From an uncultured Chloroflexia bacterium (GTDB lineage Bacteria > Chloroflexota > Ktedonobacteria > Ktedonobacterales > JADMIN01), in contig CAVRAI010000015.1 in NCBI GenBank assembly GCA_963718915.1, forward strand, positions 930,001 through 962,000: a stretch of DNA of 32,000 nucleotides. Reading direction: 5' to 3'. Positions 1 to 32,000 of the stretch are shown in pieces (position 1 is the first letter of the stretch; each line of letters opens with the position of its first letter). Both the position numbers and the translations under genes were made by a program. Below the pieces are notes generated by a model that saw nothing but the letters and a program-made list of their open reading frames with translations, searched no databases and was not told the origin of the DNA.

Positions 1-855
1 CGACATGATCGAGTCAATCGTGCTCGCGGGGAAGGCGCAGCTATAGCCGCCGCATGTTGGTACCGTCCCCTGGCTGCGGTCGTAGTCCAGCACGCTCTGG
101 CCGACCTTCTGCACCATCTGTGTATCATTGGGGTTGCCGTAGAGGTCGGCGAAGGCGTTTTTCAGCACATAGATGACTGAAAACTGGTTGCCATAGCCAA
201 GCTGCCAGAAGCTCGCGTGTGGGCAGTTCTGGATATTAGAGAAATAGTTGTAGCCAGCGCGTGGCGGATAGTTCGCGCAGTTGCTGTAATTGATTCGCCC
301 GCGAATGCCCTCTGAATGCGTCCACCAGACCAGCATTTCCGGCTCGATATTCTCGTGATACCGTCGATCATAGGCAGCCGTTGCCTTATAGGCGAATGGC
401 AGCATGTAGACCAGCCGATTGAACTCCGCGCTGCCGATAGAGAGCGGATTTGACGGATAATCGAAGCCGTACTTGGCGACATAGTGAGATGGGTCAGTGA
501 AATCTGGCGCGGGCGGCGGTGTCGGCGTTGGCGCCGGGCCGCCAAAGTTCGCCAGTGCGATCCACTGGCCTGGGGCCAGTCCCGATGTCGTGAGCAGCCC
601 GGTCGTATTCACGAGCACGCCGATAAGTATGACCGCCAGCGCGAAAACGGTGAGCGCCTTGCGATGTGTGCTCAAGACATGCAATGGGCCAACAAATCGC
701 CGACTAACACGGCGCGCACTGTGCCGTACGCTGCTTTGTGATGGCTCGTTGCCGGGCACCAGAACCACATCGACCCCCGGCGGAACCTTCGGCTTTTTTT
801 TGCCAGCACGTACGACGGCACGATTCTGGCGCGCGGGCGCTGGCTCAACTTGCAT
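1..855 (-). CDS. Hypothetical membrane-anchored protein, C-terminus cut by the window edge (basic N-tail, one TM helix, Pro-rich linker, Cys/aromatic-rich extracytoplasmic domain)
   Basis: Absent from the ORF track because it runs off the left edge. My translation of the minus strand in the frame of ATG 855..853 is open to base 1: MQVEPAPARQNRAVVRAGKKKPKVPPG...HRKALTVFALAVILIGVLVNTTG...PTPTPPPAPDFTDPSHYVAKYGFDYPS...WWTHSEGIRGRINYSNCANYPPRAGY...CGGYSCAFPASTIDSIMS. Codon third positions are GC-rich like neighbouring genes. No family assigned; the SEG...WQLGYG resemblance to lysozyme-like folds is weak. Confidence 0.6.
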   Translation of the reverse strand, partial: MQVEPAPARQNRAVVRAGKKKPKVPPGVDVVLVPGNEPSQSSVRHSARRVSRRFVGPLHVLSTHRKALTVFALAVILIGVLVNTTGLLTTSGLAPGQWIALANFGGPAPTPTPPPAPDFTDPSHYVAKYGFDYPSNPLSIGSAEFNRLVYMLPFAYKATAAYDRRYHENIEPEMLVWWTHSEGIRGRINYSNCANYPPRAGYNYFSNIQNCPHASFWQLGYGNQFSVIYVLKNAFADLYGNPNDTQMVQKVGQSVLDYDRSQGTVPTCGGYSCAFPASTIDSIMS

Positions 856-1180
856 TGACTCGCGGGCACGGCGGATCAGGCCGCGCTGCGGTTTCTCTTT
901 CGTCGTATTCGTCGTATTCGTCGTGGTCATCGTAAGCGCCACGGCGGGTATCTGGTGGGCGCTGTACCGAAGACATTGTGGGCAAGGTAATCGCCGGGAT
1001 GACGACGGTCGCGCGCCTGGTGTCCTCAGGCTCGTCGTCGGGGTCGCCATAGACGCGGCCAAATTCGTCGCCGTCCCACGAGGCAAATGGAGCAAAATCA
1101 TCGGGTTCGCCGTTGCGCCGCTGCCACGAAGGTAGATCGCGTTTCTGCGGTCGCCGTCCGTTATTTTGCCCTTTGCCCAT
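845..1180 (-). CDS. Acidic, low-complexity 111-aa ORF; possibly the true N-terminus of the downstream gene 1..855
   Basis: ORF track MGKGQNNGRRPQKRDLPSWQRRNGEPDDFAPFASWDGDEFGRVYGDPDDEPEDT...DDHDEYDEYDE. Codon usage looks coding up to the DEYDEY repeat. Its last ~17 codons look non-coding, while the +1 frame (KEKPQRGLIRRARESMQVEP...) continues smoothly into 1..855. Confidence 0.4.
   Translation of the reverse strand: MGKGQNNGRRPQKRDLPSWQRRNGEPDDFAPFASWDGDEFGRVYGDPDDEPEDTRRATVVIPAITLPTMSSVQRPPDTRRGAYDDHDEYDEYDERETAARPDPPCPRVNAS
900..926. repeat. 9-bp tandem repeat tcgtcgtat x2 plus an imperfect third copy (tcgtcgtgg)
   Basis: Read directly: 900-908, 909-917 and 918-926. Encodes DEYDEYDE on the minus strand. 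Confidence 0.85.
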
Positions 1181-1300
1181 GCCTCCCAGCCTTCCTGCGC
1201 CGTCGGGACTTCTCCGTTACTTGCGCTTGCCGCCGGAAGGAAGCATATGCCTGGGACTAGCTCAACCGCAACGCGACCCCCCAAAAGGCACGACTTGGCA

Positions 1301-2215
1301 TCACACTGTCGCGGTCGCAGCGGCATAGTAGCGGCTGGCGGGCGCCATACCGCGGACACCCGCCAGATAGCGGCTGGCAGCGACAACGGCGTCCAGATCG
1401 ATTCCCGTCTCGATGCCCATGCCATGCAGCAGGTACAGCAGGTCTTCGGTCGCCAGATTACCCGACGCGCCCGGCGCATAGGGGCAGCCACCCAGTCCGC
1501 CAGACGAGCCATCGAAGATCGTGACGCCAAGCTCCAGCGCGGCCAGCACATTGGCCAGCGCCGTGCCCCGTGTATCGTGGAAGTGCATCGCCAGCCGGTC
1601 GAGGCTTGTCACCTCTCGTAGCGCGCCGACGACATCGCCCACCTGATTCGGCGTCGCCACACCGATGGTATCACCTATCGAGAGTTCGTCCACGCCCAGC
1701 GCCACCAACTCGCGCGCGACCCGAGCCACCGCCTCCGGCGCCACCACGCCCTCGTAGGGGCAGCCGAACGCCGTCGAGATGTAGCCGCGCACGCGCAAGC
1801 CCGCCTGGCGCGCCATATCCACCACCGGGCGGAAGTTGGCGATGCTGCCCGCGATGGAGGTGCGGATGTTGTGCTGGACAAACGTCTCCGACGCGCCAGT
1901 GAAGACAGCTATCTCGTCCACTTTTGCGGTCAGCGCGCGCTCCATCCCCTTCTCGTTGGGCACGAGCACGGTGTAGCGGGTTCCTGGCTGCCGCGTGATG
2001 CCAGCCATCACCTCGCTCGCGTCGGCCAGTTGTGGGATCGCCTTCGGGCTGACGAACGAGGTAGCCTCGACGACAGAGAAGCCTGCCGCGCTGAGCATGT
2101 CGATAAACGCGATCTTCGCCTCAGTGGGAATGACGCCCTTCTCGTTTTGCAATCCGTCGCGTGGGCCAACCTCCACCACCGTGACATGCTTCGGCATATT
2201 GTTCTTGGTTGCCAT
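1301..2215 (-). CDS. hmgL: Hydroxymethylglutaryl-CoA lyase
   Basis: 304 aa. VEVGPRDGLQNE near the N-terminus, MHFHDTRGTALAN and GGLGGCPYAPGASGN are the HMGL-like DRE-TIM lyase signatures. Sits 5 nt downstream of the carboxylase gene. Confidence 0.92.
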   Translation of the reverse strand: MATKNNMPKHVTVVEVGPRDGLQNEKGVIPTEAKIAFIDMLSAAGFSVVEATSFVSPKAIPQLADASEVMAGITRQPGTRYTVLVPNEKGMERALTAKVDEIAVFTGASETFVQHNIRTSIAGSIANFRPVVDMARQAGLRVRGYISTAFGCPYEGVVAPEAVARVARELVALGVDELSIGDTIGVATPNQVGDVVGALREVTSLDRLAMHFHDTRGTALANVLAALELGVTIFDGSSGGLGGCPYAPGASGNLATEDLLYLLHGMGIETGIDLDAVVAASRYLAGVRGMAPASRYYAAATATV

Positions 2216-2220
2216 ACTCG

Positions 2221-4242
2221 TTATTCCTTTGCCGCTTCCAGTTCAACCAGCACCTCGCCCCCCGGCACGACATCGCCAGCGGCGTAGCGCACGCTGCGCA
2301 CGTGGCCCGCGTATGGCGCGACGATGGCATGCTCCATCTTCATCGCGCCCAGCACCACCAGTGTCTGCTGAGCCGAGACCGCATCGCCCTCCGCGACATT
2401 CACCTTGATGATCGTGCCAGCCATTGGGGCGACCAGCGATTGTGCGCCGGAGGCGTCGTCGCCGTGATGTGCCGCGCGCTCTACCGTCAGCGGACGCGGG
2501 CGGGCGAGCGAATAGCTCGTGCCGTGGGCGCTCACCAGCACATCATAGCCGCGCCGGGCCAGAAAGTAGTTTTCCTGTCTGCCGCCAACGCTCAGCGTAA
2601 GCCGATTCGCAGCCGCATCCAATCGCGCGGTGATAGGCGCATTCTCGGCGAAAGGCGTGTCGTCCACGTTGAGAAGATAGCCTGAGCCATCCGCAGCGGA
2701 TGTCAGCGTCACGACGTGATCGTCTGCGCCAACGCTATAACGGAAGCGCCGGACTCCACTGCCAGCGGAGCCATTCATCCCCGCGCGCGACCAGGGGTTG
2801 AACGGCCGCCCATTCTCGGACTGTTTCGGCGTGGCCAGCGTTTCCCAGAGCGCCGCCGCCGCCAGTATCGCGGGCGTGGCAGGAATGGCGTGCGTCGCCG
2901 CGCTCATGTCGTGGGTCTCCAGGAAAGCGGTGGTCGCGTTGCCCGCCTGAAAGTCGGCGTCGTCGGCGATGGCGCGCAGCAGCCGAATGTTGGTCGCGAC
3001 GCCCAGCACCGCGAAGGCATCCAGCGCGGCCCGCAATCGCTCGATGGCCGACCGACGATTCTCGGCGGCGACGATCAGCTTCGCCAGCATCGGATCGTAG
3101 TGAACCGAGACCTCGCTGCCTGCGGTGATGCCCGTATCCACGCGAACCCCAGGCGCGCGCGGCGGCTCGAAGACCAGCACCTCGCCGGTCGAGGGCAGGT
3201 AGCCGTTGGCGGGGTCTTCGGCGTAGAGGCGCACCTCGATGGCATGCCCGCGCGGTGTCATCGCTTCCTGTGCCAGCCCCAGTGGCTCGCCCGCGGCGAT
3301 ACGCAACTGGTGGCGTACAAGGTCCAGCCCCGTCACCGATTCGGTCACCGGATGCTCCACCTGGAGACGAGTGTTCATCTCAAGAAAGTAGAAAGCGCCG
3401 TCCGTATCCAGCAGAAACTCGCAGGTGCCCGCGTTGACGTAGCCCGCGGCTCGCGCCGCCCGCACGGCAGCCTCGCCCATCGTCGCCCGCAGTTCAGGTG
3501 TGAGCGCAGGCGAGGGGCTTTCTTCTACCACCTTCTGGTGGCGTCGCTGAATCGAACAGTCGCGCTCGCCCAGATGGATGACATTGCCGTGGGTATCGGC
3601 GAGAATCTGGAACTCAACATGACGTGGCGCGATAACCAGTTTTTCGAGAAAGACGCTATCGTCGCCGAACGCCGCCAATGCCTCGCGCTGCGCCGACGCC
3701 AACGCCTCCGCGAACTCCGCCGCCGACTGGACGACGCGCATCCCCTTGCCGCCGCCGCCCGCCGCCGCCTTCAGCATCACGGGATAGCCAATGCGCGTCG
3801 CCTCACGCTCCAGCTTGCGCGCGTCGCGGGCATCGCCCATGTAGCCGGGAACGGTTGGCACGCCCGCCTGCACGACCGCGCGTTTCGCCGCCGTCTTCGA
3901 CCCCATCAGGCGTATCGCCTCGGGTGGTGGTCCAATGAAGACGATCCCCGCGCGGGCGCACGCCTCAGCAAAGTCAGCATTCTCGGAGAGGAAGCCGTAG
4001 CCGGGGTGAATCGCCTCCGCGCCGTGGTCGCGCGCCACGCGCAAGATTGCCTCGATGTTGAGATAACTCTCGCGGGCGGGCGCTGGGCCGAGCAGCCACG
4101 CCTCGTCGGCCAGCCGCACATGGAGGGCGTCGCGGTCAGCCTCGGAGTAGACGGCCATCGAGCGGATGTCCATCTCGCGACAGGCGGCGATGACACGCAC
4201 GGCAATCTCGCCGCGATTGGCGATGAGGACTGAGTTAAACAT
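2221..4242 (-). CDS. mccA: Methylcrotonyl-CoA carboxylase alpha subunit (biotin carboxylase plus C-terminal biotinyl carrier domain)
   Basis: Homology starts at MFNSVLIANRGEIAVRVIAACREM (internal Met of the 701-aa track ORF). ATP-grasp GGGGKGMR and C-terminal biotinylation motif LGAMKMEH are present. The MCC assignment rests on the flanking hydratase and HMG-CoA lyase. The ATG overlaps the upstream stop (ATGTTTAA, 8 nt). Confidence 0.85.
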   Translation of the reverse strand: MFNSVLIANRGEIAVRVIAACREMDIRSMAVYSEADRDALHVRLADEAWLLGPAPARESYLNIEAILRVARDHGAEAIHPGYGFLSENADFAEACARAGIVFIGPPPEAIRLMGSKTAAKRAVVQAGVPTVPGYMGDARDARKLEREATRIGYPVMLKAAAGGGGKGMRVVQSAAEFAEALASAQREALAAFGDDSVFLEKLVIAPRHVEFQILADTHGNVIHLGERDCSIQRRHQKVVEESPSPALTPELRATMGEAAVRAARAAGYVNAGTCEFLLDTDGAFYFLEMNTRLQVEHPVTESVTGLDLVRHQLRIAAGEPLGLAQEAMTPRGHAIEVRLYAEDPANGYLPSTGEVLVFEPPRAPGVRVDTGITAGSEVSVHYDPMLAKLIVAAENRRSAIERLRAALDAFAVLGVATNIRLLRAIADDADFQAGNATTAFLETHDMSAATHAIPATPAILAAAALWETLATPKQSENGRPFNPWSRAGMNGSAGSGVRRFRYSVGADDHVVTLTSAADGSGYLLNVDDTPFAENAPITARLDAAANRLTLSVGGRQENYFLARRGYDVLVSAHGTSYSLARPRPLTVERAAHHGDDASGAQSLVAPMAGTIIKVNVAEGDAVSAQQTLVVLGAMKMEHAIVAPYAGHVRSVRYAAGDVVPGGEVLVELEAAKE

Positions 4243-5062
4243 CGCTACGCACCCATGAAGCGCGGCGCTTCTCCAGGAAGGCGCGGATGCCCTCCTGCCC
4301 CTCTGGACTGACCCGCAGGTCGGCAATCGTCGCGGCAGTCATGGCGCGCGCCTCATCGCGGCTGAGATCGAGGATGTCTCGGGCCAGCAATTTGGCCGCA
4401 CGCACGCCAGCAGGTCCGTTCTGCCCGATATCTCTAAGTGTTGCGGTGACGGCGTTGTCCAGTTCATCGGCGGGCGCAATCTTGTGGACGAGGCCGATTG
4501 CCAGGGCGCGTTGCGCGTCGAACCGCTCCGCTGTCACAAAGAGCGCTCGCGCCGCTCCCACGCCAATCTTGGGCACGACGAACTGCGAAATGACGGCTGG
4601 TGTGATGCCCAGTCGCGGCTCGGTGAAGCCGAAGCGGGCATCTTCGGCGGCAATGACAATATCGCAGACGGCCGCCAGCCCGGAGCCACCGCCAAGCGCC
4701 GCACCCTGGATTCGTCCGATCACTGGATGGCGACAACGGTCAATCGCTCGGAACATATCCGACATGCGTAGCGCGTCCTCGACGTTCTCGTCGCGCGTAT
4801 AGGCGAGGCTGGCGCCCATCCAGTTGAGGTCGGCGCCAGCGCAGAAGTTGCGGCCCTCGCCCGCCAGCACAATGGCGCCAAGCGTGTCGTCGCCGCTCAG
4901 GATGTCGAAGGCGGCGTGTAGCTCGGCAATCAGTTCGGCGTTGAAAGCGTTGTGTACTGCGGGGCGTGCGAGCGTCACCCAGACCGAGAAACCCCGCCGC
5001 TCGACCCGGAGATGCTGGTAGCTACCTGATTCAGCCCGATGAGCCTTGTCAGCCATATTCAT
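4235..5062 (-). CDS. Enoyl-CoA hydratase/isomerase (crotonase) family; methylglutaconyl-CoA hydratase by context
   Basis: 275 aa. VTLARPAVHNAFN...GEGRNFCAGADLNWM...GAALGGGSGLAAVCD is the crotonase fold. GAGGAGG Shine-Dalgarno lies 4 nt before the ATG. Confidence 0.85.
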   Translation of the reverse strand: MNMADKAHRAESGSYQHLRVERRGFSVWVTLARPAVHNAFNAELIAELHAAFDILSGDDTLGAIVLAGEGRNFCAGADLNWMGASLAYTRDENVEDALRMSDMFRAIDRCRHPVIGRIQGAALGGGSGLAAVCDIVIAAEDARFGFTEPRLGITPAVISQFVVPKIGVGAARALFVTAERFDAQRALAIGLVHKIAPADELDNAVTATLRDIGQNGPAGVRAAKLLARDILDLSRDEARAMTAATIADLRVSPEGQEGIRAFLEKRRASWVRSDV

Positions 5063-5095
5063 GCGCCTCCTCGCGCCGCCCCGGCGTTATGAACG

Positions 5096-5123
5096 GCCAT
5101 ACGCCGGGCGATCACTGTGTCAA
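5096..5123 (-). promoter_or_regulatory. Candidate sigma70-type promoter for the hydratase-carboxylase-lyase operon
   Basis: Minus strand TTGACA (5123..5118), N16, TATGGC (5101..5096), about 35 nt upstream of the ATG at 5062. An imperfect hairpin ggcgttatg/catacgcc overlaps the -10 region. Confidence 0.3.
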
Positions 5124-5155
5124 GGACGAGAGCGCGGCTGCGGCCAGTGAGCTGG

Positions 5156-5860
5156 CTATGCCGCGCCCTTGCGCCCGAACGCGATTGGACTGAAATTCGT
5201 GTTGGTATCGAAGTGATCGAATCCCTCAGCCCGCTTGAGCCGGTTGACGATCAGATAGGTCAGCGGTGTCGCGGCCACCTCATAGAGCACCTTGATAGCC
5301 CATTGCGTCAGAATCGCTGTTATGAGCTGCGATGGCTTGAGTATGCCCGTCACGCCGAACGCCAGCGTAATGAATACGATGGTATCGGCTCCCTCGCCGA
5401 CGAGGGTCGAGCCGATGGTGCGTGTCCAGAGCCAGCGTCCGCCGGTCGCGATCTTCAACCTGGCCAGCACGAACGAGTTGAGAAACTCGCCCAGAAGATA
5501 AGCGCAAAATGAGGCAATCAGCAACTGTGGTGTTTGGCCGAGAATATCATGATATGATTGCGGGCTGGCGCCGAACGGCTCGCCGGGCAAGGCGCCCGCC
5601 AGCAGAAACGCCGCCACGGCAATCAGATTGCAGAAGAAGCCGAGCCAGATAACGCGCCGCGCCGCCGCATAGCCATAGACCTCCGTCAACACGTCGCCGA
5701 AGAGGTAGCTGAGCGGAAAGATAACCACGCCCGCTGGGGCGAAGAGGCCGAATGGCAGCGCCAGAATCTTGACCGCGATGATGTTCGCCGCAATCAAACA
5801 GGTGACAAAGAGAGCGGCCAGCACCACATACCAGCCCGAAAAGCCGCGTTTCGTGTCCAC
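5156..5860 (-). CDS. yhhQ: Queuosine-precursor (preQ0/preQ1) transporter, YhhQ/VUT family
   Basis: 234 aa, GTG start, polytopic membrane protein. FPLSYLFGDVLTEVYGY and WTRTIGSTLVGEGADTIVF match YhhQ-family motifs as I remember them. Confidence 0.8.
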   Translation of the reverse strand: MDTKRGFSGWYVVLAALFVTCLIAANIIAVKILALPFGLFAPAGVVIFPLSYLFGDVLTEVYGYAAARRVIWLGFFCNLIAVAAFLLAGALPGEPFGASPQSYHDILGQTPQLLIASFCAYLLGEFLNSFVLARLKIATGGRWLWTRTIGSTLVGEGADTIVFITLAFGVTGILKPSQLITAILTQWAIKVLYEVAATPLTYLIVNRLKRAEGFDHFDTNTNFSPIAFGRKGAA

Positions 5861-6050
5861 GAATGCATACCCTTCCCATTATTGCGGCATTCGCGCTGCA
5901 CAAGCGCGCGCCCGCGGCCCACGGAGGGCCACTTAGCAGTATGCGTTATCTGCCGCTTGCCGGTCAACCACAGGGGTGCGCCTGCGTGTACAATGTCCTA
6001 AAAGGGCGCTGGGCGCGTTAATGCGCTACTGTCGCGAAAGAGGGCTGCAC

Positions 6051-6872
6051 ATGACTCGCATCGTCGTCACCAGTGACCTACATCTGGGCATCACCACCGA
6101 AGAGGAGCTGCGCGCGCTCGCGGAGCGGATTACCGCCGAGCAGCCCGACCTGACGGTTCTCGCGGGTGACATCGGCGAGGGGCTGGTGAATGTGCGTGAC
6201 TGCCTGCGGCTCTTCGAGCATCTGCCGGGACAGGTTGCCGTGCTGATGGGCAACCACGATCTGTGGGGGCGCGGCAACGATAGCCAGGAGTTGTGGGACA
6301 GGCTACTGCCAGAGGCTGTACGCGACGCGGGTATGATCTGGCTGGAAGATACTATATGGCGCGACGATGGCGTCGCGGTCGTCGGCTCAATGGCCTGGTA
6401 TGACTACACCGCCGTCGATCCAATCGTGCCGCCGCAGACGCCGGAGTGGTTCGCCGAGTATAAGGGGCGATACAACTACGACGCCCACTATATCAACTGG
6501 CAGTGGTCCGATCCAGCGTTTGCGCAGGTGCTTGGCGATGCGCTGGTCGAACGCATGCGGACGCTCGAAGATGATCCCGGTGTGGCGGTTGTGCTGGTCG
6601 TGACGCATGTCCCGCTCTATCGTGTCCAGATGTTTTATAAGCCGGGAGACCTGCGCTGGGGCACTGGTAGCGCCTACTTCGGCAACATGACGCTTGGCGA
6701 ACGGCTACTCCCGATGCGTAAGCTACGGCGCGTCATCAGCGGGCACACACACATTGGCCGCGAGGGCGCCGTCGAACGCCCCGGACTGCCGCCGCTGCCG
6801 GTATCGGTGCTGGCCAGTGACTATAACGATCCGGTTTATCTGACGGTGGAATCGAACGACCTGAAGGCATAA
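6051..6872 (+). CDS. Calcineurin-like metallophosphoesterase
   Basis: MTRIVVTSDLHLG...LAGDIGE...GNHDLW...VTHVP...GHTH are the metallophosphoesterase motifs. ATG 6051 is preceded by gaaagaggg; the track's upstream extension from 5976 has no support. Confidence 0.8.
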   Translation: MTRIVVTSDLHLGITTEEELRALAERITAEQPDLTVLAGDIGEGLVNVRDCLRLFEHLPGQVAVLMGNHDLWGRGNDSQELWDRLLPEAVRDAGMIWLEDTIWRDDGVAVVGSMAWYDYTAVDPIVPPQTPEWFAEYKGRYNYDAHYINWQWSDPAFAQVLGDALVERMRTLEDDPGVAVVLVVTHVPLYRVQMFYKPGDLRWGTGSAYFGNMTLGERLLPMRKLRRVISGHTHIGREGAVERPGLPPLPVSVLASDYNDPVYLTVESNDLKA

Positions 6873-6916
6873 CAGTCAGCTCATGCTGAGAGACTATAGG
6901 GTGGAGGGCGAAATCT

Positions 6917-8056
6917 GTGGCACAACAGCGCGTGGTGATCGTCGGCGGTGGCGTAATGGGTCTGGCGACAGGATGCACGCTGGCGGCGCAGCCCGATATC
7001 GAAGTGACGGTCCTCGAACGCTTTCGAGTGGGACACGAGTGGGCCTCGTCGCATGGTCTGACGCGCGCGATCCGCCACGAATATGGCGATGCCGCCGTCT
7101 ACACTACCATGGTCGCGAACAGTCTGCTCCTGTGGAAAGAGCTGGCGGGCGAGACCGGCCGTACACTCTACACCGAGACAGGTGTGCTGAGCTTTGGCCA
7201 GGCCGACGATGGTCACACGCTCCCAGGGCTTGACATGATGCGGGCGCTCAAATTGCCAGCCGAACGGTTGACCGCCGCCGAGTGTCGCGAACGCTTCCCG
7301 CAGTTTCGGCCAGACGAGTACGACGCGATCACCTGGAATCCAGTGGGTGGGATGCTGCATGCTTCGGAGTGTCTGATCGCGCTCAGCGAGCGGCTGCAAT
7401 CGCGTGGCGGCATACTCCGTGAGGGCGCGCAGGTGATGCGCGTCGAGCCGGAGGGCGATGGTGGCCGTGTGACGCTGGCGGACGGCACGCAGCTGACGGC
7501 TGATCGCGTGATCGTGACGGCGGGGCCATGGGTGCACGACGTGCTGCCTGAGTTAGCGTTGCCAGTTCGGCCAACACGCCAGCAAGTCTGCTACTTTTCC
7601 GGCTTGCGGCGTCCGGAGATGTTTGCTGTGGGCAGATTCCCGGTCTTTCTGGTCGGCATGAACCAGTATGGCTTCCCGCTGCACGGGCCGGGCTGGATCA
7701 AAGTTGGGCTGCACGCGTTCGGCGAGACGGCCGAGCCTAATGTGGGCTATGAGCCAGACATGCAAGAAGTAGAGGCGGTGCGCGATTTCCTGCGCCGTGT
7801 CATCCCCGATGCCGCTGAGGCCAGGCTCGAACTGGTGGATCGCTGTATGTATGATGTGACGCCGGATGAGGACTTCATTCTCGACAGACATCCGGGAGGC
7901 GGCGGCGTCATTGTGGGTAGCGGATTTTCTGGCCACGGCTTCAAGTTTGGCATCCTGATTGGGGAGATGCTCGCTGCGCTGGCGCTCGCTGCGGATGTGG
8001 AGGCGCCTGCTCCGTGGGAGCGTTTCCGGCTTGACCGCTTTACCGGTCGCTCGTGA
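6917..8056 (+). CDS. FAD-dependent oxidoreductase, monomeric sarcosine oxidase / N-methyltryptophan oxidase-like (DAO family)
   Basis: GTG start after ggtggaggg. VVIVGGGVMGLATG dinucleotide-binding motif. RCMYDVTPDEDFILD contains a Cys at the position of the covalent-FAD Cys of MSOX, and GFSGHGFKF is present. Confidence 0.8.
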   Translation: MAQQRVVIVGGGVMGLATGCTLAAQPDIEVTVLERFRVGHEWASSHGLTRAIRHEYGDAAVYTTMVANSLLLWKELAGETGRTLYTETGVLSFGQADDGHTLPGLDMMRALKLPAERLTAAECRERFPQFRPDEYDAITWNPVGGMLHASECLIALSERLQSRGGILREGAQVMRVEPEGDGGRVTLADGTQLTADRVIVTAGPWVHDVLPELALPVRPTRQQVCYFSGLRRPEMFAVGRFPVFLVGMNQYGFPLHGPGWIKVGLHAFGETAEPNVGYEPDMQEVEAVRDFLRRVIPDAAEARLELVDRCMYDVTPDEDFILDRHPGGGGVIVGSGFSGHGFKFGILIGEMLAALALAADVEAPAPWERFRLDRFTGRS

Positions 8057-8078
8057 GAACAGACATCCTGTGTCATCG

Positions 8079-8108
8079 TTGACACTGCCGCTGTTGCCTC
8101 GGTACCAT
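8079..8108 (+). promoter_or_regulatory. Candidate promoter for nadK-recN
   Basis: Perfect -35 TTGACA (8079-8084), N18, TACCAT (8103-8108), about 40 nt before the nadK start and its GGGGGAG Shine-Dalgarno. Confidence 0.4.
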
Positions 8109-8149
8109 GATACAGGTGAGGAATTGGCTTTCTTCCAGGGGGAGCTTTC

Positions 8150-9016
8150 GTGATGAACACAAGCGGGCGTCAGATGGCGCAGACCGTCGGCATCCTGTAT
8201 CAGGAACATTCCGAGGGCGCTGGTGAGCTGGCGAAGACTCTGGCCGCGCGCCTGCGGGCTGAGGGGCGCGCCGTCTGGCAGGAGGCGCTGCAACGGCACG
8301 ACGCGCAGGTGAATGACCAGCTTGTCGGAACGGATATCGTGCTAGTGCTTGGCGGCGATGGCTCTCTGCTCTCCGCCGCCCGTATGTGCGCTGAGGCGAG
8401 CATTCCGCTGCTCGGCATCAATTTTGGCCGGGTCGGCTTTCTGACCGAACTGGAACCGGGCGAAGTTGACGAGAAGTTGCCATTCTATTTCAACGGCGAC
8501 TATTGGATCGACGAGCGAGCGATGCTCCAGGCGGAGGTGGATGCGGGCGATATCCAGCACCGCTTCATCGCGCTCAATGATATGGTGGTGGTGCGAGGCG
8601 CGTTGCCGCGGGTCATTCGCATGAAAGTATGGCTCGACGGCCATTTCTACAACACGACGGTGGCCGATGGTATCATCGTCTCCACCGCCACCGGGTCAAC
8701 CGCCTATAATCTCGCCGCTGGCGGGCCGATTCTCCATCCGCAGGTACGCAGCAGCGTGCTGACACCCATCGCGCCGCATCTGGCGACAGACCGATCGCTG
8801 ATTCTGGAACCGAATGCCGTCACCACCCTGGAGCTGCAGCCCGGATCCGACGGAGCGATTCTCTCTGCGGATGGCCAGATCAACCTGACGCTGAATGTTG
8901 GCGCGCAGGTGACGATTCGCAGTTCTCAATACGTCACGCGCTTTCTGCGGCGGCGCCCTCCGACCTATTTCTACCGCATTTTGTCGGCGAAATTGCAGGA
9001 TAACCTCTCAGGATAG
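8150..9016 (+). CDS. nadK: NAD+ kinase
   Basis: 288 aa. VLVLGGDGSLL, NFGRVGFLTE, NDMVV and STATGSTAYNLAAGGPILHP are canonical NadK motifs. The start is GTG 8150 or ATG 8153. Confidence 0.93.
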   Translation: MMNTSGRQMAQTVGILYQEHSEGAGELAKTLAARLRAEGRAVWQEALQRHDAQVNDQLVGTDIVLVLGGDGSLLSAARMCAEASIPLLGINFGRVGFLTELEPGEVDEKLPFYFNGDYWIDERAMLQAEVDAGDIQHRFIALNDMVVVRGALPRVIRMKVWLDGHFYNTTVADGIIVSTATGSTAYNLAAGGPILHPQVRSSVLTPIAPHLATDRSLILEPNAVTTLELQPGSDGAILSADGQINLTLNVGAQVTIRSSQYVTRFLRRRPPTYFYRILSAKLQDNLSG

Positions 9017-9024
9017 CGACGGAT

Positions 9025-10860
9025 ATGCTACTCGAACTGACGATTACCGACTTTGCCATCATCGATGCCCTGCACCTGCGCTTTGGCCCGCGCCTCAACG
9101 TCTTTACGGGCGAGACGGGCGCGGGTAAATCTATCATCATCGATGCTATCTCGGCTCTGGTGGGTGACCGGGTGAGCGGAGACGTCGTCCGTGCGGGCAG
9201 TGAGCGCGCCGTCGTCGAAGGCGTCTTCGATATCGGCCATCTGCTCGCGCGTGAGAAGGCTGCCCTGTCGGCGCCTGCCAGAATGGCGCCAGTGAGCGAG
9301 GGTGGAGCGACCGAGGCGGAGTCGCTGACCGAGACACTGGCCGAGTTCGGCATCGAGGTCGAGGATGGGATGCTGATTCTGTCACGCGAGATTGCGCGGA
9401 CGGGCCGTGGCATCCAACGCGCCAATGGGCGGGCAACACCACTCTCGGCGCTACAGCGTATCGCCGCCTTCCTGATCGATATTCACGGCCAGAGCGCCCA
9501 TCTCACCATTCTGCGCCCCGAACAGCACGTCTACTATCTGGATCGCTACGCCGCGACCGATGATCTGCGCCAGCAGGTGGCCGCGCTGGTGGGTGAGTGG
9601 CGCGCTGCCCGTCGCGAACTCGACCGCCTCCAGCGTGATGAGCGTGAGTTGGAGCGGCAGCGTGAATTGCTCCAATACCAGGTGGATGAGATCACGGCGG
9701 CGAAGCTCCGTCCCGGCGAGCTAGGCGACCTGGAGCGCGACCGCAAAATCCTGGTGAATGCCGAGCGACTGGGCGAGCTATGCGCCACAATTCATGGCGT
9801 GCTGGCAGGCGACGAGACTGGCGAGACAGGCGGCGCGCTGGATATGCTGGCGTCGGCGCAACGCGCCTTTAGCGATCTGCTGCGGCTGGATGACAGCCTG
9901 CACGAGCAGTTGGGCGAGCTGGAGCAGGCGCTCTACCTTGTCGAAGATGTCGCAGCCTCGGTACGCGTGTATCAGGAAGAAGTGGCGGCGGACCCCCAAC
10001 GCCAGGCAGAGGTCGAAGAACGACTGGATCTGCTTGCGAAACTGCGCCGCAAGTATGGCGCGACCATCGACGAAGTGCTGGCGTTTGGCGAGGAGGCCAG
10101 CCGCTCACTGGATACCCTGTCCCATCGCGAAGAGCGCATTGCCGAGCTTCAGCAGCGAGAACTGACAATCCGCCAGCGTATTGGCGCCATTGCCAGCGAC
10201 CTCTCGCTGCGCCGCCAGTCAGCTGGGCTGGCGCTTGGCACGGCGATGGAGCGCGAGCTTGACGACCTCAACATGCAGCGGACACGCTTCCTGACCGAAA
10301 TCAGTCAGCGCGGCGACGAACAGGGAGCGCCCGCCACACTAGATGGCCAGACAGCGTCGTGGGCTTTCACCGCGACGGGCATAGATTCGGTCGAGTTCCT
10401 GCTGGCGCCAAATCCGGGCGAACCGCTCAAGCCCCTGGCGCGCATCGCCTCTGGCGGCGAGACCTCGCGTATTATGCTTGCCCTCAAAACGATCCTCTCG
10501 CGGGCAGACGCCGTGCCCATCCTCATCTTCGACGAGATCGACGCTGGCATCAGCGGGCGGAGCGGGCAGGTCGTGGGCGAGAAGCTCTGGGCGCTGGGGC
10601 AGAGCCATCAGGTACTCTGCGTCACTCACCTGCCGCAGATTGCTGTGCTGGCGGATACGCATCTCCGCGTCAGCAAGGCGCTTTCCGCCGACCGCACGTC
10701 CACGCGGGTCGAAGAGCTAACACCTGCCGAGCGGACGCGGGATGTGGCGCAGATGCTTGGTGGCGCGCGAACAAGCGCATCGCAGGCGAACGCCGCCGAC
10801 CTGATCAAGCGCGCCGACGCCTGGAAACGCTCGCATAAACCACGGAGCGCCACCGCCTGA
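9025..10860 (+). CDS. recN: DNA repair protein RecN
   Basis: 611 aa. N-terminal Walker A FTGETGAGKSIIIDA, long coiled-coil middle, C-terminal SGGETSR signature and ILIFDEIDAGISG Walker B. Conserved nadK-recN adjacency. Confidence 0.95.
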   Translation: MLLELTITDFAIIDALHLRFGPRLNVFTGETGAGKSIIIDAISALVGDRVSGDVVRAGSERAVVEGVFDIGHLLAREKAALSAPARMAPVSEGGATEAESLTETLAEFGIEVEDGMLILSREIARTGRGIQRANGRATPLSALQRIAAFLIDIHGQSAHLTILRPEQHVYYLDRYAATDDLRQQVAALVGEWRAARRELDRLQRDERELERQRELLQYQVDEITAAKLRPGELGDLERDRKILVNAERLGELCATIHGVLAGDETGETGGALDMLASAQRAFSDLLRLDDSLHEQLGELEQALYLVEDVAASVRVYQEEVAADPQRQAEVEERLDLLAKLRRKYGATIDEVLAFGEEASRSLDTLSHREERIAELQQRELTIRQRIGAIASDLSLRRQSAGLALGTAMERELDDLNMQRTRFLTEISQRGDEQGAPATLDGQTASWAFTATGIDSVEFLLAPNPGEPLKPLARIASGGETSRIMLALKTILSRADAVPILIFDEIDAGISGRSGQVVGEKLWALGQSHQVLCVTHLPQIAVLADTHLRVSKALSADRTSTRVEELTPAERTRDVAQMLGGARTSASQANAADLIKRADAWKRSHKPRSATA

Positions 10861-11021
10861 TGGGTTGGACACAGACGAAAGTCTCATACCGGGCGGTACG
10901 TTTAGGGGATAGGTGTGTAGGAATTTCGTGTGGCGTGTGAACTAAATAGCGGTTGCTCACGTAGTAGATCATGAAGACGGTGTAAAGTAATATCAGTTGA
11001 GCTTTGGCGGATAGCGCGCGT

Positions 11022-11050
11022 TTTCAACGGCAGTGTTCCTGCGGTATAAT
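11022..11050 (+). promoter_or_regulatory. Candidate promoter for rsfS
   Basis: Perfect -10 TATAAT (11045-11050) with a weak -35 TTTCAA (11022-11027) at N17, in a 245-nt comparatively AT-rich intergenic region. Confidence 0.4.
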
Positions 11051-11105
11051 TCGGGGAGAGCCAGGGAATAGTCCTGGCATCGAGAGTACCTAAGGAGGCC
11101 GCAAG

Positions 11106-11450
11106 CTGGATTCCGCCGAACTCGCCAGGCTCATCGCCGATATTGCTGTGGATAAGAAAGCGACCGATGTGGTCATGCTGGATATCCAGGAACAGTCCGT
11201 CATCGCCGACTATTTCGTCGTCTGTACTGGCTCAAATCCCCGACAGATTCAGGCAATCGCCAATGCCATCGAAGACCGGCTGGGGGAGTTGCATGTGTGG
11301 ACGCGAGGCTATGAGGGTAATGCTGAGAACGGATGGATGCTGCTCGACTGTGGCGATGTGATCGTGCATATCTTTGGCCCAATGGAGCGCGAATTCTATC
11401 GCCTGGAACGTTTGTGGAGCAATGCGCCTTCCGTGGTGTATGTGCAATAG
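11106..11450 (+). CDS. rsfS: Ribosomal silencing factor RsfS (Iojap family), probable CTG start
   Basis: The track ORF starts at GTG 11148 (MDKKATDVVMLDI...), but the frame is open back to the TAA at 11091. TAAGGAGG (11091-11098) sits 7 nt before CTG 11106, giving (M)DSAELARLIADIAVDKKATDVVMLD, which resembles the usual RsfS N-terminus. Confidence 0.85.
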   Translation: MDSAELARLIADIAVDKKATDVVMLDIQEQSVIADYFVVCTGSNPRQIQAIANAIEDRLGELHVWTRGYEGNAENGWMLLDCGDVIVHIFGPMEREFYRLERLWSNAPSVVYVQ

Positions 11451-11477
11451 CGGATCACGTAGAAAAGGGTGACGGCA

Positions 11478-11663
11478 ATGGCGACGTTGCGGAACAGATT
11501 CTTCCTTGAGGGAATCATTCTTGGTGGTTTGTGTGGCGTGGTTCTCGGCTCAATGATCGCTTTCCAGGTGGGTGGCGAGCGTGTGAATCGGGCGCGCCGC
11601 GCGGTTGAGGGTGTCGTACGCCATCAGAAGCCGTCGATTCCGTACAGCGTGCTGGGAAATTAG
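11478..11663 (+). CDS. Small hypothetical membrane protein (one TM helix, basic C-tail)
   Basis: MATLRNRFFLEGIILGGLCGVVLGSMIAFQVGGERVNRARRAVEG... GGGTGA lies 5 nt before ATG 11478; the track uses GTG 11469. Followed by a strong hairpin. Confidence 0.45.
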   Translation: MATLRNRFFLEGIILGGLCGVVLGSMIAFQVGGERVNRARRAVEGVVRHQKPSIPYSVLGN

Positions 11664-11679
11664 TTTATCGTCGCTGTGG

Positions 11680-11706
11680 CCCGCCGTGCCAGTTACGCAC
11701 GGCGGG
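11680..11706. terminator. Perfect 10-bp stem / 7-nt loop hairpin between convergent genes (candidate bidirectional terminator)
   Basis: cccgccgtgc-cagttac-gcacggcggg read directly. It lies 17 nt after the plus-strand stop (11663) and 24 nt after the minus-strand stop (11730). The U-tracts are poor on both strands. Confidence 0.5.
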
Positions 11707-11729
11707 TGATGATGGTTTCCACAGCGTCC

Positions 11730-12440
11730 TCAATTTGTCCGCCTGCCAGAAGGCGGATATTTTCGCGTCCAAAAAGTTTCACCGTTGCCGGACATCGTTT
11801 CGTATCTCCCGCGCTCCAGCAAGCCCATAGTCCCCATGACGAGTATGCCCGCCAGCACCGCCAGCGCCAGCCGCAGCAGCAGCGTATCGCGCGCCGCGGC
11901 CGCTGTCTCCTCGTCCACCATTGCGTGCGAACCTCCCGGCGCCACCAGGAAGCTTGGCGCTTCACGGCTTCCAAAGAGGTCGAGAATCGCCAGATCGCCT
12001 GAAGCCAATACAGCCGCCGCCGCGATGACAAGAGCATCAGCGCCCGTTGCGCTCCCCCATTTCGCCGTCAGGGTAATCGTATTGCCCGCGTGTGACGCCG
12101 AGAGCGCGCGGCCCAGCGCCGATGGGGATGCCTCACGCAGCGCGTGGTCGGTCGCGGATGCGAGCGCGTGTGAGACAGCCCGACCAAACGCGGGCGCGGT
12201 GAGGAAGCCAGGCGAGACAATACGGCGAGCGGTGGCGAGCGCCTGCTCTTGCGCGAAGAAGCTTTCCTGCGCCGATGGCGTACCGGCGGGGAGTATGACG
12301 ATAGTGACAGCATGTGTGGCGACATAGATAGTTGGTGTGCGCAGCCAGCCGATCAACGATAGGCTGCCAATTAGCAGTGTCACCAGCGCCATGACCCACC
12401 ACCACCGTCTGACGATGATGACTGCGTCGTGTCTGCTCAC
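11730..12440 (-). CDS. Polysaccharide co-polymerase (Wzz-like chain-length determinant), short two-TM form
   Basis: 236 aa. IIVRRWWWVMALVTLLIGSLSLIGWLRTPTIYVATHAVTIV resembles Wzz N-termini, with a second TM LLLRLALAVLAGILVMGTMGLL near the C-terminus. The GTG start overlaps the upstream stop (GTGA). Confidence 0.5.
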   Translation of the reverse strand: MSRHDAVIIVRRWWWVMALVTLLIGSLSLIGWLRTPTIYVATHAVTIVILPAGTPSAQESFFAQEQALATARRIVSPGFLTAPAFGRAVSHALASATDHALREASPSALGRALSASHAGNTITLTAKWGSATGADALVIAAAAVLASGDLAILDLFGSREAPSFLVAPGGSHAMVDEETAAAARDTLLLRLALAVLAGILVMGTMGLLERGRYETMSGNGETFWTRKYPPSGRRTN

Positions 12441-13603
12441 GGTTCGCCCCTTGCGGCAGACGGCTCCTGGTCATCCGCTAATTCGGGGCGGTCGCTCACA
12501 TGGCGCGATAGTCGCGGATGTTCGGAAATGCGAGCTTCGATGAAATGCTGGAACCGGTCGAGGAAGCGCCGGGTATCGAATTGCTCGGCCTGACGGCGGA
12601 TTACCTTTGGGTCGAACTGGTCATCGCGGAAGCGTTTCACCACGCCAACGAGCGCATCGGTTGTTTGCTCGTCGAAGAAAAGACCGGTAACGCCTTCGAC
12701 GACACTGGCGCATGCGCCGCCCTCTCGATAAGCGATAACCGGGCGACCACATGCATGTGCCTCCACCGGAGTCAGCCCGAAATCCTCTTCGCCGGGAAAT
12801 ATCAGCGCTCGACAGGCCATGAGCTGGGCGCGTACCTCCTCATCGGGGAGCCAGCCGAGAAATTCGACGTTCTTCCCGGCCATGCGCCGCAATTGGTCCT
12901 CGTCGCGCCCTGTGCCGATAATCCGTAACGGCAGACGCAACCTCGTGAACGCCTTGACGGCGAGATCGATGCGTTTATATGGGACGAGGCGCGAGACGAT
13001 CAGGAAATAGTCATCTGGGGTCGTGGCGACAGCATAGCGCCAGACATCGACCGGAGGCGGCAGCACGGTGGCGCTGCGACGGTAATACTTGGCGATGCGC
13101 GCGGCGACGTTGGGCGAATTCGCGAGGAAGACGTCCACACGCGCCGCGGCGGCATAATCCCACTGGCGCAGCCAGGTGATAACGGGCAAGAGCATCGCGC
13201 GGGAAATGCGGCCCAGACGCTCGCGCTCGATATACTCCTCGAAGTTCCATGCCCAGCGCATCGGCGTGTGACAGTAGCAGACATGCAGAGCATCGGCGCG
13301 GGTCACCACCCCTTTGGCGAAGGCGCTGCTGTCGCTGATGACTAGATCGTACTCGCGCAGATCCATCCACTCAAAGGCGAATGGGTAAAGCGGCAGAAAC
13401 GGTTGGTGGTGGTGTTTGACGAATGGGAGCCGCTGCATGAAGCTCGTACGGATGTCCATCGAGCGGAATCGTGAATCCACCCGCTCAGGATCATAGATCG
13501 CGGTATAGATAGGCGCCTGGGGATAGAGCGAGTGAAGAGCGAGTAAGACGCGCTCAGCGCCGCCCATCTGATTGAGATAGTCATGAACTAACGCGACGCG
13601 CAT
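12437..13603 (-). CDS. Glycosyltransferase family 4 (GT-B, group 1)
   Basis: MRVALVHDYLNQMGGAERVLL... with C-terminal FPGEEDFGLTPVEAHACGRPVIA (E-x7-E). ATG 13603 is preceded by GGAGAG-N7; the track's GTG 13621 extension is not needed. Confidence 0.85.
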   Translation of the reverse strand: MRVALVHDYLNQMGGAERVLLALHSLYPQAPIYTAIYDPERVDSRFRSMDIRTSFMQRLPFVKHHHQPFLPLYPFAFEWMDLREYDLVISDSSAFAKGVVTRADALHVCYCHTPMRWAWNFEEYIERERLGRISRAMLLPVITWLRQWDYAAAARVDVFLANSPNVAARIAKYYRRSATVLPPPVDVWRYAVATTPDDYFLIVSRLVPYKRIDLAVKAFTRLRLPLRIIGTGRDEDQLRRMAGKNVEFLGWLPDEEVRAQLMACRALIFPGEEDFGLTPVEAHACGRPVIAYREGGACASVVEGVTGLFFDEQTTDALVGVVKRFRDDQFDPKVIRRQAEQFDTRRFLDRFQHFIEARISEHPRLSRHVSDRPELADDQEPSAARGEP

Positions 13604-13632
13604 ACGATCACTCTCCGACACGACAATATGAG

Positions 13633-15177
13633 CTAATAAGCGCCCCGGCTGGCCAGAACGGCTGGGATGGTGCGCAGCAAAATCTGGAAGTCCAGGCGCA
13701 GACTCCAGTTCTCGATGTAGTACAGGTCCATCAACACCATTTCGTCGAAGTCAATGTCACTGCGCCCGCGCACCTGCCAGAGTCCAGTCAGGCCCGGTCG
13801 CATTTCCAGTCGTCCTTTTTCCCAGTCTTCGTAGCGTTCGTATTCCACGACTAGCGGTGGGCGCGGCCCTACCAGACTCATCTCGCCGCGTAACACGCAA
13901 AGAAGCTGCGGAATCTCATCGAGACTGGTACGCCGCAGAAAACGGCCGACCATCGTTCGGCGTGGGTCGTTCGGCAGTTTGAATTTGCCGCGTTCATTGG
14001 CTGGCGACTGGTCACGCATGGTATCGAGCAATGCTTCGGCGTCGGCATCCATCGAGCGGAACTTGAGACAGTTGAAGCGCGCGCCACGATAGCCGATGCG
14101 TTGCTGGCGATAGAGTATCGGCCCCGGTGAGTCGAGCTTGACAGCCAGCGCGATCAGCAGCCAGAACGGCGCGCCGAAGATCAGCATAAATGCTGCCCCG
14201 ATGATATCAACCGCCCGTTTGATACGATAGCGCCACGTGCTGGTAAGGCTCTGCTTCAGCCCTATCAGCGGAATACCCTCGAGAGTGTCGATGTCGAAAC
14301 GGGCCAGGCTCAGTTCATGGATATCAGGCGCCAGCTTGAATGCGGCCCCGACATGCTCGCAGATTGCGACGACCTGCAAGATCTGCTCGTGCTGCTGAGA
14401 TGGCAGCGCAACCACCACCTCGCCAATACGCTCCTGCTGAAGAACGCGTTCGAGGTCGCCAAGTTCGCCCAGAACCTTGAAGCGCCCAAAGTCGCCGGGC
14501 GGGCCTTCCTGCTCGTAGATGAAGCCCACCACGCGGTAGCCCAGGTTGGGTGTCGCGGCGATTTGTTGCATCATCAGCTTGGCGAGACGGCCGGAGCCAA
14601 CAACCAGCAGATTGGTCAGACCAATGCCACGGCTATACAGGTAGGTGACGCCGAGCGAGACGAGCAGCCGCGCCAGGCTGACGAAGAGGATTATGAAGAG
14701 CCAGGCAAAGATGACCAGCGAACGCGAGCGCGAATCGAAGGCGACATCGGTCTTGCGGACGAGGTAGTCGTAGGCTGAGAAGACGGCAAATGCGGCGGTC
14801 GTTGCCGCGGCGATGGCCCAGAACGCCTTGAACGAGTTCCCCGCAACCCGGAGTCCATACAGTCCCTTGAGCGCGAACGCGAGGATCATGCCAATGGTGA
14901 CGACGACCTGCAGCCCGCGGAAGCTGGCAAGCTGTTCTTCGAGGAATGGTGTAGTGAACTGGACGCCGTTGAGCACATCATAGCGGGTAAAGTAGGCGGC
15001 GACAAACGCGATGGAAATCATCGCGGTATCCAGCGCCAGCAGACAGCATCGTGGCATCAGGCGGCGCAACGCCCTCTGCTGGGATCGCGTGTGGGCGAGG
15101 ATACCTGTGTTCGGTAATGTTGAGAGAGCGGGTAGAGCGGCGCCTCCGTCCACGACACGCTGCTGCTTGATGTCCAT
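13633..15177 (-). CDS. Polyprenyl-phosphate glycosylphosphotransferase (WbaP/EpsB-type priming sugar transferase)
   Basis: 514 aa. N-terminal TM helices, central Rossmann-like region and the C-terminal bacterial sugar transferase domain: KRAVDIIGAAFMLI...SPGPILYRQQRIG...FKFRSM...DPRRTMVGRFLRRTSLDEIPQLLCVLRGEMSLVGPRP. Confidence 0.9.
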   Translation of the reverse strand: MDIKQQRVVDGGAALPALSTLPNTGILAHTRSQQRALRRLMPRCCLLALDTAMISIAFVAAYFTRYDVLNGVQFTTPFLEEQLASFRGLQVVVTIGMILAFALKGLYGLRVAGNSFKAFWAIAAATTAAFAVFSAYDYLVRKTDVAFDSRSRSLVIFAWLFIILFVSLARLLVSLGVTYLYSRGIGLTNLLVVGSGRLAKLMMQQIAATPNLGYRVVGFIYEQEGPPGDFGRFKVLGELGDLERVLQQERIGEVVVALPSQQHEQILQVVAICEHVGAAFKLAPDIHELSLARFDIDTLEGIPLIGLKQSLTSTWRYRIKRAVDIIGAAFMLIFGAPFWLLIALAVKLDSPGPILYRQQRIGYRGARFNCLKFRSMDADAEALLDTMRDQSPANERGKFKLPNDPRRTMVGRFLRRTSLDEIPQLLCVLRGEMSLVGPRPPLVVEYERYEDWEKGRLEMRPGLTGLWQVRGRSDIDFDEMVLMDLYYIENWSLRLDFQILLRTIPAVLASRGAY

Positions 15178-15199
15178 CGTGTTACCGCCTCTGCCCGCA

Positions 15200-16384
15200 T
15201 CACAATGTTCGCGCGCTGCTACTCGTCAACTGATAGATTTCGGCATACGCCCGCGCCATCCGCGCCATCGAGAACTGGCGCGCCCACTGCGGTCCCGCCC
15301 GCGCCATGCGATCTCTGGCATCGCCATCGGCAAGCACATCTCGCAGGACACGGGCCAACTCTTCCGCGCTACGCGGATCGACCTGTCGGGCGACGTCGCC
15401 AGCCACTTCCGGCAAACTGGAGACGTTCGACGTGATCGTCGGCGTTCCACAGGCCAGCGCTTCAATAACTGGAATGCCAAAGCCTTCGTAGAGCGATGGA
15501 AAGACAAATACCTCCGCGCCCGCGTACCACAGTGGCTGCTCTTCGCGGGCTACGTAGCCCGGAAACGTGACGACACGTTCCAGCCCCAGCGCACGCACGC
15601 GCGAGAAAAGTGGCTCGTAATACCAGCCCTTTGGCCCTGCCAGCACGAGCAGCGGCGCATCCGACACCTGCCCACGCAGACGTGTATACGCCTCGATCAA
15701 TGTCAGCAGATTTTTGCGTGGCTCAAGGGCGCCAAGGTAGAGTAGATACCGCTCAGGTAGCCCATGATTCGCGCGAAATCTGGCGAGTGTCTCCGGGTCG
15801 CCGACAGGCTGGAAGTCCGCCGCTATCCCTGGATATATGACGTGTATGCGCTCCTCTGGGACACGCATCAATTTGATCACATCGCGTTTGGTGCTCTCGG
15901 AGACGGCTACCACCCGCGTGGCGCGGGCGACGCTACGCGCGGTAAAGCGGCGCTGGTAGAGTCGGCGCGAGGGGCGGAGAAACTGTGGGTAGCGCATGAA
16001 TACGAGATCATGCACGGTGACAACCGAGGGGCACGGCAGTCGCGCGGGCAGGACGTTCGCGGGCGCATGAAAGACATCTATACCTAGCGTTCGCAGTACC
16101 CTGGGCAGCGCGAACTGCTCCCAGGCGATGCGGCGCACGGGACCATCCGCTCCCCAGATGGCTGACCCCATCAGGTGCAGATGAGCAGCGCGCGCGAGCG
16201 GCGAATCAGACGCCCGATCAGCCTCCTTCGGATGCATGAAAGCCGTATATTCCTGGCCGAAATCGAGCGCCGCCAGCCCTTCGAGCAAAGTATAGATAAA
16301 GCGGCTGATGCCCGCATTGCGGTATGAATCGCCGAAGGAGACGAGCTGCGCATTGATTGCCACGCGCACTGTGTCACTGCCCAT
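15200..16384 (-). CDS. Glycosyltransferase family 4 (GT-B, group 1)
   Basis: Homology begins at MGSDTVRVAINAQLVSFGDSYRNAGISRF. C-terminal FPSLYEGFGIPVIEALACGTP (E-x7-E). The 102-codon upstream extension in the track ORF is Arg/Ser/Ala-rich, overlaps the FemAB-like gene and has no GT homology. Confidence 0.85.
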   Translation of the reverse strand: MGSDTVRVAINAQLVSFGDSYRNAGISRFIYTLLEGLAALDFGQEYTAFMHPKEADRASDSPLARAAHLHLMGSAIWGADGPVRRIAWEQFALPRVLRTLGIDVFHAPANVLPARLPCPSVVTVHDLVFMRYPQFLRPSRRLYQRRFTARSVARATRVVAVSESTKRDVIKLMRVPEERIHVIYPGIAADFQPVGDPETLARFRANHGLPERYLLYLGALEPRKNLLTLIEAYTRLRGQVSDAPLLVLAGPKGWYYEPLFSRVRALGLERVVTFPGYVAREEQPLWYAGAEVFVFPSLYEGFGIPVIEALACGTPTITSNVSSLPEVAGDVARQVDPRSAEELARVLRDVLADGDARDRMARAGPQWARQFSMARMARAYAEIYQLTSSSARTL

Positions 16385-16448
16385 GGCCTCTGCCACTCCC
16401 TCGTCGTTCACCGCTCTTGGGTGGCCATGTACAGGAGCGCCCCGGCGC

Positions 16449-17474
16449 TCAGGCGAGGTGGTCTTCGATGCGGAAGCCTTTACCAGCCGCCAGCGAGCGC
16501 AGTTTGATCGCGGTGGCCTCCAGCCCTGGCGATGCGCGACCCACCGCTGGCAAAAGTGGCAGATCGAGCGCGCCGCAGTAGCGCTGCTCGACGCCGCCGA
16601 ATCCGCTCTTGAAACGATAGACGCCATAGAGGGGATTATCAGGTGTCGGGTGCGCCGGGATGCCCCACATATCATAGCGTGTGGCGCCACGCTCTTTTGC
16701 CCAGACCATCGAGCGATACTGCACCAGCTCGGAAGGTTTCACTTTGCGCTCGCCTCCTGATGCGCCATAGAGATAATAGGCCGTCGCGCCGAATTGCACC
16801 ACGATGGCCCCGTAGATAATCTTGCCGTCGTAGCGTGCGAGGAAAACGGGCGCATCGTCGCCAAAGTCGGTGACGAGCTGGCGGAAGTAGGAGATGTCGC
16901 GCTCGGCGAAACCCTTGCGCTCGGCGGTGGCGGCCAGCAAGTGATAGAAGTCGTCCACCAGTTCTATGCCGCCCTGAAGCACTTCGACCTCCTTACGCTC
17001 GGCAAGGCGGGCGTTGTAGCGCACCTGCTGATCGAAGCCCGCGAGAATATCATCCGCTGGACGGGTCAGATCGACGACGATGGTTGCGCGTGGCTGCACC
17101 TGACGCGGAGCCAGCCGGAAGTCCAGGCGTGTCAGCGGAGTGGCGTCCTCGATCAGTGGATCAACGCGAAGAAACGGAGCGGCGAATCGTAGCGAGCGTC
17201 GGAGCCATCGTACCAGCGCGCCCAGCGCCTCGTCATCCTGCCACCACGGCCCGCGTGGCGCATAGACCGACTGCACCCCCAGCACGCGCCGCGAGAGCAG
17301 TTGCACGCCCGCCACTGCCTCATCGCCGCGCCAGACCAGCACCCGCGTGGGCCGCCAGCCGCCGCTGTGCAGCTTGAACTCGCCCCATTGCCAGCTTTGC
17401 AGCAGGTCGTTGCGCGGCGCACGCGCCAGCGCGCTATTCCACTCCTCGCGCCCACGCGCCTCGCCAATACGCAC
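16449..17474 (-). CDS. FemAB-family (GNAT-fold) aminoacyl/peptidyl transferase-like protein
   Basis: LLQSWQWGEFKLHSGGWRP..., ...YLYGASGGERKVKPSELVQYRSMVWAKERGATRYDMWGI... resemble FemX/FemAB-type proteins. I place the start at GTG 17474 (GGAG-N5-GTG, MRIGEARGREEW, ~341 aa, the family-typical length). The ORF stays open to 17603. Confidence 0.7.
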   Translation of the reverse strand: MRIGEARGREEWNSALARAPRNDLLQSWQWGEFKLHSGGWRPTRVLVWRGDEAVAGVQLLSRRVLGVQSVYAPRGPWWQDDEALGALVRWLRRSLRFAAPFLRVDPLIEDATPLTRLDFRLAPRQVQPRATIVVDLTRPADDILAGFDQQVRYNARLAERKEVEVLQGGIELVDDFYHLLAATAERKGFAERDISYFRQLVTDFGDDAPVFLARYDGKIIYGAIVVQFGATAYYLYGASGGERKVKPSELVQYRSMVWAKERGATRYDMWGIPAHPTPDNPLYGVYRFKSGFGGVEQRYCGALDLPLLPAVGRASPGLEATAIKLRSLAAGKGFRIEDHLA

Positions 17475-17597
17475 CGTCGCTCCAGACAACGTTCGCCCGC
17501 CTTTCACGCCCCGTATGACAACTCCCCTCCTCGTATCGGAAGGGCGGTCAACCAGCCGCACACGCCCATCCAGCATACGCCGCCAGCGGGAGCCGCG

Positions 17598-17617
17598 CAA
17601 CACAACCGGGAGAAGTG
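17598..17617. repeat. Copy A of a 19/20-nt direct repeat caaCacaaccgggagaagtg
   Basis: Read directly; 16 nt (acaaccgggagaagtg) are identical to 19525..19540. About 128 nt upstream of the proposed FemAB-like start on the minus strand. Confidence 0.8.
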
Positions 17618-17647
17618 ATTATAGAGTCGGATTGGTTGAGTGAAAAC

Positions 17648-19401
17648 TCACGCCTCGATGGCGTAGACATAGCCGTCGTCCGCGCCAACATAGACCAAGC
17701 CGTTCGCTGCCACAGGAGGGGATGCGCCGTCCAGGTACTCGTACATCAGGTTGCCGTTTACCTGGAAGGTCCATTGCTTCGCGCCCGTGGCAGGGTCGAA
17801 CGCGAAAACGTTGTTGTCAGCTTCAGAGACGTAGAGCACTCCATTGGCCACTGTCAACCTGGGTACTCCATCGCCACTAGCGCCATACTTCCAGCGCCGG
17901 GTGCCTGTCTGGGTATCAAGCCCATAGATAGATTCGTTGAATGCTTCCATGCCGACACAGACTACGCCGTTCACCACATATGGCATAGAAAATGTGGTGA
18001 GGATACCTGACGCCAACTGGGAACTCCACCGTTTAACGCCAGTCAATGCATCGAGCGCATAGAAATTCATATCTTCCGAGCCGAAGTACACCATCCCGTT
18101 AGCGATTGCTGGGGAATAAGTCCATACAGAGACTGAGTCATAGGGTATCGAAAAGATCCATCGCTGCGAGCCGGTGTTGGCGTCAATGGCGCATACCTCG
18201 TAATTCATTGTACAGGCGTAGACGACACCGTTCGCCACTGCTGGCACGTTATACGAGACTGGCTGTGTGCCAGTAGCGAAGGTCCATCGCTTCGTGCCGC
18301 GCTGAGCATCAAGCGCATAGAGGTTCCCATCGTTCGATTGGAGGTAGACGACGCCATTGGCCACGTAATGGCACTGGGTGCACTCTCATCCCCGCCGACG
18401 TGGTAACTCCATCGCTTGGTTCCAGCAGAAGCGTCGAGCGCGTAGAGCATTCCTCCACCGGTGCTGACATACACGACACCGTCCGCTACCGCAGGCTGGG
18501 AGACCCTGCCATCTGCCTGAAATGTCCAACGTCTGGCGCCGGTTTGTGCGTCGAGCGCACACACCCTGGAGACATCTGTGCCGACATAGACCATTCCGTT
18601 CGCCACAGCTGGCGCGGATGGTTTACCTCCCACTGGAGAGCGCCAACGCAGCCGAAATGTGCCGATAGCCTGAGCATGCGAATACCAGGCAAAACCGCCA
18701 ATAGCCGACGCTCCGACCACAGCAGCGCCCGCTCCTATCAGAAAATTGCGCCGTGATATTCCGCGTCTGGCAGGCGGCGCGGACTCGTCTGACTCCGTGG
18801 ATTTCTCTTGCGCTGGATCGTTTGCGCCAGGGGCTTTATGACTCGGACTCTTTGCCTGCTGATTGTCTGGCTGATCCTTCGGCACAGCATGGCCGCTGGG
18901 TTTTGCATCGTGGGCGGGAGCAGCAGATGGTTGCGGCGCAACAGGTTGCGGCTGAGGCGACGGGGGTATTGGCAGTACTGGCGGCGGAGCGGCTGGTGTC
19001 AGCATCAGCCCAAGCACGCGAGCGATGTTGGTAAGAGCAAACGCGTAGTCTTTGGTGGCGTCAATACGATTGTAAGTGGTCCACAGGGCAGGAATATCAT
19101 GGAGCGGAACCGGCCTCGCCAGCACAATGATCGGCGCTCGCATAAACCCCTGCTTATAGCGAACCAGCGCCGCATCCATCTCGTCGGGCACCCAGCGAGA
19201 AGTGAGCGCGTCCGGGGTCAGGACAAGCACCAGCACATCGCGCGCGTTGATCGCTTCATTGATTCTCTGGACGAAATTGCCTGAGCCGATGTGCGTCGCG
19301 TCTAGCCACACATCCGCCCCTGTGCTGCGTAGATCGTCCGCCAGCCGTTCGGCGAACGCTGAATCCACATTGGAATGGCTGATGAACACCCGTAGCGTCA
19401 T
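17648..19401 (-). pseudogene. TIR domain, Pro-rich linker, TM segment and 8-bladed PQQ-like beta-propeller protein, split by a 1-nt frame shift near 18364-18366
   Basis: Track ORFs 18205..19401 and 17648..18364. N-terminus RVFISHSNVDSAFAERLADDLRSTGADVWLD...LTSRWVPDEMDAAL is a TIR fold with the conserved Glu. Next come a Pro/Gln linker and RRGISRRNFLIGAGAAVVGASAIGGFAWY (TM segment). Eight ..P.VANG.VYV......YALDA..G..RW blades follow. The repeat pattern continues in another frame exactly at ...SAPSAIT|VANGVVYLQSNDGNLYALDAQ. Confidence 0.85.
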
Positions 19402-19520
19402 CGTAGTCTCACTCTCCCGATCTCCTATGCATTTGTGCCGACAAAGTCTATCGCAGTGCGACTAATCATAGCATACGAAGGGCGACAAGTATACCGCTGG
19501 ATAAGTGCTGCGACCGGGTA

Positions 19521-19540
19521 CAATACAACCGGGAGAAGTG
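19521..19540. repeat. Copy B of the 19/20-nt direct repeat caaTacaaccgggagaagtg
   Basis: Read directly. About 124 nt upstream of the TIR gene start (19401) on the minus strand, and just upstream of the -35 of the plus-strand promoter candidate. Confidence 0.8.
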
Positions 19541-19541
19541 T

Positions 19542-19570
19542 TTGACGGCCAGGAACGTTTGTGCTATTGT
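19542..19570 (+). promoter_or_regulatory. Candidate promoter for the DnaQ-UvrC-like gene
   Basis: TTGACG (19542-19547), N17 including an extended -10 TGc, then TATTGT (19565-19570). It lies ~40 nt before ATG 19612, which has a GAGGTGG Shine-Dalgarno. Confidence 0.5.
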
Positions 19571-19611
19571 CCGCCTACTACAACTCCCACTTGAATCAGC
19601 CGAGGTGGCCC

Positions 19612-21764
19612 ATGACGACGCCCGAAGAACGGAAGCTCAAGAGCTTTCAGCGCCTGATTGCGCCCTCAGCCGACGCCACCGATGATGTTGATGGCGAAGA
19701 TAGGGACGAGACAGACAATTCCGCCGACGATGCTATCCCCCAGCGACACCGCGAGTTGCTGAGGCGCGCGCGCGACGTGCTCCGCGAGCAGGGCAGTGCG
19801 ATGTCCGCGGCTGCTCTCGCCCAGCAGGTGTTTGCCACGGGCGAGGGAACTTCAGGGGGCGTCTGGATACCGCTACTCAACCAGTTGCTGAGCGCGTCTT
19901 CAGCCTTTGCCTGCGATAGCGCCGGAAACTGGCGGTTGACTGTGTGGGACGCCACGATACAGCGGCTCGAAGAGATCGAGTTTGTGGCGCTGGATGTGGA
20001 ATCCACCGGGCTGGCTCCCGGACGTCATCGGTTGCTGGAGGTCGGCGCTGTCATCGTACGTGGTGGCGAGCCGGGCGCGCACTTTCAGCGGCTTATCAAT
20101 CCCAGTCGGCGCATTCCCCAGTTCATTACGCGCTTCACTGGTATTAGCGAGGCGATGGTCAAGCGGGCGGGCAGCGCCGCCGTCGTCTTGCCGCGGCTGC
20201 ACGAGTTTGTGGACAGCCGCCCAATCGTTGGGCATAACATTGGCTTCGACCTTGGCTTCCTCAGCTATGAGACTCAGCATGCCTCACTCGACTTTGACTT
20301 CCCATTGGAAGGGATAGATACTATCGCGCTCGCACGTCGCTATCTGACCGGCATGCGACGCGCCAGCCTCGACCGTGTCGCCCTTGCCCTCCATCTGCCC
20401 ATTCACTCCCGCCACCGCGCCCTGCCCGATGCGTTGCTCACGGCGCAGGTGTTCGCGCTGCTGCTGGCGCGCGCCCGCGAGGAGGGCTGTGAGACGCTGG
20501 ATGATCTGCGCCAGGCGATCAGCGGCGTCGCTCCGGTACGGTCAAGCCTGCCCGCTGGTCGCCCGACTGGCAGCATGTATCTCAACCCCGCCTGGCGGCA
20601 GAACTTCCCCTCAAAGCCCGGCGTCTATCTGATGAAGGATGCCGATGGCGAGGTCATCTACGTCGGCAAGGCCAAAGTGTTACGTGATCGACTGGCATCC
20701 TACTACAATCAGCCGCTTGGCTACACGCGCAAGATGGACGGCCTGCTGCAGAGCGTGCAGCAGATTGAGACGCGCGTGCTTGGCTCGGAACTGGAGGCGC
20801 TATTGGTGGAGTCGCGGCTGATCAAAGAGCTACAGCCGCGTTATAACGTCCAGCTACGCAACTACGAGTTGTATCCTTTCATCAAGCTGGATATCCAGCA
20901 TCCGTATCCGCGCTTCTACGCCTCCCGCGATGTCAGCGCCGATGGCGCGCGCTACTTTGGCCCTTTTCGCAGCACGCGCATTGTCAACGCGACGCTGGAG
21001 CTTATTCAGAAAGTGTTTCCCATACGCACCTGCACTCGGAGCCTGCCGCCCGCCGCGAAGCCAAGCGATCCGTGTCTGCGCTATCACCTGAAACGCTGCC
21101 CCGGCCCCTGTCGCGGCGAGTTATCGGCGAGGCGGCGGAGGCCTATAACGAGGCGATTGCCGAGGCGTGCGCTTTTCTGGGCGGCGAGCGCGCCGATCTG
21201 ATTGACCGGCTGAAGCGCGAGATGTTCGAGGCGGCGGCACGCCAGGATTTCGAGCGGGCAGCGCGACTGCGCGACGCGCTCAAAGACGCCGATCAGGTGC
21301 TGCTGGGCCAGCGGTTGGTGACGGGCGCGGTCGAGTCGAATAATCTGCTGATCGTCTATCCCTCGGCAGAGCCGGATCATATCGAGATTTTTCTCATCCG
21401 CCATGGGCGGCTGCTGGCGCAACGGCGCGTCGGCCAGGCAGGCGACCCGGTTCGCGAGGAACTCCGCGCGCTGGTGGATGAGGCGGCGGCGCTGGGCACG
21501 CCACCCTCGCGGGTCGGACGCGCCGAGGTAGATCAGATCAACATCATTGCCCGGTGGATTTCACACCACAGCGAGGATGACGCCCGCGCATTCTTCCGGC
21601 TGCCGCGTGAGCTAGACAAACCTGATGAGGTTGAATCTTTCATCGCGCAGGTTGCGGAGACCGCGCTGACCAGCCTGATGGCGAGCAATGGCGAAGAATC
21701 CGATGGCGGCAATGGCGATAGTATCCTCAGCGAAAATCCAGATAGTGATGTGTCTGAGGTCTGA
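19612..21764 (+). pseudogene. DnaQ-type 3'-5' exonuclease fused to a UvrC N-terminal (GIY-YIG plus UVR) Cho-like nuclease, split by a 1-nt frame shift near 21118-21120
   Basis: Track ORFs 19561..21201 and 21072..21764. FVALDVESTGL...GHNIGFDLGFL...HRALPDALLTAQVF are DEDDh exonuclease motifs. GVYLMKDADGEVIYVGKAKVLRDRLASY...LEALLVESRLIKELQPRYN is GIY-YIG. CLRYHLKRCPGPCRGE then continues in the -1 frame as VIGEAAEAYNEAIAEACAFLGG...DFERAARLRDAL (UVR). There is no EndoV/HhH C-terminal half. Confidence 0.85.
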
Positions 21765-21822
21765 GCCATTGTGACTGCGTTGCGATGGCATCGCGGCGAC
21801 CGCCAGTAAGTGAGGCCAACCG

Positions 21823-22671
21823 ATGGATCACGACGAGGGCCGAATCTCGGTTGATGGCGGTTTGCTGCTCTATTATCAACGCTGGCGACCAGAGTCCACG
21901 GACACGCGGGCGGTTGTTGTCATGGTGCATGGCGACTTCGCGCACAGCGGCTGGTACATGAATCTGCCAGAGCACGAGACGCCACGTGGTTATGCGGTCT
22001 ACGCCTATGACCGCAGGGGGTGGGGACGCTCTTCTGGGCAACGTGGCTACATTCGTTCGTGGCATGAGAATCTTGGCGATTTAGATGCGTTCATGCATTT
22101 CGTGCACGCCGAAGAGCCGGGCCAACCTATCGTCTTGATGGGCCATACAGGAAGCAGCCCCATCGTCCTCGAATACGCTGTCCAGCAACCAGAAAACGTT
22201 CGGGCGGTATTCTGCGTCTCGCCCGTGCTTGATACATCGAGCGCTGTGCCTGCCCCACTGCACATGCTCCTCCATATGCTCGCGCGCATTGCGCCACGCC
22301 TCACCATCAACGTCCAGCGCAGGGTAGAGGCAGGCCTCAAATTGGTATCACGCGACCCGGTATTCGTGAAGTTCGCCCTCGAAGATCCCCTGAGCAACAG
22401 GAAGGTGACGCCACGCTGGCTGGTCGAGAGCGAGCTATTGATGCGCCGTGTGCGTGCCTCCGCCCCTCAATTACACGTTCCGCTATTGTTTCGGCTAGGC
22501 GGTGCGGATCGCACATCCCCTCAAGAAGTGTCCGACACATATTTTGAACAAGTGGGTACCACTGACAAAGCGCTGCGTGAATACCCTGATGCGCACACCA
22601 ATCTTCTTAGCGACACGATGTACGAACAGGCGCTGAGCGACATTGATACCTGGCTGGACAGACACGTTTAA
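21823..22671 (+). CDS. Alpha/beta hydrolase (lysophospholipase / monoacylglycerol-lipase-like) with an atypical nucleophile motif
   Basis: 282 aa. VVMVHGDFAHSGWY...YAYDRRGWGRSSG...PIVLMGHTGSSP...GGADRTSP...YPDAHTNLL. The nucleophile elbow reads G-H-T-G-S instead of G-H-S-x-G. Confidence 0.75.
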   Translation: MDHDEGRISVDGGLLLYYQRWRPESTDTRAVVVMVHGDFAHSGWYMNLPEHETPRGYAVYAYDRRGWGRSSGQRGYIRSWHENLGDLDAFMHFVHAEEPGQPIVLMGHTGSSPIVLEYAVQQPENVRAVFCVSPVLDTSSAVPAPLHMLLHMLARIAPRLTINVQRRVEAGLKLVSRDPVFVKFALEDPLSNRKVTPRWLVESELLMRRVRASAPQLHVPLLFRLGGADRTSPQEVSDTYFEQVGTTDKALREYPDAHTNLLSDTMYEQALSDIDTWLDRHV

Positions 22672-22689
22672 CGGAGAGGCGCGCACGAA

Positions 22690-23280
22690 TTAGTCGCGGG
22701 CGAGGGAGCGCAGCGCCTGCAAGATCAGGTCTTCGATATTGCCGCTGGCGTCTTCGGGTAGGGTGCGCACGGCGGCGGCGGCATCGGTTGCGGAGTAGCC
22801 CAGGCCGGTTAGCGCTTCGAGCACCTGCGCGCGTACATTGGGGCTGACGCCGGACATTACCGGCGCGCCGCCGAATCCAGCCTTCTCGAAACGCGGGCGA
22901 AGTTCCAGCACCAACCGGCTCGCCAGCTTGCGCCCGACTCCCGGCGCCACTGTCAGCCGCGTGACATCCTCGGCTAATACGGACTCGCGGAAGGTCTGTG
23001 ACGACATACTGGAGAGTAGCGCCAGCCCAATGCGTGGGCCAACGCCGCCTACGGCCAGCAGTTGCTCGAAGAGGTCGCGGTCATCGGTGGAGGCGAAGCC
23101 GTAGAGCGCGAGCGCATCCTCGCGCACCAGCAGCCAGGTGTGGAGTGTGATCTCCTCGCCAGTGTTGAGGCGACTCAGCACACTAAGTGGCGCGAAGATA
23201 CGCAGCGTGACGCCGCCCACGTTCACCAACGCGCTATCGAGCGTCTTGCCCGCGAGAATGCCACGAACCGCCGCGATCAT
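22690..23280 (-). CDS. ruvA: Holliday junction branch migration complex subunit RuvA
   Basis: MIAAVRGILAGKTLDSALVNVGGVTLRIFAP... and helix-hairpin-helix GVGPRIGLALLS/APGVGRKLASRL. ATG 23280 is preceded by AAGGAG; the track's upstream extension is rejected. Confidence 0.92.
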   Translation of the reverse strand: MIAAVRGILAGKTLDSALVNVGGVTLRIFAPLSVLSRLNTGEEITLHTWLLVREDALALYGFASTDDRDLFEQLLAVGGVGPRIGLALLSSMSSQTFRESVLAEDVTRLTVAPGVGRKLASRLVLELRPRFEKAGFGGAPVMSGVSPNVRAQVLEALTGLGYSATDAAAAVRTLPEDASGNIEDLILQALRSLARD

Positions 23281-23367
23281 GAATGCTCCTTTACGCTCTG
23301 TCGTCCATTTGCCCAACGTGGCCTGAAGGCCATGGCGAATTTCCATGCCCGAGTGATACGCCCATTC

Positions 23368-23389
23368 GCCGTAGCGTTTACGCTACGGC
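23368..23389 (-). other. 9-bp stem / 4-nt loop hairpin 20 nt after the ruvC stop (RNA structure, function unknown)
   Basis: gccgtagcg-ttta-cgctacggc read directly, with no U-tract. Two smaller hairpins (tggcc-tgaa-ggcca at 23319-23332; catgg...ccatg at 23331-23347) share the 128-nt ruvC-ruvA spacer. Confidence 0.35.
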
Positions 23390-23408
23390 CCGTCCACACC
23401 GAGCATCT

Positions 23409-23903
23409 TCACCCAAACCGAAACGTATTCAGATGGCAGATGGCGATGGCGGCGGCGTCCGCGGCGTCGTCGGGCTTGGGCACGGCGTCGAGCCGTAGCA
23501 GCACGCGCACCATCTCGCCGACCTGCTCTTTGGACGCCAGCCCATAGCCATGCACCGCCTGCTTGACCTGCATCGGCTTGTATTCGTGGACCGGGATGCC
23601 TGCCTGCGCCGCCACCAGCAGCGCGATGCCACGCGCCTGCCCGACGCTGACGGCGGTGGTGACGTTCTTGGCGAAGAATAGCTCTTCTACCGCCATGGTG
23701 GCAGGATCATGCTCACGCACGATCTCACGCAGTTCATCATAGATGCTGCTCAGCCGCTGGGGCATTTCCATAGTCTTTGGAGTTGTGACGACGCCACAGG
23801 CCAGCAGCCGTGGGTTTCCACCTTCCATCTCAACGATGGCGTAGCCCAGTCGCGCGGTACCCGGATCGATACCAACCGTCCGACGTACATCACCGCTCAT
23901 CAA
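23409..23903 (-). CDS. ruvC: Crossover junction endodeoxyribonuclease RuvC
   Basis: 164 aa. VGIDPGTARLGYAIVE...AVEELFFAKNVTTA...PDDAADAAAIAICH are the RuvC catalytic acidic motifs. Confidence 0.93.
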   Translation of the reverse strand: MMSGDVRRTVGIDPGTARLGYAIVEMEGGNPRLLACGVVTTPKTMEMPQRLSSIYDELREIVREHDPATMAVEELFFAKNVTTAVSVGQARGIALLVAAQAGIPVHEYKPMQVKQAVHGYGLASKEQVGEMVRVLLRLDAVPKPDDAADAAAIAICHLNTFRFG

Positions 23904-23932
23904 GACACTCCATCGCGGGCAGGCGTCGCGCG

Positions 23933-24694
23933 TTAGCCCTCATATTTTTCGGCGTACTCATCGGCGATGTCGGCGTTGGTATAGACCGTCTGCACATCGT
24001 CCAGGTCTTCGAGCCGGTCGATCAGCCGGAGTGTCTGTAGCGACGCCTTCTCGTCCAGCTCCACCTTGGTCTTGGGCCTGAGAACCGTCTCAGCGCGCGT
24101 CAGATTGAGCTTCTGCGCCTCGAGCGCCTTGCGCACGGTGTCGAGGTCGGACGGCTCGGTGTAGACCACCAGCGCCTCATCGCCATCTGTTGGCTCATCT
24201 ACATCCTGTGCTCCCGCGTCAATCGCCATCAGAGATAGCTCGTCGGGGTTGTGCCCTTCGAGCGCAATCTCGATAATGCCCGTCTGCTCGAAAATCCAGT
24301 CGACGCAGCCGGCCTCGCCAAGGTTGCCGCCGTTCTTACTCATGGCGTTGCGCACCTCGGCGACTGTGCGGTTGCGATTGTCGGTCATCGCCTGGATCAT
24401 GATCGCCGCGCCGCCAGGCGCATAGCCCTCGTAAACGATCTCGTCGAATGAGGCTCCGCCCTCGGCGCCAGTCGCGCGCTTGATGGTGCGTTCGATATTG
24501 TCCATTGGCATATTGGCGTCGCGCGCGCGCTGAATCGCCATGCGCAGCCGGAAGTTGGCGTCTGGATCGCCGCCGCCACCCTCACGTACTGCCACGACCA
24601 GTTCGCGGCCAAGACGCGTGAATAACGCGCCACGCCTCGAATCGTTGACGCCCTTCTGACGCCGAATCTGCTGCCACTTGGAGTGTCCAGACAT
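23933..24694 (-). CDS. yebC: YebC/PmpR family DNA-binding transcriptional regulator
   Basis: 253 aa. [50 protein letters not shown] is the family signature. Conserved yebC-ruvC-ruvA order. Confidence 0.93.
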   Translation of the reverse strand: [253 protein letters not shown]

Positions 24695-24933
24695 AAGTCC
24701 GCCGCCCTTCTTTCCAGGCTAATCCCGCGCAGCTTGCCCCTCAAGCTGCCCTTGCCCTACGACACGGTAGCCAACCGTACGACTTACCCCGTCTGCACGA
24801 CGCGAGACTGATATCACCACCCCATGCCTGGTTGATGTCCAGCATAGAGTTTAGCGCACTTTGAGCACGGCCTATTGTATCACCTGGCATGCGGAACGCG
24901 AAACTGCCCGCATCCTGTTATGGATCGATGGCT

Positions 24934-25329
24934 TCATGATGCGGCCATGTGAACGGCGGTTGCCATCAGGTGCTCCAGCATCGCCGTGGGATCGTGGCAC
25001 AGTCCGGCGTGGGCGGGCGAGGTCTGTATCACGGTGCTACGCGGCGAGACCAACCAGTGGAACCGCTCGCGCTGCGTCAGCTGCCCGATTGGCCCGGAAC
25101 CTGCCCCACCATGACAGATGCGCTGAATAGCCTCCAGATAGCTCGTGATCTCGGCAGGATTGGCGCCAGGCGCTAGCGCCAGCAGCCGCGCCTCATCCAG
25201 TGATATTCGCGCATCGAGGAATGACCGTGCGCGGCAATAGAGCATGATGCCGGCGTTGATGAACTCGCCGCGTTCTACATGCGGCACGACGCGAATGACC
25301 GCATATTCAAACGAGCTGCGTCCGCGCAT
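24934..25329 (-). CDS. DUF3037-like hypothetical protein (131 aa)
   Basis: MRGRSSFEYAVIRVVPHVERGEFINAGIMLYCRARSFLDARISLDE... resembles DUF3037 as I remember it. The ATG at 25329 is preceded by GAGGAGG-N6 and lies 23 nt inside the upstream kinase gene. The rest of the 272-aa track ORF is out-of-frame overlap with that gene. Confidence 0.7.
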   Translation of the reverse strand: MRGRSSFEYAVIRVVPHVERGEFINAGIMLYCRARSFLDARISLDEARLLALAPGANPAEITSYLEAIQRICHGGAGSGPIGQLTQRERFHWLVSPRSTVIQTSPAHAGLCHDPTAMLEHLMATAVHMAAS

Positions 25330-26089
25330 GCAGCGCCTCCTCGACGAAAAGCTCAGACGCATCCCGGCGCGCGGTAAGGTATCCCAGATAAGCGGCGCGC
25401 TGCTCGTCGGCGTTTCCAATGGCCGGATCATCGGCCAGCCAGTCGGTGGGAACCTCGGCGACGATATTGGCCAGTGTTTCATCGGACAGGCGCGCTCGCA
25501 GGGCCGCGTCCACCTCAGCCAGTCGCGTTGCCCACTGAAGCAACACATGGTTGTGGATCGTGGGGAATGGCCGTTCCCGCTGCAGTGTCGCCCGATCCCA
25601 GGCATGGTGAAAATAGAACGACGCGCCATGGTCGATGAGCCAGAGCCTGCCATGCCAGGACAGGATATTGGGGTTGCGCGCGGTGCGGTCAGGATTGGTG
25701 ATATAGGCGTCGAACCAGACGATTCCCGACGCGAGTACTGGGTCAATCTCACGGGACACCGTTGGATCGAACATGAACGATCCCGGCAGATAGTCCAGCG
25801 CGAGGTTGAGTCCCACGCTCGCTTTCATGGGAATCTGAATTTCAGGGTCGCGTTCGGCGCGCCCAAACGCCTCATCAAGCTCGACGAAGACCAGTTCAGG
25901 AACAGGAAGACCAAGCGCTCGCCCGATCTCGCCGCCAAGTAGCTCCGCCACTAACGCCTTCGGCCCCTGGCCCGCGCCACGAAACTTGACGACGTACATG
26001 CCCTCGTCGTCCGCCTCGATAATCGCTGGCACCGAGCCGCCCTCCCGCAACGGCTCCACGTAGCGGGTTGCGATCACCGTCCGTAACAT
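25307..26089 (-). CDS. Short HipA-like / PI3-4-kinase-fold protein kinase (260 aa)
   Basis: MLRTVIATRYVEPLREGGSVPAIIEADDEGMYVVKFRGAGQGPKALVAELL...AYITNPDRTARNPNILSWHGRLWLIDHGASFYFHH. This gives a Gly-rich loop with Lys, a D-x-x-x-x-N catalytic loop and D-H-G. Start uncertain: ATG 26089 has no Shine-Dalgarno. The in-frame ATG 26152 overlaps the SARP stop as TGATG. Confidence 0.7.
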   Translation of the reverse strand: MLRTVIATRYVEPLREGGSVPAIIEADDEGMYVVKFRGAGQGPKALVAELLGGEIGRALGLPVPELVFVELDEAFGRAERDPEIQIPMKASVGLNLALDYLPGSFMFDPTVSREIDPVLASGIVWFDAYITNPDRTARNPNILSWHGRLWLIDHGASFYFHHAWDRATLQRERPFPTIHNHVLLQWATRLAEVDAALRARLSDETLANIVAEVPTDWLADDPAIGNADEQRAAYLGYLTARRDASELFVEEALHARTQLV

Positions 26090-26117
26090 GAAGTAACCTG
26101 TTCTAATGCTGAACTGC

Positions 26118-26142
26118 CTCGCCACTGTCTCGCCACTGTCTC
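26118..26142. repeat. 11-bp tandem direct repeat ctcgccactgt x2 plus a partial third unit (minus strand ACAGTGGCGAG ACAGTGGCGAG GCAGT)
   Basis: Read directly: 26118-26128, 26129-26139, then ctc. With the flanking actgc at 26113-26117 this gives three (A/G)CAGT pentads spaced 11 bp apart. It lies between the SARP stop (26152) and kinase ATG 26089. Confidence 0.85.
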
Positions 26143-26151
26143 TTGATAGCA

Positions 26152-27756
26152 TCACATGCACGACTGACGTATGAAACGCTCGACCTCGTCCCGAAGCGTT
26201 TGCGTGTCGCCGACCCACCACCAGTGGTCGTCGCCAGGCAGTTCGACATAGCGTGCCTGTGGGATATGACTGGCAAGATATCGTCCAGCCTCCACTGGGA
26301 CGCTCCTGTCACCACGGCGATGGAGAATCAGTGTGGGAACATGGAGGTATGGCAGTTCGGATCGAACGTCAGTGTCTCGAATGCCCTCCAGAATGGCTTG
26401 CACCGCGCCGGGACTTGCGGCCAGACGTTGTGTCTGCGCCCACCACTGGCGAAATCGTTCATCGTGCGCTCGCGTCGGCGAAAAGTACTCCAGATTAACT
26501 GGCCCGCCCCAGCCTTTCACTAACTTCTCCACCCAGCGCTGAAACTGATCCGCCGTCACCCCCCACGGATAGTCGACGCTAAAAGAGCCTTTCGCCTGAC
26601 CGCCGTATATCACCAGACCCGCGACATGCTCAGGGCGCCGTACCGCGGTGATGATGCCGACGGTTGCCCCTTCGGAGACAGCAAATACAACCACACGCGA
26701 TGCTCCCACCGCCCTCATGACTGCCTGCGCATCATCGACGTGTTGAGCGGATGTGACTGGCGCACGGACTCGATCAGATAAGCCCATCCCTCGCTTATCA
26801 TAAACGATAATGCGTGCGAATTTCCCAAGCTGGTGATAGAAGCGCGCGAGCTCCGGCTCCTCCCAGAGCTGCTCGATATGCGAGATGAATCCGCCAATAT
26901 GCAAGAGATCAATCGGGCCTTCTCCTATGGTCTGGTAGGCTAAATAAGCATCTCCACTCCGAACGTACTGCGTCTGAGATCGGGTTGGCGTCTGGTAGGA
27001 CGGAGCCTCAATCGTGCGATAGAGATTCTCTGTCTCCTCGCCTGGCTGCACGCCCAGGAGTTCGGCGAGCATGCGCCTGCATGTCTCGTACTGGCGTCTG
27101 GCTGCGGCAAATTGACCACCCATTGCATACAACCTGATTAGGGCGCGATGGGCCGGTTCGTGGTCAGGTTCACGGCTGAGCCAGAGTCGCGCCATCTCAA
27201 TACCGTGCTCCCAGTCGCCGAGGCGCTCATAGGAGGCGGTAAGCAATGCCAGGATGCGTAGATACTCCGCGCGCAATTCTTCCCGCGCGAAAAACTGCCA
27301 CTCATCGAACATCGGGCAGCCGGGCAGTGAGAATCCCGCCAGGAAATCGTCGGTGTAGAAAGTGATGGCCTCTCGCATAGTAGCGAGGCAGGAAGCTATT
27401 GGAGCATTCGGCGGATGCTCGTGATCTGCGCATAGGCGCGCCATATTCAGGAAATGCTGGGTATCTCGCCAGACAGCGACATCATGACGGAGACTCACCG
27501 TGCGCGGCGTAATATCCAGGAGATTCTCGCCAACGTCGGACTTGAGTTGATACAGGGTACGTCGCAACGCGCCAAAAGCCCCACTTTGATCCAACTCTGG
27601 CCAGAACAGCGTCGCAAGCGCCATGCGGGTGTGTTCGCGAGACGTTTCGGCGAGATAAATCAGGAGAGCCATCTCCTTCTGCAAGCGCATCGTGATGGGG
27701 CGCCCGGCGTATTCGACCCGTGGTGATCCAAGCAGGTACAGTGAGATTTGGCTCAA
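26152..27756 (-). CDS. SARP-family transcriptional regulator (OmpR-type winged helix plus BTAD) fused to a C-terminal alpha/beta-hydrolase domain
   Basis: 534 aa, TTG start after GGAGGT-N8. ISLYLLGSPRVEYAGRPITMRLQKEMALLIYLA...; BTAD FAREELRAEYLRILALL...AHRALIRLYAMGGQFAAARRQYETCRRMLAELLGVQPGEET. Then YVRSGDAYLAYQTIGEGPIDLLHIGGFISH...YDKRGMGLSDR...FAVSEGA...HRRGDRSVP...PGDDHWWW, an apparently intact Ser/Asp/His triad. Confidence 0.8.
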   Translation of the reverse strand: MSQISLYLLGSPRVEYAGRPITMRLQKEMALLIYLAETSREHTRMALATLFWPELDQSGAFGALRRTLYQLKSDVGENLLDITPRTVSLRHDVAVWRDTQHFLNMARLCADHEHPPNAPIASCLATMREAITFYTDDFLAGFSLPGCPMFDEWQFFAREELRAEYLRILALLTASYERLGDWEHGIEMARLWLSREPDHEPAHRALIRLYAMGGQFAAARRQYETCRRMLAELLGVQPGEETENLYRTIEAPSYQTPTRSQTQYVRSGDAYLAYQTIGEGPIDLLHIGGFISHIEQLWEEPELARFYHQLGKFARIIVYDKRGMGLSDRVRAPVTSAQHVDDAQAVMRAVGASRVVVFAVSEGATVGIITAVRRPEHVAGLVIYGGQAKGSFSVDYPWGVTADQFQRWVEKLVKGWGGPVNLEYFSPTRAHDERFRQWWAQTQRLAASPGAVQAILEGIRDTDVRSELPYLHVPTLILHRRGDRSVPVEAGRYLASHIPQARYVELPGDDHWWWVGDTQTLRDEVERFIRQSCM

Positions 27757-27936
27757 CGCTGGCTACCTCCATACATGAGCTTTCCGCGGCCATCCACGGC
27801 AATATAGACCTTCCACGCTCACGGTACGCCATGTTGACGATGATATGGACGCCTCTGTGGACGTTGCGCAAACGCCCCATAAGTATAGTCCTCTCCGAAG
27901 GCAGTTGTTCTACACCAATGCCATCGGAGGCATCCC

Positions 27937-28729
27937 ATGAAACATCTTTCGACACTCATCGTCGGCATCATCAGTTACGTGCTGTTTCTGGTCGCGGCGC
28001 TCTATGGGGTGTCATTTACGTTAGGAGGTTTACTCCCTGATCCTATCTCCATTCCCCATGCCCCACCTGTTCTCGCGTCTGCTGGTGGATGTGGGCCTCA
28101 TACTCATCTTTGGTATCCAGCATAGCGTCATGGCGCGCTCAGGCTGGAAGGAGCGATGGACAACAATTATACCGCCTGCTCTGGAGCGCAGCCTCTACGT
28201 GCTGGTTGCCAGTTGCATCCTGTTGGTCATGTTCTGGTGCTGGCAGCCGATTTCCGGTGTCATCTGGCAGATCAACGAATCGCCAATCCGCGTCATTGTC
28301 TATGGCATATGCCTGGCAGGCTGGGTCATCGTCGTGTTGTCTACATTCCAAATCGACCATTTCGAGTTATTTGGCCTGCGTCAAATGTGGCAGGCTCTGC
28401 GCCACCAGTCCCCGAGGCCAGCGGAGTTCAAACGCCCGTTCCTCTACCGTATCGTGCGTCACCCTATGATGGTCGGATTCCTGCTGGCATTCTGGGCCAC
28501 CCCTACCATGACCGTTGACCGGCTCATCTTTACCCTGGGAATGACGATCTATATCCTGGTCGGAATTTCTTTTGAGGAGCGCGCGTTGCGGCGGCAATTT
28601 GGCAAGACCTATGAGAAGTACCAGGCCGAAGTTCCTCAGTTGATACCATTGCCGCGAAAACTCCACAGCTTCATCTGGACAAAACTGAGATATGCCAGTA
28701 CAGGCTCGGCGACCACTACTCAACGTTGA
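27937..28729 (+). pseudogene. Membrane methyltransferase of the ICMT/PEMT-like family (MddA-type methanethiol S-methyltransferase-like), split by a 1-nt frame shift in a C-run near 28060-28067
   Basis: Track ORFs 27937..28125 and 28058..28729. ATG 27937 has GGAGG-N6, and MKHLSTLIVGIISYVLFLVAALYGVSFTLGGLLPDPISIPHAP looks like the family's first TM. The next frame continues LFSRLLVDVGLILIFGIQHSVMAR...FQIDHFELFGLRQ...VRHPMMVGFLLAFW...FEERALRRQFGKTYEKYQAEVP (RHPxxxG and EE..L ICMT hallmarks). ATG 28058 has no Shine-Dalgarno. Confidence 0.75.
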
Positions 28730-28768
28730 TTTGGTACGAGTATGGTCGCATGTGTTCATGCGTCCAGG

Positions 28769-29413
28769 CTAGCGCGGCAACTCAGATAGATGGCTGACGA
28801 CATTGATATGGCGCACCAGCGAGAGCTGCCGCCCGTCGGCGGTTATGCGCCAGTCCAGCACACTGTAGCTGGCAGGATCGATCCAGAAACGGCGAGCGCC
28901 GCTCAATGGCAGACCGAGCGCGGCGCAGAGCAACACCTTGATTGGCCCGACGTGCGCGACCAGCGCCACCGTCTCGCCCGCGTGTCGCTGCGCCAACTCG
29001 CAGACGCATGCCACGACGCGCTGGCGAACCGCACTTAGCGCCTCACCCGATGGAGGGGCGATCCGCTGCCCAGCGGACCATGCGGCGAACCGTTTGGGAT
29101 CGCGCTGGCGCGCCTCGTCTGCGGTGAGCCTTTCCCACGCGCCGTAGGACTGCTCGCGCAAGTCCGGCTGGATGTCTACCGTCAGATGCGCCCGCGTCGC
29201 GATGGCATCGGCGGTTGCTCTGGCGCGCGCCAGCGGACTGGAATAGATGGCAGCAGGGGCAAGCGGGTAGAGCGCATCCGCCAGCAACCGAGCCTGCGCT
29301 ATGCCATGTGGGGTCAGCGGGACATCGCTCGATCCATTGAAGCGAAACTCAAGGCTGCCCTCGGCTGCTCCGTGCCGCGCCAGAATCAGGCGCACCATGG
29401 GTGTCGTGCTCAT
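28769..29413 (-). CDS. Histidine phosphatase family protein (phosphoglycerate-mutase/CobC-like)
   Basis: MSTTPMVRLILARHGAAEG (RHG motif)...SSPLARARATA...ALVAHVGPIK. ATG 29413 overlaps the upstream stop as ATGA; the 67-codon track extension is rejected. Confidence 0.85.
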   Translation of the reverse strand: MSTTPMVRLILARHGAAEGSLEFRFNGSSDVPLTPHGIAQARLLADALYPLAPAAIYSSPLARARATADAIATRAHLTVDIQPDLREQSYGAWERLTADEARQRDPKRFAAWSAGQRIAPPSGEALSAVRQRVVACVCELAQRHAGETVALVAHVGPIKVLLCAALGLPLSGARRFWIDPASYSVLDWRITADGRQLSLVRHINVVSHLSELPR

Positions 29414-30414
29414 GTGGTGAATAGCTTGCTGATTGCCAGGCTGCGGCGAATGTGCCGCTTGCCAGTACCCAGAGTCCACGAGCCGATGTCGTCGTCGTCC
29501 AAACGTCTCAGCGCCAGTAACGCGGCGCCCACCTCCGGTGAATGTAGCGGCGGGCGAAATGTCGCGTGTGGCGCCGTCTGCTTGATGATCCGGTGGAACG
29601 GGTCGGTGACCCACGGCTCAGCCTTGAAGACGCTGCCGACGGTCGAGATGGGAAACGTATCCTTCTGCATTTCGAGCATGCGGATGATGGCCGCCGCGCT
29701 CTCACCCAGACGAACGCCTGCCTGGGCAAAGATGCTCTGTGCGACGGGATCGCCCTGCTCCGCGACCTCCCACACTCTCTCGGCGAAACTGGCAATCTCG
29801 AACTTGCCGAATGGCGTGCTATCTACCAGTCGACGCATCTCCTCGGCGTTATCCACACCATAGTTAACCTGCATCTCGCGTACCAGCGCCGACGGCTCTT
29901 CGCGCCCGTCGAGCATACGCATCGCCGCGCGAATCGCAGCCAGCCCAATCGCATAGCCACTCCCCGCGTCGCCCAGGACGTAATCCCACCCATCGGTGCG
30001 CCAGAGCTGACCACGGGCGTTCATGCCGAGACCAGTCGCGCCGGTACCCGCGATGACGACAACGCCCGGCTGGGCCTCGGTAGCTCCGGCCCACGCGCCC
30101 ACGACATCGTTCTCGATGATGGTTGGGCCGGTATAGCCCAGCGAACGTGCGGCGCGTTGTGGTACGGGCAGATCCAGGTCGGTATCGAATCCGGCGAGGC
30201 ACAGCGTAATCGCCGCAATTTGGGCAAGCGGCATGTTGGCGGCAAGCAGCGCGCCGTTGATCGCATGCGCAATATTTGTGCTGGCAGCCTCCATCCCAAC
30301 AGAACGTTGGTTGGCGGGTCCACTGGTGGCGGCGCCGACGACCCCGACATTCTCACCAAACACCGCCACGTTCGTCTTCGTTCCGCCGCCATCGACGCCT
30401 ATGACATAGCGCAT
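29410..30414 (-). CDS. BadF/BadG/BcrA/BcrD-type ATPase, N-acetylglucosamine-kinase-like
   Basis: MRYVIGVDGGGTKTNVAV...VVIAGTGATGLG...GWDYVLGDAGSGYAIG are ASKHA phosphate-binding motifs. GGGAGG lies 5 nt before ATG 30414. Confidence 0.8.
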   Translation of the reverse strand: MRYVIGVDGGGTKTNVAVFGENVGVVGAATSGPANQRSVGMEAASTNIAHAINGALLAANMPLAQIAAITLCLAGFDTDLDLPVPQRAARSLGYTGPTIIENDVVGAWAGATEAQPGVVVIAGTGATGLGMNARGQLWRTDGWDYVLGDAGSGYAIGLAAIRAAMRMLDGREEPSALVREMQVNYGVDNAEEMRRLVDSTPFGKFEIASFAERVWEVAEQGDPVAQSIFAQAGVRLGESAAAIIRMLEMQKDTFPISTVGSVFKAEPWVTDPFHRIIKQTAPHATFRPPLHSPEVGAALLALRRLDDDDIGSWTLGTGKRHIRRSLAISKLFTT

Positions 30415-30447
30415 GCCGACCTCCCGGGCATCTACCATTTCCGTCGC

Positions 30448-31359
30448 TCAATCTTCTGTTGCTGTCACCTGTCGTACCTGTATCGTTCCAGCAAATGCCT
30501 GCTGTACTACCGCTTCGATATCCTGTTCGTCCAGCGGTTGGCAACTTGCCCTTGCGGCCAGTCTGAGCAGCAGCAGGTATTCGTGGTTGCCATCGCGCCC
30601 GGTGATGGGCGACGCAAGCAGTCCGCAGGGTATCAAGCGTCTTCCATCTGTAGCGGCCGTTGCATCACCCGTCACCCACGACAGCAACTCACGCAAGACT
30701 CGCCGATGCACCGCTGGCTCACGAATGACGCCGCCGCCACGATTAGCCTCAGCGCGCCCAGCCTCGAATTGCGGCTTCACCAGCGCGACTACCCATCCTT
30801 CGGGCTTCACCAGCGTCAAGACGCGCGGCAACACCAGCCGTAACGAGATAAATGACACATCGATGACTGCGCAATCGACGAGTTCTGGCAGTGCCTCGAG
30901 ATGGCGGATGTTGGTGCGCTCCATCACTGTCACTCGCGGATCATTGCGCAACGTCCATGCCAACTGGCCATGCCCAACATCCACCGCATAGATGCGCACC
31001 GCGCCGCGCTGGAGCAGCAGATCAGTGAATCCGCCCGTCGAGGCGCCGATATCCGCACAGGTATAGCCGGTGGGGTCGAGGTGAAAGGCATCGAGCGCGC
31101 GCTCCAGTTTGAGGCCGCCTCTGCTGACAAACCGTGACTCGCTGGCGGTGGCGGCCCGCTCAATGGTGGCATCCGCGGCGATAAGCGTTCCGGCTTTTGT
31201 CACCATCTGGCCAGCGACGCGCACCTCACCCGCCATGATGAGTGCCCGCGCTCGTTCGCGGTTTGGCGCAAGCCCACGCGCCACCAGCAGCACATCCAAC
31301 CGCTCGCGCGTAGGTTTCGAACGCGCAGCATCCCAGGATTTCCGCCCCTCAGTGCCCAT
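30448..31359 (-). CDS. tlyA: TlyA-family 16S/23S rRNA (cytidine-2'-O)-methyltransferase
   Basis: 303 aa. S4-like RLDVLLVARGLAPNRERARALIMAGEVRV, FVSRGGLKLERALDAF, SAM motif DIGASTGGFTDLLLQRGA..VYAVDVG, C-terminal GRDGNHEYLLLL. Confidence 0.9.
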   Translation of the reverse strand: MGTEGRKSWDAARSKPTRERLDVLLVARGLAPNRERARALIMAGEVRVAGQMVTKAGTLIAADATIERAATASESRFVSRGGLKLERALDAFHLDPTGYTCADIGASTGGFTDLLLQRGAVRIYAVDVGHGQLAWTLRNDPRVTVMERTNIRHLEALPELVDCAVIDVSFISLRLVLPRVLTLVKPEGWVVALVKPQFEAGRAEANRGGGVIREPAVHRRVLRELLSWVTGDATAATDGRRLIPCGLLASPITGRDGNHEYLLLLRLAARASCQPLDEQDIEAVVQQAFAGTIQVRQVTATED

Positions 31360-31486
31360 TGTCTTAATCTACTCAATCCGCGATAGTTCTAAATTCAGTA
31401 ATGTGCCAGGCAAGCCGCCACACATCGTAGCGGATGGCGCTCATATCATGCGCCATTGCCCCTTTGTCACGGATTTCAGCCTGGCG

Positions 31487-31515
31487 CTATTATCACTTTC
31501 GCACATTTCGGTCAA
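31487..31515 (-). promoter_or_regulatory. Candidate promoter for the tlyA operon
   Basis: Minus strand TTGACC (31515..31510), N17, TAATAG (31492..31487), in an AT-richer 169-nt spacer ~125 nt upstream of the tlyA ATG. Confidence 0.4.
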
Positions 31516-31528
31516 TTCAGCGAATGCA

Positions 31529-31867
31529 TTATGTACGGGTGAACCAGAGGTCGGAATCCATCAGTGCGAGGTAATCACCCTCAACGATGTACAGGCCATC
31601 CTGGTAGGCTATCAGGCCATCAATATCATGCGCGATAATGCGTACCCAGAGGTCAAAGTCAGCTCGCACGGCGACCGATGGAGCTGGGTGCTGCCCACGC
31701 GCCACCTGAATCTCGCCCGCGGCAATGACCGCATGGCAGATGCCCTGCTCTCGACCAGAAAATTCATATTGCAGTACCAGTGAACGGTCGCCTGCCGCGG
31801 TAGGCTCAAAGCCTGTTTTCATGGCGAGAAGATAATCATCAATGGTCCGAATCGCCACAGCGTCCAT
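31529..31867 (-). CDS. SCP2 (sterol-carrier-protein-2-like) domain protein
   Basis: MDAVAIRTIDDYLLAMKTGFEPTAAGDRSLVLQYEFSGREQGICHAVIAAGEIQVARGQHPAPSVAVRADFDLWVRIIAHDIDGLIAYQDGLYIVEGDYLALMDSDLWF fits the ~110-aa SCP2 pattern. Start uncertain: ATG 31867 abuts GGGAGG directly, and GTG 31876 is an alternative. Confidence 0.65.
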   Translation of the reverse strand: MDAVAIRTIDDYLLAMKTGFEPTAAGDRSLVLQYEFSGREQGICHAVIAAGEIQVARGQHPAPSVAVRADFDLWVRIIAHDIDGLIAYQDGLYIVEGDYLALMDSDLWFTRT

Positions 31868-32000
31868 CCTCCCCACTGCCCTCCCGCGATCACAACGCCC
31901 GACGGCGCCACGATTGTCGCATTTCCTCATGTCTACAATAGCTGCCAGAGTTGCAAGACACATTTCCCAGAGGCGCTGGCAAGTCTGCCCTGTTTCAGTG

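Follow-up and report, generated by a model that had tools for sequence, protein, structure and literature searches.

A distinct, non-mobile chromosomal branch of the HipA_2/DUF3037 gene-pair family in a Ktedonobacterales genome

Background

Experimental work on gene pairs coding for a HipA_2 kinase and a DUF3037 protein dates only from 2025-2026 and describes an anti-phage system resembling toxin-antitoxin modules. Such pairs are listed by PADLOC as candidate system PDC-M66, and both DS-6/HipAD of E. coli prophages and the Retron-Sda1 operon have been validated as anti-phage (PMC12548924, PMC13092281). In the pair located beside Retron-Sda1, deletion of the HipA-like kinase gene ends defence against phage Bas51 and removing the DUF3037 gene is toxic; reverse transcriptase and ncRNA of the retron are not required (PMC12548924). 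Defence is likewise lost in a catalytic mutant of DS-6A, and the DS-6 A-B complex is predicted by AlphaFold3 with ipTM of 0.76-0.79 (PMC13092281). The DUF3037 protein of phage PhiR5_1 is annotated as HipD antitoxin. Among other Hip kinases, hipJS and hipIN have the antitoxin gene downstream of the kinase gene, and the partner lacks a DNA-binding domain (PMC8262856).

Here we analyse a gene pair of this family in a 32,000-nucleotide stretch (the window) of contig CAVRAI010000015.1 from an uncultured member of Ktedonobacterales. The preliminary description of the locus recognised a kinase with its partner, but considered the pair devoid of a recognisable antitoxin and knew of no experimental work on its target or biology. 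The systems listed above bear on both points, DUF3037 being the neutralising partner in studied homologues (PMC12548924; HipD annotation in PhiR5_1).

Results and discussion

Two overlapping genes

The kinase gene extends on the minus strand from ATG at 26089 to TGA at 25309..25307 and codes for the 260-aa protein of the preliminary description, with motifs VVKFRGAGQGPKAL, NPDRTARNPNIL and LIDHG. A longer reading frame, starting with GTG and reaching to 26221, was rejected because homologues all begin at MLRTV. The DUF3037 gene starts with ATG at 25329, ends with TGA at 24936..24934 and its 131-aa product includes FEYAVIRVVPHVERGEFINAGIMLYC. Features of both genes are listed in Table 1.

Table 1. 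Features of the kinase/DUF3037 gene pair, with positions in the window
Feature	Position	Strand	Remark
HipA_2-family atypical Ser/Thr protein kinase, 260 aa	25307..26089	minus	core kinase domain only
E16-G17-G18-S19 codons, glycine-rich loop between strands beta1 and beta2	26033..26044	minus	invariant in 117 homologues
K35 codon, predicted ATP-anchoring lysine at end of strand beta3	25985..25987	minus	invariant in 117 sequences
Catalytic loop D134-R-T-A-R-N139-P-N141 (D-x4-N)	25667..25690	minus	D134, R135, N139 and N141 invariant in 117 sequences
D153-H154-G155, metal-binding D-x-G, DFG equivalent	25625..25633	minus	alignment of 117 sequences
Shine-Dalgarno GAGGAGG of DUF3037 gene	25336..25342	minus	6 nt, then ATG
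Overlap of kinase 3' end and DUF3037 5' end, 23 nt, translational coupling	25307..25329	minus	read from sequence
Stand-alone DUF3037 protein, 131 aa, predicted kinase-neutralising partner (short HipD-like antitoxin)	24934..25329	minus	Pfam PF11236
DUF3037 signature Y9-x3-R13-x2-P16-x5-E22-F-x-N25-x-G27, predicted beta-hairpin	25249..25305	minus	family-wide conservation

The overlap and the ribosome-binding site agree with the earlier account. Translational coupling to the 3' end of the kinase gene means that the partner is produced whenever the kinase is. The GAGGAGG sequence is formed by codons of the conserved F-V-E-E-A motif of the kinase, and both are kept in phyla that use Shine-Dalgarno sites; Bacteroidota loci have AAAGAAG (F-V-K-E-A) instead and retain the 23-nt overlap. 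An identical overlap occurs in 64 of 84 chromosomal loci from about seven phyla.

Both proteins were assigned to the families that had been proposed for them. The kinase matches Pfam HipA_2 (PF20613; E 3.3e-22, 79.4 bits against a gathering cutoff of 27) over residues 11-224, corresponding to profile positions 5-214 of 240. Its partner matches DUF3037 (PF11236; E 6e-44, 149.5 bits against a cutoff of 22.6) over the full profile, positions 1-118 of 118. The pair corresponds to PHROGs 3162 (kinase) and 5137, and both components of PDC-M66 were matched in PADLOC. By its sequence, the locus is best described as a member of the HipA_2/DUF3037 family (PDC-M66, DS-6, HipAD), a two-gene module complete in itself. 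In legacy nr annotation the kinase is labelled "aminotransferase class I and II".

Kinase related to HipA at the level of fold

An AF2 model of the kinase was obtained with pLDDT of 91.2 and pTM of 0.91. Residues K35, E49, D134, N139 and D153 are invariant across 117 kinase homologues, which share about 45 invariant columns (88 in an alignment of 24 sequences). D153 is accompanied by invariant G155 and by H154 conserved in at least 90% of sequences. Phage HipA likewise has K35, located at the end of model strand 31-35, the D and N of the catalytic loop, and LIDH. The glycine-rich loop, placed between model strands 4-13 and 22-26, reads E-G-S-T in the phage protein. Given the retained catalytic residues and the predicted kinase-like fold, the enzyme is classed as catalytically intact. 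By analogy with S150 of HipA and with HipT serines (PMC8262856), S19 is a candidate autophosphorylation site.

The fold together with K35, D134, N139 and D153 places the protein in the protein-kinase-like superfamily (Pfam clan CL0016), of which PF20613 is a listed member. The earlier suggestion of a HipA fold is therefore valid at clan or fold level, but does not extend to sequence: hhalign against verified E. coli HipA gave a probability of 0.8%, with no detectable similarity. Neither Couple_hipA, HipA_N nor HipA_C was matched by the pair (HipA_C absent at E <= 0.1), no HipA or HipT chain was found in PDB using the kinase profile, and HipA is absent from the top 50 Foldseek PDB matches of the model. 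In PDB, 34 kinases match the model at E <= 1e-3, led by Helicobacter pylori CtkA and PI4KIIalpha, followed by Fam20 and CotH. CtkA (3akj, 3akk, 3akl; best match 3akk) and type II PI4-kinase are the closest solved folds (TM 0.60 and 0.54, E 2e-5 and 2e-4, respectively); at 12-15% sequence identity, the resemblance is one of fold only. CtkA is a protein Ser/Thr kinase. Neither CtkA nor type II PI4-kinase is known to have a DUF3037-type partner.

Canonical HipBA of E. coli K-12 belongs to the same clan, is merged with HipA_2 into one family in KINtaro and follows the same logic, a kinase toxin with a protein inhibitor. In contrast, canonical HipA has 440 aa with N-terminal subdomains, whereas the window kinase is shorter, as noted previously, lacks them and carries its glycine-rich loop at residues 16-19. 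The inhibitor HipB is encoded upstream; here the partner lies downstream and is unrelated to HipB. Pfam search of the flanks revealed no adjoining HTH gene, in agreement with the preliminary description; the upstream gene codes for a BTAD-hydrolase protein. Canonical HipA identity was accordingly rejected (no HipA_C, no N-terminal subdomains, no upstream HipB). HipBST, hipJS and hipIN resemble the window pair in having a core-domain-only kinase without HipA N-subdomain-1 (PMC8262856) and a small non-DNA-binding partner as presumed inhibitor. Unlike them, the window kinase falls outside Pfam HipA_C and has no third, HipB-like gene. Comparison by hhalign of the DUF3037 partner with HipA residues 1-129, the HipS-like N-subdomain, returned a probability of 0.2%, at low power (Neff 1.9, single-sequence template).

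Short DUF3037 partner

The window pair shares with HipAD/DS-6 both Pfam families, the kinase gene in first place, the overlapping same-strand DUF3037 gene and the lack of HipB. Their kinases have about 250-260 aa and the same catalytic motifs, and the DUF3037 N-terminal signature is common to both. PDC-M66A is matched at E 1.8e-28, residues 1-222 aligning with profile positions 9-244 of 270, and the "HipA toxin" of PhiR5_1 is 28% identical to the window kinase (E 1e-16).

Partners differ more. HipD and DS-6B have about 275 aa (275 in HipD) and contain a C-terminal DUF1829 or DNA-binding region, and partners in 45 of 47 phage or viral loci have 275-286 aa, whereas the window protein consists of DUF3037 only and thus departs from the two-domain component B of PDC-M66, HipAD and DS-6. 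PDC-M66B is matched at E 1.6e-10 over profile positions 3-72 of 281, only the first quarter, and the protein aligns to the N-terminal domain of PhiR5_1 HipD with 17% identity (E 9e-7). The overlap of 23 nt contrasts with 4 nt as annotated in PhiR5_1. Because the partner lacks a C-terminal DNA-binding or DUF1829 domain, it probably does not autoregulate its genes.

The short form is the commonest DUF3037 architecture: among the best 150 representatives, median length is 133 aa and seven proteins have 200 aa or more. Across 95 diverse members of the family, among them phage HipD and a short form from a Campylobacter phage, the DUF3037 signature is at least 85% conserved; a low-confidence model (pLDDT 53) has strands at 10-14 and 26-30. 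Invariant polar residues of this branch are R13, E19, R20, E22, N25, R89, H91, W92, R97, S98, T99, Q102, S104 and H107. Their abundance suggests a role beyond that of a passive inhibitor.

Distribution and conservation

The DUF3037 gene lies directly downstream of the kinase gene in all 84 chromosomal loci and in all 47 phage or viral loci. This supports the proposed kinase-plus-partner module and the expected co-location of both families. Kinase and partner divergence are correlated (r = 0.71). Compared with a syntenic relative, dN/dS is 0.12 for the kinase and 0.23 for DUF3037, similar to RuvC and neighbouring housekeeping genes. Purifying selection thus acts on both genes and, given their recurrence in 84 of 84 loci, the two-gene arrangement is far beyond chance.

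At least 600 species-representative genomes from about seven phyla carry the short-partner branch, which is common among soil bacteria (Chloroflexota, Acidobacteriota, Myxococcota, Bacteroidota, Cyanobacteria, Proteobacteria). Lengths are fixed at 260 aa for the kinase and about 130 aa for the partner, and cross-phylum identity is 57-65%, making the branch far more conserved and widespread than HipAD. For 69 of 80 sequences the nearest neighbour belongs to the same phylum. Only close relatives share the genomic position of the pair, which varies even among Ktedonobacteria, and kinases of Enhygromyxa and Pseudoxanthomonas are 92% identical, so inter-phylum transfer occurs. Neighbours are heterogeneous in the 80 other genomes examined, with no consistent defence-island context and no third recurring gene. 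In Sphingobacteriaceae, the pair adjoins a Mokosh-like helicase.

HipAD is prophage-borne, residing in a moron slot beside cI. In a search of 2.9 million viral contigs, the phage-type kinase, used as positive control, was found 45 times, whereas no relative of the branch kinase or of its DUF3037 was found. GC content of the pair (62.4%) is close to that of the window (61.4%) and its composition is not anomalous. Carriage on mobile elements or in defence islands, typical of HipAD, is thus not seen here, given viral-contig absence, housekeeping neighbours and native GC. The window pair is a distinct, unusually conserved, non-mobile chromosomal branch of the HipA_2/DUF3037 family.

Possible roles of the pair

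With moderate confidence, we favour a kinase effector restrained by DUF3037, that is, a module of the HipAD family. In favour are the family placement, the experiments on homologues, the invariant catalytic residues, the obligate and coupled pairing without a third recurring gene, purifying selection, and the precedent of hipJS and hipIN for a kinase gene followed by that of a non-DNA-binding antitoxin (PMC8262856). The kinase would act as growth-arresting effector by phosphorylating an essential protein, as analogy with studied homologues suggests; DUF3037 would bind it and keep it inactive, most likely via the conserved N-terminal hairpin motif, until a trigger, phage infection or stress, releases it. 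DUF3037 is predicted to be the missing antitoxin because its deletion is toxic in studied homologues; from these we infer toxicity, neutralisation, trigger and target in the window pair. Against this stand the distance of the experimental homologues (28% and 17%) and their two-domain partner, a conservation pattern unusual for toxin-antitoxin or defence genes, viral-contig absence, native GC, housekeeping or heterogeneous neighbours, the PDC-M66B match limited to the first quarter and the invariant polar residues of DUF3037. Much of the same evidence would suit a conserved cellular regulatory module, an obligate kinase-DUF3037 heterocomplex controlling a process such as growth, dormancy or stress response in soil bacteria. 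DUF3037 would then be a subunit that regulates the kinase or recruits substrates, or would itself be the substrate, and phage HipAD would be exapted offshoots. Extreme cross-phylum conservation with fixed lengths, the number of carrier genomes, the taxonomic signal, synteny and housekeeping-like dN/dS in a close relative, absence from viral contigs in a search that did recover the positive control, ordinary neighbour genes, dominance of the stand-alone short DUF3037 and its polar residues, among which invariant P-R-S-T could be a phospho-acceptor, all point in this direction. Yet the sole experimental data on the family favour toxin-antitoxin-like defence, the pair changes position beyond close relatives, transfer between phyla occurs, a Mokosh-like helicase adjoins it in Sphingobacteriaceae, and no conserved partner genes point to a pathway. 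We regard such a cellular module as possible, though rather doubtful. The same tentative standing is given to its evolutionary version, in which the branch would be largely vertical with a conserved endogenous target, DUF3037 an active subunit or P-R-S-T phospho-acceptor, and HipAD derived by gain of a DNA-binding domain.

Substrates of many enzymes with the protein-kinase-like fold are metabolites, antibiotics or lipids. A kinase that modifies or detoxifies a small molecule with the help of an accessory subunit would fit the nearest folds, among them those of atypical kinases such as the lipid kinase PI4KIIalpha, the enzyme-typical level of conservation and the aminotransferase label, a sign that function was never assigned on any basis. 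This is improbable, as neighbourhoods across genomes share no recurrent gene for metabolism, transport or resistance, homologues act as toxin and antitoxin, and CtkA, the best structural match, is deposited in PDB as proinflammatory kinase. The pair was correctly placed by the preliminary description beside housekeeping genes (yebC, ruvC and ruvA downstream) and behind a BTAD (SARP) alpha/beta-hydrolase gene (27756..26152). The latter lies on the same strand, 62 nt from the kinase gene, with no terminator-like site found between them, and the arrangement is shared with two close relatives; a three-gene operon, with the pair as output of the SARP regulator or co-regulated with it, might be imagined. 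It is very unlikely: the SARP gene is not found beside the pair in any of the 80 other genomes examined, other Ktedonobacteria included. The adjacency is therefore lineage-specific synteny, and the SARP-hydrolase gene is a neighbour, not a part of the module.

Conclusions

The prophage systems studied so far represent a minority form of the family, which is dominated by the chromosomal pair with DUF3037-only partner. As a toxin-antitoxin or defence system, this pair would be unusually stable, and the DUF3037 domain alone would be sufficient for kinase control; otherwise it would be a widespread kinase signalling module. The invariant residues listed above are direct targets for mutagenesis. 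Either way, the 131-aa partner would represent the minimal kinase-control domain.

Organization of the gene pair

The kinase gene carries VVKFRGAGQGPKAL, NPDRTARNPNIL and LIDHG. The ATG of the DUF3037 gene is located 23 nt inside it, behind its own Shine-Dalgarno sequence, and the two genes are translationally coupled. Both ORFs, the motifs, the overlap and the GAGGAGG-N6 arrangement were reported in the preliminary description and were recovered exactly on the minus strand of 24800-26400. An alternative GTG start would extend the kinase ORF to 26221 and into the upstream gene; it was discounted because all homologues begin with MLRTV.

Features of the pair and of its surroundings in the window
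Feature	Position	Strand	Remarks
Kinase gene, 260 aa	ATG 26089 to TGA 25309..25307	minus	read from sequence
DUF3037 gene, 131 aa	ATG 25329 to TGA 24936..24934	minus	starts MRGRSSFEYAVIRVVPHVERGEFINAGIMLYC; read from sequence
Shine-Dalgarno GAGGAGG of DUF3037 gene	25342..25336	minus	6-nt spacer, then ATG
Small ORF at DUF3037 stop codon (ATGA)	24872-24937	minus	21 codons; probably not a gene
DUF3037-yebC intergenic region	24740-24890	minus	82% identical to L002
Extended -10-like TGATACAAT	24874-24882	minus	opens conserved intergenic block
TIR gene, 398 aa	18208-19401	minus	about 5.5 kb from the pair
Exonuclease-nuclease fusion, 546 aa	19561-21198	plus	kept in L002

As initially proposed, the pair resides among housekeeping genes (biotin carboxylase, NAD kinase, RecN, glycosyltransferases, ruvA, ruvC, yebC). 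According to Pfam, it is flanked by a SARP-type gene (BTAD and alpha/beta-hydrolase domains) upstream and by yebC downstream. GC content of the pair (kinase and partner) is 62.4% versus 61.4% for the window. At the pair locus, no Rfam match was obtained at E <= 1, and simple scans revealed neither a sigma-70-like promoter nor an intrinsic terminator.

Family assignment and kinase fold

Pfam places both proteins above threshold in the families initially suggested: the kinase in HipA_2 (PF20613, E 3.3e-22) and the partner, over its full length, in DUF3037 (PF11236, E 6e-44). No NCBIfam model matches either of them. In PADLOC, each protein matches one of the two components of the same candidate defence system, the kinase PDC-M66A (1.8e-28) and the partner PDC-M66B (1.6e-10, spanning only positions 3-72 of the 281-position profile), and PHROGs includes both families (3162 and 5137). 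The pair thus belongs to the HipAD/PDC-M66 family. For this kinase, several nr entries (P0190, P0194, P0219, P0222) carry the name "aminotransferase class I and II", a propagated misannotation without Pfam or fold support.

The preliminary description called the kinase HipA-like. The HipA_2 match bears this out, but no similarity to canonical HipA was found at the sequence level. Phmmer and profile searches of either protein against PDB sequences gave nothing significant, and hhalign of the kinase alignment with E. coli HipA (sequence confirmed against 2WIU) returned a probability of 0.8%. Searched against the PDB, phage HipA (HipA_2) and the HipA kinase core reached neither each other nor CtkA. 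A sequence link to canonical HipA was therefore rejected, and the term "HipA-like" is justified by the fold and by Pfam's curation of the clan.

With 117 homologues as input, AlphaFold2 gave a confident model of the kinase (pLDDT 91.2, pTM 0.91). Foldseek against the PDB retrieved protein-kinase-like folds, led by H. pylori CtkA (TM 0.60, E 2e-5), with PI4KIIalpha, Fam20/Golgi casein kinase and CotH next; the top 50 matches did not include HipA. Among viral models, its neighbours are PI3K/PI4K-like phage kinases. The modelled order of elements, namely beta1 (4-13), an E-G-G-S loop, beta2 and beta3 ending at K35, a helix with E49, the D134-x4-N139 loop and D153-H-G, supports an active kinase.

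Homologous systems with known phenotypes

The initial remark that no experimental description was known is superseded, as homologues have been covered by two studies (PMC12548924, PMC13092281). In Retron-Sda1, deletion of the kinase ends defence against phage Bas51, deletion of the DUF3037 gene is toxic, and RT and ncRNA are dispensable; from this, its authors infer a kinase toxin with the DUF3037 protein as neutralising partner (PMC12548924). DefensePredictor led to validation of DS-6, renamed HipAD, in which DS-6A is a HipA-related kinase and DS-6B combines DUF3037 with DUF1829. A catalytic mutant of DS-6A loses defence, and AlphaFold3 predicts an A-B complex (ipTM 0.76-0.79), DNA binding by B being predicted more weakly (PMC13092281).

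Further details of HipAD come from the GenBank annotation of phage PhiR5_1, where a "HipA toxin" (249 aa) and a "HipD antitoxin" (275 aa) occupy a moron slot beside cI. PhiR5_1 HipA is 28% identical to the window kinase over residues 14-221 (E 1e-16). Catalytic residues are intact in the latter: the glycine-rich E-G-[GS]-[ST] loop, K35, E49, D134, N139, N141 and D153-H154 are all aligned. The N-terminal 126 residues of HipD share 17% identity with the window DUF3037 protein (E 9e-7). HipD, however, runs on for about 150 residues which the window protein lacks. In long partners, the C-terminal domain corresponds to DUF1829 (DS-6B) or is similar to a retron DNA-binding protein (Sda1).

The DUF3037 partner

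The PDB searches found no solved relative of the DUF3037 protein. A poor AlphaFold2 model (24 sequences, pLDDT 53) suggests helices after an N-terminal beta-hairpin. Hhalign, a low-power test here, detected no similarity to the HipS-like N-subdomain of HipA, and a search for divergent DUF3037 with the HipD domain as query yielded 14 proteins only. The conserved core of 95 diverse DUF3037 proteins, among them HipD and the 117-aa form of a Campylobacter phage, is N-terminal: Y9-x3-R13-x2-P16-x5-E22-F-x-N25-x-G27. The P-R-S-T-V-I-Q-T-S block of the window protein is specific to its own branch. On this evidence, the constant module associated with the kinase is DUF3037, and long forms add an accessory C-terminal domain.

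One metagenomic protein (P0347, 234 aa) consists of the C-terminal part of the kinase (profile positions 142-222) fused in frame with a complete DUF3037 domain. If natural, this fusion would speak for a physical interaction of the two; otherwise it stems from a frameshift or an assembly error where the genes overlap.

Distribution and conservation of the overlap

Homology searches gave at least 8,000 matches for the kinase, the best 120 being about 260 aa long and at least 61% identical, and 2,858 matches for DUF3037, the best 120 ranging from 114 to 147 aa with identities of 58% or more. The best 120 kinase matches belong to Chloroflexota, Acidobacteriota, Myxococcota and Gammaproteobacteria. 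Scanning one genome per species (at least 600 matches, 80 loci kept) added Bacteroidota, Cyanobacteria and Betaproteobacteria. An exhaustive profile search found 2,532 DUF3037 clusters at 50% identity; among the best 150, the median length is 133 aa and only 7 reach 200 aa or more. A pair 78-81% identical to that of the window (P0037 and P0135) occurs on one 11,826-bp contig labelled Nitrososphaerota archaeon, which is most likely mis-binned.

Pairing is obligate: a DUF3037 ORF lies immediately 3' of the kinase on the same strand in all 84 of 84 loci, which confirms the suspected co-location of the two families. The 23-nt overlap is exact in 64 of these 84, the rest ranging from 4 to 53 nt, some of which may reflect heuristic start-codon choice. 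The Shine-Dalgarno sequence is formed by codons of the conserved F-V-E-E-A motif of the kinase. In Bacteroidota-type loci (L024, L028, L034, L039, L045, L046, L053, L054, L059, L063, L064, L069-L071, L073, L077, L080, L082), AAAGAAG or a similar sequence stands in place of GAGGAGG (kinase F-V-K-E-A). Bacteroidota use Shine-Dalgarno sequences weakly, and AAAGAAG fits this. The 23-nt overlap persists there without GAGGAGG, suggesting that its length is constrained by the termini of both proteins rather than by the Shine-Dalgarno sequence.

Evolution and genomic context

In the close relative L002, the order SARP-hydrolase, pair, yebC, ruvC, ruvA is kept. Kinase and DUF3037 are 83% and 77% identical to their counterparts there, neighbouring genes 72-94%. 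Both genes are under purifying selection (dN/dS: kinase 0.12, DUF3037 0.23; for comparison, YebC 0.05, RuvC 0.12, SARP gene 0.13). In more distant Ktedonobacteria the pair is found elsewhere in the genome. The SARP-hydrolase gene adjoins it in close relatives only and is not part of the system.

Across the 84 loci, the nearest kinase neighbour belongs to the same phylum in 69 of 80 cases, mean identity is 67.5% within and 59.8% between phyla, and divergence of kinase and partner is correlated (r = 0.71). Isolates of different phyla, Enhygromyxa salina (L016) and Pseudoxanthomonas sp. PXM02 (L025), share 92% kinase identity, indicating recent inter-phylum transfer. A Bacteroidota-type copy (81% identity) in a "Janthinobacterium lividum" MAG (L028) could be due to transfer or mis-binning.

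The pair is self-contained. All-against-all clustering of 660 neighbouring ORFs revealed no third conserved gene; the largest cluster covers 12 of 83 loci, its side and strand varying, and a third module gene was thus rejected. The 136 scanned genes directly beside the pair are of many kinds (MFS transporters, Na/H exchangers, dehydrogenases, response regulators). Among them, only a Mokosh-like helicase stands out as a strong defence-type neighbour (4 scanned neighbours; its cluster spans 5 Sphingobacteriaceae loci). This SF1 helicase of about 637 aa (AAA_11/AAA_12; PADLOC MkoA, E 2.9e-97, and MkoC) follows DUF3037 by about 80 nt on the same strand, solely in the Pedobacter/Sphingobacteriaceae lineage (L039, L045, L054, L071, L077).

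Between DUF3037 and yebC, the long conserved block, for which no Rfam match was found, is plausibly yebC's own promoter and leader; in that case, co-transcription of the pair with yebC-ruvCA would not be obligatory. The small ORF at the DUF3037 stop codon, called as a gene of 48 aa in L002 (8393-8539), is not conserved: indels disrupt it in the window. Elsewhere in the window, L002 has a FemAB gene in place of the TIR gene (N-terminal TIR, PF13676, E 2.2e-21, with PQQ/beta-propeller repeats), which may thus represent a variable insertion with a possible link to immunity. The nearby fusion joins an RNase_T (DnaQ-like) exonuclease to a GIY-YIG nuclease domain, with UvrC_M and UVR domains also reported in L002.

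No relatives of the branch kinase or DUF3037 were found in the viral-contig collection, where phage-type HipA, as a positive control, finds 45 contigs; in phage-type loci the partner measures 275-286 aa in 45 of 47. Tblastn against phages and plasmids gave two tiers, 45-54% identity on megaplasmids/chromids and 23-32% on phages. Campylobacter phage vB_CJ12660_3PH123 (L085, 2944-4072) encodes a divergent HipA_2 kinase (262 aa) and a 117-aa DUF3037 protein directly after its repressor gene; short partners thus occur outside chromosomes as well.

Interpretation

The reading best supported is that of a kinase effector under the control of its DUF3037 partner. The pair accordingly represents the chromosomal, short-partner branch of the HipAD/PDC-M66 family. 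Candidate targets of the kinase are aminoacyl-tRNA synthetases, as for HipA and HipT, its own S19, and S98/T99 of DUF3037. Toxicity of the kinase, its neutralisation by DUF3037 and any role in defence would follow by analogy with the distant homologues in Retron-Sda1 and HipAD. Conservation and breadth of the branch, its absent mobility and the many invariant polar residues of DUF3037 speak against an ordinary defence or toxin-antitoxin system in this branch; a conserved cellular regulatory module is regarded as the less likely alternative. The preliminary observation is confirmed and its interpretation borne out in part. The kind of system is known and recently validated, and the window copy is a distinct variant of the HipAD/PDC-M66 family.
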